Part shown: in pieces, positions 1-64,000 of the stretch
Layout: every line of letters starts with the position of its first letter
Numbering within the stretch: the first letter of the stretch is position 1
DNA from: Eggerthellaceae bacterium
Lineage (GTDB): Bacteria > Actinomycetota > Coriobacteriia > Coriobacteriales > Eggerthellaceae
Direction of reading: 5' to 3'
Length of the DNA stretch: 64,000 nucleotides
NCBI GenBank assembly: GCA_051878795.1
Contig: JBJEKU010000010.1
Location: forward strand, 13,231 to 77,230
Notes under the pieces: model-generated
Told to the model about the DNA's origin: nothing
Seen by the model: only the letters and a program-made list of their open reading frames with translations
Databases searched by the model: none
Translations under genes and position numbers: made by a program

Positions 1-412
1 GAAGAGCGCCTTGTGGCATGTGCGCAGTAAGCTCGACCATAGCCGCCGTGTCCACAGCAACGAGCTCTACCGTTTCGGCAGGAGGACGGAATGCGATGCA
101 AGCGAGCGGCTGGCGATCGACTCCTTCGTGGGGCTCTACTTCACCTTGTTCGCCATCTGCGCCTTCCTGTTCACCTTGTTCGGCGCTTCTGTGGGGGATG
201 CGATCTTCGATGCCGCCTCGTGTTTGGGCAATACCGGTTTCGGAACGGGCTTCGTGGGGGCGGATTCGCCTTCTGCGGTCCTGCTGATCGCATGCGTGAC
301 CATGCTGTTCGGCCGTTTGGAAATCCTTCCTATCCTCTTGGGCTTCATCTGGATGCTCAGGCTTGCGAAAAGGGGTGTGAATAACCATGTCTTCGTACGA
401 AAAGCCCATTAG
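1..412 (+). CDS. TrkH/KtrB-family K+ transporter, C-terminal fragment (5' end lies outside the window)
   Basis: The frame is open from the window edge. The tail is hydrophobic, with GNTGFGTG (selectivity-filter-like) and LFGRLEILPILLGF, typical of the last pore repeat of Trk/Ktr subunits. Confidence 0.6.
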   Translation, partial: KSALWHVRSKLDHSRRVHSNELYRFGRRTECDASERLAIDSFVGLYFTLFAICAFLFTLFGASVGDAIFDAASCLGNTGFGTGFVGADSPSAVLLIACVTMLFGRLEILPILLGFIWMLRLAKRGVNNHVFVRKAH

Positions 413-1916
413 GAACCTGGGCGTGACCCTTTTGCTGCTCCTTGCGGGGTCGGCGGCGTCTCTGAGCTTCACTGTGCTGGGTCTGGAATCGGAAGTGAGC
501 TTCCTGTTCTTCATCATGGGCATCATGATCGCGTCGGTGGAGACCGATTCGTCCTGGTGGGGCTTTGCCTTGGGCGTGATGTACCTGTTGGCTTACGACC
601 TTCTGTTCACGGCGCCGCACTTCAACCTCTCCATTTTCGATCAAAGCGACCTTGCCGCCCTGATTATCTTCACGGTTGTCGCGATGATTTCCGGCGGCAT
701 GACGAACAAGCTGCGCAGGCAGGTGAGCATCGTGGAGAGGAATGCGCGCAACCTCAAGCGCCTGAACACCATCAGCTCCGGATTGATCGACAGCATTTCC
801 GCGGAAGGTGCCTGCGAGTTCGTTTCCGTTGCCTTGGGGCGCGCGCTCGGTCGTGTGGTGGAGATCGATTTAGGGAAGCCCGACCCGGAAAGCAGGGAAG
901 GCAAGGAGGCCCTTGCTGCAAGTGATTGCTTCGAGCAGGGTTGCCGGACCGGTGTCGGCGTGTCAGGGTATGCGGGCTGCAAATGCCTTTACATCCCTCT
1001 CTCCGCGAAGACCCGGGTGTACGGCGTGGTTTCGGTGGATATGTCGGAAGGCGAGCTCGACGAAGAGGCTCTGACGCTGGTGGATTCGGTTATCACCCAG
1101 ACCGTCATCGCCGTCGAGCGCAACGAGCTCGAGGAACATGCTCGCGAGGATGCCCTGCGAATCGAGCGCGAACGATTCAAGACCACCTTGTTCCAAGGCG
1201 TTTCCCACGATCTGCGCACCCCGTTGGTGAGCATCCAGGGCAACGCGGAGCTGCTCGAGCGCAGCTACGACAACATCAGCCCCGAAGAGCGCAAAGTGCT
1301 GCTTTCCGCGATTTCGGGCGACGCACGCTGGCTTGCGGGCATGATCGACAATCTGCTGGGGATGACCCGCGTGCAGGACGACGAGGTCCCCCTGCATTTC
1401 CAGCCCGAAGTGGTCGACGACGTGATCAGCGATGCGGTGACGCGCGTGATCTCGCATATCGGCAACCACAGCATCGAGGTATCCCAGCCGGACGACGTGG
1501 TGCTGGTGGAAATGGACGGGCGCTTGATCCGCCAGGTGCTGGTGAACCTGATCGAAAACGCCATCAGGCATTCGGAGCCTTCGTCCCTCATTACCGTCGA
1601 GGCGGAGCGCGAGGGAACCAGTATGGCCTTCAGGGTTTCCGACAACGGGGGCGGCATCGCGCCCGATATGCTGGACAGCGTTTTCGACCGCTTTGTTTCC
1701 GGGAAGCCCCTCGATAGGCGAAATAAGGGAATCGGCCTTGGTTTGAGCGTTTGCAAGGCCATTGTGGAAGCGCATGATGGTACTATTCGGGCATTCAACA
1801 ATGATTCGGGAGGGGCCACTTTCGAGTTCTTCCTTCCCGAGGCGCATGTTGCGTCCAGCGTTGACGTGCAGACCGGGGGACAGGAAGGGGTGTCCGAATG
1901 GCACACGAAATCCTGA
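387..1916 (+). CDS. Sensor histidine kinase, KdpD C-terminal type (membrane DUF4118-like domain + HisKA + HATPase_c), lacking the N-terminal KdpD/Usp module
   Basis: ATG at 387. Four-TM-like N-terminus, H-box SHDLRTPL, N-box LVNLIENAIRHS, G-boxes DNGGGI and GIGLGLS. Overlaps the upstream transporter by 26 nt. Confidence 0.85.
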   Translation: MSSYEKPIRNLGVTLLLLLAGSAASLSFTVLGLESEVSFLFFIMGIMIASVETDSSWWGFALGVMYLLAYDLLFTAPHFNLSIFDQSDLAALIIFTVVAMISGGMTNKLRRQVSIVERNARNLKRLNTISSGLIDSISAEGACEFVSVALGRALGRVVEIDLGKPDPESREGKEALAASDCFEQGCRTGVGVSGYAGCKCLYIPLSAKTRVYGVVSVDMSEGELDEEALTLVDSVITQTVIAVERNELEEHAREDALRIERERFKTTLFQGVSHDLRTPLVSIQGNAELLERSYDNISPEERKVLLSAISGDARWLAGMIDNLLGMTRVQDDEVPLHFQPEVVDDVISDAVTRVISHIGNHSIEVSQPDDVVLVEMDGRLIRQVLVNLIENAIRHSEPSSLITVEAEREGTSMAFRVSDNGGGIAPDMLDSVFDRFVSGKPLDRRNKGIGLGLSVCKAIVEAHDGTIRAFNNDSGGATFEFFLPEAHVASSVDVQTGGQEGVSEWHTKS

Positions 1917-2623
1917 TCGTCGAAGATGACGACGGAATCAGGCGCTTCCTGAGGATTTCGCTGCGCTCGGAAGGCTATAAGGTTTCCGAGGCGCGCACGG
2001 GCGCGGTCGCTCTGTCGCTCTTCGAGGCGAATTCGCCTTCCCTTGTGCTGTTGGACCTTGGCCTGCCTGACGAGGATGGCATGGACGTGCTTGCAGCGAT
2101 CAGGAAGCAGAGTAAGGTCCCCATCATCGTGGTGACCGCCCGGTCGACGGATTTCCAGAAGGTGCGTGCCCTCGATGCTGGGGCGGATGACTATGTGGTA
2201 AAGCCTTTCAGCATCGTCGAGCTGCTCGCGCGTATCCGCGTGGCCCTGCGGCATAATGCCCCCGAACTTGCCGATGCCGGGGTACGGCAGCATTACGAAG
2301 TGGGCGGCTTGGAGGTGGACTGCGATGCCCATTCCGTCTTGCTGGATGGAAGGCCCGTTCATCTGACACCCTACGAATTCCGCTTGCTCGAAGTGATGAT
2401 GCAGAATCCCGGCAAGGCGCTCACGCACCGTTTCATCCAGGAAAAGGTCTGGAACCATCCTGCATGCGATGGCTACCGCACGCTGCGGGTGATCATGGCA
2501 TCGCTGCGAAGGAAGCTCGCGGACAGCCCGGCGGCGCCCCGCTTCATCGCGACCGAAGTGGGTGTGGGTTATCGTTTCATAGGGCGCGATCGCGAGGGCG
2601 CGAAGGACGCGGGCGCCCGGTAG
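1898..2623 (+). CDS. OmpR/KdpE-family response regulator
   Basis: ATG at 1898 overlaps the kinase stop. Receiver motifs ILIVEDD, LVLLDLGLPDEDG and VKPF, plus a winged-helix C-terminus (EFRLLEVMMQNPGKALTHRFI, VGVGYRF). Confidence 0.9.
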   Translation: MAHEILIVEDDDGIRRFLRISLRSEGYKVSEARTGAVALSLFEANSPSLVLLDLGLPDEDGMDVLAAIRKQSKVPIIVVTARSTDFQKVRALDAGADDYVVKPFSIVELLARIRVALRHNAPELADAGVRQHYEVGGLEVDCDAHSVLLDGRPVHLTPYEFRLLEVMMQNPGKALTHRFIQEKVWNHPACDGYRTLRVIMASLRRKLADSPAAPRFIATEVGVGYRFIGRDREGAKDAGAR

Positions 2624-2744
2624 CGGGGCCTGCTTGCAGATGGGGTGCGCATCCGGTTTGGTGGAAAGCCCCAGCCGATCCCGCTTGCCGGAATGCTTCC
2701 TCCGAAGCCGTTGCGTAGCTTTCCGAAAATATCGTCTGGAATGA

Positions 2745-2777
2745 AAACGTCCCGAGCCTGCCAGGTTCGGGACGTTT
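2745..2777. terminator. Bidirectional hairpin between convergent genes
   Basis: AAACGTCCCGA (2745-2755) pairs with TCGGGACGTTT (2767-2777), with A/T runs on both sides. Confidence 0.5.
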
Positions 2778-2778
2778 C

Positions 2779-3003
2779 CTACATCCAGGGGTCCTTTTGG
2801 AAGAAGGGCTCTTCCACGCGTTTGTCGTGGAAATCCGAATACGGGTCATAGCCGTCGTCGTCTTCGTTGATGGAGCGGACGGGCTGCGCTTTGCCTGCCG
2901 CGTGCTTGGCCCGCAATGCGGCGGCTCGTTTGGCGGCTTGGCCCCAGCGCTCTTCCTGCCCGGCATTGGCGCCGGGTGCATCCCCTTCTTCCCAAGCGTC
3001 CAT
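2779..3003 (-). CDS. Small hypothetical protein (74 aa, acidic C-terminus)
   Basis: The in-frame ATG at 3003 lies 2 nt after the TAG of the upstream Mrp gene. The longer 101-aa ORF would overlap that gene. No family recognised. Confidence 0.35.
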   Translation of the reverse strand: MDAWEEGDAPGANAGQEERWGQAAKRAAALRAKHAAGKAQPVRSINEDDDGYDPYSDFHDKRVEEPFFQKDPWM

Positions 3004-3005
3004 GG

Positions 3006-3842
3006 CTAGGCTTCCAGTATCTGTGCGATAACGGGTTCGAGTGCTTCGGAGACCAGGTATTCCTCGACGCGTCCCGCGTCGCACAGGGCTGCGAAGGAGG
3101 GGTCCATGGGCAGCGTGGCATAGGCGGGGATTCCGTAGCGCCTCGCTACCTCGGCACCCTGGGGCTCGCCGAAGATGAAATGCTTCTTATTGCAATCGGG
3201 GCAGGTGAAGTAAGCCATATTCTCAACCAGGGCCATGACCTTCACGTCCATGCGGTTGGCCAGGTTCACTGCCTTGCCCACGATCATCGCGACCAGTTCC
3301 TGGGGTGCGGAGACCGTGACGATACCGTCGATGGGCAGGCTCTGGAATACGGTCAGGGCCACGTCGGACGTTCCCGGGGGCATGTCGACGAACATGTAGT
3401 CGATGTCGCCCCAGTGCACTTCGTTGAAGAACTGCTTGACCGCGTTGGAGACCACGGGTCCGCGCCAGGCGACGGGAGCGTCGTCTTCGGGCAGCATCAG
3501 GTTGGTGCTCATGATCTTGATACCGCTTTCGGTCTGCGCGGGGAAGATGCCCAAGCCGTCACTTTCGACGCCTGCGGCGATGCCGAATGCGCGGGGGATG
3601 GACGGTCCGGTGACGTCGGCGTCCAGGATGGCGACCTTGTAGCCGCGTCGCTGCATTTCTGCGGCAAGCAGGGAAGTGACAAGGGATTTGCCTACGCCGC
3701 CCTTGCCGGAGACCACGCCGATGACGTGTTTGACGGAAGATCCCTCGTTGGGTGTCAGGCGGGGAGGCAGTGCGCCGGCGCCATGGCATCCTCCCTGGAG
3801 CATCTGCTTTTCCTCTTCGGTGAGTTCTTGGGGTTGTGCCAT
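3006..3842 (-). CDS. Mrp/NBP35 (ApbC-type) iron-sulfur cluster carrier ATPase
   Basis: Deviant Walker A GKGGVGKS, ILDADVTGPS, and CPDC near the C-terminal part. I chose the start at MAQPQE (ATG 3842), which has an AGAGAGGGA RBS. Confidence 0.9.
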   Translation of the reverse strand: MAQPQELTEEEKQMLQGGCHGAGALPPRLTPNEGSSVKHVIGVVSGKGGVGKSLVTSLLAAEMQRRGYKVAILDADVTGPSIPRAFGIAAGVESDGLGIFPAQTESGIKIMSTNLMLPEDDAPVAWRGPVVSNAVKQFFNEVHWGDIDYMFVDMPPGTSDVALTVFQSLPIDGIVTVSAPQELVAMIVGKAVNLANRMDVKVMALVENMAYFTCPDCNKKHFIFGEPQGAEVARRYGIPAYATLPMDPSFAALCDAGRVEEYLVSEALEPVIAQILEA

Positions 3843-4072
3843 CTCGTCCCTCTCTTTCGCGTTCCGCAAGGCATGCGGTATGCGTTTCTCGTTTCTTAAC
3901 CGCGGAAATGGTAGCACACGGGCCCGCGGGCTTCCTTACATGGTCCTTTCAGGCGGGCAACGGAACGTCTGCTTCGGTGCGTCTTGCCCCCGTTTCCCGG
4001 TGCTGCGCTATACTTGCACGTTGGAATAGTTGAAGCCACGGGCGAACCCGCCCTGATAGAAAGGGAACGCAT

Positions 4073-5125
4073 ATGAAGGTAGAAGCCGCCGAGCAGAGCG
4101 CGGGCAAGGTCCGCGTCAATGTCCAGATCAGCTCCGAGGAGTTCGAAGAGGCGCTCAAGAAGGGGCTTCCGCCTTTCCTCGCCGCCATGGGCCTGCGCAT
4201 TTCCGAGAAGACCGATTACGACGTGGCATTGAAGACGCTGGCGGACGACGATTCCGACGAAGAGCTCAACCGCGTGAAGCTGGATTGCGCCGTCAGCTAC
4301 CTGATGCCGCGCGCCGTGGAGCAGTCCGGTTTCTCCCCTGTGTGCAACCCCGCGATCGTGGGTTCCGAGCGCAATGAGGACGGTTCCGTGAGCTTCGGCA
4401 TCGAAATCCATCCCAAGCCCGAAATCGAGCTGAGCGATTACACCCCCGTCACCGTCACGGTTTCCCATCCCACCGTCACCGAAGAGGAAATCGACCAGCG
4501 CATCGATGCGATGGCGGCATTGGGGGCGGTAACCCAGCCCGACATCATCACCGGCAAGCCCAAGAAGGTGCCCGCCATCATCGATGACAGGTGGGTCCAG
4601 AAGAACGTGAACGGCTGCAACAGCGTGGCCCAGCTGAGGGAATCCCTGCGCGAGGCGGGCATGAAGCACAAGCAGCAGGAGCTGGAAAGGCTCGTCGTCG
4701 CCAAGGCGACCGTGCAGTTCGCCGAGCGCCTGACCGAGCCCATCTTGGACGAAACCATCGAGGCGGTCACCGACAACATGGTCGGCGAGCTTGTGAACCA
4801 GCTTGCCCAGCAGGGCCTGACCCTGCAGGATTACGTGGTCCAGCGCAAGATCACCATCGATGCCATGCGCGAAGACGCCCGCAAGCAGGCGGTGGCCAAC
4901 CTGCGCCAGGGTGCGGTGCTCGATGCCATCTTCCGCCACGAGGGCATGGAGCTTGCCGACGAGGACATCGAGCAGGCGATGGGGGTCATCGCCCCCGGCA
5001 TCGAGAAGCAGGCAACCGAGTCCTTCAAGAACAACGGCTTCATGTTCACCGTCAACGAGACCGCCCAGCGCATGCGTGCAACCCAGTGGCTGCTGGATAA
5101 CACCAAGGTGGAATACGACGACTAG
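4073..5125 (+). CDS. Trigger-factor-like protein (short form with no obvious PPIase domain)
   Basis: The N-terminus MKVEAAEQSAGKVRVNVQISSEEFEEAL resembles the trigger factor N-domain and the C-terminal half is helical TF-like. The GFRxGxxP motif is absent. RBS AAGGGA. Confidence 0.5.
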   Translation: MKVEAAEQSAGKVRVNVQISSEEFEEALKKGLPPFLAAMGLRISEKTDYDVALKTLADDDSDEELNRVKLDCAVSYLMPRAVEQSGFSPVCNPAIVGSERNEDGSVSFGIEIHPKPEIELSDYTPVTVTVSHPTVTEEEIDQRIDAMAALGAVTQPDIITGKPKKVPAIIDDRWVQKNVNGCNSVAQLRESLREAGMKHKQQELERLVVAKATVQFAERLTEPILDETIEAVTDNMVGELVNQLAQQGLTLQDYVVQRKITIDAMREDARKQAVANLRQGAVLDAIFRHEGMELADEDIEQAMGVIAPGIEKQATESFKNNGFMFTVNETAQRMRATQWLLDNTKVEYDD

Positions 5126-5387
5126 CCCGATGGGCGATGCGCACGGTTTCAGGCGGAACCGTGGCGCAGGAACGATCCGAACGGCTTGCCGGGGCCGGGG
5201 GCATCCTTTGCCTCCGGCCCTTTTCCATGTGGGAGCTTTTTCGGGAAAAAGGCGAAAGCGCAGCTCTAGGGCAGGATCGCGTCATCGTTTTGTGTTTTAT
5301 CGGTTGAGATGGAGTAAAATACAGAAATCTTTAGCCACAGCCCCCGTCCAGCCAACGGGGGCCTTAACTCGAAAGTTGGTGGATACT

Positions 5388-7451
5388 ATGGCGGCTCCTG
5401 CAACCCTGCAAGTGAGGAACGTGGTCCTGGTAGGCCAAGACGGAGCGGGCAAGACCTCGCTCGCTGAAGCAATGCTTCACGTTTCCGGCAAGACCCCCCG
5501 TATGGGCACCACTCATGATGGAAAGTCCTATCTGGATTACGATGCAGAGGAAATCCGACGCAAGTTCACGCTCAGCACCTCCATCGCACCCATTCCCTAT
5601 AAGGATTTCAAGATCAACCTGCTGGACACTTCCGGCCAGGCGGACTTTTTGGGCGACACCATGGCGACCATGCAGGCCGCCGAAATGGCCATGTTCGTGG
5701 TCGACGCGGTGACCGGCCCCCAGGTCATGACCACCAAGCTCTGGCGTGAAGCGGAGACCATGCGTCTTTCCCGCTCCGTTTTCGTCAACCACATCGACCG
5801 CGAGAACGCCGACTGGAACGTCGCGCTTGCGACCCTGCACGCACGCTTCGGCAGCCGCCTGGGCGCGGTGACCATCCCCATCGGCGAGGCCGAGGAATTC
5901 AAGGGCGTCATCGATGTCCTGCGCATGAAGGCGCGCTATTTCGGCGAGGACGGCGAGCGTATCGAGGAAATCCCCGCAAAGTATGCCGAAGAAGCCCAGA
6001 TCGCCCGCGATAAGCTGTGCGACCTGGTCGCCGAAGCCGATGACGAGCTGATGATGAAGTACCTGGACGGCGAAGAGCAGCTGACCCAGGAAGAGCTGGA
6101 GGGCCTGCTCTGGAAGGCGATCGCCCAGGAGCTGTTCATTCCCGTATACGTGGGTTCCACCTTGGTCGAGCAGGGTATCCAGGGCTTGATGGAAGACATC
6201 TGCACCTACTTCCCGTCTCCCCAGGCACATGGCGAATTCCGCCTCACCAATGGCGAGACCACCCTGGTCCACGAAGATGGCGAGCCCTCCGCGTTCGTGT
6301 TCAAGACCCTGTCCGACCCCTATGTGGGCCGTCTGAGCTTCTTGAAGGTCATCACCGGCGTGCTCGAGCCCGGCATGGAAGTGATCAACGCCCGCACCGG
6401 CGAGAAGGACCGCCTGGCACACCTGTACCTGATGATGGGCAAGGAAACCGAGGATGTGAAGAGTGCCCGCGCCGGCGACATCATCGTCGTTCCCAAGCTT
6501 TCCGATGCACGCACTGGCGACACTCTGTCCCTGAAGGGCGAGATCGCCATCGATCCGCTGCCTATGCCCCCCTCGCAGTATCCCGTTGCCATCGAGGCAT
6601 GCAATCGCAATGAGGAAGACAAGCTGGGCACCTTCCTGGCGCGTGCTGCAGAAGCAGACCCCACCATCCAGGTCCGCCGCGATGAGGAAACCCATCAGAC
6701 CGTGGTCAGCACCTTGGGCGAAGGTGCGGTAGACACCTTGCTCCAGCGTCTGAAGGCCCAGGTGGGCATCGACGTGAAGCTTGTTCCGCTGCGCATCCCC
6801 TATCGCGAGACCATCCGCAAGACCGCCCAGGCACAGGGCCGTCATAAGAAGCAGACTGGCGGTTCCGGCCAGTTCGGCGATTGCTGGCTGCGCCTGGAGC
6901 CCAATCCCTATGCCGGTTACGAGTTCTTGGACGAGGTCGTCGGCGGCAAGATCCCCCGCAACCTCATCCCCGCAGTCGACAAGGGCGTTCAGGAAACCAT
7001 GAAGGAAGGCTTCCTGGCGGGCTATCCCATGATGGACATGAAGGTTGCTGTCTATGACGGTTCCTATCATCCCGTCGACTCCAATGAGATGGCATTCCGT
7101 ACCGCAGCCCGCATCGGCTTCCGAGCAGCATGCGAGAAGGCCGGAGCCGTGTTGCTGGAGCCTATGGCCAACATGGCGATTGCGGTTCCCGAAGAGTACG
7201 CAGGTGCCGTCATGAGCGACATCGCAACCCGTCGCGGCCGTATCGTGGGTACCGACTCCGACGATGCAGGCTTCACCGTCATCCTGGTCCGCGTCCCCTA
7301 CGCCGAAGTGGTTACCTACACCAAGGATCTGCGCTCCATCAGCCGCGGTGCTGGTTCCTACAGCATCTCCGTCGATGGTTATGAGGAAGTACCTGCCCAG
7401 GTCGCCCAGAAGATCATCGCCGAATACCAGGCTTCGAAGGAAAACGCCTAA
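5388..7451 (+). CDS. Elongation factor G paralogue (EF-G2-like GTPase)
   Basis: I chose the start at MAAPATLQVRN (ATG 5388). P-loop GQDGAGKTS, DTSGQADF, and full EF-G domain II-V similarity (RLSFLKVITGVL, GSGQFGDCWL, YHPVDSNEMAFR). It is not in a str-operon context. Confidence 0.9.
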   Translation: MAAPATLQVRNVVLVGQDGAGKTSLAEAMLHVSGKTPRMGTTHDGKSYLDYDAEEIRRKFTLSTSIAPIPYKDFKINLLDTSGQADFLGDTMATMQAAEMAMFVVDAVTGPQVMTTKLWREAETMRLSRSVFVNHIDRENADWNVALATLHARFGSRLGAVTIPIGEAEEFKGVIDVLRMKARYFGEDGERIEEIPAKYAEEAQIARDKLCDLVAEADDELMMKYLDGEEQLTQEELEGLLWKAIAQELFIPVYVGSTLVEQGIQGLMEDICTYFPSPQAHGEFRLTNGETTLVHEDGEPSAFVFKTLSDPYVGRLSFLKVITGVLEPGMEVINARTGEKDRLAHLYLMMGKETEDVKSARAGDIIVVPKLSDARTGDTLSLKGEIAIDPLPMPPSQYPVAIEACNRNEEDKLGTFLARAAEADPTIQVRRDEETHQTVVSTLGEGAVDTLLQRLKAQVGIDVKLVPLRIPYRETIRKTAQAQGRHKKQTGGSGQFGDCWLRLEPNPYAGYEFLDEVVGGKIPRNLIPAVDKGVQETMKEGFLAGYPMMDMKVAVYDGSYHPVDSNEMAFRTAARIGFRAACEKAGAVLLEPMANMAIAVPEEYAGAVMSDIATRRGRIVGTDSDDAGFTVILVRVPYAEVVTYTKDLRSISRGAGSYSISVDGYEEVPAQVAQKIIAEYQASKENA

Positions 7452-7504
7452 TCATCTGTAGTGGCGAGATCCCGGATGCAGTATCGGGTGAACGTTTCGG
7501 TTTT

Positions 7505-7547
7505 AGCAGGCTGGTCCCCCAATGCGGGGGCTGGCCTGCTTTTTTTG
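7505..7547 (+). terminator. Rho-independent terminator after the EF-G paralogue
   Basis: AGCAGGC...CCCCC / GGGGG...GCCTGCT hairpin followed by TTTTTTT. Confidence 0.7.
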
Positions 7548-7664
7548 TTGCTTACGTGCCCTGCTTCAGCGACGGTGGGCTATCCTTTAGAATACCGAAA
7601 GCGGGTTTCGACCCGACAATGTGTAGTTTCACGCCGATTGGCGTTCAACTGAAAGGTTTTCCCT

Positions 7665-9504
<1,840 letters not shown>

Positions 9505-9512
<8 letters not shown>

Positions 9513-10092
9513 CGCATCTTCCGAAAAGCGCTTCTTGCAGGCCCGCCCCTCTTCTGCGGATTCCGAGTCCGTCGAAGACGGGGCGGGTCTTGGGCTTGAT
9601 ATAGTGCAGATAAGCCGGATGGAGCGGGCGTTGGGGCGCACCCCGCGTCTTGCGCAGCGGGTCTTTACCGAAGGCGAGCGCGAATACTGTACGAGGACGG
9701 CCAATCCAGCGGTTCATTTTGCCACCCGTTTTGCGGCGAAGCAGGCCGTGCTCAAGGCGATGGGGGCGCATGCCTTTGCCGGCATCCCCTTGTCCGAAGT
9801 GGAGATCGTCCGCGTACCCGGCAGCCGTCCGAGCGTGCGCCTGCATGGCAAAGCGCGGCGATTGGCGAAAAGCCTTGGTATCCTGGAAGTGGCGGTTTCG
9901 CTTTCGTTCACCCATACGGAAGCGGTGGCATGCGCCATGGCGATAACGGCGGATTCCGTCCCCCAGGTGGAGAAGCCGAAAAGCCCCGCCCAGGAATTGT
10001 CTCGGAGCTTCAAGGAGATACGGGGTATCCTCGACGACCTTCCCACGGCGGAGGCGTCCGGTCCCCGGGATGAGGAAGCGAGCAGGAAATGA
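9505..10092 (+). CDS. acpS: Holo-ACP synthase (4'-phosphopantetheinyl transferase)
   Basis: GLGLDIVQISRM, FTEGEREY, FAAKQAVLKAMG, and SLSFTHTEAVACAMA at the core end. Only TTG starts are available (9505 or 9535), so the start is uncertain. ATGA overlap with the next gene. Confidence 0.8.
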
Positions 10093-11003
10093 AGAGATAT
10101 ACCGACGAATACATCGCAGGCCTTCTGCCGTTCCCGGCCGAAGATGCGAACAAGTACACCCGCGGAAAGCTGACGTTGATCGTGGGCAGCAGTGCCTATC
10201 CTGGTGCCGCCGCGCTCTCGTCCCTTGCGAGCCAGCGTGCCGGGGCAGGTTATACCGAGGTCTTCACAGAAGATTCCATCGTGTCGCAGCTGCAGATGTA
10301 CCACCCGTCATTGGTGGTGCGTCCGTGGACTTCCTTCAACGAGCATGACCTGAAGGTATCTTCCGAGCATCATCCCTGTGCATTCGTGGTGGGTTGCGGC
10401 TTCGATCCCGGCAATCCTTACGCATCGAACATCACGCGTGCGCTGTTGCGTCACGCCCAGGCGCCGGTCCTGGTGGACGGAACCGCCTTGCGATTGCTTT
10501 CGGGCCGTAGGTTCCGAAGCCTGTGCGAGGACCGCTACCATGCGGGTTATTCCACCATCATCACCCCGCACGGTGGCGAAGCCGCTGCGCTTGCCCGTGT
10601 GTTCAATATTCCCACCGACGACCCGGAAGATCTGGCCCTCATGCTTTCGCAGGCCTATGGGGCCATCACCGTGCTGAAGGGACCGAAGACCTACATCACC
10701 GATGGCGATGGCCTGTATTGCATGGACAAGGGAACGCCGGCGCTTGCGAAGGCGGGTACCGGGGACGTCCTGGCGGGTATAATCGGCGCGCTTCTGGCAC
10801 AGGGCCTGGGTCCTGTGGAGTCCTGCGCGCTGGGAACCACCATGCATGCATATTCCGGCATCTTCGCCGCACAGGACTATTCCACCATCTCGGTCTGCGC
10901 GGAAGAGATAATCCGCTATCTGCCGGATGCAGTCTTCCATCTGAAGGAAGTGGCCGAACGTGCTGCCGCCCGCGAAGCGGCTGCGTTGAATGGAAAGCGA
11001 TAA
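10089..11003 (+). CDS. nnrD: ADP-dependent NAD(P)H-hydrate dehydratase (YjeF C-terminal type, stand-alone)
   Basis: KYTRGKLTLIVGSSAYPGAAALS, VLKGPKTYI, GTGDVLAGIIGALLAQG. Confidence 0.85.
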   Translation: MKRYTDEYIAGLLPFPAEDANKYTRGKLTLIVGSSAYPGAAALSSLASQRAGAGYTEVFTEDSIVSQLQMYHPSLVVRPWTSFNEHDLKVSSEHHPCAFVVGCGFDPGNPYASNITRALLRHAQAPVLVDGTALRLLSGRRFRSLCEDRYHAGYSTIITPHGGEAAALARVFNIPTDDPEDLALMLSQAYGAITVLKGPKTYITDGDGLYCMDKGTPALAKAGTGDVLAGIIGALLAQGLGPVESCALGTTMHAYSGIFAAQDYSTISVCAEEIIRYLPDAVFHLKEVAERAAAREAAALNGKR

Positions 11004-13157
<2,154 letters not shown>

Positions 13158-13167
13158 GCGGACTGCG

Positions 13168-13908
13168 ATGGCGAAGAAGAAGCAACGCTTGGACCAGCTG
13201 CTGGTCGAGCGCGGCATCTATCCTGACGTGCAAGCCGCCTTGCGTGCGGTTCTGGCCCACGAGGTGAAGGTGGGCGATGCGTATGCCGCGAGCGCTGCCA
13301 TGAAGGTTGATCCCGATGCGCAGATCCAGGCAAAGGGCAGGCGCCAGTACGTTTCCCGCGGCGGGTTCAAGCTCGCAGGAGCCCTGGATGCCTTCGGCCA
13401 ATGCGTGGAGGGGAAGAGCTGTATCGACATCGGTTCTTCCACGGGCGGATTTTCGGACTGCCTGTTGCAGCGCGGCGCGGCAAGCGTTGCCTGCGTGGAT
13501 GTGAACTACGGACAGCTTGCCTGGGAGGTGCGCACCGACCCGCGGGTCAGCGTGTTCGAGCGAACCAACATCAAGGCCGCCAGCCCCGAAAGCCTGGGAG
13601 CTCCTTTCGACATCCTGGTCGCCGACCTGAGCTTCATAGGCCTGGCCCAGCTTGCAGGCGTGTTCGCACGCCTATGCGCGCCAGGCAGCGTGTTCATAGG
13701 ATTGGTTAAACCCCAGTTCGAAAGCAACCATGACGAGACCGAAGGTGGTTTGGTGGTTGACCCCGAGGTTCGTGCGCGCACCGTGCGCGAGGTGCAAGAC
13801 GCCCTGACTCAAGCGGGTTTCTGCGTGACCGACACCGTGGAGTCGTCGATCGTGGGAAAGCGCAGCGGGAATATCGAATACCTGGTGCGTGCGGAATACC
13901 GCGGTTAG
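13168..13908 (+). CDS. tlyA: TlyA-family rRNA 2'-O-methyltransferase
   Basis: S4-like N-terminus RLDQLLVERG, SAM motif CIDIGSSTGGFSDCLLQRGA, and LVKPQFE. Confidence 0.9.
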   Translation: MAKKKQRLDQLLVERGIYPDVQAALRAVLAHEVKVGDAYAASAAMKVDPDAQIQAKGRRQYVSRGGFKLAGALDAFGQCVEGKSCIDIGSSTGGFSDCLLQRGAASVACVDVNYGQLAWEVRTDPRVSVFERTNIKAASPESLGAPFDILVADLSFIGLAQLAGVFARLCAPGSVFIGLVKPQFESNHDETEGGLVVDPEVRARTVREVQDALTQAGFCVTDTVESSIVGKRSGNIEYLVRAEYRG

Positions 13909-14101
13909 GTTCGAGGGAGTGCCCGGTCTTCCGGTAGGGCCGAGTGGTGACGTCCGAACCGCTGGGACGGGACGCGGATGAAACCATCGGTATCGCTTGT
14001 GCGGAATGCCGGAAAAACCACCTTTGGTAGCGTTTCTGTACGTCGATAAGGTATCGTGTCTTCTGCAAGCTTACAGAAAGCTGACACCGGAGATGATTCA
14101 C

Positions 14102-15289
14102 ATGAAAAACGAGGAAAAGCGCCCAAGGTTTTCCGTGCCTGCGAGGGTTGCCGCCGTTGTAACGGCCGCCATCTGCGCCTGCGCGTTGACCTTTGCGGTT
14201 TCTCCCGAAAGCAGCCTTGCGGATCTGTTCCAGGAAACGGCGTACGCGGCGGGCGGCTCGTCGGGTTCGGGCAGTGCGAAAGCGGCAGACGAGAAGCCTT
14301 CGAGCACGGATAAGACCGGTTCCGAAACCGGCAAGGCGGCAACGGAGGGCGGTTCGAAGGATGCCGGCTCTTCTACGCAGCAGGCAAAAGGGGAGGCGGA
14401 TGCTGCAGCAGCATCGTCGGACGGATTCGTCACGCTCGACCAGATCCCCGAGTATTCCGGCTCGCCCTATGTCGAGCTCAATGGGAACCAGCCGTATTTC
14501 GACCCGGATGATTATCCGTACGAATCCTTCGAGAGCTATGCGCCTTTGGATAGCCTGGGCCGTTGCGGCGAGTGTGCGGCGCTGGTGGGCGAGGAAACCA
14601 TGCCTACCGAAAAGCGCGGCTCCATCGGTTCGGTGAAGCCTTCCGGTTGGTGCATGCATAAGTACGATTGGGTTGATGGCAAGTACGTATACAACCGCTG
14701 CCACCTGCTGGGATATCAGCTGACTGCGGAAAACGCCAACGTGCGCAACCTGATCACGGGCACCCGTTCCATGAATGTCGATGGCATGGAGCCCTTCGAA
14801 TCGAAGGTCGCCCAGTATGTAAAGAGCACCGGCAACCATGTGCTCTACCGTGTGACACCCTTGTTCGAAGGCAACGAGCTGGTTGCCCGCGGCGTGGTGA
14901 TGGAAGTACGCTCCATGGAAGATGATGGCAAGGGCCTGTCGTTCTGCATCTACTGCTATAACGTGGAGCCCGGCGTGACCATCGACTATGCTTCGGGTGA
15001 GAATTGGGCCGATGGAACCATGGGTTCCGGAGAGTCTTCGGATGATTCCGACGGCAGCGCTGCAGCGGCGGGCGCGGTTGCGGCATCTGCAGCGGACTCG
15101 GCGGAGCCTGCAGCTTCGGGGGATTCGGTTGCAGCATCGTATGTGCTCAACACCAATTCCAAGAAATTCCATGTTCCCGAATGCGGATCGGTCGATCAGA
15201 TGAGCGAGGCGAATAAGGAGTATTTCAACGGAACCAGGGATGAGGCTATCGCCAGGGGCTATACCCCCTGCAAGCGGTGCAATCCGTAA
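14102..15289 (+). CDS. Secreted DNA/RNA non-specific endonuclease (Endonuclease_NS_2 / DNA-entry-nuclease type) with a C-terminal Cys-rich module
   Basis: Signal/TM segment VAAVVTAAICACALTFAV, low-complexity linker, then the core YNRCHLLGYQLTAENANVRNLITGTRSMN...YRVTPLFEGNELVARGVVME. The C-terminus has KKFHVPECGS...YTPCKRCNP. I chose ATG 14102, 9 nt after GGAG. Confidence 0.8.
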   Translation: MKNEEKRPRFSVPARVAAVVTAAICACALTFAVSPESSLADLFQETAYAAGGSSGSGSAKAADEKPSSTDKTGSETGKAATEGGSKDAGSSTQQAKGEADAAAASSDGFVTLDQIPEYSGSPYVELNGNQPYFDPDDYPYESFESYAPLDSLGRCGECAALVGEETMPTEKRGSIGSVKPSGWCMHKYDWVDGKYVYNRCHLLGYQLTAENANVRNLITGTRSMNVDGMEPFESKVAQYVKSTGNHVLYRVTPLFEGNELVARGVVMEVRSMEDDGKGLSFCIYCYNVEPGVTIDYASGENWADGTMGSGESSDDSDGSAAAAGAVAASAADSAEPAASGDSVAASYVLNTNSKKFHVPECGSVDQMSEANKEYFNGTRDEAIARGYTPCKRCNP

Positions 15290-15328
15290 GCGATTGCCAA
15301 AGTTTCCAACCGAAGACCGGATTCATGC

Positions 15329-15354
15329 GCGAACCCGCCGGAAGGCGGGTTCGC
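15329..15354. terminator. Hairpin between convergent genes
   Basis: GCGAACCCGCC-GGAA-GGCGGGTTCGC. There is no strong T-run. Confidence 0.4.
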
Positions 15355-15368
15355 TGCATTCGGATCTA

Positions 15369-16886
15369 TTATTCCTCTTCTTCCAGGGAAACCTGGTTGA
15401 TGCGGTCGGCAAGGTCGCTGCCGCGTTCGTAGAACAGCAGATCCTGGTTGTGCTCGAAGTACTTATCGCAGCCATGGCTATTGATGAAGTCCATTCCGAA
15501 GCGGTTTGCGGAAAGCGCGGTCACCAGCAGCAGCATCTCCTGATCGGATCCGAAGGCGGCTTCAGTGAAGGTGAAGGCGTTGTCCAGTGCCGCGGATGCA
15601 TCTTCCACCATGGTGTCCAAGCGCTCCACGGCGGCACCGAATGCGGCCTTCAGGGTGGCGAAGGGCATGGTTGCCTCGCTGCCGTTCTCGTTCAGGGCGT
15701 CGCTCACCAAGGCGATGAAGCGCTGGTAAGCCAGGCGCTTGCCTTCGGTGATCAGGCCGTTCGCGCGCTCGGTTGCCAGGGTCTGGGTCACTTCCAGCTG
15801 AGCCTTGCGTGCAGCTTCCAGGCAGTCGGCTTCGTCGGAGTCGGCTTCCAGGCCTTCCTTGATCCGGCTCAGCTGCTCGAATGCGAATTCCACGGCCTTT
15901 TCTTCCAGCATGGTGGAACGCAGGGTGTTGCCCAGTGCATCGGTGATCAGGCCCATCAGGGAAACGCGTTCGTCGAAGGGCGCCTCTGCGGCGCGGGAGA
16001 TGATGCCCTCGTCCGCCTCGCCGGCAAGGATCTTGTCGATCTGGTAGTCGGAGCGGTACTTGGTGAACAGCTCGTAGTACACCGCGAAGGACTTGGAGAT
16101 CTCGGGGTCCTGGACGTATTGGCCGATCAGCAGCTCGTCGACGGGCAGGTTCTGCTCTTCGTACAGGCGGATCATCGCGGAAAGGTCGTCCCAGCCACGG
16201 GCGGTGACGAAGCTCTTGCCGTCGACGGTGGTCTCAACGCTGTAGAAGTGGTTGCGCTTGATGTCCAGATAGGTGATGACCGCGGGATGGGTACCGTGGT
16301 CGATGGCGTAGTCGCGCCATACGTTGAAGTCGGGTTCGACGTCGATGCGCTTCAAACGGTCCCAGGTTGCGATGTCGAAGTCATGGACGGTGCGGTTGTA
16401 CTCGGGCGGGTTGCCTGCGGTGACTACGATCCAGCCGTCGGGTACGCGATGACGGCCGAAGGTCTTGTACTGCAGGAACTGCAGCATGGCAGGGGTGAGG
16501 GTTTCGGAGACGCAGTTGATCTCGTCCAGGAACAGGATGCCCTCGGTGCGTCCGGTTGCCTCGATGGCATCGTAGACGCTCGAGATGATCTCGCTCATGG
16601 TGTATTCGGAAACCTCGAATTCTTCACCGCCGTAGTTCTTCTTGGCGATGAAGGGCAGGCCCAGTGCGCTCTGGCGGGTGTGATGGGTCATGGAATAGGA
16701 AACCAGGGCCACGTCCAGTTCGTGGGCGATCTGCTCCATGATGGCGGTCTTGCCGATGCCGGGTGCGCCGATCAGGAACACGGGGCGCTGGCGCTGGGGG
16801 GTCAGGCGGTAGTTGCCGAACTCGTCCTTGGAGAAGTATGCCTGCATGGCATACTTGATCTGGTCCTTTGCCTGGCGGATATCCAT
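15369..16886 (-). CDS. AAA_5 / MoxR-like ATPase
   Basis: Walker A GAPGIGKT, Walker B ILFLDEIN, and VVTAGNPPEYN (sensor region), followed by a long helical C-terminal half. RBS AAAGGA. Confidence 0.85.
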   Translation of the reverse strand: MDIRQAKDQIKYAMQAYFSKDEFGNYRLTPQRQRPVFLIGAPGIGKTAIMEQIAHELDVALVSYSMTHHTRQSALGLPFIAKKNYGGEEFEVSEYTMSEIISSVYDAIEATGRTEGILFLDEINCVSETLTPAMLQFLQYKTFGRHRVPDGWIVVTAGNPPEYNRTVHDFDIATWDRLKRIDVEPDFNVWRDYAIDHGTHPAVITYLDIKRNHFYSVETTVDGKSFVTARGWDDLSAMIRLYEEQNLPVDELLIGQYVQDPEISKSFAVYYELFTKYRSDYQIDKILAGEADEGIISRAAEAPFDERVSLMGLITDALGNTLRSTMLEEKAVEFAFEQLSRIKEGLEADSDEADCLEAARKAQLEVTQTLATERANGLITEGKRLAYQRFIALVSDALNENGSEATMPFATLKAAFGAAVERLDTMVEDASAALDNAFTFTEAAFGSDQEMLLLVTALSANRFGMDFINSHGCDKYFEHNQDLLFYERGSDLADRINQVSLEEEE

Positions 16887-16984
16887 ATATGTCCTTTCTC
16901 TTACGAGTCGTTTCTCTTTCGCGCTTCGATTGCGCTATGCGGGGCGGCTGCCCTGGATCGTGCCGGGCAGCCGAGGTTTCGCGA

Positions 16985-18511
16985 TCAGTAGTCGGTTTCT
17001 TCCAGGAATTCGGTTTCTTCCAACTGGATCTTCATCGCCCAGGTGGGAACCGGCGGGTCGGTGGGAATCTCGTCCACGAAAGCGAAGCAGACGTTGTAGT
17101 CGGGTGCCTTCGTGGGGTAGGTGCCCTGTCCGTCGGTGAAGTAGATGACGCCGCCGAAGTTGGTGATCTCGCCCATCTCGATCTGGTCGTTCACGTAGCT
17201 GAACACCGGGCGGAAGTCGGTGCCGCCCAGGCCCTTCACTTCCAGGTTTTCCAGATAGCGGTCGAAGTCCTTGCGCTCCTTCACATGGTAGATATCCGTG
17301 ATTTCGGCATCGCACTGGATGATGGTGACGTCCATCTTCGTGGAGAAGCTGGATTCGTTGGTGAGGATGGAATAGGTCTGCTCCAGGAACTTGCGGACCA
17401 GGCCGTTCTTCGTGGAGGAAGAGGTGTCGATTGCGATGACGAATTCCTTGATGCGTTTCTGCTCGGTGTATTCCAAGGGCTCGATCAGGGGCAGGTTGCC
17501 GTAGCGCTGCAGGCCGAAGCAATAGTACACGTAGTCGAATTCATCGTCGTTGATGAGCAGATGCTCGCCCATGACCGCGAACTTGCGCAGGAACACACGG
17601 TAGTCGGTGCGCTTGCGGGTGACGCGGGTCAGGTTCATCTTCATGTTGGCACCCTCGGTGCCCCACAGGGTGGCGTAGGAATCCATCTGGATGCCCAGTT
17701 CCAGGGCTGCGTCTTCCCAGGTTTCCTTCGTGCGGTCCAGGTTGATGGTGTTCGCCATGCGCTGGCCGATCGCGATGCTGGAATTCTTGGGTGCTTCCTT
17801 CTGCGTGATGTCTTCCGGCGCCAAGCCCGAAGAGGACTTGTGGGATTTCTCGATCTGGTCTGCTTCCGGGGGCAGTTCCATGTCGGTTCCGTTAGGAGCG
17901 GCCTTGGTGGCGTGGCCGCCCCTGCTGCCGCCTTCTTCCTCTTCGCCGTCCTTGCCTGCGTCCTTGCCGTCTTCCTTCACGTAGGGTGCGTGCCAAGGTT
18001 CGTGATCGTCGGCATAGAAGGGCTCGCGCAGGGCTTCCAGCTCTTCCAGGGTCAGCTTGCGGTCGAGCAGGTAGCGGTAAACCGCCTCTGCGGTGAAGTG
18101 CTTGACGTTTCCGGCGATTTCCGCGCAGGTCGCCGCCTGCCGTGCCTCGCGCGCACAGCGGACCACTCCCAGATTCAGGCCGGTGATGGAGTGCTCCACC
18201 ACGATGTCGCAGGCCGCATCCCAGAAGGGGGCGTTCACCGTTGCTCCGGCAAAGGGGTGCAGGAAGACGCAGTGCATCACCGCGTGCAGGTAGTTACGCG
18301 CTAATGCCGCAGGCTCTTCCGCGTAGGTGCGGGCAGCCCAAGCGGGGCTGTAACGCAGGTAGTTGCCGTCGGTTGCGAAGGTGGCTCCTGCGATGGGCAG
18401 TCCCTTCAGGCGGGCGCAGGCGCTTGCCATGAAGCGCATGTTCACCACGATGGAGTTTTTGGAAAGCTCAAGCGCCTGGGCTCCTAATTGGGCTATTGAC
18501 TCTTGCGCCAT
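16985..18511 (-). CDS. vWA-domain protein with an N-terminal DUF2201-type peptidase-like domain
   Basis: I chose the start at MAQESI (ATG 18511), which has a GGAAGGAGG RBS. The N-domain carries HAVMH where HExxH would be expected. The C-terminal vWA domain has an intact MIDAS DTSSS. It lies 98 nt upstream of the AAA ATPase on the same strand. Confidence 0.8.
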   Translation of the reverse strand: MAQESIAQLGAQALELSKNSIVVNMRFMASACARLKGLPIAGATFATDGNYLRYSPAWAARTYAEEPAALARNYLHAVMHCVFLHPFAGATVNAPFWDAACDIVVEHSITGLNLGVVRCAREARQAATCAEIAGNVKHFTAEAVYRYLLDRKLTLEELEALREPFYADDHEPWHAPYVKEDGKDAGKDGEEEEGGSRGGHATKAAPNGTDMELPPEADQIEKSHKSSSGLAPEDITQKEAPKNSSIAIGQRMANTINLDRTKETWEDAALELGIQMDSYATLWGTEGANMKMNLTRVTRKRTDYRVFLRKFAVMGEHLLINDDEFDYVYYCFGLQRYGNLPLIEPLEYTEQKRIKEFVIAIDTSSSTKNGLVRKFLEQTYSILTNESSFSTKMDVTIIQCDAEITDIYHVKERKDFDRYLENLEVKGLGGTDFRPVFSYVNDQIEMGEITNFGGVIYFTDGQGTYPTKAPDYNVCFAFVDEIPTDPPVPTWAMKIQLEETEFLEETDY

Positions 18512-18737
18512 CAAACCTCCTTCCCGTTCGAAGGCCGCAGTGTTACAAGGCTGCGGCACAGTTGAATTAGCTTGATTATCCTAACCCTGAGAGTGTAGCA
18601 TTTTCGGGGCGCGGACCTGTTTTTCCCGCGCCCAGCTTAACCTATCGGAGATGATTTCGCGTAAGGTTTCGATACTGCCGTATCGCCAGGTCATCGTGGG
18701 CTGGAGCCAGTGCGTCCAGCCGTTTGAAAGGATGCCG

Positions 18738-20705
18738 ATGAGCACGTATTCACCTATCTTCGAAGACACCGAGACACCTATCGGGCAGCTTCTCGATCAG
18801 GTTGGCACCGCGGGGTGGCGCGCCAAGTCCAATGAAGTGGGCGTCATCCAGGCGGCGCACGCCATCGATGGCGAGATGTGGGCGCCCCAGCTTACCCCAT
18901 ACAACGAATGGAAGCCCCGCGGTAACGGCCGTGTGAGCGACGGTCACGATGGCGATCTGTACAAGGTGGGTGCCTTGAACATGGGCATTTCCGTGGAGCT
19001 GCGCGAGGAAGTGCTCAAGCGCAGTGCGGAAGCCGCCCGTAAGGCCAAGGCGAGCCAGCTTGCCGAAGAGCAGGATGATTTTCTTGATCGCGACATCATC
19101 GACTTGCCGCTGGTCTTCGGCGTGAAGGAGTGCGAGGGCGGCTATGTTCTTGCGAAGGTTGACCTGCGCCAGTATGCGAAGCGCAGCCGTCGCGAGCGCG
19201 ATCTTGTCCTGGTACTGCCGTCCCACGTGGATGGGGTTCCCATCATCAGGATCGATGCCGACGCTTTCTCGCGCTTCAACGTGCGCGGCATCGGCGTGCG
19301 ATTGGTAGTGGTTCCCGACACCGTGCGCACCATCGACCCTGGTTGCTTTTCGTACCTGGCAGCGGAATACGTCTACGTCGGCGCCCAGGCGACGGTGCTG
19401 GGCGGCCAGCCGCTCGAACGTTGGGCCCTGAAACCCCAGGTCGACCAGCGCTACTACTATGTCTCTCCCGACAATCCCGCATGGAAGAGCGTGGATGGCA
19501 GCCTGGTTTCCAAAGACGGGACCTCGCTTCTGTTCCTGGCCCCGCCGTATGGCAAGCGCGTGCGCATTCCCCAGGGCGTCGTGCGCGTGGAAACCGATGC
19601 CCTTGCCAAGTGGGACAGCGTGCCCGAGGTAGTCGAATGCGGCCACGAACTCACGCGTATGGCTTCGAAGGAATGGGACGGGGCCTTGTGGCTATGCCCG
19701 CAGGATGCGCCCATGTTCGACATCCTGCTGCGCCGCGGTGTGCGCCTGGCAGGCCCCGGTGTTGTGACCGACCAGGACTGCTGGTACGACTTCGACGAGC
19801 GCGGTGCCCTGTTGGTTGCAGGCCCTCCGGCTCCTCCGAGTGTTTCGCAGACCTTCGCGCGTGCGGCGGCAAGCATGGCAGACGGCACGGGCGACGCATC
19901 CCCTGCAGCCTTGGCGAAGAAGGTTGCCAAGACCCGTCCGCCCGCAACCTCGTTGCGCCTGCCTGCGGAAGTGGGGGGCACGCCATTGGTGCGTATCGCT
20001 TCCCGCGGCCTTATCACCTGCCCCGATACGCTGATCGTGCCCGAAGGCGTAGTTTCCGTGGGGGAGGACAATGCCTGCAAGGGCCTGAAGAACCTGTCGT
20101 TGCCGGCAAGCCTGCGCCGTATCGAGGCGCACAGCTTCACCTCCCGCTGCCTGAAGGGCGTTACGTCCATTCCCGCTGGGGTGGCGAGCGTGGGCGAAGG
20201 TTGCTTCGAGTATAGCGTCGTGCGTCTGGAGCACACCGGAACCATCGTCCACGTTTCTGCGAACCAGCTGCTCAACTGCTTCATCGAGCGCACCGACGAG
20301 GAAATCGCCGCACTGCAGGGCGCCGACCCGTCAAGCTATGTGCCTTTCGATTATGCCGCTTACGATGAACTGTTGGTGCAGGGCAAGAACCTGCCCGACC
20401 GTATCGGTGCATTGGTGCATCGCATTGCGAACCCCTTCGGCCTTGCCGATGACGCACGTGCGAGCATCGTATCGCAGATGCTGGCGAACAGCCGCGAGGT
20501 GATGGAATACGTGGCACGTGAAGGCGACTCGGAAACCGTGGCGAAGCTGATGGATGCCGGGTTCATCAACGACCAGAACTTCGACGAGCAGATAGAGATG
20601 CTGCGCCGTTGCAACCGCACCGACTGCGTCATGCTGCTGATGGAGCGGCATCGTGCGAAGAACGCAGGCAAGCAGAAATCGGTGAAGTTGCGTTTCGCTT
20701 TATAG
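18738..20705 (+). CDS. BspA-type leucine-rich-repeat (LRR_5) protein with no signal peptide
   Basis: Repeats of the form IPEGVVSVGEDNACKGLKNLSLPASLRRIEAHSF / IPAGVASVGEGCFEYS, and a helical C-terminal tail. The start could be ATG 18738 (6 nt after GAAAGGA) or 18732. Confidence 0.75.
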   Translation: MSTYSPIFEDTETPIGQLLDQVGTAGWRAKSNEVGVIQAAHAIDGEMWAPQLTPYNEWKPRGNGRVSDGHDGDLYKVGALNMGISVELREEVLKRSAEAARKAKASQLAEEQDDFLDRDIIDLPLVFGVKECEGGYVLAKVDLRQYAKRSRRERDLVLVLPSHVDGVPIIRIDADAFSRFNVRGIGVRLVVVPDTVRTIDPGCFSYLAAEYVYVGAQATVLGGQPLERWALKPQVDQRYYYVSPDNPAWKSVDGSLVSKDGTSLLFLAPPYGKRVRIPQGVVRVETDALAKWDSVPEVVECGHELTRMASKEWDGALWLCPQDAPMFDILLRRGVRLAGPGVVTDQDCWYDFDERGALLVAGPPAPPSVSQTFARAAASMADGTGDASPAALAKKVAKTRPPATSLRLPAEVGGTPLVRIASRGLITCPDTLIVPEGVVSVGEDNACKGLKNLSLPASLRRIEAHSFTSRCLKGVTSIPAGVASVGEGCFEYSVVRLEHTGTIVHVSANQLLNCFIERTDEEIAALQGADPSSYVPFDYAAYDELLVQGKNLPDRIGALVHRIANPFGLADDARASIVSQMLANSREVMEYVAREGDSETVAKLMDAGFINDQNFDEQIEMLRRCNRTDCVMLLMERHRAKNAGKQKSVKLRFAL

Positions 20706-20750
20706 GATCTGCGGGGCGCCGGAGAGCTGCCCGCTGTCCAAGAAAAGACA

Positions 20751-20780
20751 AAAGAGCCTGCAGTTGCGGGCTCTTTTTAT
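20751..20780 (+). terminator. Rho-independent terminator after the LRR gene
   Basis: AAAGAGCC...GGCTCTTT hairpin followed by a T-run. Confidence 0.6.
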
Positions 20781-20844
20781 AATTGCGATTAGCATTGATG
20801 ATACTATGATCCTGTGAGGTTTCGGATGCGAGGGAAGGGACCTG

Positions 20845-22107
20845 ATGGGTAAAAACGGCGGTGCTGCCGGTTCGGTTGGCTGGAAGGCGTTTTCAGGCAT
20901 TTGCGTGATGTCCCTGCTCTGGAGCGGTATCGAGTGGTACTGCATGAGTCTGTATGCCGATCCGGTGGTGACCGATTTGGGGATATCCAGGACCGCCTTC
21001 ATGTTCGCGCTCTCCCTGATGGCAGGCATCAGCGCTACGGTCAGTCTGACCTGCTTCGGTTCCGTCGAGCAGCGTTTCGGAGTCCGTCGCCTGCTCATTG
21101 CAGGCGGCATTTTGGACACCCTGGCGTTTCTGGTGCTGGGATTGGCGAATTCCCTTCCCGTTTTGTACTTGGGTGCCATCCTGTACGGCTTCGGCACGAG
21201 CGTGACCGGGTACAACATGGCGGCAACTGCGGTGAACCATTGGTTTGCCAGCAGGAGGGGGTCCATGGTGGGCGTTGCGAACACCGTCGGCTGCGTTTCG
21301 GGGATAGTGTTTTCCCCGGTAATCGCGGCGCTCATCGCGGTAGTGGGCTGGAGGATGTCGTTTTTCGTCTGCTTCGTTCTTTCGGTGGCGGGCGTGCTGC
21401 TGGTCGCCTTCCTGTACAGGGGCAACCCTGAAGACCTGGGCGTCGAACCCTTGTATTCCAGCGGGCAGGAAGGAGCAGATCCTCGGGAAACGCCTGCTTT
21501 TGCCGAAGAGGGCGAAGAAGACCAGGGTGGAGTGCCCTATTCCCAGGCAATCAGGACCAGCCGTTTCTGGATCCTTGCGCTTGCGTATTTCGTCATCGGC
21601 ATGGCGAGTTACGGGATCATGAGCACCATGGCCTTGTTCGCCATCGATTTCGGATATTCCAGCCTGCAGGGAGTTGTTGTGAGCGTTTCGCTCATCGCCT
21701 CGGCCGTCCTGTTGGTGCCCTTGGGTGCGGTGTGCGACCGCTTCGGGAGCCGTTGGGCCCTTACCATCTGCTGTGCGACAGCTATCATCGCCGCCCTTCT
21801 GCTTTGCGCCGGATCCCTTCCCGCAGCGGCGGTTTTCATTGCCTCTGCCTGCTCGGGCGCAGCGTACAACAGCACGATTGTTCCCGTGAGCGTTTCCGTG
21901 CGCGAGGCCTTCGGGGCGCGCGAGTATTCCAAGAAGCTGGGTTTCTGCGCGGGGTGCGCGACGGTGGGCATTTCTGCCGGCCCCACTGTGACCAGCATGT
22001 TCTTCGATTTGACGGGTAGCTACCATATGGCGTTGGTCGCCTTCGCCATCCTGTGCGCAGCCGCCCTGTTCGCCTTTCATGCTGTTGCCCGCCCGGCGGT
22101 ACGCTAG
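20845..22107 (+). CDS. MFS transporter
   Basis: About 12 hydrophobic segments with a central charged loop (EGADPRETPAFAEEGEEDQ). RBS GGGAAGGGA. Confidence 0.85.
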   Translation: MGKNGGAAGSVGWKAFSGICVMSLLWSGIEWYCMSLYADPVVTDLGISRTAFMFALSLMAGISATVSLTCFGSVEQRFGVRRLLIAGGILDTLAFLVLGLANSLPVLYLGAILYGFGTSVTGYNMAATAVNHWFASRRGSMVGVANTVGCVSGIVFSPVIAALIAVVGWRMSFFVCFVLSVAGVLLVAFLYRGNPEDLGVEPLYSSGQEGADPRETPAFAEEGEEDQGGVPYSQAIRTSRFWILALAYFVIGMASYGIMSTMALFAIDFGYSSLQGVVVSVSLIASAVLLVPLGAVCDRFGSRWALTICCATAIIAALLLCAGSLPAAAVFIASACSGAAYNSTIVPVSVSVREAFGAREYSKKLGFCAGCATVGISAGPTVTSMFFDLTGSYHMALVAFAILCAAALFAFHAVARPAVR

Positions 22108-22418
22108 GTCCATCTCCGGTCCTCGCCTCGCCACAGTGTCTGGCGCGGGAGGACGGGCCGGGGTTGCCAGGGTACGCGGGTGAATGTGCCGGGGGTTTCC
22201 GGAGCGCGCGGTTCTTCCCGATATGCATGGGAACCCTGCCGCGCCAATGCATGCGCTCCGACCCGATACAACCGGTCCGATCGGTTTTCCGTCTTCTTGC
22301 GAAGCAGGTGGTTTTCCCTGGTCTGGTATGCTTGGTGTGAATACTAAGCACCCGGCTGCCTTGAATATGGGTTCGCGGCGGGCGGGCTGTGCGCCGTTCA
22401 GGCGCGGAAGGAGGGCGA

Positions 22419-22931
22419 ATGGAAGCAATCGAAACGGCGGCGGTGGGCGATACCGTGTCCTTCGGCCCCTATGAGTGGCTTGTCATCGCAAAGGAAGAAT
22501 CCAGGGCGATGCTCATCACCCGCGATTCCATCGATCAGGGAACCAGGTATAACGAAACCATGGGGCGCACCTATTGGGAAAACTGCACCCTGCGTACTTG
22601 GTTGAACGGCGAATTCCTCGACCGTTTCCCCGAAGCGGACCGGGAGCGCATCCTGCAGGTGGAAGTGGGCGATTCCGGCAATCCCAAGTTCGAGCTGGAC
22701 GGCGGCAACGCGACCATGGACAAGGTCTTCTGCCTTTCCGCCAAGGAAGCCAAGGAGCTGATGGACGACGAACAGCGCAAGGCTTCCGCTAACTGGTGGA
22801 TCCGCACCCCGGGCTATGTGTCCATGCATGCGGTGTGCGTGTTCAGCGATTCGGGCGGGATCTATCTCGATGGTTATTCCGTCAATACGGGTAATTTCGC
22901 AGTCCGTCCCGCGCTGTGGGTTTCGTGCTAG
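22419..22931 (+). CDS. DUF6273-like protein
   Basis: GDTVSFGPYEWLVI...YWENCTLRTWLNGEFLDRF...DKVFCLSAKEAKEL...WWIRTPG...VRPALWVS matches the pattern I recall for DUF6273. Start at MEAIE after GGAAGGAGGG. Confidence 0.7.
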   Translation: MEAIETAAVGDTVSFGPYEWLVIAKEESRAMLITRDSIDQGTRYNETMGRTYWENCTLRTWLNGEFLDRFPEADRERILQVEVGDSGNPKFELDGGNATMDKVFCLSAKEAKELMDDEQRKASANWWIRTPGYVSMHAVCVFSDSGGIYLDGYSVNTGNFAVRPALWVSC

Positions 22932-22942
22932 GGGGTGCCGGC

Positions 22943-24181
22943 ATGGGTGATACCTTTGATCGGAAGCTTGCCAAGTACGCCCGTCTGGCGGTGGAGACGG
23001 GCTGCAATCTGCAGCCCGGACAGGAGCTGTACGTTTCTGCGGATGTGACGCAGGTACAGCTGGTGCGCCATGTGGTGCGCTGCGCATACGAGGCGGGCGC
23101 TTCTAATGTGCATGTGCAGTGGGCGGACGAAGTGATCGGCCGCATGCATTACGATTACAAGCCTGCTGAATCGTTCAGCGAATTCCCCGAATGGCGGGCG
23201 ATGCTGCTCAACGGTACCGCCAAGCGCGGAGCGGCAGCGTTGTTCATCAGCAGCGAGGACCCGCAGATCATGGCCGGTGTCGACCAGCAGAAGCTCACCA
23301 ATTGGGTGATTGCCAGCAATAAGGCCTGCCGCGATTGGCGTGATGGCATGGACTTCGGCAAGAACGTCTGGTGCATCATCGGGGCAGCAAGCCCTGCGTG
23401 GGCGCGCCAGGTCTTCCCCGGCATTCCCGAAGAAGAGGCGGTTGACAGGTTGTGGGATGCGATCTTGCACACGGCGCGCTGTGATGGCGAAGATCCTGCG
23501 GCAGCATGGAGCGACCACGAGAAGAGTTTCTATGAGCGCAAGGAATGGCTGAACGGGCAGCGCTTCGACGCACTGCATTACTCCAACAGCCTGGGGACCG
23601 ATATCACCATCGGCTTGACCGAAAAGCACGTGTGGGAAGGCGGCGGCGAGGTGACCGTGGACGGGCGCTTCTTCTTCCCGAACATGCCCACCGAAGAGAT
23701 CTTCACCACCCCCGACCGCAGGCGCGTGGAAGGTACCGTGGTGTCCAGCATGCCGCTGAACCACGACGGTGCGCTTGTGGAGGGTATCCGCATTACCTTC
23801 AGGGAGGGCCGTGCGGTGGAGTATTCCGCCGAAAGAGGCGGCGAGGTGCTGGCGCAGATCATCGAGACCGACGAGGGCTCGCATTACTTGGGCGAGATGG
23901 CGCTGGTTCCCAAGACCAGCCCCATCAAGCAGACGGGGATCCTGTTCCTGAACACGCTCTTCGATGAGAATGCGAGCTGCCATTTCGCTTTGGGCATGGG
24001 CTTTCCCGAATGCTACGAAGGCGGGCGCAAGATGAGCAAGGAAGAGCTGCTGCAGGTAGGCGTGAACGATTCGGCAACCCATGTGGACTTCATGCTGGGT
24101 ACCGAAGACCTCTCCATCGACGGCATCAAGGCGGACGGCACCCGCGTGCCCGTGTTCCGCAACGGGGACTGGGCCTTTTAA
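22943..24181 (+). CDS. M29-family aminopeptidase (AmpS/PepS type)
   Basis: KLAKYARLAVETGCNLQPGQEL, FPNMPTEEIFTTP, HFALGMGFPE, DSATHVDFML. Confidence 0.9.
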   Translation: MGDTFDRKLAKYARLAVETGCNLQPGQELYVSADVTQVQLVRHVVRCAYEAGASNVHVQWADEVIGRMHYDYKPAESFSEFPEWRAMLLNGTAKRGAAALFISSEDPQIMAGVDQQKLTNWVIASNKACRDWRDGMDFGKNVWCIIGAASPAWARQVFPGIPEEEAVDRLWDAILHTARCDGEDPAAAWSDHEKSFYERKEWLNGQRFDALHYSNSLGTDITIGLTEKHVWEGGGEVTVDGRFFFPNMPTEEIFTTPDRRRVEGTVVSSMPLNHDGALVEGIRITFREGRAVEYSAERGGEVLAQIIETDEGSHYLGEMALVPKTSPIKQTGILFLNTLFDENASCHFALGMGFPECYEGGRKMSKEELLQVGVNDSATHVDFMLGTEDLSIDGIKADGTRVPVFRNGDWAF

Positions 24182-24358
24182 CCGAATGGGCATCGATCTG
24201 GCGGAGTCCTGGAAACGGGACTCCGCTTTTCGTTTCGATGCGCAATATCAACAAAGCGGTGATGAAAAGGCATTCTGCCTGCTTGCGTGGGGTACAATCT
24301 GCCAATGGATTGCATGGTGGGGCGCAAGACCGGCCCTGCCGTTCGGAAGGAGTGGCTC

Positions 24359-25687
24359 ATGGGCCTCATTAAAGCGATTACCGGTGCCACAGGCGGCGTT
24401 CTTGCCGACCAGTGGAAGGAAATGATCTACTGCGACGCTATCCCCGCAGATACTCTGATGGTGAAGGGCCAGAAGCGCGTTTCCGGCCGCAGCAGCAATA
24501 CCAAGGCGTCCGATAATATCATCACAAATGGATCCGCGATCGTGGTCAACGACGGTCAGGCGATGATCATCGTCGACCAGGGCAAGGTCGTCGAGTTCTG
24601 CGCGGAGCCCGGCCAGTTCACCTACAACAGCTCTTCCGAGCCCTCTATCTTCACCGGTGACCTGGAACAGGGCATCAGGGATTCCATCGCGCGTGTGGGC
24701 GAGCGATTCGGCTTCGGCGGCGATACCGGCCACGACCAGCGCGTGTATTACTTCAACATCAAGGAAATCGTCGACAACAAGTACGGCACCCCCACTCCCG
24801 TGCCCTTCCGTGTCATCGACAGGAACATCGGTCTGGATGTGGATATTTCGGTGCGCTGCAACGGCGTGTACTCCTACAAGATCGTCGACCCCGTGCTGTT
24901 CTACACCGAGCTGTGCGGAAACGTATCCGATCGCTATATGCGCAGCGAAATCGAAGGCCAGATGAAGTCCGAGCTGCTCACGGCGCTGCAGCCCGCTTTC
25001 GCCGTGGTATCCGCGGCTGGCGTGCGCTATAGCGAGATTCCCGCTCACACCATCGAGCTGTGCGATGCGCTCAACGATGTCCTTTCCGAGAAGTGGACCC
25101 GCCTGCGCGGCATCAAGATTGTCAGCTTCGGCGTGAATTCCATCGCGGCGAGCGAAGAAGATCAGCAGATGATCAAGGACCTGCAGAAGAGCGCTACCAT
25201 GCGCGACCCCAGGATGGCGGCAGCGGTGCTGACCGGCGCCCAGGCAGACGCGATGCGCACTGCGGCAGCCAACGAAGGTGGCGCCATGACCGGTTTCATG
25301 GGCATGGGTATGGCGGCCGGAGCTGTTGGTAACCAGGCTGCGAACCTGTATGCCATGGGCGAACAGTCCGTTCCCGCCCCGGTTGCGGCTTCTGCTCCCG
25401 CGCCTGCGCCTGCTGCGGGTGGTTGGACTTGCGAGTGCGGAAGGGTTTGCACCGGCAAGTTCTGCCAGGAATGCGGCAAGCCCAAGCCCGAGCCTGCCGG
25501 CTGGACCTGTGCATGCGGTACTGCGTGCACCGGCAAGTTCTGCCCGGAATGCGGTTCTCCCAAGCCCGTTGCGGCGCGTCGGTACAAGTGCAGCAACTGC
25601 GGATGGATTCCCGAGGATCCTGCGAACCCGCCTAAGTTCTGCCCCCAGTGCGGCGACCGTTTCGACGAAGGGGATGCGGTAAGCTAG
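24359..25687 (+). CDS. SPFH/band-7 domain protein with C-terminal zinc ribbons (COG4260/YdjI-like)
   Basis: Start at MGLIKAITGATGG after GGAAGGAG, then an SPFH core. The C-terminus has GWTCECG..CTGKFCQECG, GWTCACG..CTGKFCPECG and YKCSNCG...FCPQCG. Confidence 0.85.
   Translation: MGLIKAITGATGGVLADQWKEMIYCDAIPADTLMVKGQKRVSGRSSNTKASDNIITNGSAIVVNDGQAMIIVDQGKVVEFCAEPGQFTYNSSSEPSIFTGDLEQGIRDSIARVGERFGFGGDTGHDQRVYYFNIKEIVDNKYGTPTPVPFRVIDRNIGLDVDISVRCNGVYSYKIVDPVLFYTELCGNVSDRYMRSEIEGQMKSELLTALQPAFAVVSAAGVRYSEIPAHTIELCDALNDVLSEKWTRLRGIKIVSFGVNSIAASEEDQQMIKDLQKSATMRDPRMAAAVLTGAQADAMRTAAANEGGAMTGFMGMGMAAGAVGNQAANLYAMGEQSVPAPVAASAPAPAPAAGGWTCECGRVCTGKFCQECGKPKPEPAGWTCACGTACTGKFCPECGSPKPVAARRYKCSNCGWIPEDPANPPKFCPQCGDRFDEGDAVS
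25421..25576 (+). repeat. Intragenic tandem duplication (2 x 78 nt) encoding the zinc-ribbon unit
   Basis: Unit 1 (25421-25498) and unit 2 (25499-25576) align codon for codon (GGTTGGACTTGCGAGTGCGG... versus GGCTGGACCTGTGCATGCGG...; both contain TGCACCGGCAAGTTCTGCC). Confidence 0.8.
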
Positions 25688-25726
25688 GCGCTTGCGCGTG
25701 CGCTTCCGATATCTGCATCAAGCCAA

Positions 25727-25761
25727 CGACCCGGGATTGTTCCCGGGCCGTTTTGTTGTTT
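25727..25761 (+). terminator. Rho-independent terminator after the SPFH gene
   Basis: CGACCCGGGA-TTGT-TCCCGGGCCG hairpin (one mismatch) followed by TTTTGTTGTTT. Confidence 0.6.
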
Positions 25762-25803
25762 GGGACGATGATGATGGGCTGAAAGCTTCGATGTGGATTG
25801 GAA

Positions 25804-27030
25804 TCAGTAATTCAGTCCAAAAGCCCAAAGGGGTATCACGTTTTCGCATCCGTATTCGATGCCGTCTCTGATCACATAGCCGTTTTCGATATCCCTAATC
25901 TGCGCTTGCCCCTTTCCAGGGCCGCCAACCTCGAATGTGCATTTTCCGATTGTGAAGTCCGATGCTTTCGATGCGGTGACTAGATGGTTCACTCTCATTT
26001 GGTTGAAGAAGAAGGTTTCCCTGACGGTGCCTGCGCTGCAGTTCTCGCATAGATTGAACAGAATGTTGGGATTGTCAAGGAACACCTTCTCGGGTTTCCC
26101 CAATGCGCCTAGTCCGCTGGCTCCTGTTCGCAAAAGGGCGATCATCCCAGCCTTCTCCATGTATACAAGGTAGTCTTCGACGCTATTCCTACTGATTTGG
26201 ATTTGCTTTGCCAGATTGCTGATGTTCGGTTTGAAGGGCACGAGTTCGCTGATCACAACCATTAGTTTGAGCAATTTGCGTCCAGTAGACATGTTCATTT
26301 GGGCGTATGATGGGATGTCCTGTTCGAGGGTTCGGGTGATAACCTGCCTCAGTTTCATTGCGAAATCCGGATCTGCTCCAAATGGGTAATAACCCGATTG
26401 AAGGTATTCCTCGAAAAGAGGGAGCGGGTGGTCGACTTCCGGGATGGAAACTTTGTTTTCGAGAATCTGATCAAGCGTCAGGATCGGTGCGTCGATGTCG
26501 TAACGAATCTTGAGAAACTCACGGAAGGAGAGGCCTTGCATGAGGTATCGGGGGGCGCGACGGGATAGGTCTGCTTCGCCTTTTTCGATATCGAGAACCG
26601 ACGAGCCGGTGAAGTAGACGTGCATGTTGGGATATGCGTCATAGATATTCTTCAGTTCACGGGACCATTGCGGGTATTTATGCACCTCATCGATGAAAAG
26701 ATATCTTCCGCCATGCTTATAGAATGCATCGGCTGCATCCACAAGCGTATGCGTAGTGAAGAACAGGTGGTCTGCTGTTACATAGAGCGCTTCGCCTTTG
26801 CTGTGGGTGTCGCGGATCCGTTGCAGGAAGAGCGTCGTTTTTCCGACACCGCGCGGACCGACTAATGCGAGCATTCGGTTGTTCCAGTCGATACGATTGT
26901 ATTGGTACCGCTTGAAATCGAATCTCATATGTGCGAGTTGGTTTTCCATGTATTCGTAAAGTGATTCCATAGCTACCTGTTTCTTCGGGGTATCGAGTGA
27001 AATGCTGTCGACACGAGCTGATAGATCCAT
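25804..27030 (-). CDS. AAA+ ATPase of the AAA_14 + DUF4143 (COG1373) family
   Basis: Walker A GPRGVGKTT, Walker B YLFIDEVHKY, and a C-terminal DUF4143-like tail (SDFTIGKCTFEVGGPGKG). The start is uncertain: ATG 27030 (MDLSAR), ATG 26970 (MESLYEY, which I slightly prefer), or the track start at 27102. Confidence 0.8.
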   Translation of the reverse strand: MDLSARVDSISLDTPKKQVAMESLYEYMENQLAHMRFDFKRYQYNRIDWNNRMLALVGPRGVGKTTLFLQRIRDTHSKGEALYVTADHLFFTTHTLVDAADAFYKHGGRYLFIDEVHKYPQWSRELKNIYDAYPNMHVYFTGSSVLDIEKGEADLSRRAPRYLMQGLSFREFLKIRYDIDAPILTLDQILENKVSIPEVDHPLPLFEEYLQSGYYPFGADPDFAMKLRQVITRTLEQDIPSYAQMNMSTGRKLLKLMVVISELVPFKPNISNLAKQIQISRNSVEDYLVYMEKAGMIALLRTGASGLGALGKPEKVFLDNPNILFNLCENCSAGTVRETFFFNQMRVNHLVTASKASDFTIGKCTFEVGGPGKGQAQIRDIENGYVIRDGIEYGCENVIPLWAFGLNY

Positions 27031-27032
27031 TA

Positions 27033-27115
27033 TTGCACTATAATAGTGCAATAATTCTATAAAATTGCTCACAAATAGAGCAATAAATGGCAAAAAATGC
27101 ACAATAATAGTGCAA
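27033..27115. promoter_or_regulatory. Array of three phased 19-bp inverted repeats (putative operators) containing -10-like ATAATA spacers
   Basis: TTGCAC-TATAATA-GTGCAA (27033-27051), TTGCTC-ACAAATA-GAGCAA (27065-27083) and ATGCAC-AATAATA-GTGCAA (27097-27115). Their centres are exactly 32 bp apart. Confidence 0.55.
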
Positions 27116-27372
27116 AACAGTAACGATGAACTCTCTTTTGGAAGATCACCGAGTAAGTCTGAAGGTCGGGGATGCTTCTCCAGTAAGCCCTCTTTTGCCT
27201 ATCGGTCATCTTTCTCAAAGTGTTTGATTTACGTTAGGGAAGCGCAATCGATGGGCTTCCCAAGGGAATTTCTCCTTGTATGAGGGTGGTTTTTCTTGGT
27301 GATTCCTTTATCGATCATACTGTTTGACGGGGCGAGTTCTGCTGTCCTTGCTTGAAGTCTGATTACCATGAG

Positions 27373-28848
27373 ATGGGAGCCAAAGTGTCGAACAGTGTGG
27401 ATTCTGGATATCAATTCGTTGACCTCTCATCTGCAGAGGCTATTGAAAAACATGCGGAGAAGCTTCAGGGGATGACCTTTCGCGAGGTAATTGATTTGGG
27501 AATCGTTCCTGAAGGAGTGTCTCGCGAATACAACAGTAAGCGCTATAAGGGCGGGATGGGAACCTTGATTGAGGAGCGCTTCTTTGGTTACAAGGCGAAT
27601 AGCGTTCAAGGGCCTGACTTCGAGGAAGCTGGCGTGGAACTGAAAGTGAGCTGCTTCGACGTCAAGAAAGATGGTGGCATTGCGGCAGGCGAACGTTTGG
27701 TTCTGACCATGATTCCGTTCGATAGCCCTATTGAGGATGACTTCTATGAGTCTCACGTATGGGAGAAGAGTGCGAATATCATGCTCGTGTATTACGAACG
27801 TAATCGAGACATCGACTCTTACGACCAGGTTATCAGGTATACATCGTTATTCACTCCGCCTGCGGAAGACTTGAAGATCATTGAAGACGATTACAAGAAA
27901 ATCGTTCGGCTCATTCAAGAAGGTCACGCTGAAGAACTCTCTGAGAGTATGACCACGTATCTTGGTGCGTGTACGAAGGGGTCAACTGCTGCGACCATGT
28001 GGGTCGATCAATTCTATCCTCCTCATTCCAAAGCAAAGAAGCGAGCCTTCTGTTTTAAGCGGCAGTATATGGATTTCGTCCTCCATCACTACATCATGAA
28101 GGAAGCCAGCGACTCGGAAGCGATTCTGTCAAGTGCCGAAGAGCTATCCGAGATGTCCTTTGAAGAATTGGTTCTTTCGAAGATCGACTCTTACGTGGGA
28201 AAGAGCGACCGAGAGCTTTCCCATGAACTTGGAATAACTTATTCGGGTAACAAGGCGCAGTGGACGAGGATTACTTTTGCCATGCTTGGCTTGAAAGGGA
28301 ATAAGGCGGAAGAGTTCGAGAAGGCGAACATCTCTGTTCGTACGGTTCGCGAAGAGGAATCCGGAAGGATACGTGAGTCGCTTTCCCTGAACACGATAAG
28401 CTTTTTGGATTTGGTGGATGAAGAATGGGAAGAGGCTCCACTTCACGAATACTTTGAGGAAACAAGATTCTTGTTCGTCGTTTTCAGAAAGCAAGGAGGT
28501 GAGTATGTCCTTTCTGGCGCACGATTCTGGTCGATGCCTCAAGAGCATATCGATGGGCCTCTGCGCGATTGCTGGCAGAGAACCCAGAACATTGTAAGGA
28601 CCGGGGTCGAACTTGCCGTGGTTCCTTTCGGTGATTCCGACCGCGTTGAGAACAATCTTCCAAAGAAGAGCGACAATCCCGTTGCTCACGTGCGACCGCA
28701 TACGTCGAAGGCTTGGTATCGCTTCGAGGACGGCTCAACGAGGGGCCACTCTCCCCAATTCGGGGATGAGCTTCCTGATGGACGTGAAATGACCAAGCAG
28801 AGCTTCTGGCTGAACAACGACTACATTCACTCGATTATCAGCTCGTAG
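27373..28848 (+). CDS. Type II restriction endonuclease, Sau3AI/MutH family (probably GATC-specific)
   Basis: Similarity to my recollection of Sau3AI runs along the whole length: GVELKVSCF...GERLVLTMI, EGHAEELSESMTTYLGACTKGS, KAKKRAFCFK, EETRFLFVVF, FWSMPQEHIDGPL, HVRPHT, MTKQSFWLNNDYI. The start is uncertain (TTG 27352, ATG 27373 or GTG 27385). Confidence 0.85.
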   Translation: MGAKVSNSVDSGYQFVDLSSAEAIEKHAEKLQGMTFREVIDLGIVPEGVSREYNSKRYKGGMGTLIEERFFGYKANSVQGPDFEEAGVELKVSCFDVKKDGGIAAGERLVLTMIPFDSPIEDDFYESHVWEKSANIMLVYYERNRDIDSYDQVIRYTSLFTPPAEDLKIIEDDYKKIVRLIQEGHAEELSESMTTYLGACTKGSTAATMWVDQFYPPHSKAKKRAFCFKRQYMDFVLHHYIMKEASDSEAILSSAEELSEMSFEELVLSKIDSYVGKSDRELSHELGITYSGNKAQWTRITFAMLGLKGNKAEEFEKANISVRTVREEESGRIRESLSLNTISFLDLVDEEWEEAPLHEYFEETRFLFVVFRKQGGEYVLSGARFWSMPQEHIDGPLRDCWQRTQNIVRTGVELAVVPFGDSDRVENNLPKKSDNPVAHVRPHTSKAWYRFEDGSTRGHSPQFGDELPDGREMTKQSFWLNNDYIHSIISS

Positions 28849-28950
28849 TGAAGAGTCCCTCCATTGGGACGATGGATATCGATCTTTCGGACTTCGATCG
28901 GATACAATGCACAGAGGAAAAGTGGAGCACACAGCAGCGATTGGAGAAAC

Positions 28951-30216
28951 GTGAGCTCAAAAATCAAGGTTGCCGAGCTTTTTGCCGGCGTTGGCGGTTT
29001 TCGCCTTGGATTAGAAGGATATTCGAACCCTGGTCATCCCGAATTCGAAATGGAGCCCGCTGGGCCGTTCCAGACGGTCTGGGCGAATCAGTGGGAGCCT
29101 CCTGGAACAGAAAGACGCCAGTTTGCGGCGCGTTGCTATAAGGAGCGCTTTGGCGAGAAAGAGCTCGTGGTCGAGGATATCAACAAGGTGCTTGACCAGT
29201 ACGAAGCGGGGGAAATCGACATTCCCGATGTTGACATGGTTGTCGGTGGCTTTCCCTGTCAGGATTATTCGGTAGCGAAATCCCTCTCAAACGCTCGCGG
29301 CATCGAAGGCAAGAAGGGTGTTCTTTGGTGGGATATCGAACGCTTCCTTGCCTTGAAGCAGCCTCGTTTTGTTCTTCTGGAAAATGTGGACCGATTACTG
29401 AAGAGTCCTGCTTCGCAAAGAGGTCGTGATTTTGCGATTATGCTTTCTTGCCTGTGCAATCTTGGATATGCGGTTGAGTGGCATGTGGTGAACAGTGCTG
29501 AGTATGGCTTCAGTCAGCGCCGAAAGCGTGTATATATCTATGCGGAGCGTACTGAGGAGAAATGGAATCTGAAGGAGAGGATAGATTACGGGGTGCTTGC
29601 AAGAGCGCTTCCCATCGAATCTCCTTCGCAGACAACGCTCTTCGGTATTTCGAAAGACCCCTATGAGGTTTCACAGCATTTTGGCGAAGGCTTGAAGAAA
29701 TCGCCTTTCGAAACCGGGGGAGTATGCCAGAACCATGAGGTTGTCACCTATCAGGTTGTGGAGAGGTACGGCGGTAAGCGAATGACCCTAGGTGATGTCC
29801 TTGTCAGCGAGATGGAAGTACCGGGTTCATTCTATATTTCAGAAGATCAGCTTGAGAAATGGGAATACCTAAAAGGCGGTAAGCGAGAAAAAAGGGTCAA
29901 CAAGAAGACAGGTTATGAGTATTACTACTCAGAGGGGTCTATGGCTTTTCCCGATGCAACCGATAAGCCGTCCCGAACTATATTAACAGGGGAGGGGGGT
30001 TCTGGTCCTTCGCGCTTCAAACATGTGATCAAAACGGAAAACGGCAGATATCGCAGGCTTGTGCCTGATGAGTTGGACCAGTTGCAAGGTTTCCCCAAGG
30101 GTTGGACGAATACCGGCATGACTGATGGGAATCGTGCTTTCTGCATGGGCAATGCGCTGGTAGTGGGAGTGCCCCATTTAATCGGATGCGAGATTGCAAA
30201 GCAGCTGCGGGGGTAG
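28951..30216 (+). CDS. DNA (cytosine-5)-methyltransferase
   Basis: Motif I FAGVGGF, motif IV GGFPCQDYS, motif VI ENV, motif VIII QRRKRVYIY, motif X GNALVVGV. I chose GTG 28951, 4 nt after GGAG. The track start TTG 28864 is the alternative. Confidence 0.9.
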   Translation: MSSKIKVAELFAGVGGFRLGLEGYSNPGHPEFEMEPAGPFQTVWANQWEPPGTERRQFAARCYKERFGEKELVVEDINKVLDQYEAGEIDIPDVDMVVGGFPCQDYSVAKSLSNARGIEGKKGVLWWDIERFLALKQPRFVLLENVDRLLKSPASQRGRDFAIMLSCLCNLGYAVEWHVVNSAEYGFSQRRKRVYIYAERTEEKWNLKERIDYGVLARALPIESPSQTTLFGISKDPYEVSQHFGEGLKKSPFETGGVCQNHEVVTYQVVERYGGKRMTLGDVLVSEMEVPGSFYISEDQLEKWEYLKGGKREKRVNKKTGYEYYYSEGSMAFPDATDKPSRTILTGEGGSGPSRFKHVIKTENGRYRRLVPDELDQLQGFPKGWTNTGMTDGNRAFCMGNALVVGVPHLIGCEIAKQLRG

Positions 30217-30351
30217 CACCATCAATCAGCAATGCAGTTTAGCCTCCATACATGGTGAAAAACGTATATGGTCTATTGAAGCCGGTAATGCAGGTTCTAT
30301 TCAATAAGTTCAGGAGGTCTACGGAATCAGGGAAAGGAATAGGAGGGTGAG

Positions 30352-30957
30352 ATGGATGCTTTTGAAAAAGGAAGTAACCCAAGAGCGGAAGATGAGAATG
30401 GGCTTCCTCAGCCTCAAGAATACGATAAGCCTCTTGTTACGGCCTTTGATTATTATTCCGATGAGTACTCTGAGGCTGCAACGCTTGATGAAGCAATAGA
30501 AATGAGGGGCTTCAAGGCGATGCTCGAAGATGTAGTCCCGGGAGATTTCGATAATCCTTCGACTGATATGGAGAAGCGTGGGGTTGTTGAACTCTGGGCG
30601 GATTATCTCTGGAAGGTATCCGATACTCGCGATGTCGATGGAGAGCGGCTTGCGGATAGCGTTAATGAGGGAGACTGGCTGAAGGTTGATATTGATGACA
30701 CCGAAGAGTATGGACCAGATTTCCTGTTTTCCACTTTGGACGATAAGCGCCTTCCGTTTTCTGCCTACCGTGATTACGACGACAGATTCCTATGCAAGGA
30801 GTTCGAAAAGCTTGAGGGTGGGCAGAGGCTGATACTTCGAGTTCGGGAGAAGATATGCTTTGGTGGGACTTGCGCGCCTCATGATCCGGATACGAATTGG
30901 CATATTTACACATGCAAAGCCGACGTATACAGAATCTCAGAGAAATCTGAAGGGTAA
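30352..30957 (+). CDS. Hypothetical, strongly acidic 201-aa protein
   Basis: Strong RBS AGGAGGGTGAG before the ATG, and the same AT-rich codon style as the R-M genes. By hand count there are about 49 D/E against about 24 K/R. No family recognised. Confidence 0.6.
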   Translation: MDAFEKGSNPRAEDENGLPQPQEYDKPLVTAFDYYSDEYSEAATLDEAIEMRGFKAMLEDVVPGDFDNPSTDMEKRGVVELWADYLWKVSDTRDVDGERLADSVNEGDWLKVDIDDTEEYGPDFLFSTLDDKRLPFSAYRDYDDRFLCKEFEKLEGGQRLILRVREKICFGGTCAPHDPDTNWHIYTCKADVYRISEKSEG

Positions 30958-31010
30958 TTTGAATTTTCCCTGACGTTTCGAGCGCTGGAAAATGACAGCT
31001 TTTGTTAATG

Positions 31011-31047
31011 AATCAAAAGCAGGGGCCCGGAATGACCGGACCCCTGC
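31011..31047 (-). terminator. Rho-independent terminator of the UPF0210 gene (minus strand)
   Basis: GCAGGGGCCCGG / CCGGACCCCTGC hairpin. On the minus strand it is followed by TTTTGATT. Confidence 0.6.
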
Positions 31048-31074
31048 TGTGCTGTTTGCGGTATGGGAATATTG

Positions 31075-32439
31075 CTAGTTCTTCAGCGAGTTCAGCGGTG
31101 CGGGGAAGCGGCCGCCGCGATGGGCGAACACGTCGCCCGCATGGGTGTTCACGGGCATGATGGGGGCGTAACCCAGAAGGCCGCCGAAGTTCAGGGTCTC
31201 GCCCGCCTGCTTGCCGATTGCGGGGATGACGCGCACGGCGGTGGTCTTGTTGTTGATCACGCCGATGGCGGCTTCGTCGGCGATGATGCCGAAGATGGTT
31301 TCGGGGGTGGTGTCGCCGGGGATGACGATCATGTCCAGGCCGACGCTGCAGACGCAGGTCATGGCTTCCAGCTTCTCCAGGGTCAGCACGCCTGCCTCGG
31401 CAGCGCGGATCATGCCAGCGTCCTCCGAAACGGGGATGAATGCGCCGGAAAGACCGCCGACGCTGCTCGATGCCATGACGCCGCCCTTCTTGACTGCGTC
31501 ATTGAGCATGGCGAGCGCCGCGGTGGTGCCGGGGCCGCCGCACTGGCCCACGCCGATTGCCTCCAGGATCTCGGCTACGCTGTCGCCCTCTGCGGGGGTG
31601 GGGGCCAAGGAAAGGTCCAGGATACCCTGCATCACGCCCAGGCGCTTGCTTGCCTCGCGCGCCATCAGCTCGCCGGCGCGGGTGATTTTGAAGGCGGTGG
31701 ACTTGATCGCTTCGGCGATGGAGGTGAGGTCCGCATCCTTGGGCATGTTGGCCAGAACATTGCGTACTACACCGGGGCCGGAAACGCCGACGTTGATCAC
31801 AGCGTCTGCTTCGCCGCTACCATGGAATGCGCCTGCCATGAAGGGGTTGTCTTCGACGGCGTTGGCGAAGACGACCAGCTTGGCTGCGCCGATGCACTCG
31901 CGGTCGGCGGTTGCCTTCGCGGTCTCGATCACGGTGTTGGCCATCTGCCAAACCGCGTCCATGTTGATGCCTGCGCGGGTTGAGCCCACGTTCACCGAAC
32001 TGCACACGCGGTCGGTTACCGCCAGGGCGTGGGGGATGGACTGCATCAGCTTGCGGTCTGCGTCCGTTGCGCCCTTCTGCACCAGAGCGGAGAAGCCGCC
32101 TACGAAGTCGACACCCACTTCCTTGCCCGCACGATCCATCGCCTCTGCAATGGGGGTGAGGTCGGTCGCGTCGGTTGCGCAGCAGATCTCTGCGATGGGG
32201 GTGACCGAAATGCGCTTGTTCACGATGGGGATGCCGAATTCGCGTTCCATCTGCTCGGCAGTGGGAACCAGCTTTTCGGCGGCGGTAGTCATGCGGTCGT
32301 AGACCTTGTTCGCCATGGTCTTGATGTCGCTGTGGGTGCAGCTGCGCAGGTTCAAGCCCAGGGTGATGGTACGGATGTCCAGGTTCTGCTTGCTCACCAT
32401 CGCAAGCGTTTCGGCGACTTCGGCCGGCGTGATCTGCAT
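31075..32439 (-). CDS. UPF0210 (DUF711) family protein
   Basis: The N-terminus [31 protein letters not shown] and the 454-aa length are typical of the family. RBS GAAAGGGA. Confidence 0.9.
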
Positions 32440-32945
32440 GGCATATCCCTTTCAAGAGAACGGGAGGGCGTACCCTCCGCAGTTGCGTTTGTAAAGACTG
32501 ACGTTTCATTATAGCCGCCATTTGCGCGAACGCGGTGTTCGCTTGCGTGCCTTGGGGAACAAGGGGCCCGCATCCGCAGCGTGCGGACCCTACGGTTCTT
32601 TCCCGCTCTTTTCCAGGATCCCCTTCCTTCCTACGGAGATGGTTTGTTCGAAATGCCCTCCAAGGCAGGTTTTCCCCAAGAAACGGGCTCATTCGCTCAT
32701 TTTCCGACAGGAAAAAGCTCTTGTATGGCGCCCGATATGCCCATGATTCGAGGTTCCGATTGCCGAATTAATCGTACAAAGCCCCGAAACTGTTGGGTTT
32801 CACGGTAGTTTTTTCTTCAAAACGCTTTCAAAGGCGGAGGTCTTTTGTGAATGAAACCTTAAAAATCCCTGAAATAGCCTAAAATGTAAGGGTTGCTTTT
32901 TCGTCTTCCGTGCGAGGAAGGCCTAAAAACGAGAGAAAGATTGAT

Positions 32946-35900
32946 ATGGAGCAAAGCCTGCATATTGGCATCGACGTGGGATCGACCACCGTCAAGCTCG
33001 CGATCCTCGACGATGCCTGCGAAATCAAGTACTCCATCTACCAGCGCCACCATGCGGACGTCCGTGCGACTATCGTGGAAGTCCTGAAGAAGTGCGCCGC
33101 CGAATTCGGCGAAGAGCGCATGACCGTGGCGATTACCGGATCGGGCGGCCTGCTTCTGGCCCAGTGGCTTGATATCGCGTTCATCCAGGAAGTCATCGCC
33201 AGCAAGACCGCTGTCGAGACCTTCATTCCCCAGACCGACGTCGCCATCGAATTGGGCGGCGAGGATGCGAAGATCATCTACTTCGACAACAGCATCGAAC
33301 AGCGCATGAACGGAACCTGCGCGGGCGGTACCGGCGCCTTCATCGACCAGATGGCGGCCCTGCTGGATACCGACGCTGCCGGCTTGAACGACTTGGCAGC
33401 GAAGCACACCATCCTGTATCCCATTGCAAGCCGTTGCGGCGTCTTCGCGAAAACCGATGTCCAGCCGCTTCTGAACGAGGGCGCGAAAAGGGAAGATGTC
33501 GCCGCTTCCATCTTCCAGGCGGTCGTGACCCAGACCATTTCCGGCCTGGCATGCGGCAGGCCCATCCGTGGCCATGTCGCCTTCTTGGGCGGCCCCTTGC
33601 AATACCTGCCCGAACTGCGCAGACGCTTCTACGAGACGCTCAACCTCGATGACGATCACATCATCGTCCCCGAGAACGCCCACCTGTTCGTTGCCGCTGG
33701 CTGCGCGGTCGCGGGCGCAAAGGAGGCCAAGGTCGAGCGGCTGAACGATATCGTCGACCGTTTGGAAGGCATCGGGAATATCCAGGGCAGCGAAGTCGTG
33801 CGCCTTCCCCCTCTGTTCGCCGATCAGGCCGAATACGACGAATTCAAGCAGCGCCATGCGGCAGAATGCGTGAAGCGCACTCCTCTGGAAACCTATGAGG
33901 GCAAGGCGTTTCTGGGTATCGATGCCGGTTCCACTACCTTCAAGACCGCGCTTGTTGCCGAAGACGGCAGCCTGCTGTGGTCCTTCTATACCAATAACAA
34001 GGGCGATGTATTGGGAACCGCGAAGGCCGGTATCGCCAAGCTCTACGATGAGCTTCCCAAGAACGCCGATGGCACTCCCAAGGTGCAGCTGGGCCATGCG
34101 ACCGTGACCGGTTACGGAGAAGGCCTGCTGTTGGAGGCCTTGCGCGTCGACTCGGGCGAAATCGAGACCGTCGCGCATCTGCGCGGCGCCCAGGAAATGC
34201 TCCCCGGTGTGGAGTTCATCCTGGACATCGGCGGCCAGGACATGAAATGCCTGCGTGTGAAGGACGGCGTGATCGACAGCATCATGCTCAACGAGGCATG
34301 CTCTTCGGGTTGCGGTTCCTTTATCGAGAGCTTCGCTTCCGGCCTGAATCTGGAAATCGGCGAGTTCGCCGAAACTGCCAATTCTGCAGAAAACCCTGTT
34401 GACCTGGGAAGCCGTTGCACGGTGTTCATGAACAGCCGTGTGAAGCAGGCGCAGAAGGAAGGCGCCACCGTGGGCGATATCGCTGCGGGCCTGGCGATTT
34501 CCGTCATCAAGAACGCCCTGTTCAAGGTCATCAAGATCCGCGACCCGCATGACGTGGGCGAAAAGGTCATCGTGCAGGGCGGCACCTTCTTGAACGATGC
34601 CGTGCTGCGTTCCTTCGAGCAGCTTTCCGAAGTGAATGCCGTGCGTCCCGATATCGCGGGCAACATGGGCGCCTACGGCGCAGCGCTCCTGGCGCGCGAC
34701 CGTTACGAATCCTGCGTGCGCCGCAGCGGCCACGATGCGGTTTCCACCCTGCTCACCCCTGACCAGCTGGATGCGCTGCATCCCACCCATCGCACTACCC
34801 GTTGCAAGGCATGCGAGAACCACTGCCTGCTCACCATCAACGACTTCGGCATCGACGAGGCCACGGGCAAGCACCGCCGCTTCATCACCGGCAACCGCTG
34901 CGAGCGTGGCGCCGGCGTGTCGAAGGGCCAGAGCGAGGTTCCCAATCTGTTCGATTACAAGAGCCATCGCCTCTTCGATTACCAGCCGCTTTCCGCCGAG
35001 CAGGCGACCCGCGGCGTAGTGGGCATCCCACGTGCGCTCAACATGTACGAGAACTATCCCTTCTGGTTCACCTTCTTCACCAGGCTGGGCTTCCGCGTGC
35101 TCATTTCCGATCCCACCACGAAGAAGACCTACGAAGAGGGTATCGAGTCCATCCCGTCCGAAAACGCCTGCTATCCTGCGAAGATCAGCCACGGCCATGT
35201 GATGAACCTGATTGCCAAGCGCCCCGATTTCATCTGGATGCCCTGCGCCAAGTGGGAGCGCCAGGAAGACGAAGGTGCCGGCAACCACTATAACTGCCCC
35301 ATCGTCATGAGCTACTCCGAGTCGCTTCGCCTGAATATCGATGAGCTGCAGGAAGAGAACATCCCCTTCCTGAATCCGTACCTGCCTTACGACAAGAAGG
35401 AGAAGCTGAAGAAGCGCCTGTTCGTGGAGCTGGTGCAGGAGCATCCCGAGATCATGGGCAAGCACGCCGCCGCACCCACCCAGCAGGAAATCAACGCTGC
35501 GGTGGATGCTGCCTGGGAAGAAGACGTCCGCTTCCATGATGACATGCGCGCGAAGGGCGAGGAAACCCTGCGTTGGATGGAGCAGACCCACACCCACGGC
35601 ATCGTGCTTGCGGGCCGTCCCTACCATATCGACCCCGAAATCAACCACGCCATCCCCGAACTGCTCACCAGCTTCGGTTTGGCCGTGCTCACCGAAGACA
35701 GCATCGCGCATTTGGGAACGCTCGAGCGCCCCATCCGCGTGGTCGACCAGTGGATGTACCATACGCGCCTGTATGCAGCCGCCAAGGTTGCCACCCAGCG
35801 CGACGATTTGGACCTGATCCAGCTCAACAGCTTCGGCTGCGGTCTAGACGCCCTGACCACCGACCAGGTGCAGGAGATCCTGGAAGCTGCCGGCAAGGTG

Positions 35901-37532
35901 TATACCGTGCTCAAGATCGACGAGGTTTCCAACCTGGGTGCCGCGCGCATCCGCGTACGCAGCCTGCTTGCCGCGTTGAAGGACAAGGCCGATGAGGCGG
36001 CGGAAGCGGAAAGCCTGGCCAAGGGCTGTCCTGTGGGCGACCTGAAGGTGGAGGCCCTGGTCGAGCGCTTAGAGGAATCCATCGCCAACAGCGACGGCTC
36101 CCGTGAGGCGCGCGCTGCCGTGGAGGTTGCCGACACCATTCAGAAGAGTAAGAGGGAAAACGTCTCCACCGAATTCCCTCGTGTCGAGTTCACCCAGCAG
36201 ATGAAAGACGACGGTTGGACCATCCTGGTGCCCCAGATGGCCCCCATCCACTTCGAGATCCTGCTGGAAGTGTTCAAGGCGAACGGCTACAACATGGAGC
36301 TTCTGCCTTCGGTCGACCGCGGCGCGGTCGATGCCGGCTTGAAGTATGTCAACAATGACATCTGCTATCCGTCCATCCTGGTCACCGGTCAGATTATGGA
36401 AGCGGTCATGAGCGGTCGCTATGATACCGATCGCTTGGCGGTCATCATCACCCAGACCGGCGGCGGCTGCCGTGCGACCAACTACATCTCGCTTATCCGC
36501 AAGGCCCTGAAGGCCGCGGGTATGGGCCATATCCCGGTTATCTCCTTGGCTCTGCAGGGCAACATGGACGAAGTGAACTCCGGCTTCAAGCTGTCCTTCG
36601 ATATGCTGAAGCAGGCCTTCTACTCGCTCATGTACGGTGACCTGCTTATGCAGTGCCTGTACCGTACCCGGCCCTACGAGGTGGAACCCAACAGCGCCTT
36701 CTACCTGTTCCGCTATTGGATGGAGAAGACCAAGGACCAGATCCGCGAGGGCGAAACCCAGAAGCGCTTCGCAAAGACCGTGCGCGAGATCGTGGATGAC
36801 TTCGACCATCTGCCCTTGATGGGCGAGGGGACCAAGCCCCGTGTCGGCGTGGTCGGCGAGATCCTGGTTAAGTTCCACCCCACCGCGAACAACCAGGTGG
36901 TCGAGCAGATCGAGGCGGAAGGCTGCGAAGCCGTCGTGCCCGGTCTGCTGGAGTTCTTCCTGTTCGGCATCGTGGGCCGTATCTATCAGAAGGACCCCTT
37001 GGGCCGCTCCTCCACGGGTGCGCTGGGCGCGAAGGCCATCCTGAAGGTGATCGACATGGTGCGCAAGCCCGTCATCGCCGCCCTGGAGAAGTCCAACCGC
37101 TTCGAGCCGCCCACTGACATCTTCACCTTGGGCGACTACGCTGCGGACATCCTGAGCCTGTGCAATTCCATGGGCGAGGGTTGGCTGCTCACCGCGGAAA
37201 TGGTCGAGCTGATCCATCATGGCGCACCCAATATCGTGTGCGCCCAGCCATTCGCCTGCCTGCCCAACCATGTTGTGGGCAAGGCGGTCATCAAGGAACT
37301 GCGCCGCCGCTACCCCGAAAGCAACATCGTTGCCGTCGACTACGACCCCGGTGCCTCCGAGGTCAACCAGCTCAACCGCATCAAGCTGATGATCGCTGTT
37401 GCGAAGGCGAATATGGAAGACAAGGAAGCTGCTGCGCGCCAGGCGCGTACCGCCAGCTATCAGGCTTCCGATAAGACCCAGAAGAAGGCCTGCGCAATCG
37501 AGATTGCCGAAGAGCTGCTGAAGGAAGATTAA
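32946..37532 (+). CDS. Fusion protein with two BcrAD/BadFG/HgdC-type activase ATPase domains plus 2-hydroxyacyl-CoA-dehydratase-like (DUF2229) domains, 1528 aa
   Basis: Two actin-fold ATPase starts ([15 protein letters not shown] and [15 protein letters not shown]), Cys-rich segments ([15 protein letters not shown]), and a dehydratase-like C-terminal part ([20 protein letters not shown]). ATG 32946 is preceded by GAGAGAAAGA. Confidence 0.9.
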
Positions 37533-37536
37533 CAGG

Positions 37537-38514
37537 ATGGCCGGAATGCAGGGAACGCTCGCCTCGCTCGTCTCTCCGGAATCCGAAGAACGGGCGGGTG
37601 CGTGGGAGCAGGGTGCCTCGCTTGCCAGCCTGGTCGCGCGTACCAGGCAGGGCAAGCTGGTCATTTGCCCTACTCCCATCGGCAACTTGGGCGACATGAC
37701 ACCGCGCGCCAAGGAAGCGCTTGCCGCAGCGGATACGGTCTGCGCGGAAGATACCCGTGTGACCGGCAAGCTGCTTGCCAGCTTCGGGATCAGCTGCCGC
37801 ATGGAGCGCCTCGACGAGAACACCGTCGGGCAGCGCGCTGCAGCGATCGTCGAGCGCGTGCTTTCCGGCGAAGTGATTGCATACTGCACCGACGCGGGCA
37901 TGCCCGGGGTCTCCGATCCCGGGCAGCGCCTCGTCGCTGCGGCGCGTGCTGCGGGCGCCCCTGTGGAAGTGCTTCCCGGGCCCACTGCGACTGCAACCGC
38001 GTACGTTGCGAGCGGTTTTACCTGCCCGCGTTTCTATTTCGGCGGGTTCTTCCCCCGCAAGGAAGGCCAGCGGGCGGAAACCTTGGCTGCGCTGCATTCT
38101 CTCGATGCGGTGCTGCTTTTCTACGAAAGCCCCCATCGGATCGTGGCAGCTTTGCGTGCCGTTGCCGAATCGATGCCCTATCGGCAGGTGGCGGTATGCC
38201 GCGAGCTTACGAAGCTTCATGAGGAAGTGGTTATCGGCACCGCGCAAGAACTTGCCGAAACCTTTGCCGAGCGTGAGGCCGCAGGTGGTGTGAAGGGCGA
38301 GATCGTGCTGGTCATCGATGCTCCCAGCGAGCAGGAGCGTGCCTGCGAAGTCCAGGACGCGCGCGACGGGGCGGCGGACCGTGCCGCACAGTTGGCGGCG
38401 GAGGGCGTGCGCGCCAAGCAGATATCAAAGCAGTTGGCGGCGGAGTTCGGCCTTGCCCGTAATGAGGCTTACGACATGGCGCTTGCCGCTTCGAAACAGG
38501 CCCGCGGGGAATAG
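37537..38514 (+). CDS. rsmI: 16S rRNA (cytidine1402-2'-O)-methyltransferase
   Basis: KLVICPTPIGNLGDMTPRAKEALAAADTVCAEDTR, PGVSDPG, LLFYESPHR, RELTKLHEE. It has an N-terminal extension of about 40 aa. Confidence 0.9.
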   Translation: MAGMQGTLASLVSPESEERAGAWEQGASLASLVARTRQGKLVICPTPIGNLGDMTPRAKEALAAADTVCAEDTRVTGKLLASFGISCRMERLDENTVGQRAAAIVERVLSGEVIAYCTDAGMPGVSDPGQRLVAAARAAGAPVEVLPGPTATATAYVASGFTCPRFYFGGFFPRKEGQRAETLAALHSLDAVLLFYESPHRIVAALRAVAESMPYRQVAVCRELTKLHEEVVIGTAQELAETFAEREAAGGVKGEIVLVIDAPSEQERACEVQDARDGAADRAAQLAAEGVRAKQISKQLAAEFGLARNEAYDMALAASKQARGE

Positions 38515-39075
38515 ATGCCCGCGGTGCATTCCGAAGAGTTGCTGTTCGTGGAAGACCTGGAGGTTTGGGTCTCCTACAAGAATGTGAAGAATCTGAGCGT
38601 GCGCGTGCTCCCTCCGGATGGGCGTATCCAGGTAAGTGCTCCTGCATCCCTTGGCAGGGAGCATATCTCGCAGTTCATAGCCTCGAAGCACGACTGGCTC
38701 GTCAGGAGCCGAGAGCGGGTCATGGATTCTCCCATGAGTCGTGCCGAGCGTGCCAGCAAGCAGGAAGTCGAGCAGTGGCGCGCCTTGGTGAAGGCTTTCG
38801 TCCCGCCTTTGGTTGCCAAGTGGGAGCCGATCATGGGTGTGAAGGCGGGCGAGCTGGCGTATCGCAACATGAAGAGCCGTTGGGGAAGCTGCCAGCCTTC
38901 CACGGGGCGCATTTGCATCAACATCCGTTTGGCTCTGTTCCCGCCCGAATGCCTGGAATACGTGGTGGTCCATGAGCTGTGCCATCTGTTGGAGTTCGGC
39001 CACGGTCCCCGTTTCAAGGCGCTCATGGACGCCTTTCTTCCCAACTGGCGCGAAGCGAAGAAGAAGCTGTCGTAG
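38515..39075 (+). CDS. YgjP-like (DUF45 / M48-type) metal-dependent hydrolase
   Basis: The ATG abuts the rsmI stop codon. KSRWGSC, and the HExxH site VVHELCHLLEFGH. Confidence 0.8.
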   Translation: MPAVHSEELLFVEDLEVWVSYKNVKNLSVRVLPPDGRIQVSAPASLGREHISQFIASKHDWLVRSRERVMDSPMSRAERASKQEVEQWRALVKAFVPPLVAKWEPIMGVKAGELAYRNMKSRWGSCQPSTGRICINIRLALFPPECLEYVVVHELCHLLEFGHGPRFKALMDAFLPNWREAKKKLS

Positions 39076-39164
39076 GGCGAGTGGGTTTTTCTCGCGCGGT
39101 TTCGGGCTTTCGGTGGTTCCTTGTTCTTACGCCGTTTCGCTATCCGATCTTTCGGTTGAGAAAT

Positions 39165-39191
39165 GAAGAAGCCGGGTTGACCGGCTTCTTC
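39165..39191. terminator. Bidirectional terminator hairpin
   Basis: GAAGAAGCCGG-GTTGA-CCGGCTTCTTC between convergent genes. Confidence 0.6.
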
Positions 39192-39243
39192 GCTATCCAG
39201 GCAAGCTGACCCTGTTGTCGTGCGTTAAATCGGCGGTCTATTG

Positions 39244-39609
39244 CTAGTTCACGCCTTTTGGGTTGGGGCCGTAGTCGTTCTCGCCAGGTTGGCTGTCCTT
39301 TGCTGCAAGGATGGCCAGGGGGATCCAGCCGATGACGGGGATGATTGCAAGGAAGACCCACAGGCTCGATTTACCCAGGTCATGCATGCGGCGCATCATA
39401 CAGGTGATCATGGGGCAGACCACGGCGATGTATACGATGCGGCAGATGGTGACTACGATGTCGTTGTAGAACCACCGGGAGACCATGTTCGCAACCAGGA
39501 TCACGGCGACGGCGAAGAGCACATACCACCAGAATTCGCTTCGGCGTGCGCGGCCGACAGGATCGATGAACTTCTTGAAGCAGGTCTTCAGGGATTCGAA
39601 CAGGTTCAT
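39244..39609 (-). CDS. DUF805-family membrane protein
   Basis: MNLFESLKTCFKKF...GRARRSEFWWY, RRMHDLGKS, and C-terminal PGENDYGPNP. AAGGAG RBS before ATG 39609. Confidence 0.8.
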   Translation of the reverse strand: MNLFESLKTCFKKFIDPVGRARRSEFWWYVLFAVAVILVANMVSRWFYNDIVVTICRIVYIAVVCPMITCMMRRMHDLGKSSLWVFLAIIPVIGWIPLAILAAKDSQPGENDYGPNPKGVN

Positions 39610-39743
39610 ATGCGCTCCTTGCAATGCGATTGTGCAACTTCACAATGGTACCGCAAGACAAACGGTGCTTGGGCAACGGAATGGATACGCGCTCGTCGGT
39701 GCGGCTATAATCGTGGCGGGTTCGGGAAAGGAACGGAGGCTGC

Positions 39744-40187
39744 ATGGAAACCATCGTGAAGCGATTCGAAGAGCTGACGGTCGACGAGTTGTACGACATC
39801 CTGAAACTGCGCGTCGATGTGTTCGTCGTGGAGCAGGACTGCCCCTATCCGGAAATCGACGGCAAGGATCGCTTCGGCTTCCACGTCATCATGTGCGACG
39901 AGCAGGGGATTGCCGCATACCTGCGTGCGCTGGAACCCGGTGTTTCTTTTCCCGAAGCAGCCCTGGGACGCGTTATCACGGCTCCCGACCGTCGCCGTTG
40001 CGGCTTGGGAAGCAGGCTTCTTGCAGAAGGCATCCGCGTCGTACGGGAGAACATGGACACCCCCGGCATCAGGATCGAGGCGCAGGTGTATGCGCGGAAG
40101 TTCTATGAGGCGCAGGGTTTCGTACAGACTTCCGAGGAGTTCCTGGAAGACGGCATTCCCCATATCGAAATGTACCTGGAATTCTAG
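39744..40187 (+). CDS. GNAT N-acetyltransferase (ElaA-like)
   Basis: ELTVDELYDILKLRVDVFVVEQDCPYPEIDGKD, RRCGLGSRLL, FYEAQGF. Confidence 0.85.
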   Translation: METIVKRFEELTVDELYDILKLRVDVFVVEQDCPYPEIDGKDRFGFHVIMCDEQGIAAYLRALEPGVSFPEAALGRVITAPDRRRCGLGSRLLAEGIRVVRENMDTPGIRIEAQVYARKFYEAQGFVQTSEEFLEDGIPHIEMYLEF

Positions 40188-41299
40188 ATAAGAGCCATTT
40201 CCTCGACGCAGCGGTTGTACCAGAAGCTTGCATTCGGTGGGCAGTAGATGCTTGCCGCTTCGGGTGTGACCGTCGATCCGTACATGTCCGCAAGGTATGC
40301 CACGTGTCCGCGGATGGCTTCCTCCCAGGATCCGAAGCTGTAGCTTCCCCAGCCCCAGGCGTTGCAGGGTAGGAAGCAGTATGCCCCCTTCGTACTCTCC
40401 ACGCAGGATATGGCGGGGGACCAGCGCGGGTCCACGCCGTTATCCCAAGCGGAAGCTGCGAAGACGGCGCCTTGTCCTGCAAGCGGCGATCCTGCCAGGT
40501 AGGCGTCGATGCGGGCGGTCCACTCCTCGACGAAGGCCTGCTTGTCGGCGGACCAGTCCACATCGCCTTGCGACACGCCCGCGGAAAGCCCTTCGATTCC
40601 GTCGCCTTGCGCTTGGGGGCGCTGCGCGTTACCGGAATCGACACCGCCCGAAGCAAGCCGTCTCGCCTTCCTTTCCGCCTCCGCAAATGCCGCTTTTTGT
40701 TCGGCTTGCTTTCGGGCCTGTTCTAGCGCTTCTTCCTCCGCTTTCCGCCGGGCTGCTTGGGCGTCTTTCAGGGCGGCATCGGCAGCTTCCTGCTCTTTTT
40801 GCGCGCTTTCCAAATCGACTTGCAGCTGTTCTTGGCGCTGGCGCAGTTTCTCTTGCGCGTTGGAAAGCCTCTCTATTGCCGCAAGGTTATGGGAGTTGAT
40901 GGCATCCAGGTAGTCGCATGTGACGATAAGGTCGTTCGCATTCCCGCCGGAAAGCAGGAGCTCCAAGGGGAAGCTGCCATCCCGGTTGAGCTTGTAGAGG
41001 GCGCGGGCGGATTCGCCTGCGGTTTCCCTGAGGGCTGGCAGCTGCTCTTCTATCAGGGCGATCTCGCGCTCGTTTTCTCGTATCCGCTTCTCGGTTTTTT
41101 CCACGCGGGCTTCCGCTTCGTCGTATTCCGCCGCGGTCTGCTCGACCAGCTCCTGCAGCCTGGATGCTTCGTCGGCGTAGGCTGCGGTGTCTGCGAAGGC
41201 GTAGGAGGCAAAAAGTGCCAGGCATGCTGCGGCAAGTGCCGTTACGGTGATTCCGATCGGTTGCAGAAGGGCGTGAGCGGGTTTGCGGTTTCGGGCCAT
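40184..41299 (-). CDS. Secreted coiled-coil protein with a C-terminal putative cell-wall hydrolase-like domain
   Basis: Start at MARNRKP after AAGGAG. Signal/TM segment ITVTALAAACLALFASYAFA and about 200 aa of heptad-rich sequence (EQLQVDLESAQKEQEAADAALK). The C-terminus has SCVESTKGAYCF..NAWGWG. The domain assignment is tentative. Confidence 0.6.
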   Translation of the reverse strand: MARNRKPAHALLQPIGITVTALAAACLALFASYAFADTAAYADEASRLQELVEQTAAEYDEAEARVEKTEKRIRENEREIALIEEQLPALRETAGESARALYKLNRDGSFPLELLLSGGNANDLIVTCDYLDAINSHNLAAIERLSNAQEKLRQRQEQLQVDLESAQKEQEAADAALKDAQAARRKAEEEALEQARKQAEQKAAFAEAERKARRLASGGVDSGNAQRPQAQGDGIEGLSAGVSQGDVDWSADKQAFVEEWTARIDAYLAGSPLAGQGAVFAASAWDNGVDPRWSPAISCVESTKGAYCFLPCNAWGWGSYSFGSWEEAIRGHVAYLADMYGSTVTPEAASIYCPPNASFWYNRCVEEMALI

Positions 41300-41587
41300 G
41301 CTGCTCCTTTCAGGCGGGCGCCGTCGGGCGCTTGAGATTGGCTGTTTCGGAAGGCCGCCCAGTATAGCCAAGCGGCCTTACAGAAACCCAACGGGCATTC
41401 GTGGTTTATCCGGATGGGGTCCAGACGTCGGGCGCGTCTGCGGAATTTCCCTGCGTACTTGATGCGTGTGGATGATGGGGGTTGCAATGGCTGGGCGAGT
41501 GCGTGAAGTCTGGTATCCTAGCGGGGCGGAAGCGCATTGCCTTAGACTTCCGTAGAATCGCCCGCGAAACCCTAGGATGTCCCGCCC

Positions 41588-42034
41588 ATGAAGACCGAAC
41601 GACTCACCGAGGACCTGTTGAAGCGCCTTCTGGCGTCGTCCTCGATGGAAGACTATTTCGACGAAGAGGATTCCACAGTTGAAACGACGTTGGTCGACTT
41701 CCTTTCGGGATTGCTGAGGGAAAAGGGCCTGAAGCGTGCCGACGTGGTGCGCGGCAGCAGCCTGAATGCCACGGTGGTCTACGATATCTTTTCCGGGAAG
41801 AGCCGTCCCGGCCGCGATCACGCCATCATGCTCGCCTTAGGCCTAGGATGCGATTTGGCGCAGACCCAGAGGCTGATGCGCTTGGCGGGTGTTTCGGTGC
41901 TTTGGTGCAAGAACCGCAGGGATGCCATCATCATCTGGGGCATCGAAAAGGGATTCGATCGCGCCAGGATCGACGACGAGCTATGGCGCTTGGGTGAAAA
42001 GACCCTGTTCGCAACGGGTCCCCTGAAGAAGTAA
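41588..42034 (+). CDS. Putative XRE-like helix-turn-helix protein
   Basis: LREKGLKRADVVRGSSLNATVVYDIFSGKSRPGRDHAIMLALGLG resembles a Cro/C1-type HTH followed by a helical domain. Confidence 0.55.
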   Translation: MKTERLTEDLLKRLLASSSMEDYFDEEDSTVETTLVDFLSGLLREKGLKRADVVRGSSLNATVVYDIFSGKSRPGRDHAIMLALGLGCDLAQTQRLMRLAGVSVLWCKNRRDAIIIWGIEKGFDRARIDDELWRLGEKTLFATGPLKK

Positions 42035-42258
42035 TCCCTCAGGGCGTCGCTTAGGGCAAAGCTTCCCTTTGGTTTGCTCGGCCTCTTCTCTTTTACAGAT
42101 GAGGATTTTTCAGTTGTCAACTGAGGAAGCTCATTCTTCTTGCGATTATCATAGGTCGTTGCTGCTGCGCTGCGTTTGCTTGGCTTGCGCATCGGCGTTC
42201 GGGCCGATTGTTTGGATTGGAATGTGGACGGGAACCGGAATTGGATGACAAAAGGGTA

Positions 42259-44049
42259 ATGCACAGTATGAGCATCGACGATGCCTACACTGTGGAACGC
42301 GTGCTGGCCCAGGGGAAATCGGGCATGACCGAAATCGTCACCATCGACGGCACCGGTCCCTTCATCCGCAAGCGCATCTTCCACGCGTCCGCCCATCGTA
42401 GCGTTTGGGCAGCGCTTTCCGAGTGTTCCTGCCCGCGTCTGCCCCACGTGGAGGCGACATACGAAACGCCCGACACCTTCGTGGTGATATGCAGCTATGT
42501 TCCCGGTTGCACCCTCGCCGAGCATATGGCGGAAGGGAAGGGGCAGGCTCCCAAGCAGGCGCTCGCCATCATAGAGGGCATCTGCGAAGCGGTTGCGGAA
42601 CTGCATCGCCACAGCATCATCCATTGCGATATCACGCCCGAGAACATCATCATCGCAGCCGATGGGGCCCATTTGATCGATCTGGGTATCGCCCGCATGG
42701 AATACGAGGGCTCTTCCAGCCAGTCCGCCCATCTGGGAACCTGGGGCTTTGCGGCCCCTGAACAGTACGGCTTCGCCAATGTGGACAGGCGGTCCGACAT
42801 CTATTCGCTCGGCAGGCTTTCGGGTTACCTTCTCACGGGAATAAGGCCTGATTCCGACCGCTTCGAGCCTGCGCTTGCCGATTTGGCCCGGCAGCAGCCT
42901 GGATTGCTTCGCGTTATCAAGCGGGCATGCACCTTCGAGCCGAGCGGCAGATACCAATCGGTCGCATCGTTCTTGGAGGATTTCCGCGCTGCGGTATCGG
43001 GTGGGGTGAATCTGCCTGCATCGAATGCCGCCGACAGAGGAGAGGGCGCAGGTGCTCCTTTCGGAGATGCTGAATGCGGGAATGCCCATGCAACGCCTGC
43101 GGCCCCCTTCGGGGCGCAGGGTTCGTCCGCTCCTCCTTCCGCTGCCTCGAATGCATATTGGGATACTCCGTCCCAGCAGGGTCTCGGCGCGGATGCCGAG
43201 GCTTCGGGTGCCCGACCTGCGGAAAAGAAGCCCCGCAGGAAGGCAATCGTGCTCGTCGTGCTCGCCGTGTGCGTGGTTCTGGCGGCCCTTGCGGGTGGTG
43301 GATATGCCCTCTTTTCGATAGCCTCTTCGCATTCGGATGAGTCGAGGTCCGTTAGGGAGACTCCTTCCGCCTCGGAAATCCAGGCGGATTCTTCTCTCGG
43401 CTCGGAAGCCTCGTCTTCTTCGATCGGGGATGACGCTCGGTCAAGCGCGGTTACCGCCGACGAAGTGCCTTTCAGCATCGTGGAGAGCGGCTACTCGGTT
43501 TCCAGCAGCGGATACGTCCATTATGCCGTCACCATCCGAAACGATTCGGAAGACCGGGCGTTGCTTTGCCCGGAGATCATCATCACGGGACGCGGCAAGG
43601 ACGGCAGCGTGGTGTTCTCCGATACCCAGACCTACAACGTGATATCCCCTGGGACGGAGATGACCTTCACCGGACAGGCGGGTAATGGGAATGCGCCTGC
43701 GGAGGTGGGGTTCTCGACGGGTTCGTCGATGGGGTCCACGTGGACTTCGTCCCTTTCCAGCGGGGAATGCTATACGGTCGAGAACGCTTCCTATGTGGAA
43801 GGCTCGCTCGGAGGGTCGTTTGTCGGCGAGGTTACGACCAATCCGGGCACGACCGAGGCGCTGGGCGGGCAACCCCTGCATGACAATGTGCGAATCGATT
43901 TGGTGTTGAAAGATGGGTCCGGAAAGCTCGCGGGTGGATTCGAAACCTACATCACCCCTGCGAAGGAAGGCGAATCCACGACATTCGAAGTCCGAATGTA
44001 CGACGATATCCCCTTCGACTCCTACGAAATCTACGCTTCGGCATGGTAA
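42259..44049 (+). CDS. Ser/Thr protein kinase (non-RD type), single TM, extracellular tandem beta-rich domains
   Basis: Kinase core with IIHCDITPENIII and DLGIA, APE-like FAAPEQ, Pro/Ala-rich linker, TM segment IVLVVLAVCVVLAALAGGGYALF, and an ectodomain of about 230 aa ending FEVRMYDDIPF. ATG 42259. Confidence 0.85.
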   Translation: MHSMSIDDAYTVERVLAQGKSGMTEIVTIDGTGPFIRKRIFHASAHRSVWAALSECSCPRLPHVEATYETPDTFVVICSYVPGCTLAEHMAEGKGQAPKQALAIIEGICEAVAELHRHSIIHCDITPENIIIAADGAHLIDLGIARMEYEGSSSQSAHLGTWGFAAPEQYGFANVDRRSDIYSLGRLSGYLLTGIRPDSDRFEPALADLARQQPGLLRVIKRACTFEPSGRYQSVASFLEDFRAAVSGGVNLPASNAADRGEGAGAPFGDAECGNAHATPAAPFGAQGSSAPPSAASNAYWDTPSQQGLGADAEASGARPAEKKPRRKAIVLVVLAVCVVLAALAGGGYALFSIASSHSDESRSVRETPSASEIQADSSLGSEASSSSIGDDARSSAVTADEVPFSIVESGYSVSSSGYVHYAVTIRNDSEDRALLCPEIIITGRGKDGSVVFSDTQTYNVISPGTEMTFTGQAGNGNAPAEVGFSTGSSMGSTWTSSLSSGECYTVENASYVEGSLGGSFVGEVTTNPGTTEALGGQPLHDNVRIDLVLKDGSGKLAGGFETYITPAKEGESTTFEVRMYDDIPFDSYEIYASAW

Positions 44050-44075
44050 GGGCATCCTTACCGTCCTGGCAGGCG

Positions 44076-44115
44076 AAGGGCGGGCGGCTTCTTTCGAGGC
44101 CGTCCGCCCTTTTCC
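44076..44115. terminator. Bidirectional terminator hairpin
   Basis: AAGGGCGGGCGGC...GCCGTCCGCCCTT (one mismatch) followed by TTTTCC, between convergent genes. Confidence 0.55.
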
Positions 44116-44251
44116 GTGTCCGGTTCATGAATGCTGTCGCAGGGCTTGGCGCCGCATCGCGGAGGGTGCGGGCGCCCGCTAATCCGCCCTTCCGATGTGC
44201 GGCGAATCGGAGTTGATGCCGTGTTGTGGGAGCGCGGGCTCCCGGTCGCCG

Positions 44252-45553
44252 TTATTCCTGCAGTTCTCCGATTATGCGCTGCACGCTCGCGCCGGTCTCG
44301 TAGATGGCGCGCTCGATGTCGATGCCGGCCCATTCCCCGTCGCGGTAGCGCACGCTGCCGTCGACCATGGTCAGCACCACGTCGCTGCCATGCCCGGCGT
44401 ATACCACGTTGGCAGGTCCGTTGGTCATGGGCGCCCAGCTGGGTCCGCTTGTGTCGAGCACGCACAGGTCGGCCTTCATGCCCTCTGCGATCAGGCCGCA
44501 GTCATCGCGTCCCTGGCTCAAGGCGCCAGTGCGGGTCGCCGCGCGAAGTACCTGCTGCGGAGTGATGGCGGCGGGGTCCAGGGTGGATCCGCAGGCGCAC
44601 AGGGCCATGACGTACATATCCTGCATCATGTCATGGTTGTTGTTGGAGGAGCAGCCGTCGGTGCCCAGCGCCACGTTGATGCCCTCGTCGAGCATGCGCT
44701 TGATCGGTGCGAATCCGCTACCCAGCTTCATGTTGGAGACGGGGTTGGTTGCGACGAAGACGCCACGGTCCCGCAGGATCTGGAAATCGGGTTCTTCCAG
44801 CCAGACGCAGTGCGCCGCGGTGGTGGGGTTCTCGAATACGCCCAAACTGTCGAAGTACTGGATGGGTGTCATGCCATCGTGGCGCTGTTTGCATTCCTCG
44901 GTTTCCAACTTGGTCTCGCTTGCATGCAGATGGATGCGCAGGCCGCGCTCCTTCGCCAGCTGCGCGATGTCGCGCACGACTTGGGGGTTGCTGGTGTATT
45001 CGGCGTGGATGTTGTAGTCCACCAGCAGGCGTCCGTTCTCTGCTCCATGGAAACGCTCGATCAGCTGGTCGTTCAGCTGGCAGATGGGGTATTCGGAATA
45101 GGGCTTGGGCTCGAATGCCAGCAGGCCTTCGCAAGAGTTCATCTTCATACCCGCTTCGGCGACTGCGCGGAAGCGGTCTTCGGAGCAGTAGTACATGTCG
45201 CTGAAGCTTACGGTGCCATAGCGCAGCATCTCAGCGCACGCCAGCACGGTGCCCCAGTAGTTGTCTTCAGGTGTCATCTTCGCTTCGAATGGCCAGATGC
45301 GGTCGTTGAGCCATTCTTGCAGGGGCAGTGCCTCGCCGTAGCCGCGCAGGATGGTCATGGGCGAATGTGCATGGGCGTTGAAGAAGCCGGGCATGAGCAA
45401 GCGGTTCGCTCCCGCATACTTCTCGCCGTAGGCTTCGGGGTTTTCGGGTGCCTGGGTTCCTACGTAGGCGATGCGGTCGTCTACGGTGCCGACCCAGCAG
45501 TGTTCGACCATGTTGAAATCCTGATCGAGGATGCGGATGTCTTCGAAGAGCAC
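44252..45553 (-). CDS. mtaD: Amidohydrolase, 5'-methylthioadenosine/S-adenosylhomocysteine deaminase type
   Basis: GTG start at 45553 with a TAAGGAGGAA RBS. PGFFNAHAHSPMT, LHLHASET, HCVWL, ALGTDG. Confidence 0.85.
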   Translation of the reverse strand: MLFEDIRILDQDFNMVEHCWVGTVDDRIAYVGTQAPENPEAYGEKYAGANRLLMPGFFNAHAHSPMTILRGYGEALPLQEWLNDRIWPFEAKMTPEDNYWGTVLACAEMLRYGTVSFSDMYYCSEDRFRAVAEAGMKMNSCEGLLAFEPKPYSEYPICQLNDQLIERFHGAENGRLLVDYNIHAEYTSNPQVVRDIAQLAKERGLRIHLHASETKLETEECKQRHDGMTPIQYFDSLGVFENPTTAAHCVWLEEPDFQILRDRGVFVATNPVSNMKLGSGFAPIKRMLDEGINVALGTDGCSSNNNHDMMQDMYVMALCACGSTLDPAAITPQQVLRAATRTGALSQGRDDCGLIAEGMKADLCVLDTSGPSWAPMTNGPANVVYAGHGSDVVLTMVDGSVRYRDGEWAGIDIERAIYETGASVQRIIGELQE

Positions 45554-45798
45554 GGTTCCTCCTTAGGCTTGGGTTTCTGGGGGCATTCTATCGCAACGAG
45601 GCGCCTTCCTCCGTTGCATTTCCCGGCTATCCCTCTGCCGTGAAGGCAGGGGAGCTGCAGGCTTCCTGCGAGGGCTTGCTTCCATTGCGCTATAATAAGC
45701 AGGTTTGATTTATCCGCATTGCCGAAGCGCGTTGCGCGAACAGGCACCAGAGCACCCAGGCGGCATCATCAGCTGTCGGGGCAGAGGAGAAACGCAAC

Positions 45799-47376
45799 AT
45801 GTCAAAGGGAACCTATTCCTTCACCACACCGATCTACTACGTGAACGCAGCACCGCACCTGGGCACCGCGTACACCACCATCGCGGCAGATACCGTGGCC
45901 CGTTACCAGCGTATGAACGACTACGACGTCGCCTTCATCACCGGCCTTGACGAGCATGGCCAGAAGGTTGCCGAAACCGCAGAGCGCAACGGCATGCAGC
46001 CCCAGGAATGGTGCGACAGCATGGTCCCTGCCTTCAAGGATGCCTGGGACATGCTCGATATCACCTACGATCGTTTCGTGCGCACCACCGAGCCCGCGCA
46101 GACCCGTACTGTCCAGAAGTTCTGGAACGACCTGTACGAAAAGGGCTATCTGTACAAGAGCGCCTATGAGGGTTGGTACTGCGTGCATGAGGAAACCTAC
46201 TACGCGGAAAGCGACCTGGAGAAGAACGAGGAGGGCGAATTCGTCTGCCCCGATTGCAAGCGCCCCGTCCGCCGTGCATCCGGCGAAGAGAACTGGTTCT
46301 TCAAGCTTTCCGAATTCCAGGAGCCCTTGCTCAAGTTCTATGAGGAGAACCCCGACTTCATCCGTCCCGAGACCCGTAGAAACGAAGTGGTCACCTTCGT
46401 CAAGGGCGGTCTGCAGGACCTGTCCATCAGCCGTTCCACTTTCGATTGGGGCATCCCCCTGCCCTTCGATGAGGGCCATGTCTGCTACGTTTGGGCGGAC
46501 GCGCTGCTGGCGTATATCACCGGCATCGGCTATGCGGATCCCGAAAAGCCCGGCGAGTTCGAGCGCCGCTGGCCCATGCAGTACCACTTCGTGGGCAAGG
46601 ACATCACCCGTTTCCATTGCGTGATCTGGCCCGCCATGCTGATGGCGGCAGGCCTGCCCATCACCGGCACCGTGTTCGGCCATGGCTTCCTCATGGTGGG
46701 CGGCGAGAAGATGTCCAAGTCCAAGGGCAACGGCATCAAGCCCGCCGACCTGGTGCGTATCTTCGGCGTCGACGCGTACCGCTATTATTTCATGAGCGAC
46801 GTGCAGTTCGGCCATGACGGAAACATCAGCATCGAGCGCATGGTCCAGGTGTACAACGCCGATTTGGCCAATACCTGGGGCAACCTGTGCAGCCGCGTGT
46901 TCAATATGACCGGCAAGTACTTCGATGGCGTGGTTCCCCAGGCCCCCGAAGGCGCCCAGGACAATCCCCTGCATGAAATCGCCAAGGACCTGTATGCCGA
47001 ATACGACGCCTGCATGGCGCGCGTCGACTTCACCGGCGCCGCCGCCGCAGTCCAGAAGCTTGCAGGCCGCGTGAACCTCTATGTCGAGGAATCCGCACCC
47101 TGGAACCTGGCCAAGAGCGAGGAAACCCGCGAGCAGCTGGCGGCCGTTATCTACAACTCCCTGGAAGCCATCCGCATCATCGCCCTGTTCATGGCCCCCT
47201 TCATGCCCAACACCTCCAACGAGGTCTTCCGCCGCATGAGCCTGGGCTGCGTGACCGACATCACCGACATCGAGGCGGCTTCCCGTTGGGGCGGCCTGCC
47301 CGCCGGCAACGCGGTGGAAAAGGGCGACCCGCTGTTCCCGCGTCTGGACGTCGATTCCATCGACCTTTCCCTGTAG
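45799..47376 (+). CDS. metG: Methionine--tRNA ligase
   Basis: PIYYVNAAPHLGTAYT (HIGH), the Zn knuckle CPDCKRPV, and KMSKSKGN (KMSKS). Confidence 0.97.
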   Translation: MSKGTYSFTTPIYYVNAAPHLGTAYTTIAADTVARYQRMNDYDVAFITGLDEHGQKVAETAERNGMQPQEWCDSMVPAFKDAWDMLDITYDRFVRTTEPAQTRTVQKFWNDLYEKGYLYKSAYEGWYCVHEETYYAESDLEKNEEGEFVCPDCKRPVRRASGEENWFFKLSEFQEPLLKFYEENPDFIRPETRRNEVVTFVKGGLQDLSISRSTFDWGIPLPFDEGHVCYVWADALLAYITGIGYADPEKPGEFERRWPMQYHFVGKDITRFHCVIWPAMLMAAGLPITGTVFGHGFLMVGGEKMSKSKGNGIKPADLVRIFGVDAYRYYFMSDVQFGHDGNISIERMVQVYNADLANTWGNLCSRVFNMTGKYFDGVVPQAPEGAQDNPLHEIAKDLYAEYDACMARVDFTGAAAAVQKLAGRVNLYVEESAPWNLAKSEETREQLAAVIYNSLEAIRIIALFMAPFMPNTSNEVFRRMSLGCVTDITDIEAASRWGGLPAGNAVEKGDPLFPRLDVDSIDLSL

Positions 47377-47388
47377 GAGGAACCTTCC

Positions 47389-48429
47389 ATGGCAATGACT
47401 ACCGCCCTGCATATGTTTGCAGACAACTCCGATAAGCTGGAAGAGCAGTGGAAGCAGCGCGATGCCGAAGCGGGCATCGAGCGCGAAGAGGCTTTCTACG
47501 ACCTGAAGTTCCGAGTGAAGAAGAAGGATGGGGAATACAAGGAAATCCCTGCTCCCGAACCCGAGCTGGAAGGTCCCGTCGCCGACGTGCACTGCCATCT
47601 TTCCATGCTCGATAACCGCGACCTGTCCCTTGCGCGCTCTGCCGCATACAACATCAACCTGATGGTGTGCGTCACCGACATCGTCGAAGATGCCGGTAGC
47701 GTATACAGCAGCATGGGCGGGTGGATCATGTCCGCGGGTGCCTGGCAGCATGTAATCGACAAGGATTCCTTCGTCTTCGACCCCATCATCCGCCTTACCT
47801 GCGGCTGCCACCCCCATAATGCCAAGGACTACAACTCCAGCGTGGAGTCCGGCCTGCTCGAGCGCTTGGCCGACAAGCGCACCTGCGCCCTGGGCGAAAT
47901 CGGTCTGGACTACCATTACGATTTCTCCCCGCGCGATAGGCAGCAGAAGGTCTTCCGCCGCCAGCTCCAGCTTGCGCATCGTACCGGCCTTCCCGTGCAG
48001 CTGCACATCCGCGAGGCGCATGAGGACGCCCTGCGCATCCTGGACGAAGAAGGCATGCCCGAAGGCGGTTGCGTGCTGCATTGCTGCACCCTGGGTCCGA
48101 AGGAGCTGGAGCCCTGGTTGGAGCGCGACTGCTATATCAGCGTAGGAGGCTCCGTTACCTTTGCAAGCTGCGATGACCTGCGCGAATCCGTGAAGATCAT
48201 CCCTGCGAACCGCCTGCTCACCGAAACCGACAGCCCCTATATGGCGCCCGTGCCCCTGCGCGGACGCAAGTGCAGCCCCGAGTTCGCCGTGTTCACCGCG
48301 GCCAAGATCGCCGAAATCCGAGGCTGCGAGCCCGGGGATGCCCGTCGCGAGCTTCTGGCGACCATGTTCAAGAATGCCCGCGACCTGTTCGACCGCGGAG
48401 CTACCACGTGGCAGATGTCCGCACGATAA
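47389..48429 (+). CDS. TatD-family metal-dependent hydrolase with an N-terminal extension of about 60 aa
   Basis: DVHCHL, LGEIGLDYHY, VQLHIREA, VLHCC, TETDSPYM. RBS TAGGAGG. Confidence 0.9.
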   Translation: MAMTTALHMFADNSDKLEEQWKQRDAEAGIEREEAFYDLKFRVKKKDGEYKEIPAPEPELEGPVADVHCHLSMLDNRDLSLARSAAYNINLMVCVTDIVEDAGSVYSSMGGWIMSAGAWQHVIDKDSFVFDPIIRLTCGCHPHNAKDYNSSVESGLLERLADKRTCALGEIGLDYHYDFSPRDRQQKVFRRQLQLAHRTGLPVQLHIREAHEDALRILDEEGMPEGGCVLHCCTLGPKELEPWLERDCYISVGGSVTFASCDDLRESVKIIPANRLLTETDSPYMAPVPLRGRKCSPEFAVFTAAKIAEIRGCEPGDARRELLATMFKNARDLFDRGATTWQMSAR

Positions 48430-48935
48430 TCTGCGGGTCGCCCCAACGAAACGGCAAGTGCGCCTGTGCTGCAGGGTATCTTCGCGATGCCCTGCAGGGG
48501 CGCTTCCCCGAAGACCAAGTGAACCTGCTTTCCGTGGCGGATTTGGATATCGATCCGTGTGTCGGCTGCAATGCCTGCCTGGATAGCGGCGGTTGCGTCT
48601 TCGATGACGGAATGTCCCAGGTTCTGGACCTTTTGGGCGGCACGGATTACCTGTATGTGATCTGCCCCGTGTATTTTGCAGGTCCTCCTTCCCAGATGAA
48701 GGCCCTGCTCGATCGCCTTCAACCTTTGTTTGCCGCCTATGACCCGAAGGTGCCCAAGCGGCCTGCAAAGCTCATGGCGGTGGGGCAGGGAGGGGACCCC
48801 CATGGCTATGCGCCCTTGGAAACCATCATGCGCTCTGCTTTGGCGGTTGCGGGGTTTCGCCTGGAAGGGGTGCTGCCCTGTATCGGTGAAAGCTGCGATC
48901 GGGCTTGCGATCGAGCCTTGGAGATGATCGGCTGA
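48408..48935 (+). CDS. Flavodoxin-like (NADPH-dependent FMN reductase / iron-sulfur flavoprotein type) protein
   Basis: I chose GTG 48408, 7 nt after GGAG, which overlaps the tatD end by 22 nt. IICGSPQRNGK, CVGCNAC, VICPVYFAGPPSQMKALLDR. Confidence 0.7.
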   Translation: MADVRTIICGSPQRNGKCACAAGYLRDALQGRFPEDQVNLLSVADLDIDPCVGCNACLDSGGCVFDDGMSQVLDLLGGTDYLYVICPVYFAGPPSQMKALLDRLQPLFAAYDPKVPKRPAKLMAVGQGGDPHGYAPLETIMRSALAVAGFRLEGVLPCIGESCDRACDRALEMIG

Positions 48936-49013
48936 GGACGCGCTGAGCGCGACTCGCCTGGATAGGACGACGCGTCCGCTCATTACGGGCGCAGCATGAA
49001 GGGAGTTCTTCCG

Positions 49014-49898
49014 ATGACCGACCGGCTTTCCCCGCTTGCAAGCGTGCCGGCAACACGCGAGGTGCTCGAGGCGCATGGGTTGGCAACCAAGAAGGCCTTG
49101 GGCCAGCATTTCCTCATCAACGACGGTATCGTCCGCCATATCTGCGATCTGGCGGAATTGGTTGAATCCGACCGCGTGCTTGAAATCGGCCCGGGTATCG
49201 GCACGCTTACCGTTGCGCTCCTGCAGTGTTCGGGGGCGGTGACGGCAATCGAGCGCGATAGCGATCTGCCGCCCGTGCTCGCCCGCACCTGCGCGCGGTG
49301 GCAGGACCGTTTCACCTTGATCAACCGAGACGCTTTGGAAGTGATGCCTTCCGATCTTACCTACGAGCCGAATAAGCTGGTCTCGAACCTTCCCTATGCC
49401 GTTGCGGCAACCTTGGTGCTCGATTATTTCGAACGCTTCGAGTCTCTGGAATCGGCTACCGTGATGGTGCAGGCCGAAGTTGCCGACCGTATGGCGGCGA
49501 AGCCGGGGACGAAGAACTACGGCGCCTTCACGGTCAAGCTTTCCCTGTTCGCCCAGCCTGCAGGAAGGTTTCAGGTGAGCCCCGGCAATTTCTTCCCGCC
49601 TCCGCGCGTGAACAGCGCTGTGCTGCGCCTGGACAGGGTTCCCTGCAGGGATATGTCTCCCCAGCAGCGCAAGGCGACCATGGTTATGGCGGATGCGGCC
49701 TTCGCCAACCGCCGCAAGACCATTTCGAATTCCTGCCGTACCTACTTTTCGGGAGTGGAGGGCGCCCCGGACCTGCTTTCCCAGGTTTTCGGGGAGGCGG
49801 GGATCGATCCGCGCCGACGTGGCGAGTCCCTCGAACTCGCCGAGTTCAAGGCGCTCGGGGCGGCTGCCCTGGACCTTGGACTCGTTTCCCTGAGATAG
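49014..49898 (+). CDS. rsmA: 16S rRNA (adenine1518/1519-N6)-dimethyltransferase
   Basis: KKALGQHFLIND, LEIGPGIGTLT, SNLPY. I prefer ATG 49014 (GGGAG 8 nt upstream) over 48996. Confidence 0.92.
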   Translation: MTDRLSPLASVPATREVLEAHGLATKKALGQHFLINDGIVRHICDLAELVESDRVLEIGPGIGTLTVALLQCSGAVTAIERDSDLPPVLARTCARWQDRFTLINRDALEVMPSDLTYEPNKLVSNLPYAVAATLVLDYFERFESLESATVMVQAEVADRMAAKPGTKNYGAFTVKLSLFAQPAGRFQVSPGNFFPPPRVNSAVLRLDRVPCRDMSPQQRKATMVMADAAFANRRKTISNSCRTYFSGVEGAPDLLSQVFGEAGIDPRRRGESLELAEFKALGAAALDLGLVSLR

Positions 49899-49990
49899 TT
49901 CCGTACTCTCTGCCGAAAAGACAAATCGGCAACGGAATGGTTTCGATTTGTCGTGAAAAGTGGCATTTCCCAAACGATACCTGCTTTTTG

Positions 49991-50018
49991 TTGCGCTAAT
50001 TGACAATGGTGGTATAAT
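49991..50018 (+). promoter_or_regulatory. Putative sigma-70-type promoter for veg
   Basis: TTGCGC, then 16 nt, then TATAAT (50013-50018) in an AT-rich patch. A TTGACA is also present at 50000-50005, but it is too close to the -10 element. Confidence 0.4.
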
Positions 50019-50043
50019 CAATAGTTGCGTTTTCTGTATTAAT

Positions 50044-50397
50044 TTGGCAACTAGAAAGCAGTGGCAAGAATTGGATCTCGAAAAGCAGGCAAACATCGTC
50101 GGCAACATTCGCGAAACGCTGAATGGGCTTGTCGGCCAGCGTCTGTCCATTCGCGCCAACATGGGTCGTTCCAAGGTAATCGAATCCGAAGGAATCCTCA
50201 TGCAGGTTCATCCTCAGCTCTTCATCGTCGAGGTTGAACGCAGGCGTGGCAGGAAGACGCGTCAATCGTACCAGTATGTCGATATTCTCACCGGAACCGT
50301 GGAGCTGAGCAGGCATGGCGAGCCGGTATTCGGAGATTTCATCGAGGATGATTCTTCCGAAGATTCCCAGACCCCCCAAGCTTCCTTGGACTTCTAA
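50044..50397 (+). CDS. veg: Veg-family protein with an acidic C-terminal extension
   Basis: IRETLNGLVGQRLSIRANMGRSKVIESEGILMQVHPQLFIVEV...SYQYVDILTGTVEL aligns with my recollection of B. subtilis Veg. Only TTG (50044, 50071) or an upstream GTG (49960) is available, so the start is uncertain. Confidence 0.75.
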   Translation: MATRKQWQELDLEKQANIVGNIRETLNGLVGQRLSIRANMGRSKVIESEGILMQVHPQLFIVEVERRRGRKTRQSYQYVDILTGTVELSRHGEPVFGDFIEDDSSEDSQTPQASLDF

Positions 50398-50458
50398 AGC
50401 GAATCGCTGGAAAATATAAGCCGTCTCCGAGCAGCTTTTATTTTTCGCTCGGGCGCGG

Positions 50459-50487
50459 TTGACATTTTACGTTTGTGGGAGCACAAT
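50459..50487 (+). promoter_or_regulatory. Putative promoter of tRNA-Ala
   Basis: TTGACA (50459-50464), then 17 nt, then CACAAT (50482-50487), about 14 nt before the mature tRNA 5' end. Confidence 0.45.
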
Positions 50488-50501
50488 ATCTTCTGCTTCT
50501 T

Positions 50502-50577
50502 GGGGCATTAGCTCAGCTGGGAGAGCGCGGCGTTCGCAATGCCGAGGCCAGGGGTTCGATCCCCCTATGCTCCACCA
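50502..50577 (+). tRNA. tRNA-Ala (anticodon CGC), CCA encoded
   Basis: I folded the cloverleaf by hand. Acceptor GGGGCAT/ATGCTCC includes the G3:U70 Ala identity pair. D-arm GCTC-AGCTGGGA-GAGC, anticodon loop TTCGCAA, T-arm AGGGG-TTCGATC-CCCCT, 3' ACCA. Confidence 0.95.
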
Positions 50578-50586
50578 AGAACTCTC

Positions 50587-50613
50587 AGCGGCAAGTTATT
50601 CTTGCCGCTTTTT
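50587..50613 (+). terminator. Rho-independent terminator after tRNA-Ala
   Basis: AGCGGCAAG-TTATT-CTTGCCGCT followed by TTTTT. Confidence 0.8.
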
Positions 50614-50639
50614 GTTGTACCCAGGGAAAGGATCTAGAC

Positions 50640-51017
50640 ATGAGCGAGCAATTGGTTCTGACCTTCGGCGTTGGAGGCTATTGCAAGGGCAATCAGACCG
50701 TGAAGACCTATCAGCTGGAAGATGGCAGCTATCGCAGCGTCTGCACGCGCATCTACAGCAGCTTCCTCGGTTCCGAAACCGAAGAGGTTGCCATCGACCT
50801 GGAGAAGGAAATCGTTCAGGAATTCTTCGATGCCGCGCAGCAGCTGGGCGTATTCGAATGGGAGCCCAAGTACTATGCCAAGTGCCTCGACGGCCAGGAT
50901 TGGGAGCTTGAGATCGACCACCCCGAATACCCCAAGGTCAAATGCCGTGGCTTGAGCGCGCATCCCTCTGCTTTCTACGAATTGATGGATCTGCTCGCGC
51001 CCTTGGGTTTGAAATAG
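50640..51017 (+). CDS. Hypothetical protein (125 aa)
   Basis: ATG 50640 after GGGAAAGGA. Codon usage looks like the host. The track ORF 50475..51017 runs through the tRNA and cannot be the real start. No family recognised. Confidence 0.55.
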   Translation: MSEQLVLTFGVGGYCKGNQTVKTYQLEDGSYRSVCTRIYSSFLGSETEEVAIDLEKEIVQEFFDAAQQLGVFEWEPKYYAKCLDGQDWELEIDHPEYPKVKCRGLSAHPSAFYELMDLLAPLGLK

Positions 51018-51028
51018 CATTCCTTTTC

Positions 51029-51082
51029 CGCCGTGCGGGCGGTATGCTGTTGCGACAGCTGCCGTCTGCACGGCTTTTTTGT
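51029..51082 (+). terminator. Possible terminator (long imperfect hairpin plus T-run)
   Basis: GCCGTGC (51029-51035) pairs with GCACGGC (51068-51074), followed by TTTTTTGTTTT. Confidence 0.45.
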
Positions 51083-51106
51083 TTTGGGGAGGTTTTCGTG
51101 GGGAAG

Positions 51107-52402
51107 ATGACTAAATACCATGTCGGAGTGGTCCTGACCGGGGCCTTGCTCTGTCTGGCACCGGCAACGATGGCCATGAATACCTGGGGTGTGTTCTTGG
51201 TTCCGATCAGCCGCGACCTCGGGGTGAGCGAGAGCGTGTTCTCGCTGCAGCCTTCCCTTCTCTACCTTTCCGCGGCTCTATTCGCTCCGATCGGAGGGCG
51301 TCTGATCGAGCGTTTCGACTTGCGCGCCGTATTGACCGGGGCTTCGGTGGTTTCCGGCCTGGCCCTGCTCTTGGACGGCATCGGCACCCAGCTTTGGCAT
51401 TTCTATCTTGTTGGGATCCTCCAGGGCTGCTCGGGCGTGGTCCTGATCGCGCTCATGCTCCCCAACCTGATCAGCCGATGGTTCGAGCAGAGGATGGGTA
51501 CCGTTGTGGGCCTGTGCATTTCCATGGCAGGTGTGGGCGGTGCCCTTTGGGCTTTCGTTGCCGGGAAGATCATCATCGCTGCGGGATGGCGTGTTTCATG
51601 CGTGGCGCTCTGCGCCCTGTGCCTGGTTATTTCCTTGCCTGCGTGCCTCTTCCTTTTGAAGAACCGTCTCGAAGATGCGGGGGTGCGTGCCTATGGTTCC
51701 GAAGGGCTTGAACAAGGACAGGGTCGGGAGAAAGCCGAAGGGGGCGTTCCCGCCAAGGTGGCCTTCGCTTCGGCTGCATTTCTGGCGATTTCCGTGGGTG
51801 TGGGGTTGATGAACGGTGTGATCGGCCTTGCGAACCTGGTTCCCTCGTACGTGTACTACCTGGACTCTGCGGGTTTTACGGAAATGGCCTACGAGGACGT
51901 GGTGATGGCCGCCTCGCTCGTGGTGCTGTGCACCCAGCTTGCCCAGGCGACCTTCAAGATCCTGTTGGGCATGCTTGCTGACAGGAATATCAAGCTCGCT
52001 TTCGTGATCGCCTTGGCGAGCGGCTTGCTTGCAATCGCATGCTTCCTTGCAGCGAAAGGCGTCTTCGCCCTGGTGTTTGCGGGAGCCGCTTTGATCGGGT
52101 CGCTGTTCGCGGTGCTCGATGTGCTGTCGCCCGTATTGGTGAAGGGATTCTTCGGCGATAGGGACTATCCGAAGATCTTCGCCCGCTTTGCGATGATCAG
52201 CAATCTGGTGCCCGGATTCGCGGTGCTCGCCTTCAGCGCCATCGCGGCATGCAGCTGGACTGCGACATTCGCGGCAGGCGGCGCTTGCCTAGCCATCACC
52301 CTGGCAAGCGGCCTGTTCGCCATGGCGAGGGCGAACAGGCTCAAGCGGAATCTTGCCTTAGAAGGGGAGGGGGATTCGCTTACTGGAGGTGCATCACGGT
52401 AG
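51107..52402 (+). CDS. MFS transporter
   Basis: About 12 TM segments with a central loop (RLEDAGVRAYGSEGLEQGQGREKAEGG). The start is ATG 51107 or GTG 51098. Confidence 0.85.
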   Translation: MTKYHVGVVLTGALLCLAPATMAMNTWGVFLVPISRDLGVSESVFSLQPSLLYLSAALFAPIGGRLIERFDLRAVLTGASVVSGLALLLDGIGTQLWHFYLVGILQGCSGVVLIALMLPNLISRWFEQRMGTVVGLCISMAGVGGALWAFVAGKIIIAAGWRVSCVALCALCLVISLPACLFLLKNRLEDAGVRAYGSEGLEQGQGREKAEGGVPAKVAFASAAFLAISVGVGLMNGVIGLANLVPSYVYYLDSAGFTEMAYEDVVMAASLVVLCTQLAQATFKILLGMLADRNIKLAFVIALASGLLAIACFLAAKGVFALVFAGAALIGSLFAVLDVLSPVLVKGFFGDRDYPKIFARFAMISNLVPGFAVLAFSAIAACSWTATFAAGGACLAITLASGLFAMARANRLKRNLALEGEGDSLTGGASR

Positions 52403-52793
52403 CGGTCATGCGGGCGCAGTGGGTGCCCAGGTCGTCGAAGACGTCGACCGTATAGAATCCCAGCCTGCGTCCGTTGCGGTCGGGTCGCGCAACGGCGATC
52501 AAGCGGCTTCCCTTGCAGGCCTTCATGGTGTTGATGCAGTTGCTGACCGAAGACGACGGGGGCTGGTTGACGTTCGAGCTGATCGCGAGCGCGAAGTCCG
52601 CCAGCGTGAAGTAGACGCCGCCCATCACGATATCGTGGCCGTTCAGGTGGCGTTCTTCCACATCCATGCTCACGGTTGCCTCGAGGGTTTCGAAATCGAA
52701 GGAATCGACGCGCGCTCCCAGGCAAGTGCTTGCGAAACGGTCGTTGGAGAAGAACTCCCGGATCTGGTCGAGGGTTTCCATCGTCTGGTCCAT
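52380..52793 (-). CDS. PaaI-family hotdog-fold thioesterase
   Basis: Start at MDQTMETL (ATG 52793) after AAAGGA. FFSNDRFASTCLGARV, NGHDIVMGGVYFTLADFA. The 3' end overlaps the convergent MFS gene by 23 nt. Confidence 0.8.
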   Translation of the reverse strand: MDQTMETLDQIREFFSNDRFASTCLGARVDSFDFETLEATVSMDVEERHLNGHDIVMGGVYFTLADFALAISSNVNQPPSSSVSNCINTMKACKGSRLIAVARPDRNGRRLGFYTVDVFDDLGTHCARMTATVMHLQ

Positions 52794-53076
52794 GGTTTGT
52801 CCTTTCGGTTGGTTACGTGCCAAGCGGATTATCCCACAAGGCCCGAAGGCGCGGCGCTTGCAGGGCGTCCCGATTCCCGTTTGCCTGCGTTGCGTATTCT
52901 GCCCAGGGCGGCCTGATGGGATGCCGTTTGGGCAAGATGGCCTGCGCTTGGACGGCATTGGCGTGTGTCGGCGGCTATGGCCTTCGTCTTGATGCTATAG
53001 TGTGATGGTTTGAATTACCCGTCCGGGGCGTGCCGCCCTGGGCGACAAGAGGGGCTTTTGCCCAGGAGGTTCGTTC

Positions 53077-53892
53077 ATGAAGGCTCTTATCCCCGCTGCG
53101 GGCATGGGAACGCGGTTCCTGCCGGCAACCAAGGCGATTCCGAAGGAAATGCTGCTGGTTGTGGACCGTCCCGTCATCCAGTACGTCGTCGAAGAGGGCC
53201 TGGCTTCCGGTGCCGACGAGGTAGTGATCATCAACAGCCGCGACAAGAAGGCCATCGAAGATCACTTCTCTCCCGATGCCGATTTGGAGGCGACTCTCCG
53301 CGAGCGCGGGAAGGACGCCTATGCTGAAGCCGTCGCGCATGCGGGAAACCTTCCCGTTTCCTTCGTCTATCAGGACGAACCGCTCGGGTTGGGCCATGCG
53401 GTCCACTGTGCGGCCCAGAAGATGGACGGCGATCCCTTCTTCGTGCTTCTGGGCGATGTGATCGTGCCCGATAACCAGATGCTGGTGAAGATGCGCGAGG
53501 TATCCGAGCGCCATGGCGGTGCGAGCGTGATCGCGGTGCTGCCCGTCCCCCAAGACCAGGTGAGCCGCTTCGGCGTCATTGCGGGAGAACCTGCCGAAGA
53601 GGGTGTGTGGAAAGTCGACCGCCTGGTAGAGAAGCCGCCTGTCGAAGAGGCGCCGTCCAATCTGACCGTGTTCGGGCGCTATCTGCTTTCCCCCCGCGTG
53701 ATGGAGCTGCTTGCCGAGGTGGAGCCCGGTGCCGGCAATGAGATCCAGCTTACCGACGCCCTTGACGCGGTGCTGGCGGAAGAGGAAATGTACGCGCTTA
53801 TCATCGATGACGAAGACGGTTTCGACACCGGTACGGTGGAAACCTGGCTGGATACCAACAACCGCCTGTATGCGCGTCGGATGGGCAAGTAG
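53077..53892 (+). CDS. galU: UTP--glucose-1-phosphate uridylyltransferase
   Basis: MKALIPAAGMGTRFLPATKAIPKEMLLVVDRPVIQYVVEE, VEKP, and the QLTDA-type motif IQLTDALD. Confidence 0.93.
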   Translation: MKALIPAAGMGTRFLPATKAIPKEMLLVVDRPVIQYVVEEGLASGADEVVIINSRDKKAIEDHFSPDADLEATLRERGKDAYAEAVAHAGNLPVSFVYQDEPLGLGHAVHCAAQKMDGDPFFVLLGDVIVPDNQMLVKMREVSERHGGASVIAVLPVPQDQVSRFGVIAGEPAEEGVWKVDRLVEKPPVEEAPSNLTVFGRYLLSPRVMELLAEVEPGAGNEIQLTDALDAVLAEEEMYALIIDDEDGFDTGTVETWLDTNNRLYARRMGK

Positions 53893-53917
53893 CCCGTTCG
53901 CGTCATCGTGTTTTCCG

Positions 53918-53950
53918 AAGGGGGGCTTGCAGCCCCCCTTCTTCGTTTTT
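53918..53950 (+). terminator. Rho-independent terminator after galU
   Basis: GAAGGGGGGC-TTGCA-GCCCCCCTTC followed by TTCGTTTTT. Confidence 0.7.
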
Positions 53951-54405
53951 CTCTGCGGTTGTCGAGGGGGGCTTTGCGCCGGAGACATAAAACGACCCGG
54001 GTCGGAAAAAGGGGAGGAAACCGACCCGGGTCTGCAAGGAGGGAGGCGATGCTCATCGCATCGCAGCCGCCAGAGAATTTGGGGAAAGGGAGGAGGCGGC
54101 TTCAAACTTCAAGGAGGGTGCCTTTCTGTTTGACGGGTCTCATTATAGAGACCTTCAGTGGAGAACATGAGAGCAGGTCATGGCGCTTTTATGGATATGA
54201 TTTCCCCTTAGCAACCTTTTTTGTCGAAACGGAAACAGAATCGTCTATTTGTGCGGATGGCCTTGCTTTTTTACCTCCGGTGAGCCTTCGGCGCAGGTGA
54301 AGTATACTGTCTCATTGGCGCGTGGAAGCCGCAGGCCCCAGGGCTTTCGGCAGCCTATGCCTTGCGCCTCCAACAAACCATCGCCCCCTCGCGAAAGGAT
54401 CGGCT

Positions 54406-55293
54406 ATGCCAGATATCCAGCTTCGATTCCATCATGACATGCTCGTGCTCTCTTCCCCGATTGCGGGCGCATTGGAGCGCCAGGGTTTCGAAATCGAGGG
54501 AGATATCGAGCTCCTGCTCATGACCGAGCCGGAAGAAGCCGCCGATGCGGTGCGCATGCAATCCGTCGCCGGCGCCCAGTGCCTGGTAACCCCCACGCAG
54601 GGAATCACCGAGGCCCGTTTGGCCAGGCAGCGCATGGAAGGCCATGCGCAGGAAGTGGCGGATGCGGCGGTGGATATGCTGCGCCAGTACAAGCCGCAGC
54701 ATCTGATCGCCGAAATCGGAGCGACGGGGCTTCCTATCGATCCAGGTTCAAAGCCTTCGCTGGTTGCGAACCGGGACCAGTATTCTTCGGCGGCGGCGTT
54801 GTTTGCGGGAAAGGACGTGGATGCCATCTTCTTCAGCGATCTTGCGAGTGCCGACGATCTGCGATGCGCGCTCATGGGCGGGCGCCGCGTATGCGACCTT
54901 CCCCTGTTCGCGAGCGTGCGGGTGGATGCATGCGGCAAAGTGCTCGGGCGCAGCATGCCCGTCGAGGAATGCGCTGCAGTTGCGCAGGAATACGAGGCGA
55001 GCGTCTTCGGAATACACATGGATGCGGACCCCGATGACGTGGTGGCGGTGGCAGGGCGCCTTGCGGGCGCCTGCGATATCCCCATCCTGGTAGAAATCGA
55101 TGTCTTCCCCAAGGTGAGCCGCCTTCCCAGGCATGAACCGGAATCCGCCTACAGCATGCCCGACGACATGGTCCAGCTTGCAGCGCGCCTGCGCGCAGCG
55201 GGAGCGCAGTTCCTGCGTGCGTCCGGCAAGGCGACCCCTTCCTATACGGGTGCGCTTGCCGCAACCGTCATGGGTGTGGACTGCATCCGCTAG
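54406..55293 (+). CDS. Divergent homocysteine S-methyltransferase (PF02574)-like TIM-barrel protein
   Basis: Start at MPDIQL after GAAAGGA. The overall pattern (MTEPEEAADAVRMQSVAGAQCLVTPTQG...; IAEIGATG; VDAIFFSD) resembles Hcy-binding domains, but the N-terminal DGAMGT-type motif is not evident. Confidence 0.45.
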   Translation: MPDIQLRFHHDMLVLSSPIAGALERQGFEIEGDIELLLMTEPEEAADAVRMQSVAGAQCLVTPTQGITEARLARQRMEGHAQEVADAAVDMLRQYKPQHLIAEIGATGLPIDPGSKPSLVANRDQYSSAAALFAGKDVDAIFFSDLASADDLRCALMGGRRVCDLPLFASVRVDACGKVLGRSMPVEECAAVAQEYEASVFGIHMDADPDDVVAVAGRLAGACDIPILVEIDVFPKVSRLPRHEPESAYSMPDDMVQLAARLRAAGAQFLRASGKATPSYTGALAATVMGVDCIR

Positions 55294-55301
55294 GGGGATC
55301 C

Positions 55302-55568
55302 GTGAGCCGCAAGCCTATCAGCAATCTGGAGCGCAGCGAAGACTATGGCGCCCTGCAGAGGGTGGTTGATGCGCTCTTCAAGGAATCCGACTTCGCGAGC
55401 AGGTTGGATGTGGTCATCATGGCCGAATCCTTCGATCTGCCTTCCGACCTTCTGGAGATAGTGGGCCTGCTTCCTTCGGGCACCTATTCCAGGCAGTCGC
55501 TGTGCACCCAGCTGAATTCCTCGATTTCGGGGCATGCCTGGGGGCAGGTGTACGGGACGGTGGAATAG
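55302..55568 (+). CDS. Small hypothetical protein (88 aa), possibly DUF2795-like
   Basis: GTG 55302 is preceded by AGGGGGA and lies 9 nt after the upstream stop. FDLPSDLLEIVGLLPSGTYSRQSL is reminiscent of DUF2795, but the similarity is weak. Confidence 0.45.
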   Translation: MSRKPISNLERSEDYGALQRVVDALFKESDFASRLDVVIMAESFDLPSDLLEIVGLLPSGTYSRQSLCTQLNSSISGHAWGQVYGTVE

Positions 55569-55919
55569 GCAAAGGAAAAGCCCCACCCCCGACCAAAGGA
55601 TGAACCCACCTGACTAAGGTGGGTGCCCGCAGCAGCCTTCCTGGCTTTCGCATCAACGGACGCGAATCCCCATTCCAACGGCAATCTGAGGCTCCCTTGA
55701 ATTATGCATCGGTCCATCGCGTAAATAGAACCGAGGGTGAAGCTCGATTCCGATTATTCTCCAGCGGGCTCTGCAAAAACACCCTTGATTTTTGCTCAAA
55801 GTACGTTTTCGGAAGGCTGCAGGGCTGCGGGATTGCGGGGTGACCCATTGGGGGGACTGTCCGAAGGCTGTGCCCGCGCACGGGGCATTGTCCGAGCACG
55901 CTGTGGTAAAGTTTGCCCC

Positions 55920-57239
55920 ATGGAAAACCTATTCACCGAAATAGAAACCCAGGCGAAGAACAGCGTAGCCCCCCTCGCGGTGCGCATGAGGCCGCGTACC
56001 CTCGATGAGCTGGTGGGCCAAGCACAGGCAGTCGGCCCTGAAAGCTGGCTTCGCCAGGCAATCGAAAGCGACAACCTCTCGAGCGTCATCCTGTTCGGGC
56101 CTGCGGGTACGGGCAAGACATCCATCGCGCGCGTCATCGCGCATTCCACCAAGGCGGCATTCGTGGAGGTTTCCGCCATCGGTGGCACGGTTTCCGATCT
56201 TCGTCGCGAAATCAAGGAAGCCCAGAGCCGTCTGACCTCGCGCGGCCAACGCACTATTCTGTTCATCGACGAAATCCATCGCTTCAACCGAAGCCAGCAG
56301 GACGCCTTGCTCCATGCGGTGGAAGACCGTGTGGTCATCTTGGTGGGCGCCACGACGGAAAACCCCTTCTTCGAAGTGAATTCCGCGCTCATATCGCGCA
56401 GCCGGGTGGTCGAGCTGAAGTCGCTTTCGGACGAGGAGGTCGGGGTCCTCGTGGACCGCGCCTTGGAAGACGAGCGGGGTTTCGGGGGGCGCTATGCCCT
56501 GACGGGCCAGGCGCGCGATGCCATCATCATGCTCGCCGGCGGCGACGGCCGCGGATCGCTCACCACCTTGGAGCTGGCATGCGCGCTCGTCGAACCGGGT
56601 ATGCCGGATGATCCGGCCCTTGTGTCCGAAGACGATGTGCGCAAGGCCACCCCTTACCGCACCCTCGCCTACGACAAGAAGAAGGACATGCACTACGACG
56701 TGATCAGCGCCTTCATCAAGTCGATGAGGGGCAGCGATCCCGATGCCGCGCTCTATTGGCTCGCCCGCATGATCGACGGTGGCGAAGACCCCAAGTTCAT
56801 AGCAAGACGTATGTTCATCGCCGCTTCGGAGGATGTGGGCAACGCCGATCCCCAGGCGATTCTGGTTGCCGAGGCCGCGTTCCGGGCGGCGGAGGTCATC
56901 GGCTATCCCGAATGCCGCATCAACTTGGCGCAGGCGGCGATCTACCTTTCCCTCGCTCCCAAGAGCAATGCTGCGGAGGCGGGAATCGATGCTGCTTTGG
57001 CTGAAGTGAGGAGCGGCCCCATGAGGGAGGTGCCCGCCCACCTGCGCGATAGGCATCGCCCGGGTTCGGAAAACTATGGCGAATACAAGTACCCGCACGA
57101 TTACCCCGCCGGCTGGGTGGAGCAGCAGTATCTTCCCGATGGGTTGGAGCGCGGTTGCTTCTTCAATCCCTCCGAAAGGGGTTGGGAGGCATACCGGACG
57201 GAGGCGACAGTCCGTGACCGCATGGATGGCGGTGCGTGA
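55920..57239 (+). CDS. rarA: Replication-associated recombination protein A (MgsA/RarA AAA+ ATPase)
   Basis: Start at MENLF (ATG 55920). RMRPRTLDELVGQ, Walker A GPAGTGKTS, Walker B LFIDEIHRFN, GATTENP, YDVISAFIKSMRGSDPDAALYWLARM, HLRD. Confidence 0.92.
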   Translation: MENLFTEIETQAKNSVAPLAVRMRPRTLDELVGQAQAVGPESWLRQAIESDNLSSVILFGPAGTGKTSIARVIAHSTKAAFVEVSAIGGTVSDLRREIKEAQSRLTSRGQRTILFIDEIHRFNRSQQDALLHAVEDRVVILVGATTENPFFEVNSALISRSRVVELKSLSDEEVGVLVDRALEDERGFGGRYALTGQARDAIIMLAGGDGRGSLTTLELACALVEPGMPDDPALVSEDDVRKATPYRTLAYDKKKDMHYDVISAFIKSMRGSDPDAALYWLARMIDGGEDPKFIARRMFIAASEDVGNADPQAILVAEAAFRAAEVIGYPECRINLAQAAIYLSLAPKSNAAEAGIDAALAEVRSGPMREVPAHLRDRHRPGSENYGEYKYPHDYPAGWVEQQYLPDGLERGCFFNPSERGWEAYRTEATVRDRMDGGA

Positions 57240-57278
57240 TAGAATGACGGAATCGCTTGATTTGAAAGGATTGCGCCT

Positions 57279-57860
57279 ATGGAAGCTTCAGCAGTAGTCC
57301 AGATCATCCTCATCATCGTGTTCATCGTCGTCGGTTTGGCGCTCATCTGGTTCTTGGTCGAGTTGGTCCGGACCGTCAAGACCGCAAGGAAGGCGGTCGA
57401 GGACATCCAGGCCCAGGTAACTCCCACCCTGGAGCACGTGGAGAAGATCACCGAGGACATCAAACCCGCAATTGCGAAGATCGATCCCTTGGTTGAACGG
57501 GTTTCCCTGACCGTCGATGCGGCGAATCTGGAGATGATGCGCATCGATTCTATCTTGGAGGACGTCAATACCGTTACCGATGCCCTTTCCTCGACGACGA
57601 ATGCGATCGATAACGTCGCCAATGCTCCCCTGAATGTCGTGAACAATGTTTCCAATCGCGTGCATAGCATCCTGAAGGGCCGTAAGAGCAGCGAAAGCTC
57701 TTCCAGCCTTGCGGATGCGAAGGCGCGTAACGAGAAGAGGCCCGAGAGATCCCGCCTGAAGGAGACCGCTCCCAAGGCCGATCCTGCATCCAGCGGCCGC
57801 ATTGAAGATGCGGCATCCGATGCGCCTGCCGCTCGCGAAGCGACCGAGCAGCCCGAATAG
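57279..57860 (+). CDS. DUF948-family membrane-anchored protein
   Basis: N-terminal TM segment VVQIILIIVFIVVGLALIWFLV, then helical repeats (VEDIQAQVTPTLEHVEKITEDIKP) and a charged tail. Confidence 0.75.
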   Translation: MEASAVVQIILIIVFIVVGLALIWFLVELVRTVKTARKAVEDIQAQVTPTLEHVEKITEDIKPAIAKIDPLVERVSLTVDAANLEMMRIDSILEDVNTVTDALSSTTNAIDNVANAPLNVVNNVSNRVHSILKGRKSSESSSSLADAKARNEKRPERSRLKETAPKADPASSGRIEDAASDAPAAREATEQPE

Positions 57861-57867
57861 GAAGCCG

Positions 57868-59274
57868 ATGCAATCAGATTCCGAAAAGCAGCCCGACAAG
57901 CTGGCGGTCAGGTCCCTACAATGGCGCCTGGCGCTTTACGTGGTTTGGACGCTTATCGGCGTTTCGATCCTGGTGTATTTTTCCGGCAATATGCTGGGCG
58001 TGCTTTCCATCCCGGTTGGCATCATAGTTTGGACCACCATCCTGGTGTTCACCTTGCGGGGTGCGGTTGAGAAGCTCTGCGACAGGAATATATCCCGAGC
58101 CGTTGCGGTCTCCCTTGCCTTCGTGCTGCTGTTCGTGGTGATCGCCCTTGTCGTTCTCCTGGTCAAGCCGCTTGTGGCCGGTGGCGGCGGCCTTGACGAT
58201 TTCATGTCGGATGTATCGTCTTCCGTTGCCGTTGTCCAGACGTATGTCGAGAAGCTCTATAGCGATTATCCGCAGATCTTCTCGGACCCCACCGTCATGG
58301 CGTGGATCGAATCGTCATTGGGAAGCGTTGTCGCGTATGCGGAAAAAGCCGTGTCGGGTCTTGCGCAGAATATGGTCAGCTTCGCCGGGTTCACCATGAA
58401 CTCCCTTATGTGCATCATGTTCTCGCTTGTGGCGTCGTTTTGGCTTTTGCTGGAAATGCCCAGGATGCATGGCGAGCTCCAGCGCTTGTTCGGGGAGAAG
58501 TTCAGCGAGGACCTCGGTTTTCTGGGAACTACCTTCTCGAGGGTTCTCGGCGGCTTCATCAAGGGCATGGCGGTCCAGTGCGCGGTGATCGGAGTGGGTT
58601 GCGGGCTTGCCTATACGCTTATCGGCTTTCCGAACGCGCCCATCTACGCCATCATCGTCGCTGCATGCAATATCCTTCCCGTATTGGGGCAATGGGTGGG
58701 CGTTGCGGTAATCGCCTTCGTCTGCCTGTTCACCGATACCATGACGGCGATCCTCATGATCGTTGCCACTTTGGTCATCCAGCGTATCGTCTACATGCTC
58801 ATCTATCCGAAGATCATGGCGGATTCGGTCGATGTCCATCCTGTGCTGGTTATCATTTCCATGATGGTGGGATATGCTCTAGGCGGCACTTTGAGCGGTC
58901 TTGTGGGAAGTCTTGTGGGTATCTTGGTATCCATTCCGCTTGCAGCGGTTGCGAAAGCCATGTTCGTCTACTATTTCGAGAAGAAGACGGGCCGTCATCT
59001 GGTCGCCGAAGACGGAGTGTTCTTCAAGGGCATTCCGAATGACGGGGATGTGCCCGATCCACATCATAACGCGACATCCCCGCATCCTGCGGTGTATGCG
59101 AAGAGGCAGCCGTCGTTCGAATGTATGGCGAGGCTGCGCGATAGGGTTGCGGCTTGCGCTGCTTCAAGGGCATCCGATGCCGAGGAGCGGGATGACGCTG
59201 CTTGTCCCGATGAGCCGGCGAATCCCCGCTGCGGGAAGGACGACTCCGCGAAGGACCCTGAGAAGATAAGGTAA
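57868..59274 (+). CDS. AI-2E (PerM/YhhT) family transporter
   Basis: I chose ATG 57868 (MQSDSEK). Multi-TM protein with the typical C-terminal core (NILPVLGQWVG, PVLVIISMMVG). Confidence 0.85.
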   Translation: MQSDSEKQPDKLAVRSLQWRLALYVVWTLIGVSILVYFSGNMLGVLSIPVGIIVWTTILVFTLRGAVEKLCDRNISRAVAVSLAFVLLFVVIALVVLLVKPLVAGGGGLDDFMSDVSSSVAVVQTYVEKLYSDYPQIFSDPTVMAWIESSLGSVVAYAEKAVSGLAQNMVSFAGFTMNSLMCIMFSLVASFWLLLEMPRMHGELQRLFGEKFSEDLGFLGTTFSRVLGGFIKGMAVQCAVIGVGCGLAYTLIGFPNAPIYAIIVAACNILPVLGQWVGVAVIAFVCLFTDTMTAILMIVATLVIQRIVYMLIYPKIMADSVDVHPVLVIISMMVGYALGGTLSGLVGSLVGILVSIPLAAVAKAMFVYYFEKKTGRHLVAEDGVFFKGIPNDGDVPDPHHNATSPHPAVYAKRQPSFECMARLRDRVAACAASRASDAEERDDAACPDEPANPRCGKDDSAKDPEKIR

Positions 59275-59325
59275 GCGGTGCGGCTTTTGCCTGCCGCGCA
59301 CGAAGATAGATAGGAAAGAATGCCG

Positions 59326-61971
59326 ATGAGATACATGAGCACCGCGGAAATCCGCGAGAAGTACCTTCGCTACTTCGAAGAAAAGGGCTGCAAGCGCATG
59401 CCCTCCTCGTCTTTGATTCCCGACGACCCCAGCCTGCTGCTTACCAGCGCGGGCATGGTCCAGTTCAAGCCCTACTTCCTCCAGCAGAAGCACCTGGAAT
59501 CGCCCTATATCGGTACCACGACCGTCCAGAAGTGCGTCCGCACCAACGACATCGATATCATCGGCACCGATGGCCGCCATCTGAGCTTCTTCGAGATGCT
59601 GGGCAATTTCAGCTTCGGAGAGTACTTCAAGAAGGAGATGTGCGAGTGGGCGCTCGACTTCTCCGTGAACGAGCTGGAGCTTCCCATGGACAGGCTCTAC
59701 TTCACCGTCTTCGAGGACGATGACGAGACCATCGAGATCTGGAAGTCCTTGGGAGTGGATGAAAGCCACATCACCCGTCTGGGCGAAGACGACAATTTCT
59801 GGCGCGCCGGCCCCACCGGTCCCTGCGGCCCTTGCTCAGAGCTGTACTTCGACCAGGGCGAGCGTGTGGGCTGCGGATCGCCCGATTGCGCCCCCGGTTG
59901 CGATTGCGACCGCTTCCTGGAGTACTGGAACTGCGTGTTCACCCAGTATGACGGCCAGGAAGACGGCACCTTGGCACCCCTGCCCAAGAAGAACATCGAC
60001 ACCGGCATGGGTCTGGAGCGCATCGCCGCGATCATGCAGGGCGTCCAGAGCAACTTCGATACCGATGTGCTGCATGGTCTCATCGAGGTGGGCGAGCGCT
60101 TGAGCGGCCGTAAGTACGGCGAGTGCGAGGCCGACGATATGGCCCTGCGCGTCATGGCGGACCATTCCCGTGCGGTGACCTTCATGATCGCCGACGGCAT
60201 CCTGCCTTCCAACGAAGGCCGCGGATACGTCCTGCGCCGCCTGCTCCGCCGTGCCGTGATGAAGGGCCAGCTGCTGGGCATCGAGGGCGCATTCATGCGC
60301 AACTACGTCGACCAGATCATCGAAGTGATGGGCGAGGTCTATCCCGAGGCGGTGGAAAACCGCAACCTCATCTGCAGCGTTGTGGAAAACGAAGAAGAGC
60401 GCTTTGGCGCAACCTTGTCCCAGGGCCGCGCATTCCTGGCGGAAACCCTGAGCGATCTTTCCGGCAAGGTGCTTTCCGGCAAGGTCGCCTTCACGCTGCA
60501 TGACACCTACGGATTCCCCCTGGAGGTAACCCAGGAAATCTGCGCCGAGCAGGGCATCGAGGTCGATACGCAGGAGTTCGCCGAGTGCATGCAGCAGCAG
60601 CGCGAGCGCGCACGCGCTGCGACCAAGGGCGACGCCGAAGCCGCCTGGTCCACCTACGACGGCACCATGACCGCCATCCTCGAGCAGGTCGGCGAGACCG
60701 ATTTCTGCGGATATACCAAGAACCAGGCGGACTGCAAGGTGGTCGCGCTTGTGAAGGACGGGGCACGCGTCGACAGCCTGAAGGCGGGCGAGCATGGCGG
60801 TGTCATCCTGGAGAAGACCCCCTTCTACGCTGAAAAGGGCGGCCAGGTGGGCGACACCGGCATCATCTACGCCCCGGAAATGCGTGCAGCCGTCACCGAC
60901 ACCCAGGAACCCGAAAAGGGCCTGGTCGTCCATTATGTGAATGTCGAGGAAGGGCAGATTACCGAAGGTTCCCAGGTCCGTGCCTCCATCGACTCCCTGC
61001 GTCGCGAACGTATCCGCCGCAACCACAGTGCGACCCACATCCTGCATTGGGCTCTGCGCGAAGTGCTGGGCGACCACGTCAAGCAGGCGGGCAGCCTGGT
61101 TGCGCCCGACCGCCTTCGTTTCGACTTCACCCATTTCGAGGGTGCTACCCGCGAGCAGCTTGCCGAGGTTGAGCGTTTGGCGAACCGCAAGATTATGGAA
61201 AACCATCGCGTGAATACCTACGAGACCAGCCTCGTTTCCGCACGAGAGGCGGGCGTCACCGGCCTGTTCGGCGAAAAGTACGGCGAATTCGTCCGCGTCG
61301 TCGACATGGAGGGCTTCAGCCAGGAACTGTGCGGCGGCACCCATGTTTCCGCGACCAGCGAAATCGGCCTGGTTAAGATCATCTCCGAAGGCAGCGTGGG
61401 ATCCAACCTGCGCCGTATCGAGGCGGTCACCAGCTTCGATGCCCTCGACTACCTCAACCGCGTCGAGGCCGAGCTGCTGGAGGCATCCGCAATCCTACGC
61501 GTGCCTCCCTTCGATGTCAGCGAGCGTTCTGCCGCCAACGTCAAGTCCATCAAGGAAATGACCCATCAGCTCAAGCGCGGCATGAGCACCATCGCAGACG
61601 ATGGCATCACGAAGCTCCTCGACCTCGCTGTCGAGGCCAAGGGCGCATATCCTGTCATCATTGCCCAGCATGTCAAGCCCACCGATGCAGGCTCCCTGCG
61701 CAACGCATGGGACGTTCTGCGCGGCCGTATGGCAAAACCCGGCGCAGTCGTTCTGGCTGCCGTCAGCGAAAAGGATGGCAACCCCTTGCTGCTTGCCGCA
61801 GGCACCCAGGAAGCCGTCGATGCGGGCTTCAACGCCGGAGTTGTCATCAAGGCCATCTCCGGCAATATCAAGGGCGGCGGTGGCGGAAAGCCCACCATGG
61901 CGCAGGCCGGCGGCAAGGATGCATCCGGTTTGGAAGCTGCACTGGACGCGGCACGAGAGATGCTGCTCTAA
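59326..61971 (+). CDS. alaS: Alanine--tRNA ligase
   Basis: STAEIREKYLRYFEEKG, FFEMLGNFSFGEYFK, the editing-domain HxxxH (NHSATHILH), and CGGTHV. ATG 59320, 59326 or 59335 are all possible; I prefer 59326, 7 nt after AGGAAAG. Confidence 0.97.
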   Translation: MRYMSTAEIREKYLRYFEEKGCKRMPSSSLIPDDPSLLLTSAGMVQFKPYFLQQKHLESPYIGTTTVQKCVRTNDIDIIGTDGRHLSFFEMLGNFSFGEYFKKEMCEWALDFSVNELELPMDRLYFTVFEDDDETIEIWKSLGVDESHITRLGEDDNFWRAGPTGPCGPCSELYFDQGERVGCGSPDCAPGCDCDRFLEYWNCVFTQYDGQEDGTLAPLPKKNIDTGMGLERIAAIMQGVQSNFDTDVLHGLIEVGERLSGRKYGECEADDMALRVMADHSRAVTFMIADGILPSNEGRGYVLRRLLRRAVMKGQLLGIEGAFMRNYVDQIIEVMGEVYPEAVENRNLICSVVENEEERFGATLSQGRAFLAETLSDLSGKVLSGKVAFTLHDTYGFPLEVTQEICAEQGIEVDTQEFAECMQQQRERARAATKGDAEAAWSTYDGTMTAILEQVGETDFCGYTKNQADCKVVALVKDGARVDSLKAGEHGGVILEKTPFYAEKGGQVGDTGIIYAPEMRAAVTDTQEPEKGLVVHYVNVEEGQITEGSQVRASIDSLRRERIRRNHSATHILHWALREVLGDHVKQAGSLVAPDRLRFDFTHFEGATREQLAEVERLANRKIMENHRVNTYETSLVSAREAGVTGLFGEKYGEFVRVVDMEGFSQELCGGTHVSATSEIGLVKIISEGSVGSNLRRIEAVTSFDALDYLNRVEAELLEASAILRVPPFDVSERSAANVKSIKEMTHQLKRGMSTIADDGITKLLDLAVEAKGAYPVIIAQHVKPTDAGSLRNAWDVLRGRMAKPGAVVLAAVSEKDGNPLLLAAGTQEAVDAGFNAGVVIKAISGNIKGGGGGKPTMAQAGGKDASGLEAALDAAREMLL

Positions 61972-61979
61972 GGGTCCTT

Positions 61980-62408
61980 ATGCGAGTAATGGCCCTCGAT
62001 ATCGGAAAGGTGCGCTGCGGGATCGCCATCAGCGATCCCGCGGAACGCATCGCCACTCCGATTTGCGTTCTTCCCACGTGCGAGGTCGAGCAGAATGCGC
62101 CGTCGTTTCGGCGCTTGCTCGAAGACTGGGAGCCCGAGATGATCCTTTCCGGGCTTCCCTATACCCTCGCCGGGGAAGAAGGCCCCCAAGCGGAGTCGAT
62201 CCGTGCCGTTGCGGGCACGATTGCGAAGCGCGCAGGGCTCCCACTCGAGTTCACCGATGAGCGGTTGAGCTCGTCGGAAGCCAAGCGCAGCCTCCGCGAG
62301 AAGGGTTTCAGCGAAAAGGAGATGCGCGGGAAGGTCGACATGATCGCCGCGAGCCTGTTTCTGCAGTCGTGGCTCGACTCCCGAGCGAATTCTGCCCCCT
62401 CACGATAG
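61980..62408 (+). CDS. ruvX: Holliday-junction-resolvase-like pre-16S rRNA nuclease (YqgF)
   Basis: MRVMALDIGKVRCGIAISD, GLPYTLAGEEG, DERLSSSEA, VDMIAASLFLQSWLD. It starts 9 nt after the alaS stop. Confidence 0.9.
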   Translation: MRVMALDIGKVRCGIAISDPAERIATPICVLPTCEVEQNAPSFRRLLEDWEPEMILSGLPYTLAGEEGPQAESIRAVAGTIAKRAGLPLEFTDERLSSSEAKRSLREKGFSEKEMRGKVDMIAASLFLQSWLDSRANSAPSR

Positions 62409-62416
62409 GAGCATAC

Positions 62417-63583
62417 ATGGCACGTCATGTCGAACGGGATGGACGCAGGGGATCCCATGCGGGGCATTCCCCTAAGCGCTCATCCCGTGCAGCAGGCGCA
62501 GGCCGCGGCGCCCATTTCGGGGCTGCGGCAGTCTCTTCGTCCTCGCGTCGTCCCGCTTCGGGCGGTGGAAAGGGCAAGGGCCCGCTTGTGTTCGGCGTAA
62601 TCATTGCCGTATTGGTTGTGATAGCGGCGGTGTTCTGCATCAACCGCTTCGTTTTGGATGATTCCGCATCATCCCAGCAGAAGTTGGAGAACGAAGGAGC
62701 GATGCTGACCGTCTCCATCCCAGAAGGATCTTCCACGAACGATATCGCGAACCTGCTCGAGGACAGCGGCCTTGTCGCTGATTCAAGGCAGTTCGTCAAG
62801 TACGTGAAGAAGGCGGGCTCGGAGGCGTCCTTGAAGCCCGGAACCTATCGCATCATCTGCGGTACGAGTATCGAGGAAATGGTCCAGATGTTCGAAATAG
62901 GACCCGAAGTCGCGACTGTGGGCATCCCGGAAGGCAGCACCATCGCGAAGACCGCGCAGGCGGTGGAAGAATCCTCGAATGGCCGGATCAAGGCAGAGGA
63001 CTTCCAGAAGCTCGCGAACAACGCGAAGGCCTATGAGTCCGATTATCCCTTCCTGAAGGACGCCGCGTCGGGCACTTTGGAGGGCTTCCTCTTCCCGAAA
63101 ACCTATGAGATCGCCGATTCTGCCACTGCGGACTCCATGATCCGCATGATGCTCGATCAGTACCAGCTGGAAACCGAATCCCTCGACTTCTCCTATCCCC
63201 AGAAGGCGGGACTGAGCGAATACGAGACCGTGGTCCTGGCCTCCATCATCGAGCGCGAGGCTGCTGCCGAAAACAGGGCGACGGTCGCATCGGTGTTCTA
63301 CAACCGCCTGGACGAGGGGATGAGGTTGCAAAGCGATGCTACGGTTGCCTACTTGATCGACGGAGACCCCAAACCCGAGGATCTGGAAATCGACAGCCCC
63401 TACAACACCTATCTGGTGGACGGCTTGCCTTTGGGCCCTATCTGTTCCCCCAGCCTGGAAAGCCTGAAGGCCGCCTGCGATCCGGAGAAGACCGAATACC
63501 TGTACTTCTACTTCACGGCCGACGGCAAGTACTCGTTCAGCGAAACCTATGATGAGCATCAGGATGCCATCGCCGAAGACTAA
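62417..63583 (+). CDS. mltG: Endolytic murein transglycosylase (YceG family)
   Basis: ATG 62417 after GGAG. N-terminal basic tail plus TM segment. LEGFLFPKTYE, LASIIEREA, FYNRL, LQSDATV, YNTY, GLPLGPICSP. Confidence 0.9.
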   Translation: MARHVERDGRRGSHAGHSPKRSSRAAGAGRGAHFGAAAVSSSSRRPASGGGKGKGPLVFGVIIAVLVVIAAVFCINRFVLDDSASSQQKLENEGAMLTVSIPEGSSTNDIANLLEDSGLVADSRQFVKYVKKAGSEASLKPGTYRIICGTSIEEMVQMFEIGPEVATVGIPEGSTIAKTAQAVEESSNGRIKAEDFQKLANNAKAYESDYPFLKDAASGTLEGFLFPKTYEIADSATADSMIRMMLDQYQLETESLDFSYPQKAGLSEYETVVLASIIEREAAAENRATVASVFYNRLDEGMRLQSDATVAYLIDGDPKPEDLEIDSPYNTYLVDGLPLGPICSPSLESLKAACDPEKTEYLYFYFTADGKYSFSETYDEHQDAIAED

Positions 63584-63593
63584 GGGGAAACGG

Positions 63594-64000
63594 ATGGCAT
63601 TTCTCAAACCCGATCGCTTCTTTTCGGGGATAACCAGCATCGATATCAAGGCTGACCTGCTCGATTGCGGTTTGACCTGCGCCCTGCTCGATATGGACAA
63701 CACCATCGTTTCCAGGGAAACGCATGATGTGCCCCAGGATGTGCGCGAATGGCTCGAGGCGGCCAAGCGGGCGGGGGTATCGCTTTGCCTGTTGTCCAAC
63801 AATTGGCATACCACCCCGTTCGAATGGTCGAAGAAGCTCGATATTCCCGTCGTCGCAAAGGCATGCAAGCCGCTTCCCCATGGGTACATCGCGGCACGGG
63901 ACATCATAGGCGGGCGCAGTCGCAATACGGTGGCGATCGGCGATCAGCTGGGCACCGATGTGCTGGGCGCCCACATGCTGGGCATGGCTGCGTATCTGGT
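63594..64000 (+). CDS. YqeG-family HAD-IIIA phosphatase, N-terminal part (3' end lies outside the window)
   Basis: ATG 63594 after AAGGGGA, and the frame stays open to the window end. It is absent from the ORF track because there is no stop. LLDMDNT (DxDxT), LLSNN, KACKP, IGDQLGTDVLGA. Confidence 0.75.
   Translation, partial: MAFLKPDRFFSGITSIDIKADLLDCGLTCALLDMDNTIVSRETHDVPQDVREWLEAAKRAGVSLCLLSNNWHTTPFEWSKKLDIPVVAKACKPLPHGYIAARDIIGGRSRNTVAIGDQLGTDVLGAHMLGMAAYL

Follow-up and report, generated by a model that had tools for sequence, protein, structure and literature searches.

The site between the SPFH and UPF0210 (DUF711) genes of an uncultured Eggerthellaceae lineage is probably a variable 'defence hotspot', which has taken up foreign DNA of lower GC content in at least two separate events and whose pieces are independent of each other. 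In the window, the entire 64-kb stretch of DNA analysed here, it holds four genes and three phased palindromes (Table 1). Chromosomal defence hotspots are sites flanked by core genes that carry defence islands devoid of mobility genes. The investigated site resembles them in its fixed position, its foreign GC content, a cargo of defence genes that is variable or absent in close relatives and the lack of an integrase, and it differs in that only four states were found, which are interconvertible by deletion and the gain of one cassette, with no alternative defence cargo observed between SPFH and UPF0210. The preliminary description of this DNA as foreign, with defence genes but without mobility genes, is borne out by our analysis, whereas its proposal of a single composite module is not. 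The locus appears as an ordinary defence hotspot that offers two modest leads, the family of an acidic orphan protein and the operator array of an ATPase gene.

Table 1. Features of the variable site and its borders in window coordinates
Feature	Position	Strand	Remarks
SPFH-gene terminator, left edge of variable site	25730..25761	+	stem-loop CCCGGGATTGTTCCCGGG (25730-25747), then T-run
ATPase cassette, 1.37 kb	25768..27140	-	window lineage only; CDS, 5' leader and three-palindrome promoter/operator array
AAA_14/DUF4143-type ATPase, 388 aa	25804..26970	-	Pfam, PADLOC; NCBI MGN0261399.1 'ATP-binding protein'
Three palindromes, TTGCAC-N7-GTGCAA type	27033-27051, 27065-27083, 27097-27115	.	32-nt phasing; TTGCACTATAATAGTGCAA (27033), TTGCTCACAAATAGAGCAA (27065), ATGCACAATAATAGTGCAA (27097)
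Ancestral spacer between the two indels, common to window and empty allele L009	27141..27181	.	alignment and junction comparison
R-M-plus-orphan module, ~3.8 kb	27182..30995	+	edges approximate to ~20 nt
Sau3AI-family type II endonuclease (REase), 491 aa from ATG	27373..28848	+	NCBIfam, PADLOC, PDB
C5 cytosine DNA methyltransferase (MTase), 421 aa	28951..30216	+	GTG start behind GGAG; NCBI MGN0261401.1
Acidic 201-aa protein (orphan)	30352..30957	+	GGAGG 7 nt upstream of ATG; NCBI MGN0261402.1 'hypothetical protein'
UPF0210 (DUF711) gene terminator, right edge of variable site	31018..31048	-	13-bp stem with 10 GC pairs, then T-run

Composition and borders of the variable site

The shift in codon usage and GC content relative to the GC3-rich flanks, which had been proposed earlier, is confirmed by our calculations. 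Positions 25768-31010 contain 48.7% GC compared to 60.5% in the remainder of the window, with 500-nt windows from 25750 to 30999 ranging between 0.43 and 0.53 and those on both flanks between 0.58 and 0.66. In a scan of the whole 64 kb, all 1-kb windows with a GC fraction below 0.52 start within 25751-30251, thus defining the sole dip of this kind. The GC3 values of the ATPase (0.57), the REase (0.57), the MTase (0.54) and the orphan (0.47) compare to 0.76 in the SPFH gene, 0.84 in the UPF0210 gene and a background mean of 0.71. The characterization of the intergenic DNA as very AT-rich was overstated, as the spacers between the island genes measure 42-49% GC. The variable site corresponds to the intergenic DNA of the two convergent flanking genes and is, as initially described, exactly bounded by their terminators, whose hairpins were found at 25730-25747 on the forward and at 31048-31018 on the reverse strand. 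Homology to the related contigs L009, L001 and L137 extends as far as 25767, and homology to L009 is resumed at 31011.

Searches for open reading frames, tRNAs and repeats agree with the absence of mobility functions noted before. The island contains no integrase or transposase reading frame, the sole tRNA of the window is located at 50502 and no convincing direct repeats flank the island. The site most likely gains and loses DNA through simple deletion and through homologous recombination within its conserved flanks, which would explain the missing integrase, tRNA and repeats. A decayed mobile element (prophage, ICE or plasmid insertion) now devoid of mobility genes would be in line with the foreign composition and the defence cargo, but we regard this origin of the whole island as very improbable, in light of the absent similarity of the island DNA and of the orphan protein to any plasmid or phage record, the lack of relatives of either orphan or REase in IMG/VR, the missing att-like repeats and tRNA and the make-up of the island from two indels that differ in their distribution.

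Allelic states and the separation of two indels

Among related Eggerthellaceae contigs and the window, the site was found in four states. L009 carries an empty allele with a 217-nt spacer, L094 contains the orphan next to a 3' remnant of the MTase, and L001 and L137-L146 (the latter as ten distinct places among 24 contigs read) display the common state, where REase, MTase and orphan are found without the ATPase. All four genes occur together in the window only. An empty site, which had been sought among close relatives, is thus provided by L009 and a partial one by L094. BLAST breakpoints delimiting the ATPase cassette were placed at 25767|27141 in comparison to L137-L146 and at 25754|27141 in comparison to L001, and its position is in relatives taken by 133-217 nt containing one or two 'relic' palindromes. 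The second indel, the R-M-plus-orphan module, is complete in the window, L001 and L137-L146, truncated in L094 and absent in L009, where 24 nt at the junction match neither border. A phylogeny of the flanks distinguishes three deep lineages, consisting of the window, L001 and a group of L137, L094 and L009, with the empty and partial alleles nested among carriers. Synonymous divergence amounts to 0.39 in the REase and 0.51 in the MTase, and to 0.30-0.60 in the flanks. With its presence in all three deep lineages and synonymous divergence at a level similar to the flanks, the module would appear to be old, and it would now be undergoing deletion in some strains.

This allele series bears directly on the proposal that the fixed arrangement of ATPase, operators, REase, MTase and orphan forms one composite system, with the ATPase and the acidic protein as regulators or partners of the Sau3AI-type R-M via shared divergent operators. 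Although the genes are adjacent, have low GC content in common and diverge around the palindromes, such a system is extremely improbable, since none of the related contigs with R-M and orphan at this site (L001, L137-L146) has the ATPase. Moreover, the ATPase and its array are found alone elsewhere, the ancestral spacer separates the two indels and, in about eleven contexts examined, distant homologues of the orphan never reside beside a Sau3AI system or an ATPase of the window type. The supposed co-occurrence of the four genes in relatives does not hold for the ATPase, which is found solo, and holds only in part for the orphan, which is linked to R-M in the species group alone.

The restriction-modification pair and its acidic neighbour

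The assignment of the R-M genes as Sau3AI-like endonuclease and C5 methyltransferase is well founded. The REase, whose reading frame opens at a TTG at 27352, scores 513.6 bits against NCBIfam NF040973 (the Sau3AI equivalog, with a cut-off of 300) in a match that spans model positions 3-474 of 475, is recognized by PADLOC REase_II (E 2e-101), aligns with Sau3AI (PDB 4pxg, E 7e-67) over residues 56-487 and has the catalytic D...E-L-K in its MutH-like N-terminal domain. The MTase, whose exact 421-aa sequence is found in NCBI, matches PF00145 (196 bits), TIGR00675 (213 bits) and PADLOC MTase_II PDLC03329 (E 2e-158), and its motifs FAGVGG, PCQ, ENV, QRR and GNA, as read from the translation, are complete. 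In light of an equivalog match above cut-off, the nearly full-length alignment to 4pxg and the complete MTase motifs, the pair is, as judged from sequence, a standard and intact Sau3AI-family system. Based on family membership, the REase would cut unmethylated GATC, while the C5 methylase would protect the GATC sites of the host. As in the R-M system of Staphylococcus aureus 3A, a MutH-like catalytic N-terminal domain is combined with a C-terminal domain in the REase, which is followed by a C5 cytosine methylase on the same strand. The window pair differs in its host, an Eggerthellaceae (Actinomycetota) MAG, in the inferred nature of its GATC specificity and in the presence of a third co-linear gene after the methylase, which encodes the acidic orphan.

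As stated in the preliminary description, this protein is highly acidic (pI 4.28, net charge -25) and of no recognizable family, with no match in Pfam, NCBIfam, PADLOC or PHROGs and no relatives found in the PDB or among phages. Its homologues (49 representatives at E<=1e-3) are almost confined to Coriobacteriia-like contigs, with acidity being a conserved property (pI 4.1-4.9 in 17 members), and a dN/dS of 0.15-0.36 indicates purifying selection that is three- to seven-fold more relaxed than in its neighbours. An AF2 model (pLDDT 87, pTM 0.81) predicts a mixed alpha/beta fold with long strands, for which no significant fold match was found. By the evidence of its homologues, the orphan belongs to a real, undescribed protein family. 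Its link to R-M appears confined to the species group of the window, where, among about 20 contigs fetched, all those with R-M have it next to the MTase. In about eleven contexts examined, many on short metagenomic contigs with crude ORF calls, no Sau3AI system or ATPase homologue was detected near any distant member of the family. Instead, independent neighbours include GmrSD/HEC-06, PDC-S53, PDC-S11 with PDC-S60, PDC-S20, PDC-M09B, an SLFN-type helicase and LlaJI R-M with HEPN, while some relatives adjoin no defence genes and L089-L091 have no nuclease nearby. The family thus seems to recur in Coriobacteriia defence neighbourhoods beside different DNA-targeting defence genes.

The acidic protein could also be an accessory of R-M in a three-gene unit to which the ATPase is unrelated, acting as specificity or regulatory factor or as a DNA-mimicking 'safety catch' by which the REase would be restrained while the system establishes itself or whenever methylation fails. 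Such a unit would be consistent with the order of REase, MTase and orphan, which is kept across three lineages that are about 10-13% apart in nucleotides, with their joint absence in L009, with the lack of a predicted terminator between MTase and orphan, with the strong acidity of the latter and with the location of its relatives next to other DNA nucleases (GmrSD, LlaJI, PDC-S11/DUF4268). We nevertheless consider it unlikely, as the orphan is intact in L094 despite the deletion of R-M, as the members of the family in L089-L091 lack a nearby nuclease and as the orphan resembles no known mimic in sequence or fold. No such third gene is known from the well-studied Sau3AI system, which further counts against a three-gene unit. 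Judged by 99.5% identity between the L094 protein and the orphan of a contig that has the MTase, the orphan-only state of L094 is very recent, and it does not prove the independence of the protein. Although the orphan shares its small size, family-wide negative charge and proximity to DNA nucleases with the DNA mimics ArdA and Ocr, it is devoid of sequence, profile or fold similarity to these proteins, which it resembles in charge only. Its gene lies on the chromosome and not on a phage or plasmid, and its predicted fold has long strands. At a hotspot of independent pieces, which is the reading we prefer, the acidic protein would not work together with the ATPase, nor would it be an obligatory component of R-M. 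As a working guess, it may be a stand-alone or accessory conflict protein, which might mimic nucleic acids by its negative charge or modulate nucleases.

The ATPase and its palindrome array

The earlier identification of an AAA_14/DUF4143 ATPase is supported by a Pfam AAA_14 match of 98.3 bits, with the DUF4143 match (19.4 bits) remaining under the Pfam cut-off of 28.1. The protein, whose start was placed at M45 by the 100% identical P0057, contains a Walker A (GPRGVGKT) and a Walker B motif (IDEVH), a wHTH-like motif (SRNxxExYLxYxEKAG) that is invariant in the family and the conserved C-terminal residues D338...E347...K353. The AF2 model is unreliable in the C-terminal half of the protein (pLDDT < 50). 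Among the PADLOC models, the ATPase hits the candidate PDC-S01 (E 1.8e-24), a single-gene system described as an unvalidated ATPase+PD-(D/E)XK candidate derived from 'guilt by embedding' (PMC12988326). With PDC-S01 (AAA_14 + DUF4143/PD-(D/E)XK; COG1373), which is a candidate defence family only, it shares the AAA_14 domain, the HMM match, the single-gene organization, a patchy distribution and the defence neighbourhood, and it differs in its sub-threshold DUF4143 match and in a conserved upstream palindrome array. This distribution crosses phyla, as illustrated by 65% identity to a Bacteroidales protein, and homologues with 65-79% identity stand alone among housekeeping genes, without R-M, in five other distinct gene contexts (about six examined, many on short metagenomic contigs with crude ORF calls). 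Judged by these contexts, the ATPase is a self-contained candidate-defence cassette that is separate from R-M.

The phased operator array reported initially is above chance, with two exact copies of TGCAC-N7-GTGCA compared to 0.10 expected and two matches in 0 of 100 shuffles. The two palindromes nearest to the ATPase are separated by a -10-like box, TAGAAT. An array with the same 32-nt phasing is located ahead of ATPases of 53-80% identity at unrelated loci without nearby R-M, and its architecture is found upstream of homologues in L115, L116, L118-127, L128-132 and L134-136, with two to four palindromes each. Across the 1.95 Mb of DNA that was fetched, pairs of phased palindromes are limited to positions just upstream of the starts of ATPase homologues and to the hotspot, and their half-sites co-vary (TGCAC/GTGCA, CGCAC/GTGCG, TGCTC/GAGCA), while the phasing and the intervening -10-like box are kept. 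The array matches no Rfam family, and a limited literature search found no mention of such an element upstream of PDC-S01-type ATPases. Since solo ATPases elsewhere carry the array without R-M, it belongs to the ATPase and is not a shared R-M control region, and it presumably constitutes the auto-operator and promoter of this gene. The candidate PDC-S01 gene would thus bring its own promoter, embedded in the three palindromes, to which the ATPase may bind via its winged-helix region to repress its own transcription. One palindrome would then overlap with the -35 box and a second one with the start of transcription. Due to their location between ATPase and REase, the palindromes could in principle also affect R-M transcription. 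Palindromic operators upstream of an R-M operon are reminiscent of control by C-proteins and C-boxes, but the window module contains no controller (HTH) gene, and its palindromes are part of the ATPase unit and occur without any R-M in L009.

The persistence of palindromes in ATPase-less alleles is not explained by simple 'own operator' logic. As an alternative, the palindromes could be recombination or landing sites at which AAA_14/DUF4143 genes move as single-gene cassettes, possibly via the PD-(D/E)XK domain of the ATPase itself, with the gene-less arrays in L009, L094, L001 and L137-L146 as empty docking sites. The right edge of the cassette just past the array and its left edge at the stop codon would fit such movement, as would the strong dissimilarity of the window array to the relic arrays despite 87-93% identity of the flanks, the loss of exactly one 32-nt unit in L001 and the placement of 5/5 array substitutions between L094 and L137 outside the palindrome arms (with an estimated chance of ~0.04). 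We view landing sites as rather improbable, given that the pattern is found at one hotspot only, with neither a recombinase nor target-site duplications. Within the favoured hotspot of independent pieces, plain deletion of the ATPase reading frame that leaves the promoter behind would account for the data, and the -10 box has decayed in the relic arrays.

Composition and allelic states of the island

The locus between the SPFH and the UPF0210 genes is a chromosomal defence hotspot consisting of three separable parts: an ordinary Sau3AI-family restriction-modification (R-M) pair, an ATPase cassette of the PDC-S01 type, a PADLOC candidate defence system, with its own operator array, and a hitch-hiking member of an undescribed acidic protein family, referred to as the orphan. 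The preliminary description had recognized a sharp change in composition and had read the four genes as a fixed composite defence module. The former is confirmed and the latter is not supported: the proposed four-gene system dissolves into known parts and its headline claim should be dropped. The series of alleles, ranging from empty over orphan only and R-M with orphan to R-M with orphan and ATPase, documents the build-up and erosion of a hotspot in the absence of mobility genes, in a little-studied family of gut actinobacteria. Two leads emerge, a conserved phased array that is the apparent auto-operator of the common candidate PDC-S01 ATPases, and a compact, confidently foldable and uniformly acidic family without known relatives that recurs in defence neighbourhoods. 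Functional statements that go beyond family membership are predictions.

The change in composition is reflected in the computed GC content of 500-nt windows, which is 0.43-0.53 over the stretch from about 25750 to 31000, compared to 0.58-0.65 before and 0.63-0.66 after it. Region 25768-31010 contains 48.7% GC compared to 60.5% in the remaining window, and every 1-kb window of the 64 kb with a GC content under 0.52 falls within it. Similarly, GC3 amounts to 0.47-0.57 in the four island ORFs compared to 0.76 in the SPFH and 0.84 in the UPF0210 gene. The spacers of the island (42-49% GC) contain less GC than the host, although their earlier description as very AT-rich goes too far. Terminator-like hairpins are found at both borders (Table). 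Searches of ORFs, Pfam, tRNAs and repeats uphold the described absence of mobility genes, a tRNA site and convincing direct repeats, with neither integrase nor transposase among the ORFs or Pfam matches of the island, only short flanking repeats at chance level, and the single tRNA of the window located at 50502, 19 kb from the island. The locus shares deviant composition and presence/absence polymorphism with integrative mobile elements and classical genomic islands and lacks their integrase or transposase, tRNA/att site and direct repeats. The island DNA gave no match to plasmids.

Related contigs display distinct states of the same site. In a Coriobacteriaceae MAG that is 89-94% identical (L009), a 217-nt spacer replaces 5.2 kb, which provides the empty site that the preliminary description had proposed to look for in related strains. 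A metagenome contig (L094) contains the last 61 codons of the methyltransferase (MTase) and the orphan, whereas the alleles L001 and L137-L146 (24 contigs were read for a single member of the MTase cluster, with ten distinct places shown) carry endonuclease (REase), MTase and orphan without the ATPase, with breakpoints at window positions 25767/27141 (25754/27141 in L001). The window itself contains all four genes and is alone in its possession of the ATPase among the alleles read at this site, although a Logan contig of the same 90% protein cluster may carry it too. In alignments, the two indels are kept apart by an ancestral spacer (27141-27181), with the ATPase indel extending from the stop codon of the gene to just past the palindrome array. 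No convincing target-site duplications or microhomology were found at the borders of the ATPase and R-M indels. Many of the compared relatives are short metagenomic contigs, and ORFs in the fetched loci are our own greedy longest-ORF calls.

The four genes consequently lack the conserved co-occurrence and order across genomes that would be expected for a fixed module. The ATPase, a presumed partner, is missing in L001 and L137-L146 and its homologues are solo genes at unrelated loci (L115, L116, L118-L127 and L128-L132), while the orphan occurs without this R-M in L094 and in every distant context.

The flanking genes define three deep lineages, represented by the window, by L001 and by the group of L137, L094 and L009, with a gene-dependent identity of 87-95% between lineages, and of 95-99.8% between the carrier L137 and its relatives L009 and L094. 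The module of R-M and orphan is present in all three lineages with a synonymous divergence (REase 0.39, MTase 0.51) similar to that of the flanks (0.30-0.60), and is therefore old and passed on by vertical descent. Alleles that are empty or hold the orphan alone would most simply be secondary losses. L009 and L137 share 99.8% identity in a gene at a distance of 1.6 kb but 96-98% in the two genes next to the site, a possible trace of recombination near the hotspot. The sole piece specific to the window lineage is the ATPase cassette. Gain and loss would proceed by flank-mediated homologous recombination and deletion, in line with the lack of mobility genes.

Coordinates of genes, borders and palindrome arrays at the hotspot and in related loci
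Feature	Coordinates	Strand	Basis or remark
Terminator-like hairpin, left border	25730-25747	+	hairpin prediction
ATPase, 388 aa	25804-26970	-	AAA_14, PADLOC PDC-S01 models
Three TTGCAC-N7-GTGCAA-type palindromes	27033, 27065, 27097		exactly 32-nt spacing
REase, Sau3AI-family type II	27373-28848	+	NF040973 equivalog, 4pxg alignment
MTase, C5 cytosine methylase	28951-30216	+	PF00145, TIGR00675, motifs
Orphan, 201 aa	30352-30957	+	good Shine-Dalgarno
Terminator-like hairpin, right border	31048-31018	-	hairpin prediction
Putative relic arrays	L009:4241-4291; L094:9584-9634; L001:1068-1086; L137:5072-5122		alleles without ATPase
Arrays of ATPase homologues	L115:5883-5965; L116:5910-5958; L118:4899-5011; L128:4933-4981; L134:4865-4914		loci elsewhere
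Multi-zinc-ribbon genes	L103:9528-9965; L104:9471-9968; L105:3099-3596; L106:1207-1704; L108:3198-3659		before orphan homologues

Restriction-modification pair, ATPase and phased palindromes

The assignment of the REase to the Sau3AI family is based on its full-length match to the NCBIfam equivalog NF040973 (513.6 bits, cut-off 300, covering profile positions 3-474 of 475), an intact MutH-like D...E-x-K motif (D...ELK) in the N-terminal domain and homology in both domains to the Sau3AI of the solved structure (4pxg, residues 56-487, E 7e-67, in an alignment that includes PDFEEAGVELKV), with PF02976 matching at 105.6 bits. As a member of this family, it is predicted to cleave GATC in a manner that is blocked by cytosine C5 methylation. 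The differences in the length of the REase in L137 and L141 are explained by the choice of start by the gene caller rather than by mutation. The MTase matches PF00145 (196.2 bits, cut-off 22) and TIGR00675 (213 bits, cut-off 100.65) and contains motifs I, IV, VI, VIII and X (FAGVGG, GGFPCQ, LLENV, SQRRKR and MGNALV). Avoidance of GATC as a mark of long R-M residence is not seen outside the island, where the ratio of observed to expected sites is 1.44. The pair differs from R-M systems under the control of a C-protein, as no HTH-containing ORF is found in 27116-27372 and as the palindromes precede ATPase homologues and also occur in L009, which is devoid of R-M.

The ATPase contains an AAA_14 P-loop domain (PF13173, 98.3 bits, cut-off 27) and matches six PADLOC PDC-S01 models (best E 1.8e-24). 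The score for a C-terminal DUF4143 / PD-(D/E)XK domain (PF13635, 19.4 bits) remains under the cut-off of 28.1. Its start codon is fixed by an identical NCBI protein from an Eggerthellaceae MAG (MGN0261399.1). PDC-S01, which combines an ATPase with a PD-(D/E)XK domain, was proposed as single-gene candidate by 'guilt by embedding' and is very common, with its validation still pending (PMC12988326; PMC3424549); in a recent survey it ranked fourth in frequency among defence systems across prokaryotes (PMC12988326). More than 8000 candidate relatives (53-80% identity) include Bacteroidales proteins at 65%. In readable contexts, the homologues are solo genes between housekeeping genes, such as GTPase and NS-type endonuclease genes (L115), NS-type endonuclease and HAD hydrolase (L118-L127) or threonine dehydratase and ilvD (L128-L132), and in L116 the gene follows one for a B12-binding protein with small unannotated ORFs on both sides. 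Further homologues come from plasmids of Bacteroidota or from contigs that may be viral, and R-M genes adjoin the ATPase in none of the contexts read. The Endonuclea_NS_2 gene is found in two arrangements, downstream on the same strand and divergent upstream (L115:7791-8921; L118:3542-4804), and its proximity may reflect either a weak association or chance among related genomes.

By sequence comparison, the palindromes belong to the ATPase. The exact sequence TGCAC-N7-GTGCA is observed twice compared to 0.1 expected occurrences. Every homologue examined, at 53-80% identity and in unrelated loci, carries two to four palindromes with a phasing of 32-33 nt just upstream of its start, whose half-sites co-vary across loci (TGCAC/GTGCA, CGCAC/GTGCG and TGCTC/GAGCA). 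In loci of the Coriobacteriia type, a -10-like box (TGCTATAAT, TGCTAAAAT or TAGAAT) is located between the two proximal palindromes. Within 1.95 Mb of fetched DNA, phased pairs are confined to the regions upstream of ATPase homologues and to this hotspot. A search of the palindromes against Rfam yielded no family and a single chance miRNA match, and the array is not mentioned in the few papers retrieved. Walker A/B, D338, E347 and K353 in the C-terminal region, and a stretch SRNxxExYLxYxEKAG resembling the recognition element of a winged helix, are invariant among the homologues. In conjunction with the upstream phased arrays, these features suggest that the ATPase would autoregulate at its own operators, and the array appears to be a family-wide auto-operator of PDC-S01-type ATPases. 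The AF2 model of the protein is unreliable in its C-terminal half and too poor for a fold search. A lone TGCAATGCGATTGTGCA palindrome with one mismatch to the operator consensus is shared by the window (39620-39636) and L094 (19191-19209), where it sits within an ORF distant from any ATPase gene.

Alleles without the ATPase, including the R-M-less L009, retain one to two TTGCACTGTGACAGAGCAA-type palindromes, 32 nt apart, at the corresponding position. These differ markedly from the array of the window despite flanks that are 87-93% identical, and exactly one 32-nt unit is lost in L001. Between L094 and L137, all five substitutions in the array are located outside the palindrome arms, with a probability by chance of about 0.04 by our estimate. 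Such arrays may constitute a relic promoter, a binding site acting in trans or a docking site. Most simply, they would be left over from a former ATPase cassette that lost its ORF by deletion, which would fit the decay of the intervening -10 box. That the phased palindromes instead serve for the docking of mobile cassettes with a single PDC-S01 ATPase gene is improbable, and less likely than the reading of the acidic protein as a new conflict family.

The acidic protein family

The orphan (pI 4.28, net charge -25) has no match in Pfam, NCBIfam, PADLOC or PHROGs, and its earlier portrayal as a highly acidic protein of no recognizable family holds. Its dN/dS of 0.15-0.36, compared to 0.00-0.08 for MTase, REase and flanks, indicates a real gene, which at the protein level evolves 3-7 times faster than these. 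Close relatives comprise only three 90%-identity clusters (78-87% identical), all following this MTase, while an exhaustive HMMER search detected 49 representative proteins with E<=1e-3, of which 25 reach E<=1e-10. The family shares the motifs GLPxP, MRG, PEDF, AELW, PYHDYD and DPDFxWRVY, and its acidity is conserved (pI 4.07-4.94, net charge -12 to -40 in 17 members). In the orphan of the window, Arg replaces the His of PYHDYD (codons 138-139, 30763-30768), which is retained by most members including the three closest clusters. Two kinds of fusions contain N-terminal domains of about 380 and 450 aa of no known family, for which Pfam searches (P0004, P0007, P0020 and P0039) returned just a sub-threshold ATP-grasp R2K_3.

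The AF2 model of the orphan is confident (pLDDT 87, pTM 0.81) and has no match at E<=0.001 in PDB and BFVD. The best Foldseek match, the uncharacterized protein lp_0118 (3k2y, E 3e-3, TMq 0.35), on which we found nothing useful in the literature, was checked for a YbjQ fold, as YbjQ genes are located near two orphan homologues, and is not of this fold. The orphan has no match in phages or plasmids, and neither orphan nor REase has relatives in IMG/VR. With the anti-restriction DNA mimics ArdA and Ocr the orphan shares the high conserved negative charge but no homology by Pfam, PHROGs, PDB profile or Foldseek.

A profile scan of metagenome contigs, built on an alignment of eight sequences, gave 21 loci, which together with looked-up contigs represent about 11 independent contexts of the orphan family on contigs of 47-69% GC. 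A Sau3AI-type REase or this ATPase is found near the homologues in none of them, whereas in about eight, other genes with a known or candidate role in defence lie no more than a few kb away. These encompass GmrSD/HEC-06 (L100, L104-L106, L108 and L113), GmrSD_N with HEPN and LlaJI R-M (L092), an SLFN-type helicase (L107, L110 and L111), the PADLOC candidates PDC-S53 (L095), PDC-S11 with PDC-S60 (L103) and PDC-S20 with a type IIG-like enzyme (L101), and PDC-M09B immediately before the gene of a fusion protein (L102). No obvious defence neighbour is found at the three loci L089-L091. The family therefore lies within defence neighbourhoods but has no constant partner.

From charge and neighbourhood, one might guess the orphan to be a charged nuclease modulator or a nucleic-acid mimic. 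A broader reading, which we consider tentative and rather doubtful, would make it a new and largely Coriobacteriia family of conflict systems beside varied DNA-targeting nucleases (Sau3AI and LlaJI R-M, GmrSD, PDC-S11/DUF4268 and SLFN-type helicase), acting as stand-alone defence or as negatively charged 'safety catch' modulator.

Two arrangements deserve mention. At L102 (4554-8587), a 582-aa fusion of the orphan domain directly follows a PDC-M09B-like gene and an unannotated 223-aa gene without PADLOC match, and this cluster may constitute a multi-gene conflict system. On five gut-metagenome contigs, a gene of about 145-165 aa encoding multiple zinc ribbons immediately precedes the orphan homologue, with a gap of 18 nt in four of the five loci, and may be a conserved operon partner restricted to this clade. 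At L105 and L106, a GmrSD gene lies downstream in convergent orientation. It is shorter and located farther downstream at L104, fragmented at L108 and not found at L103.

Other features of the window

At the 3' end of the SPFH gene (25421-25654), three tandem zinc-ribbon-like modules (GWTCxCG...GKFCxECG) correspond to DNA repeats of 79-90% identity spaced by 78/99 nt. Between UPF0210 and a gene encoding a 1540-aa BcrAD/HGD-D fusion (32440-32909), the GC content dips to about 50%, and BLAST finds no equivalent of 32528-32817 in L137-L146 or L009, whose spacer is shorter and unrelated. This intergenic region may be a second small variable site beside the hotspot. Elsewhere in the window, a mild GC dip is seen only at 49960-50911, with two short ORFs of lower GC (0.50-0.54) on either side of the single tRNA (Ala-CGC, 50502-50577).

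What the first reader, a model, noticed from the sequence alone, without database searches (positions are those of the whole stretch)
27002..27115. Three 19-bp palindromes at exact 32-bp phasing in the ATPase / R-M divergent region
Read directly from the sequence:
- TTGCAC-TATAATA-GTGCAA (27033-27051)
- TTGCTC-ACAAATA-GAGCAA (27065-27083)
- ATGCAC-AATAATA-GTGCAA (27097-27115)

All three fit wTGCwC-N7-GwGCAA, and their centres (27042, 27074, 27106) are exactly 32 bp apart, about three helical turns. The first site sits inside a perfect 25-nt palindrome (27030-27054, TTATTGCACTAT-A-ATAGTGCAATAA). A degenerate fourth copy (ATGCTG-TCGACAC-GAGCTG, 27002-27020) lies 31 bp further left. The spacers carry -10-like TATAAT/ATAATA hexamers.

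This looks like a cooperative operator array for a dimeric DNA-binding protein, placed face-to-face on one side of the helix. Yet the island encodes no obvious small HTH controller (C-protein). The binder could be the DUF4143 ATPase itself, the acidic orphan acting indirectly, or a host factor. The array also bears on the true start of the ATPase gene. The track start at 27102 would place all three sites inside the coding sequence, and a start at 27030 overlaps site 1. This favours ATG 26970.
Basis: seen in the sequence. Interest (0 to 1): 0.75.

Follow-up and report, generated by a model that had tools for sequence, protein, structure and literature searches.

The report
Self-operator array of a mobile ATPase gene
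The three evenly spaced palindromes are real and belong to the neighbouring ATPase gene, not the restriction-modification genes: they are a docking array conserved across bacterial phyla, most likely letting this very common but uncharacterised candidate defence protein switch off its own promoter.

Summary
Three dyads of type TTGCAC-N7-GTGCAA lie at 27033-51, 27065-83 and 27097-115, exactly 32 bp apart, and rank 1-3 of the 64-kb window.

Comparative data change the picture. The array is not an R-M control region. It is the 5' part of a self-contained cassette: phased palindromes, promoter and a 388-aa AAA_14/DUF4143 ATPase gene (25804-26970, minus strand; ATG 26970 confirmed).

- In 80 homologous loci from three or more phyla, the motif is about 700-fold enriched in the 200 bp upstream of the ATPase. 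Spacing is 32-33 bp. None of these loci carries the R-M genes.
- A motif-only metagenome scan returned the ATPase next to the array in 64% of hits.
- Clades with a different dyad (TCCCTCAnTGAGGGA) keep the 33-bp phasing and carry R261K at the start of the recognition helix of a MarR-like winged helix.
- The dyads cover the core promoter.

Best reading: cooperative autorepression by the ATPase itself. Binding and the sign of regulation are inferred, not shown.

The dyad core and spacing match the E. coli NtrC enhancer, but the sigma-54 features are absent. The proposed fourth site is not supported. DNA homology between cassettes ends at the distal dyad and at the stop codon, which hints at unexplained mobility.

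The parts
27033..27051 (.). Site 1, the promoter-proximal dyad TTGCAC-N7-GTGCAA. It is the core of a perfect 27-nt palindrome (27029-27055) and is predicted to cover the transcription start of the ATPase gene.
   Evidence: I3. Weight-matrix rank 1 of the window. In 11 of 11 Coriobacteriia relatives the proximal dyad directly follows a TAnnnT hexamer.
27065..27083 (.). Site 2, a dyad with a symmetric variant of the arms (TTGCTC-N7-GAGCAA). It is predicted to cover the -35/spacer region of the ATPase promoter.
   Evidence: Weight-matrix rank 3. GAGCA half-sites recur in relatives such as L062, L017 and class E loci.
27097..27115 (.). Site 3, the distal dyad ATGCAC-N7-GTGCAA. By analogy with relatives it marks the 5' edge of the cassette.
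   Evidence: Weight-matrix rank 2. In related cassette pairs, DNA homology begins 0-4 nt upstream of the distal dyad.
27054..27059 (-). Putative -10 hexamer TAGAAT (ATTCTA on the + strand) in the 13-nt linker between site 2 and site 1.
   Evidence: Read from the sequence. A TAnnnT hexamer occupies the same linker in L001, L003, L004, L005, L069, L007, L008, L012, L013 and L017. This is inferred; no transcript data exist, and the consensus promoter scan found nothing.
26971..27047 (-). Predicted 5' untranslated region of the ATPase mRNA. The start near 27047 is inferred from the -10 position.
Evidence: Inference.
25804..26970 (-). ATPase gene, 388 aa: AAA+ core, winged helix and a PD-(D/E)XK-like C-terminal domain. 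It is the proposed binder of the array.
   Evidence: Pfam AAA_14 at 98.3 bits against a cut-off of 27; DUF4143 at 19.4, below the cut-off. PADLOC PDC-S01 models at E=1.4e-24. Homologues are 388-389 aa. AlphaFold2 model with pLDDT 85.7 and pTM 0.85.
26512..26883 (-). AAA_14 P-loop ATPase core (residues 30-153). Walker A is GPRGVGKTT and Walker B is LFIDE.
   Evidence: these residues are invariant. Nearest solved folds are RuvB, ORC/Cdc6, MgsA, Avs4 and Apaf-1.
26077..26292 (-). Winged helix-turn-helix (residues 227-298). The recognition helix is residues 261-273 and begins S-R-N. The wing is residues 277-298.
   Evidence: Secondary structure of the model. Fold search with the C-terminal half returns MarR/ArsR-type repressors, several solved with DNA (MexR, FabT, HsmR, CouR, PefR, CzrA), at E 4e-3 to 2e-2 and probability 0.96-1.0. 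R261K co-varies with dyad class.
25807..26070 (-). C-terminal alpha/beta domain (residues 301-388), PD-(D/E)XK-like, with invariant D338 and E347. The canonical Lys of (D/E)xK is Gly here.
   Evidence: The assignment of DUF4143 to the PD-(D/E)XK superfamily comes from PMC3424549. Nuclease activity was not tested.

Best explanation
The three dyads are the operator array of a self-contained gene cassette: phased palindromes, promoter and an AAA_14/DUF4143 ATPase gene. The proposed mechanism is as follows.

- The ATPase binds each 17-19-bp dyad as a dimer through its MarR-like winged helix. The half-site is TTGCAC.
- The dyads lie three helical turns apart (32 bp), so bound dimers sit on one face of the DNA and can contact each other, probably through the AAA+ domains.
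- In this window, site 2 lies over the -35/spacer region, a TAGAAT -10 lies in the linker, and site 1 lies over the transcription start. Occupancy would therefore exclude RNA polymerase and hold the ATPase-nuclease at a low, self-limited level.

Shown: the array is non-random. It is conserved with the ATPase gene across phyla and independently of neighbouring genes. Its phasing and its position relative to promoter motifs are conserved. The dyad type changes together with the recognition helix. The protein has a repressor-type winged helix.

Inferred: that the ATPase is the binder, that binding represses rather than activates, that binding is cooperative, and the oligomeric state.

The adjacent Sau3AI-family R-M genes are neighbours in a low-G+C defence island. 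They are not part of the unit.
For: 1. Association with the ATPase gene. Exact TGCAC-N7-GTGCA occurs 59 times in 15.8 kb of ATPase-upstream DNA and 3 times in 586 kb elsewhere in 80 loci from Coriobacteriia, Bacteroidota and Firmicutes-labelled bins. None of these loci has the R or M gene, and no neighbouring gene is conserved.

2. Reverse test. A motif-only scan of metagenomes (two dyads 32 bp apart) gave 120 loci. In 61 a full ATPase gene, and in 16 one cut by the contig end, starts right next to the array (64%). Another 4-7 have ATPase remnants.

3. Geometry. Centre-to-centre spacing is 32 bp in 42 of 55 cases, 33 in 8 and 31 in 2. Clades with a different dyad (TCCCTCAnTGAGGGA) or an N8 spacer keep 32-33 bp.

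4. Co-variation. All 11 loci with the TCCCTCA-type dyad have S-K-N at the start of the recognition helix. All 67 xGCAC-type loci have R at that position.

5. Fold. The confident model shows a canonical winged helix, and its nearest solved relatives are MarR/ArsR repressors bound to palindromic DNA.

6. Promoter overlap. In Bacteroidota the proximal dyad centre is 16 nt (modal; class C 14 nt) upstream of the TAnnTTTG box. In 11 of 11 Coriobacteriia loci a TAnnnT hexamer lies in the linker just before the proximal dyad.

7. Paralogue specificity. Distant AAA_14/DUF4143 genes carry their own different phased repeats. One subfamily only 22% identical to this protein has TATTCCACA-N7-TGTGGAATA or decayed versions, in 2-5 copies at about 33 bp. 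Plasmid homologues of 43-47% identity (L203, L204, L206) have their own palindromes over the promoter, whereas two others (L202, L205) showed no perfect-arm palindrome.

8. Variant sites are mostly asymmetric (13 against 3). This fits half-site recognition by a protein rather than a hairpin.
Against: - No binding, footprint or transcript data exist. The -10 assignment in the window is by analogy, and the generic sigma-70 scan found no promoter.
- The R261K co-variation is essentially one clade, so it counts as one evolutionary event.
- Fold-search E-values for the winged helix are weak (4e-3 to 2e-2), and the C-terminal-half model is only moderate (pLDDT 73).
- Solo arrays without an ATPase gene, and arrays in front of other genes (patatin-like, methyltransferase), exist. 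The array can therefore persist, and perhaps function, without a binder encoded next to it.
- The sharp cassette boundaries at the distal dyad suggest the array may have a second role that autorepression does not explain.
- Site 2 in the window is a symmetric variant. That is what a hairpin model would predict.
Confidence: 0.68

Rival explanations
1. The array is, mainly or additionally, the cis-acting end of a mobile single-gene cassette. The ATPase-wHTH-nuclease would recognise it for excision, insertion or copying, and any transcriptional effect would be secondary.
For: - In pairs of 85-94%-identical cassettes in unrelated contexts, DNA homology starts 0-4 nt upstream of the distal dyad (11 of 25 upstream breaks) and stops -2 to +4 nt from the stop codon (16 of 32 downstream breaks).
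- No recombinase travels with the cassette.
- Solo arrays exist. In L083 the array is joined directly to the DNA that follows the stop codon in L010.
- Head-to-tail arrangements occur in L216, L128 and L169.
- Flanking inverted repeats are enriched: mean longest match 6.11 against 5.63 +/- 0.11. In L006 an 18-nt inverted repeat abuts both ends.
- Some loci have long flanking direct repeats (L114, 121 nt).
- The protein has a PD-(D/E)XK-like domain.
Against: - There is no consistent target-site duplication.
- Palindromes occur at one end only.
- The canonical catalytic Lys is absent in this subfamily.
- No empty or filled site pair was obtained.
- Boundaries at functional edges could partly reflect selection plus recombination in defence islands.
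- The fixed position of the dyads relative to promoter boxes is explained by regulation, not by mobility.
Confidence: 0.17
2. The array is an enhancer-like assembly platform, as for NtrC. Dimers bound three turns apart would nucleate an AAA+ ring that activates transcription or performs ATP-driven work on DNA, rather than repressing.
For: - The dyad core and the spacing are the same as at the E. coli glnAp2 NtrC sites: TGCACCAATATAGTGCT and AGCACCATGTTGGTGCA, with starts 32 bp apart.
- The binder candidate is an AAA+ protein with intact Walker A and B motifs.
- Arrays have 2-4 dyads, enough for four to eight protomers.
Against: - There is no sigma-54 interaction domain.
- There is no GG-N10-GC promoter within kilobases of the array.
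- The dyads overlap the core promoter instead of lying about 100 bp upstream.
- The DNA-binding fold is a winged helix, not a Fis-type HTH.
Confidence: 0.08
3. A host-encoded regulator, such as an NtrC-family or other global factor, binds the dyads, and the ATPase gene is simply one of its targets.
For: - The motif equals the NtrC consensus core.
- Orphan arrays precede other genes.
- True NtrC arrays were pulled out by the same pattern, upstream of glnA in L122 and L142 and in viral contigs L209-L214.
Against: - The same dyad accompanies the gene in Coriobacteriia, Bacteroidota and Firmicutes-labelled genomes.
- Within Bacteroidales, different ATPase clades carry different dyads.
- Two AAA_14 genes in one locus carry different repeats.
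- The motif is otherwise absent from 586 kb of flanking DNA and from the rest of the window.
Confidence: 0.04
4. The palindromes act as nucleic-acid hairpins, either as an RNA leader, attenuator or terminator, or as DNA cruciforms, rather than as duplex protein-binding sites. Alternatively they control the divergent R-M genes like a C-box.
For: - Site 3 plus its T-run scores as terminator-like on the minus strand.
- Site 2 carries a compensated change.
- The array lies between the ATPase and R genes.
Against: - Stems are only 5-6 bp.
- Phased variant sites break complementarity in 13 cases and keep it in 3.
- In Bacteroidota the dyads lie upstream of the -7 box and so are not transcribed from that promoter.
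- Rfam gives nothing above noise.
- None of 80 related arrays is next to this R-M, and no small HTH gene is present.
Confidence: 0.03

Closest known systems
NtrC (GlnG) enhancer at E. coli glnAp2, bound by an AAA+ bacterial enhancer-binding protein
   Same: The 17-bp dyad core is the same, TGCAC-N7-GTGCA, with one mismatch in each E. coli site. The spacing between adjacent dyads is the same 32 bp. The binder is an AAA+ ATPase that binds as dimers and is thought to oligomerise from phased sites (established knowledge).
   Different: The ATPase here is AAA_14, with no sigma-54 interaction domain. There is no sigma-54 promoter. The DNA-binding module is a winged helix rather than a Fis-type HTH. 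The dyads overlap the core promoter rather than sitting about 100-140 bp upstream. The hosts include Coriobacteriia and Bacteroidota. The resemblance is most likely convergent.
MarR/ArsR-type winged-helix autorepressors and their palindromic operators
   Same: The winged-helix fold is nearest to MexR, FabT-DNA, HsmR-DNA, CouR-DNA, PefR-DNA and CzrA. The operators are 17-19-bp palindromes overlapping the regulator's own promoter.
   Different: The winged helix is an internal domain of a 388-aa AAA+ / PD-(D/E)XK-like protein. There is no Pfam MarR/ArsR sequence match. The operators come as arrays of 2-4 (up to 5) sites in strict three-turn phasing.
Controller (C) protein / C-box regulation of type II R-M systems
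   Same: Palindromic operators in a promoter region next to an R-M operon in a defence island.
   Different: There is no C gene. The array follows the ATPase gene and never this R-M in 80 relatives. The dyad sequence and the 32-bp repeat differ from C-boxes (from memory).
Initiator-type AAA+ proteins next to their own binding repeats (archaeal Orc1/Cdc6 with ORB elements; DnaA with DnaA boxes at its own promoter)
   Same: An AAA+ core, lid and (winged) helix architecture. ORC/Cdc6 and RuvB are among the best whole-protein fold matches. Repeated sites lie in an A+T-rich stretch beside the gene, and DnaA is known to autoregulate.
   Different: There is no replicon context and no other conserved gene. 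The cassettes sit in ordinary chromosomal sites. TM-scores are low (0.23-0.38).
PADLOC candidate defence gene PDC-S01 (COG1373; AAA_14 + DUF4143)
   Same: The window protein matches six PDC-S01 models, the best at E=1.4e-24. It lies in a low-G+C island beside an R-M system. The family is described as an ATPase fused to a PD-(D/E)XK domain, the fourth most common PADLOC-detected system, with no experimental validation (PMC12988326).
   Different: Nothing about DNA-binding specificity, promoter arrays or cassette structure was found in the searchable literature. The window protein's DUF4143 score is below Pfam's cut-off.

Membership tests
AAA_14/DUF4143 ATPases (COG1373; PADLOC PDC-S01 candidates) | AAA_14 (PF13173) domain above Pfam's gathering score | tested here: met
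   98.3 bits against a cut-off of 27, residues 30-153 of the 388-aa protein.
AAA_14/DUF4143 ATPases (COG1373; PADLOC PDC-S01 candidates) | DUF4143 (PF13635) C-terminal domain above the gathering score | tested here: inconclusive
   19.4 bits against a cut-off of 28.1 in the window protein. Many homologues of 64-79% identity carry a precomputed PF13635 hit. The canonical E-x-K is E-V-G in this subfamily.
AAA_14/DUF4143 ATPases (COG1373; PADLOC PDC-S01 candidates) | Match to PADLOC PDC-S01 profile models | tested here: met
   Six PDC-S01 models hit, the best at E=1.4e-24. PADLOC's own system-level thresholds were not applied.
AAA_14/DUF4143 ATPases (COG1373; PADLOC PDC-S01 candidates) | Protection against phage | not testable with these tools
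NtrC-type enhancer (sigma-54 bacterial enhancer-binding protein sites) | 17-bp dyads TGCAC-N7-GTGCA | tested here: met
   Sites 1 and 3 match exactly, and site 2 has a symmetric A/T change. The E. coli glnAp2 sites match with one mismatch each.
NtrC-type enhancer (sigma-54 bacterial enhancer-binding protein sites) | Adjacent dyads three helical turns apart | tested here: met
   32 bp in the window. 32 bp between the two E. coli glnAp2 sites.
NtrC-type enhancer (sigma-54 bacterial enhancer-binding protein sites) | Binder carries a sigma-54 interaction AAA+ domain | tested here: not met
   Pfam finds AAA_14 only and no Sigma54_activat domain in the ATPase. No such gene is conserved beside related arrays.
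NtrC-type enhancer (sigma-54 bacterial enhancer-binding protein sites) | Sigma-54 promoter (TGGCAC-N5-TTGCW) downstream of the sites | tested here: not met
   No match with up to 2 mismatches between 18975 and 31823. The window-wide count is below the chance expectation.
R-M controller (C-protein / C-box) operators | Small HTH controller gene within the R-M unit | tested here: not met
   The small ORFs between 26950 and 27450 have no family hit, and the R and M genes are the only R-M genes.
R-M controller (C-protein / C-box) operators | Operator co-occurs with the R-M genes in related loci | tested here: not met
   0 of 80 loci with the ATPase gene contain a relative of the R or M protein.
MarR/ArsR-type winged-helix autorepressor with palindromic operator | Winged helix-turn-helix fold | tested here: met
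   H227-243, H250-257 and H261-273 plus a beta-hairpin wing. The top fold matches are MarR/ArsR repressors, at probability 0.96-1.0 but E only 4e-3 to 2e-2.
MarR/ArsR-type winged-helix autorepressor with palindromic operator | Sequence membership in a MarR/ArsR Pfam family | tested here: not met
   No such Pfam hit at E<=0.01.
MarR/ArsR-type winged-helix autorepressor with palindromic operator | Palindromic operator overlapping the regulator's own promoter | tested here: met
   This rests on promoter motifs only. The dyad centre is 14-16 nt upstream of TAnnTTTG in Bacteroidota. A TAnnnT hexamer lies in the linker before the proximal dyad in 11 of 11 Coriobacteriia loci. No transcript mapping exists.
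MarR/ArsR-type winged-helix autorepressor with palindromic operator | Demonstrated binding of the protein to the operator | not testable with these tools
   Needs EMSA or footprinting. Only co-variation speaks to it.
Replication-origin repeats (Orc1/Cdc6-ORB, DnaA boxes, plasmid iterons) | Repeats lie in a replicon or origin context with partner replication genes | tested here: not met
   No conserved neighbour in 80 loci. The loci are ordinary chromosomal contigs of many taxa.
Structured RNA or hairpin repeats (leader, terminator, REP-like) | Stem pairing kept by compensatory changes; element lies in a transcript; known RNA family | tested here: not met
   13 asymmetric against 3 symmetric variant sites. 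The dyads lie upstream of the -7 box in Bacteroidota. Rfam gives only sub-threshold noise.

The most novel reading that the evidence does not exclude
The phased palindromes, promoter and AAA+-wHTH-PD-(D/E)XK gene together form a previously unrecognised kind of minimal, single-gene mobile cassette. Its product would recognise the terminal dyad array both to shut off its own promoter and to direct precise excision, insertion or copying of the cassette, perhaps into palindromic or hairpin targets. This would explain four observations:
- homology ends exactly at the distal dyad and at the stop codon;
- solo arrays remain like footprints;
- cassettes stack head to tail;
- the family has spread across bacterial phyla and become one of the most common 'defence candidates'.
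Probability: 0.17. Interest if true: 0.88.

Novelty: new variant of a known kind. Interest (0 to 1): 0.66.

Why it matters
AAA_14/DUF4143 proteins (COG1373; PADLOC PDC-S01) are reported as the fourth most common candidate defence system in prokaryotes. They have no known mechanism, ligand or regulation (PMC12988326), and only three papers in the searchable library mention DUF4143 at all.

This finding provides:
- a specific, testable DNA ligand for one large subfamily: TTGCAC-N7-GTGCAA dyads in three-turn phasing;
- a candidate specificity-determining residue, R261, at the start of the recognition helix;
- a simple model, cooperative autorepression, that can be tested with a gel shift and a reporter;
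- evidence that very divergent subfamilies, about 22% identical, follow the same rule with their own repeats.

It also shows that the gene behaves as a discrete cassette bounded by the array, which raises the question of how it moves.

For annotation, it corrects the ATPase start to 26970. It also shows that the 'divergent R-M control region' reading is wrong, which matters for anyone engineering or interpreting this Sau3AI-type R-M locus.

Tried and rejected
- **Fourth degenerate site (27002-27020).** Weight-matrix rank 397, and the arms are not complementary. Rejected.
- **-10 hexamers inside the dyad spacers.** The spacers are not conserved among relatives. The conserved TAnnnT is in the linker.
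- **Control of the R-M genes.** No R or M relatives occur in 80 related loci.
- **Known RNA families.** Only sub-threshold hits, including a plant miRNA model that is an artefact of the palindromes.
- **Generic sigma-70 promoter scan.** No hit in 26700-27500, so the promoter placement rests on comparative motifs.
- **Sigma-54 promoter.** None found.
- **Solved structures by sequence.** Only P-loop matches to RecA and similar proteins. The whole-protein fold search gave generic AAA+ matches with low TM-scores.
- **Conserved partner gene.** None. The largest flank cluster is another AAA_14 paralogue in 5 loci.
- **Short target-site duplications at cassette ends.** Not above the shuffled control.
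- **Phage carriage.** One weak phage-collection protein hit. The 8 viral contigs with the double dyad have no ATPase and look like NtrC-type sites.
- **Prior literature on DUF4143, COG1373 or PDC-S01 regulation.** Nothing found. One search failed on term syntax.
- **Classification script.** My first script for the motif-selected loci mislabelled full genes because of a query with an insertion. It was redone.
Full report
**1. The observation**

Reading the window confirms the three 19-bp dyads at 27033-27051, 27065-27083 and 27097-27115. Their centres are exactly 32 bp apart. Site 1 is the core of a perfect 27-nt palindrome, 27029-27055, slightly longer than reported. The region is the A+T-richest part of a low-G+C island, about 25.75-31.0 kb, in a roughly 60% G+C genome.

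**2. The genes around it**

- On the minus strand lies an AAA_14 ATPase with a sub-threshold DUF4143 match.
- On the plus strand lie a Sau3AI-family endonuclease (NCBIfam equivalog at 513 bits; likely start 27373) and a C5 cytosine methyltransferase.
- The ATPase is 100% identical to a protein of an Eggerthellaceae MAG.
- All 120 listed homologues are about 388-389 aa and align from the Met at 26970. The longer ORF from GTG 27102 is therefore an artefact, and all three dyads are upstream of the gene.

**3. Whose element is it?**

I fetched 80 genomic loci encoding relatives of the ATPase, 52-81% identical. They come from Coriobacteriia, many Bacteroidota and some Firmicutes-labelled bins.

- Exact TGCAC-N7-GTGCA occurs 59 times in the 200 bp upstream of these genes (15.8 kb in all) and 3 times in the remaining 586 kb, about 700-fold enrichment.
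- Loci without the exact motif carry close variants in the same phasing: CGCAC...GTGCG in Olsenella and Slackia, TGCAY...RTGCA, N8 spacers, mixed GAGCA half-sites. One Prevotella-centred clade has a quite different dyad, TCCCTCAnTGAGGGA.
- None of the 80 loci contains a relative of the R or M protein, and no flanking gene is conserved.

The array therefore belongs to the ATPase gene. The R-M system is only a neighbour.

**4. The reverse test**

I scanned metagenome contigs for nothing but two TGCAC-N7-GTGCA dyads 32 bp apart.

- In 61 loci a full-length ATPase relative begins right next to the array in the expected orientation.
- In 16 more the gene is cut by the contig end.
- In 4-7 loci only remnants remain.
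- The rest are contig edges, satellites, solo arrays, arrays in front of other genes, and genuine NtrC sites upstream of glnA.

**5. Geometry**

- In the protein-selected set, centre-to-centre spacing is 32 bp in 42 of 55 intervals, 33 in 8 and 31 in 2. The remaining three are 64-66 bp, which skips a decayed site. Arrays have 2-4 dyads.
- The TCCCTCA-type arrays have three dyads at 33 bp, and the N8 variants have 32-33 bp.
- Three-turn phasing is thus kept even where the half-site sequence has been replaced. This points to a constraint set by the architecture of the binding protein.
- Flanks of the dyads are strongly A/T.
- A matrix trained only on other genomes ranks the window's sites 1st, 2nd and 3rd in 64 kb.

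**6. Position relative to promoters**

- In Bacteroidota loci the proximal dyad centre lies a modal 16 nt upstream of a TAnnTTTG box, or 14 nt for the TCCCTCA class. TAnnTTTG is the -7 element of Bacteroides promoters (from established knowledge). The dyad therefore covers the -33 region.
- In all 11 Coriobacteriia loci examined, a TAnnnT hexamer sits in the linker immediately before the proximal dyad.
- In the window this hexamer is TAGAAT (27059 to 27054 on the minus strand). Site 2 therefore lies over the -35/spacer region and site 1 over the predicted start near 27047.

This is a repressor-type arrangement. It rests on motifs, not transcripts, and the generic promoter scan found nothing.

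**7. Who binds?**

- The AlphaFold2 model (pLDDT 85.7, pTM 0.85) shows an AAA+ core, a helical lid, a canonical winged helix (recognition helix 261-273, beta-hairpin wing 277-298) and a small alpha/beta C-terminal domain.
- Whole-protein fold matches are AAA+ proteins that carry winged helices: RuvB, ORC/Cdc6, MgsA, Avs4 and Apaf-1. TM-scores are low.
- The C-terminal half alone matches MarR/ArsR repressors, several solved on palindromic DNA. Probabilities are 0.96-1.0, but E-values are only 4e-3 to 2e-2.
- The first residues of the recognition helix are S-R-N in all 67 xGCAC-type loci and S-K-N in all 11 TCCCTCA-type loci. This is a single clade, so the evidence is suggestive rather than statistical.
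- Distant AAA_14/DUF4143 paralogues carry their own repeats. Examples in the fetched loci are TTCCACA-N7-TGTGGAA twice in L044, with others in L199, L067 and L037.
- I followed the L044 subfamily, which is only 22% identical to the window protein over the ATPase core. Its members have TATTCCACA-N7-TGTGGAATA or decayed versions in 2-5 copies at about 33 bp, ending at the -7 box.
- Plasmid-borne relatives of 43-47% identity (Emticicia, Runella, Persicobacter) have their own palindromes over the promoter, whereas the Aliarcobacter (37%) and Parabacteroides (42%) relatives showed none in the perfect-arm scan.

Paralogue-specific sites, the same site in different phyla, and the absence of any partner gene together make the ATPase itself the most economical binder.

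**8. Hairpins or protein sites?**

Among phased sites that deviate from the consensus, 13 break arm complementarity and only 3 keep it. The window's site 2 is one of those 3. The stems would be only 5-6 bp. In Bacteroidota the dyads lie upstream of the -7 box. Rfam gives nothing. I therefore favour duplex recognition of half-sites.

**9. Resemblance to NtrC**

The dyad core is that of NtrC sites. In E. coli MG1655, the two sites upstream of glnA are TGCACCAATATAGTGCT and AGCACCATGTTGGTGCA, with starts 32 bp apart. That is the same core and the same spacing as here.

The defining sigma-54 features are absent. There is no Sigma54_activat domain, no GG-N10-GC promoter and a different DNA-binding fold. 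The dyads also sit on the promoter, not 100 bp upstream. I read this as convergence on a geometry that suits dimers feeding an AAA+ oligomer. It is not family membership.

**10. An unexpected extra: a discrete cassette**

- In pairs of 85-94%-identical genes in unrelated contexts, DNA homology begins 0-4 nt upstream of the distal dyad and ends within -2 to +4 nt of the stop codon. This holds for 11 of 25 upstream breaks and 16 of 32 downstream breaks.
- L083 keeps the array but joins it directly to the DNA that follows the stop codon in L010, at the same genomic site.
- Arrays follow other ATPase genes head to tail in L216, L128 and L169.
- There is no consistent short target duplication.
- Flanking inverted repeats are enriched, and some loci have long imperfect direct repeats abutting both ends.
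- No recombinase travels with the cassette.

I cannot explain how the cassette moves. A role for the array and the PD-(D/E)XK-like domain in mobility is the most novel reading the evidence leaves open.

**11. What is known**

PADLOC lists this family as candidate PDC-S01. A 2026 survey calls it the fourth most common system in prokaryotes, an ATPase fused to a PD-(D/E)XK domain, with no experimental validation (PMC12988326). DUF4143 is listed as 'unknown' in the PD-(D/E)XK census (PMC3424549). I found no description of its DNA-binding specificity, promoter arrays or cassette structure in the searchable library. That library omits most subscription journals.

**12. Verdict**

- The interpretation as a cooperative operator array is supported, and the ATPase is the best candidate binder.
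- The link to the R-M system is not supported.
- The kind of element, an autoregulatory operator array, is known.
- Three things appear to be new: its occurrence in this abundant uncharacterised family, the NtrC-like geometry on a non-sigma-54 AAA+ protein, and the array-bounded cassette.

Noticed in passing
L003/L005/L069, L023/L031, L085/L161, L111/L114, L033/L052, L146/L157 (cassette ends); by analogy window 25804 and 27115: DNA homology between related ATPase cassettes in unrelated contexts starts 0-4 nt upstream of the distal dyad and stops within about 4 nt of the stop codon. No recombinase gene travels with the cassette. The gene plus its array behaves as a discrete cassette, and the means of movement is unknown.
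   Followed up: partly
L083 160-208 compared with L010 3758-5200; L169 1978-2026; L128 6321-6369; L150 2015-2063; L113 6503-6551: Several kinds of orphan array exist. L083 is a solo array joined directly to the DNA that follows the stop codon at a filled site. Other arrays lie just after the stop codon of another ATPase gene. Others are fused to the last ~25 codons of a deleted ATPase. In five near-identical contigs, an array plus -7 box precedes a patatin-like gene.
   Followed up: partly
L006, L026, L028 (inverted repeats); L114 316-442 and 1711-1837, L119, L020, L068, L018 (direct repeats): Sequences flanking the cassette are enriched for inverted repeats; in L006 an 18-nt inverted repeat abuts both ends. 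Some loci have long imperfect direct repeats on both sides: 121 nt in L114, and a duplicated terminator hairpin in L018. There is no consistent short target duplication.
   Followed up: partly
L201 (E. coli MG1655) 2208-2224, 2240-2256 and 362-378; L122, L142; L209-L214: The E. coli NtrC sites upstream of glnA have the same dyad core and the same 32-bp spacing. A perfect TGCAC-N7-GTGCA also lies upstream of glnL. Motif-only scans recover NtrC-type TGCACC-N5-GGTGCA pairs upstream of glnA in metagenomes and in eight viral contigs.
   Followed up: partly
L044 (minus-strand paralogue), L215-L221, L199, L067, L037, L203, L204, L206: Very divergent AAA_14/DUF4143 genes have their own subfamily-specific promoter repeats. 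One subfamily has 2-5 units at about 33 bp (TATTCCACA-N7-TGTGGAATA and decayed forms). This suggests a family-wide rule. In L216 two cassettes of different subfamilies sit head to tail.
   Followed up: partly
window 25750-31000: A low-G+C island (about 0.46-0.50, against about 0.60 in the flanks) begins at the ATPase stop codon. It contains the ATPase cassette, a Sau3AI-family endonuclease (27373-28848), a C5 methyltransferase (28864-30216) and an unassigned 201-aa ORF (30352-30957). No tRNA or integrase search was made at its borders.
   Followed up: partly
L023 5175-6243 compared with L022: Bacteroides sp. KFT8 has an extra segment of about 1.07 kb inserted immediately after the ATPase stop codon, relative to B. 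xylanisolvens XB1A. Nine bases are repeated at both ends, which looks like an insertion-sequence or MITE event.
   Followed up: no
window 27098-27114 (minus strand) and 27031-27115: Site 3 followed by TTTTTT scores as an intrinsic-terminator-like hairpin on the minus strand. The whole array gives a sub-threshold Rfam match to a plant microRNA precursor model. Both are side effects of the palindromes.
   Followed up: yes
window 27116-27372: About 257 bp lie between the distal dyad and the likely start of the endonuclease gene, with no family hit for its small ORFs. The R-M promoter presumably lies here but was not analysed.
   Followed up: no
L154 1-700: A 32-bp-period satellite (GTGCAGACCTGTGCACACAAAACGTGCATCTT-like units) matches the double-dyad pattern through its own repeat. 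It is unrelated to the ATPase array.
   Followed up: yes
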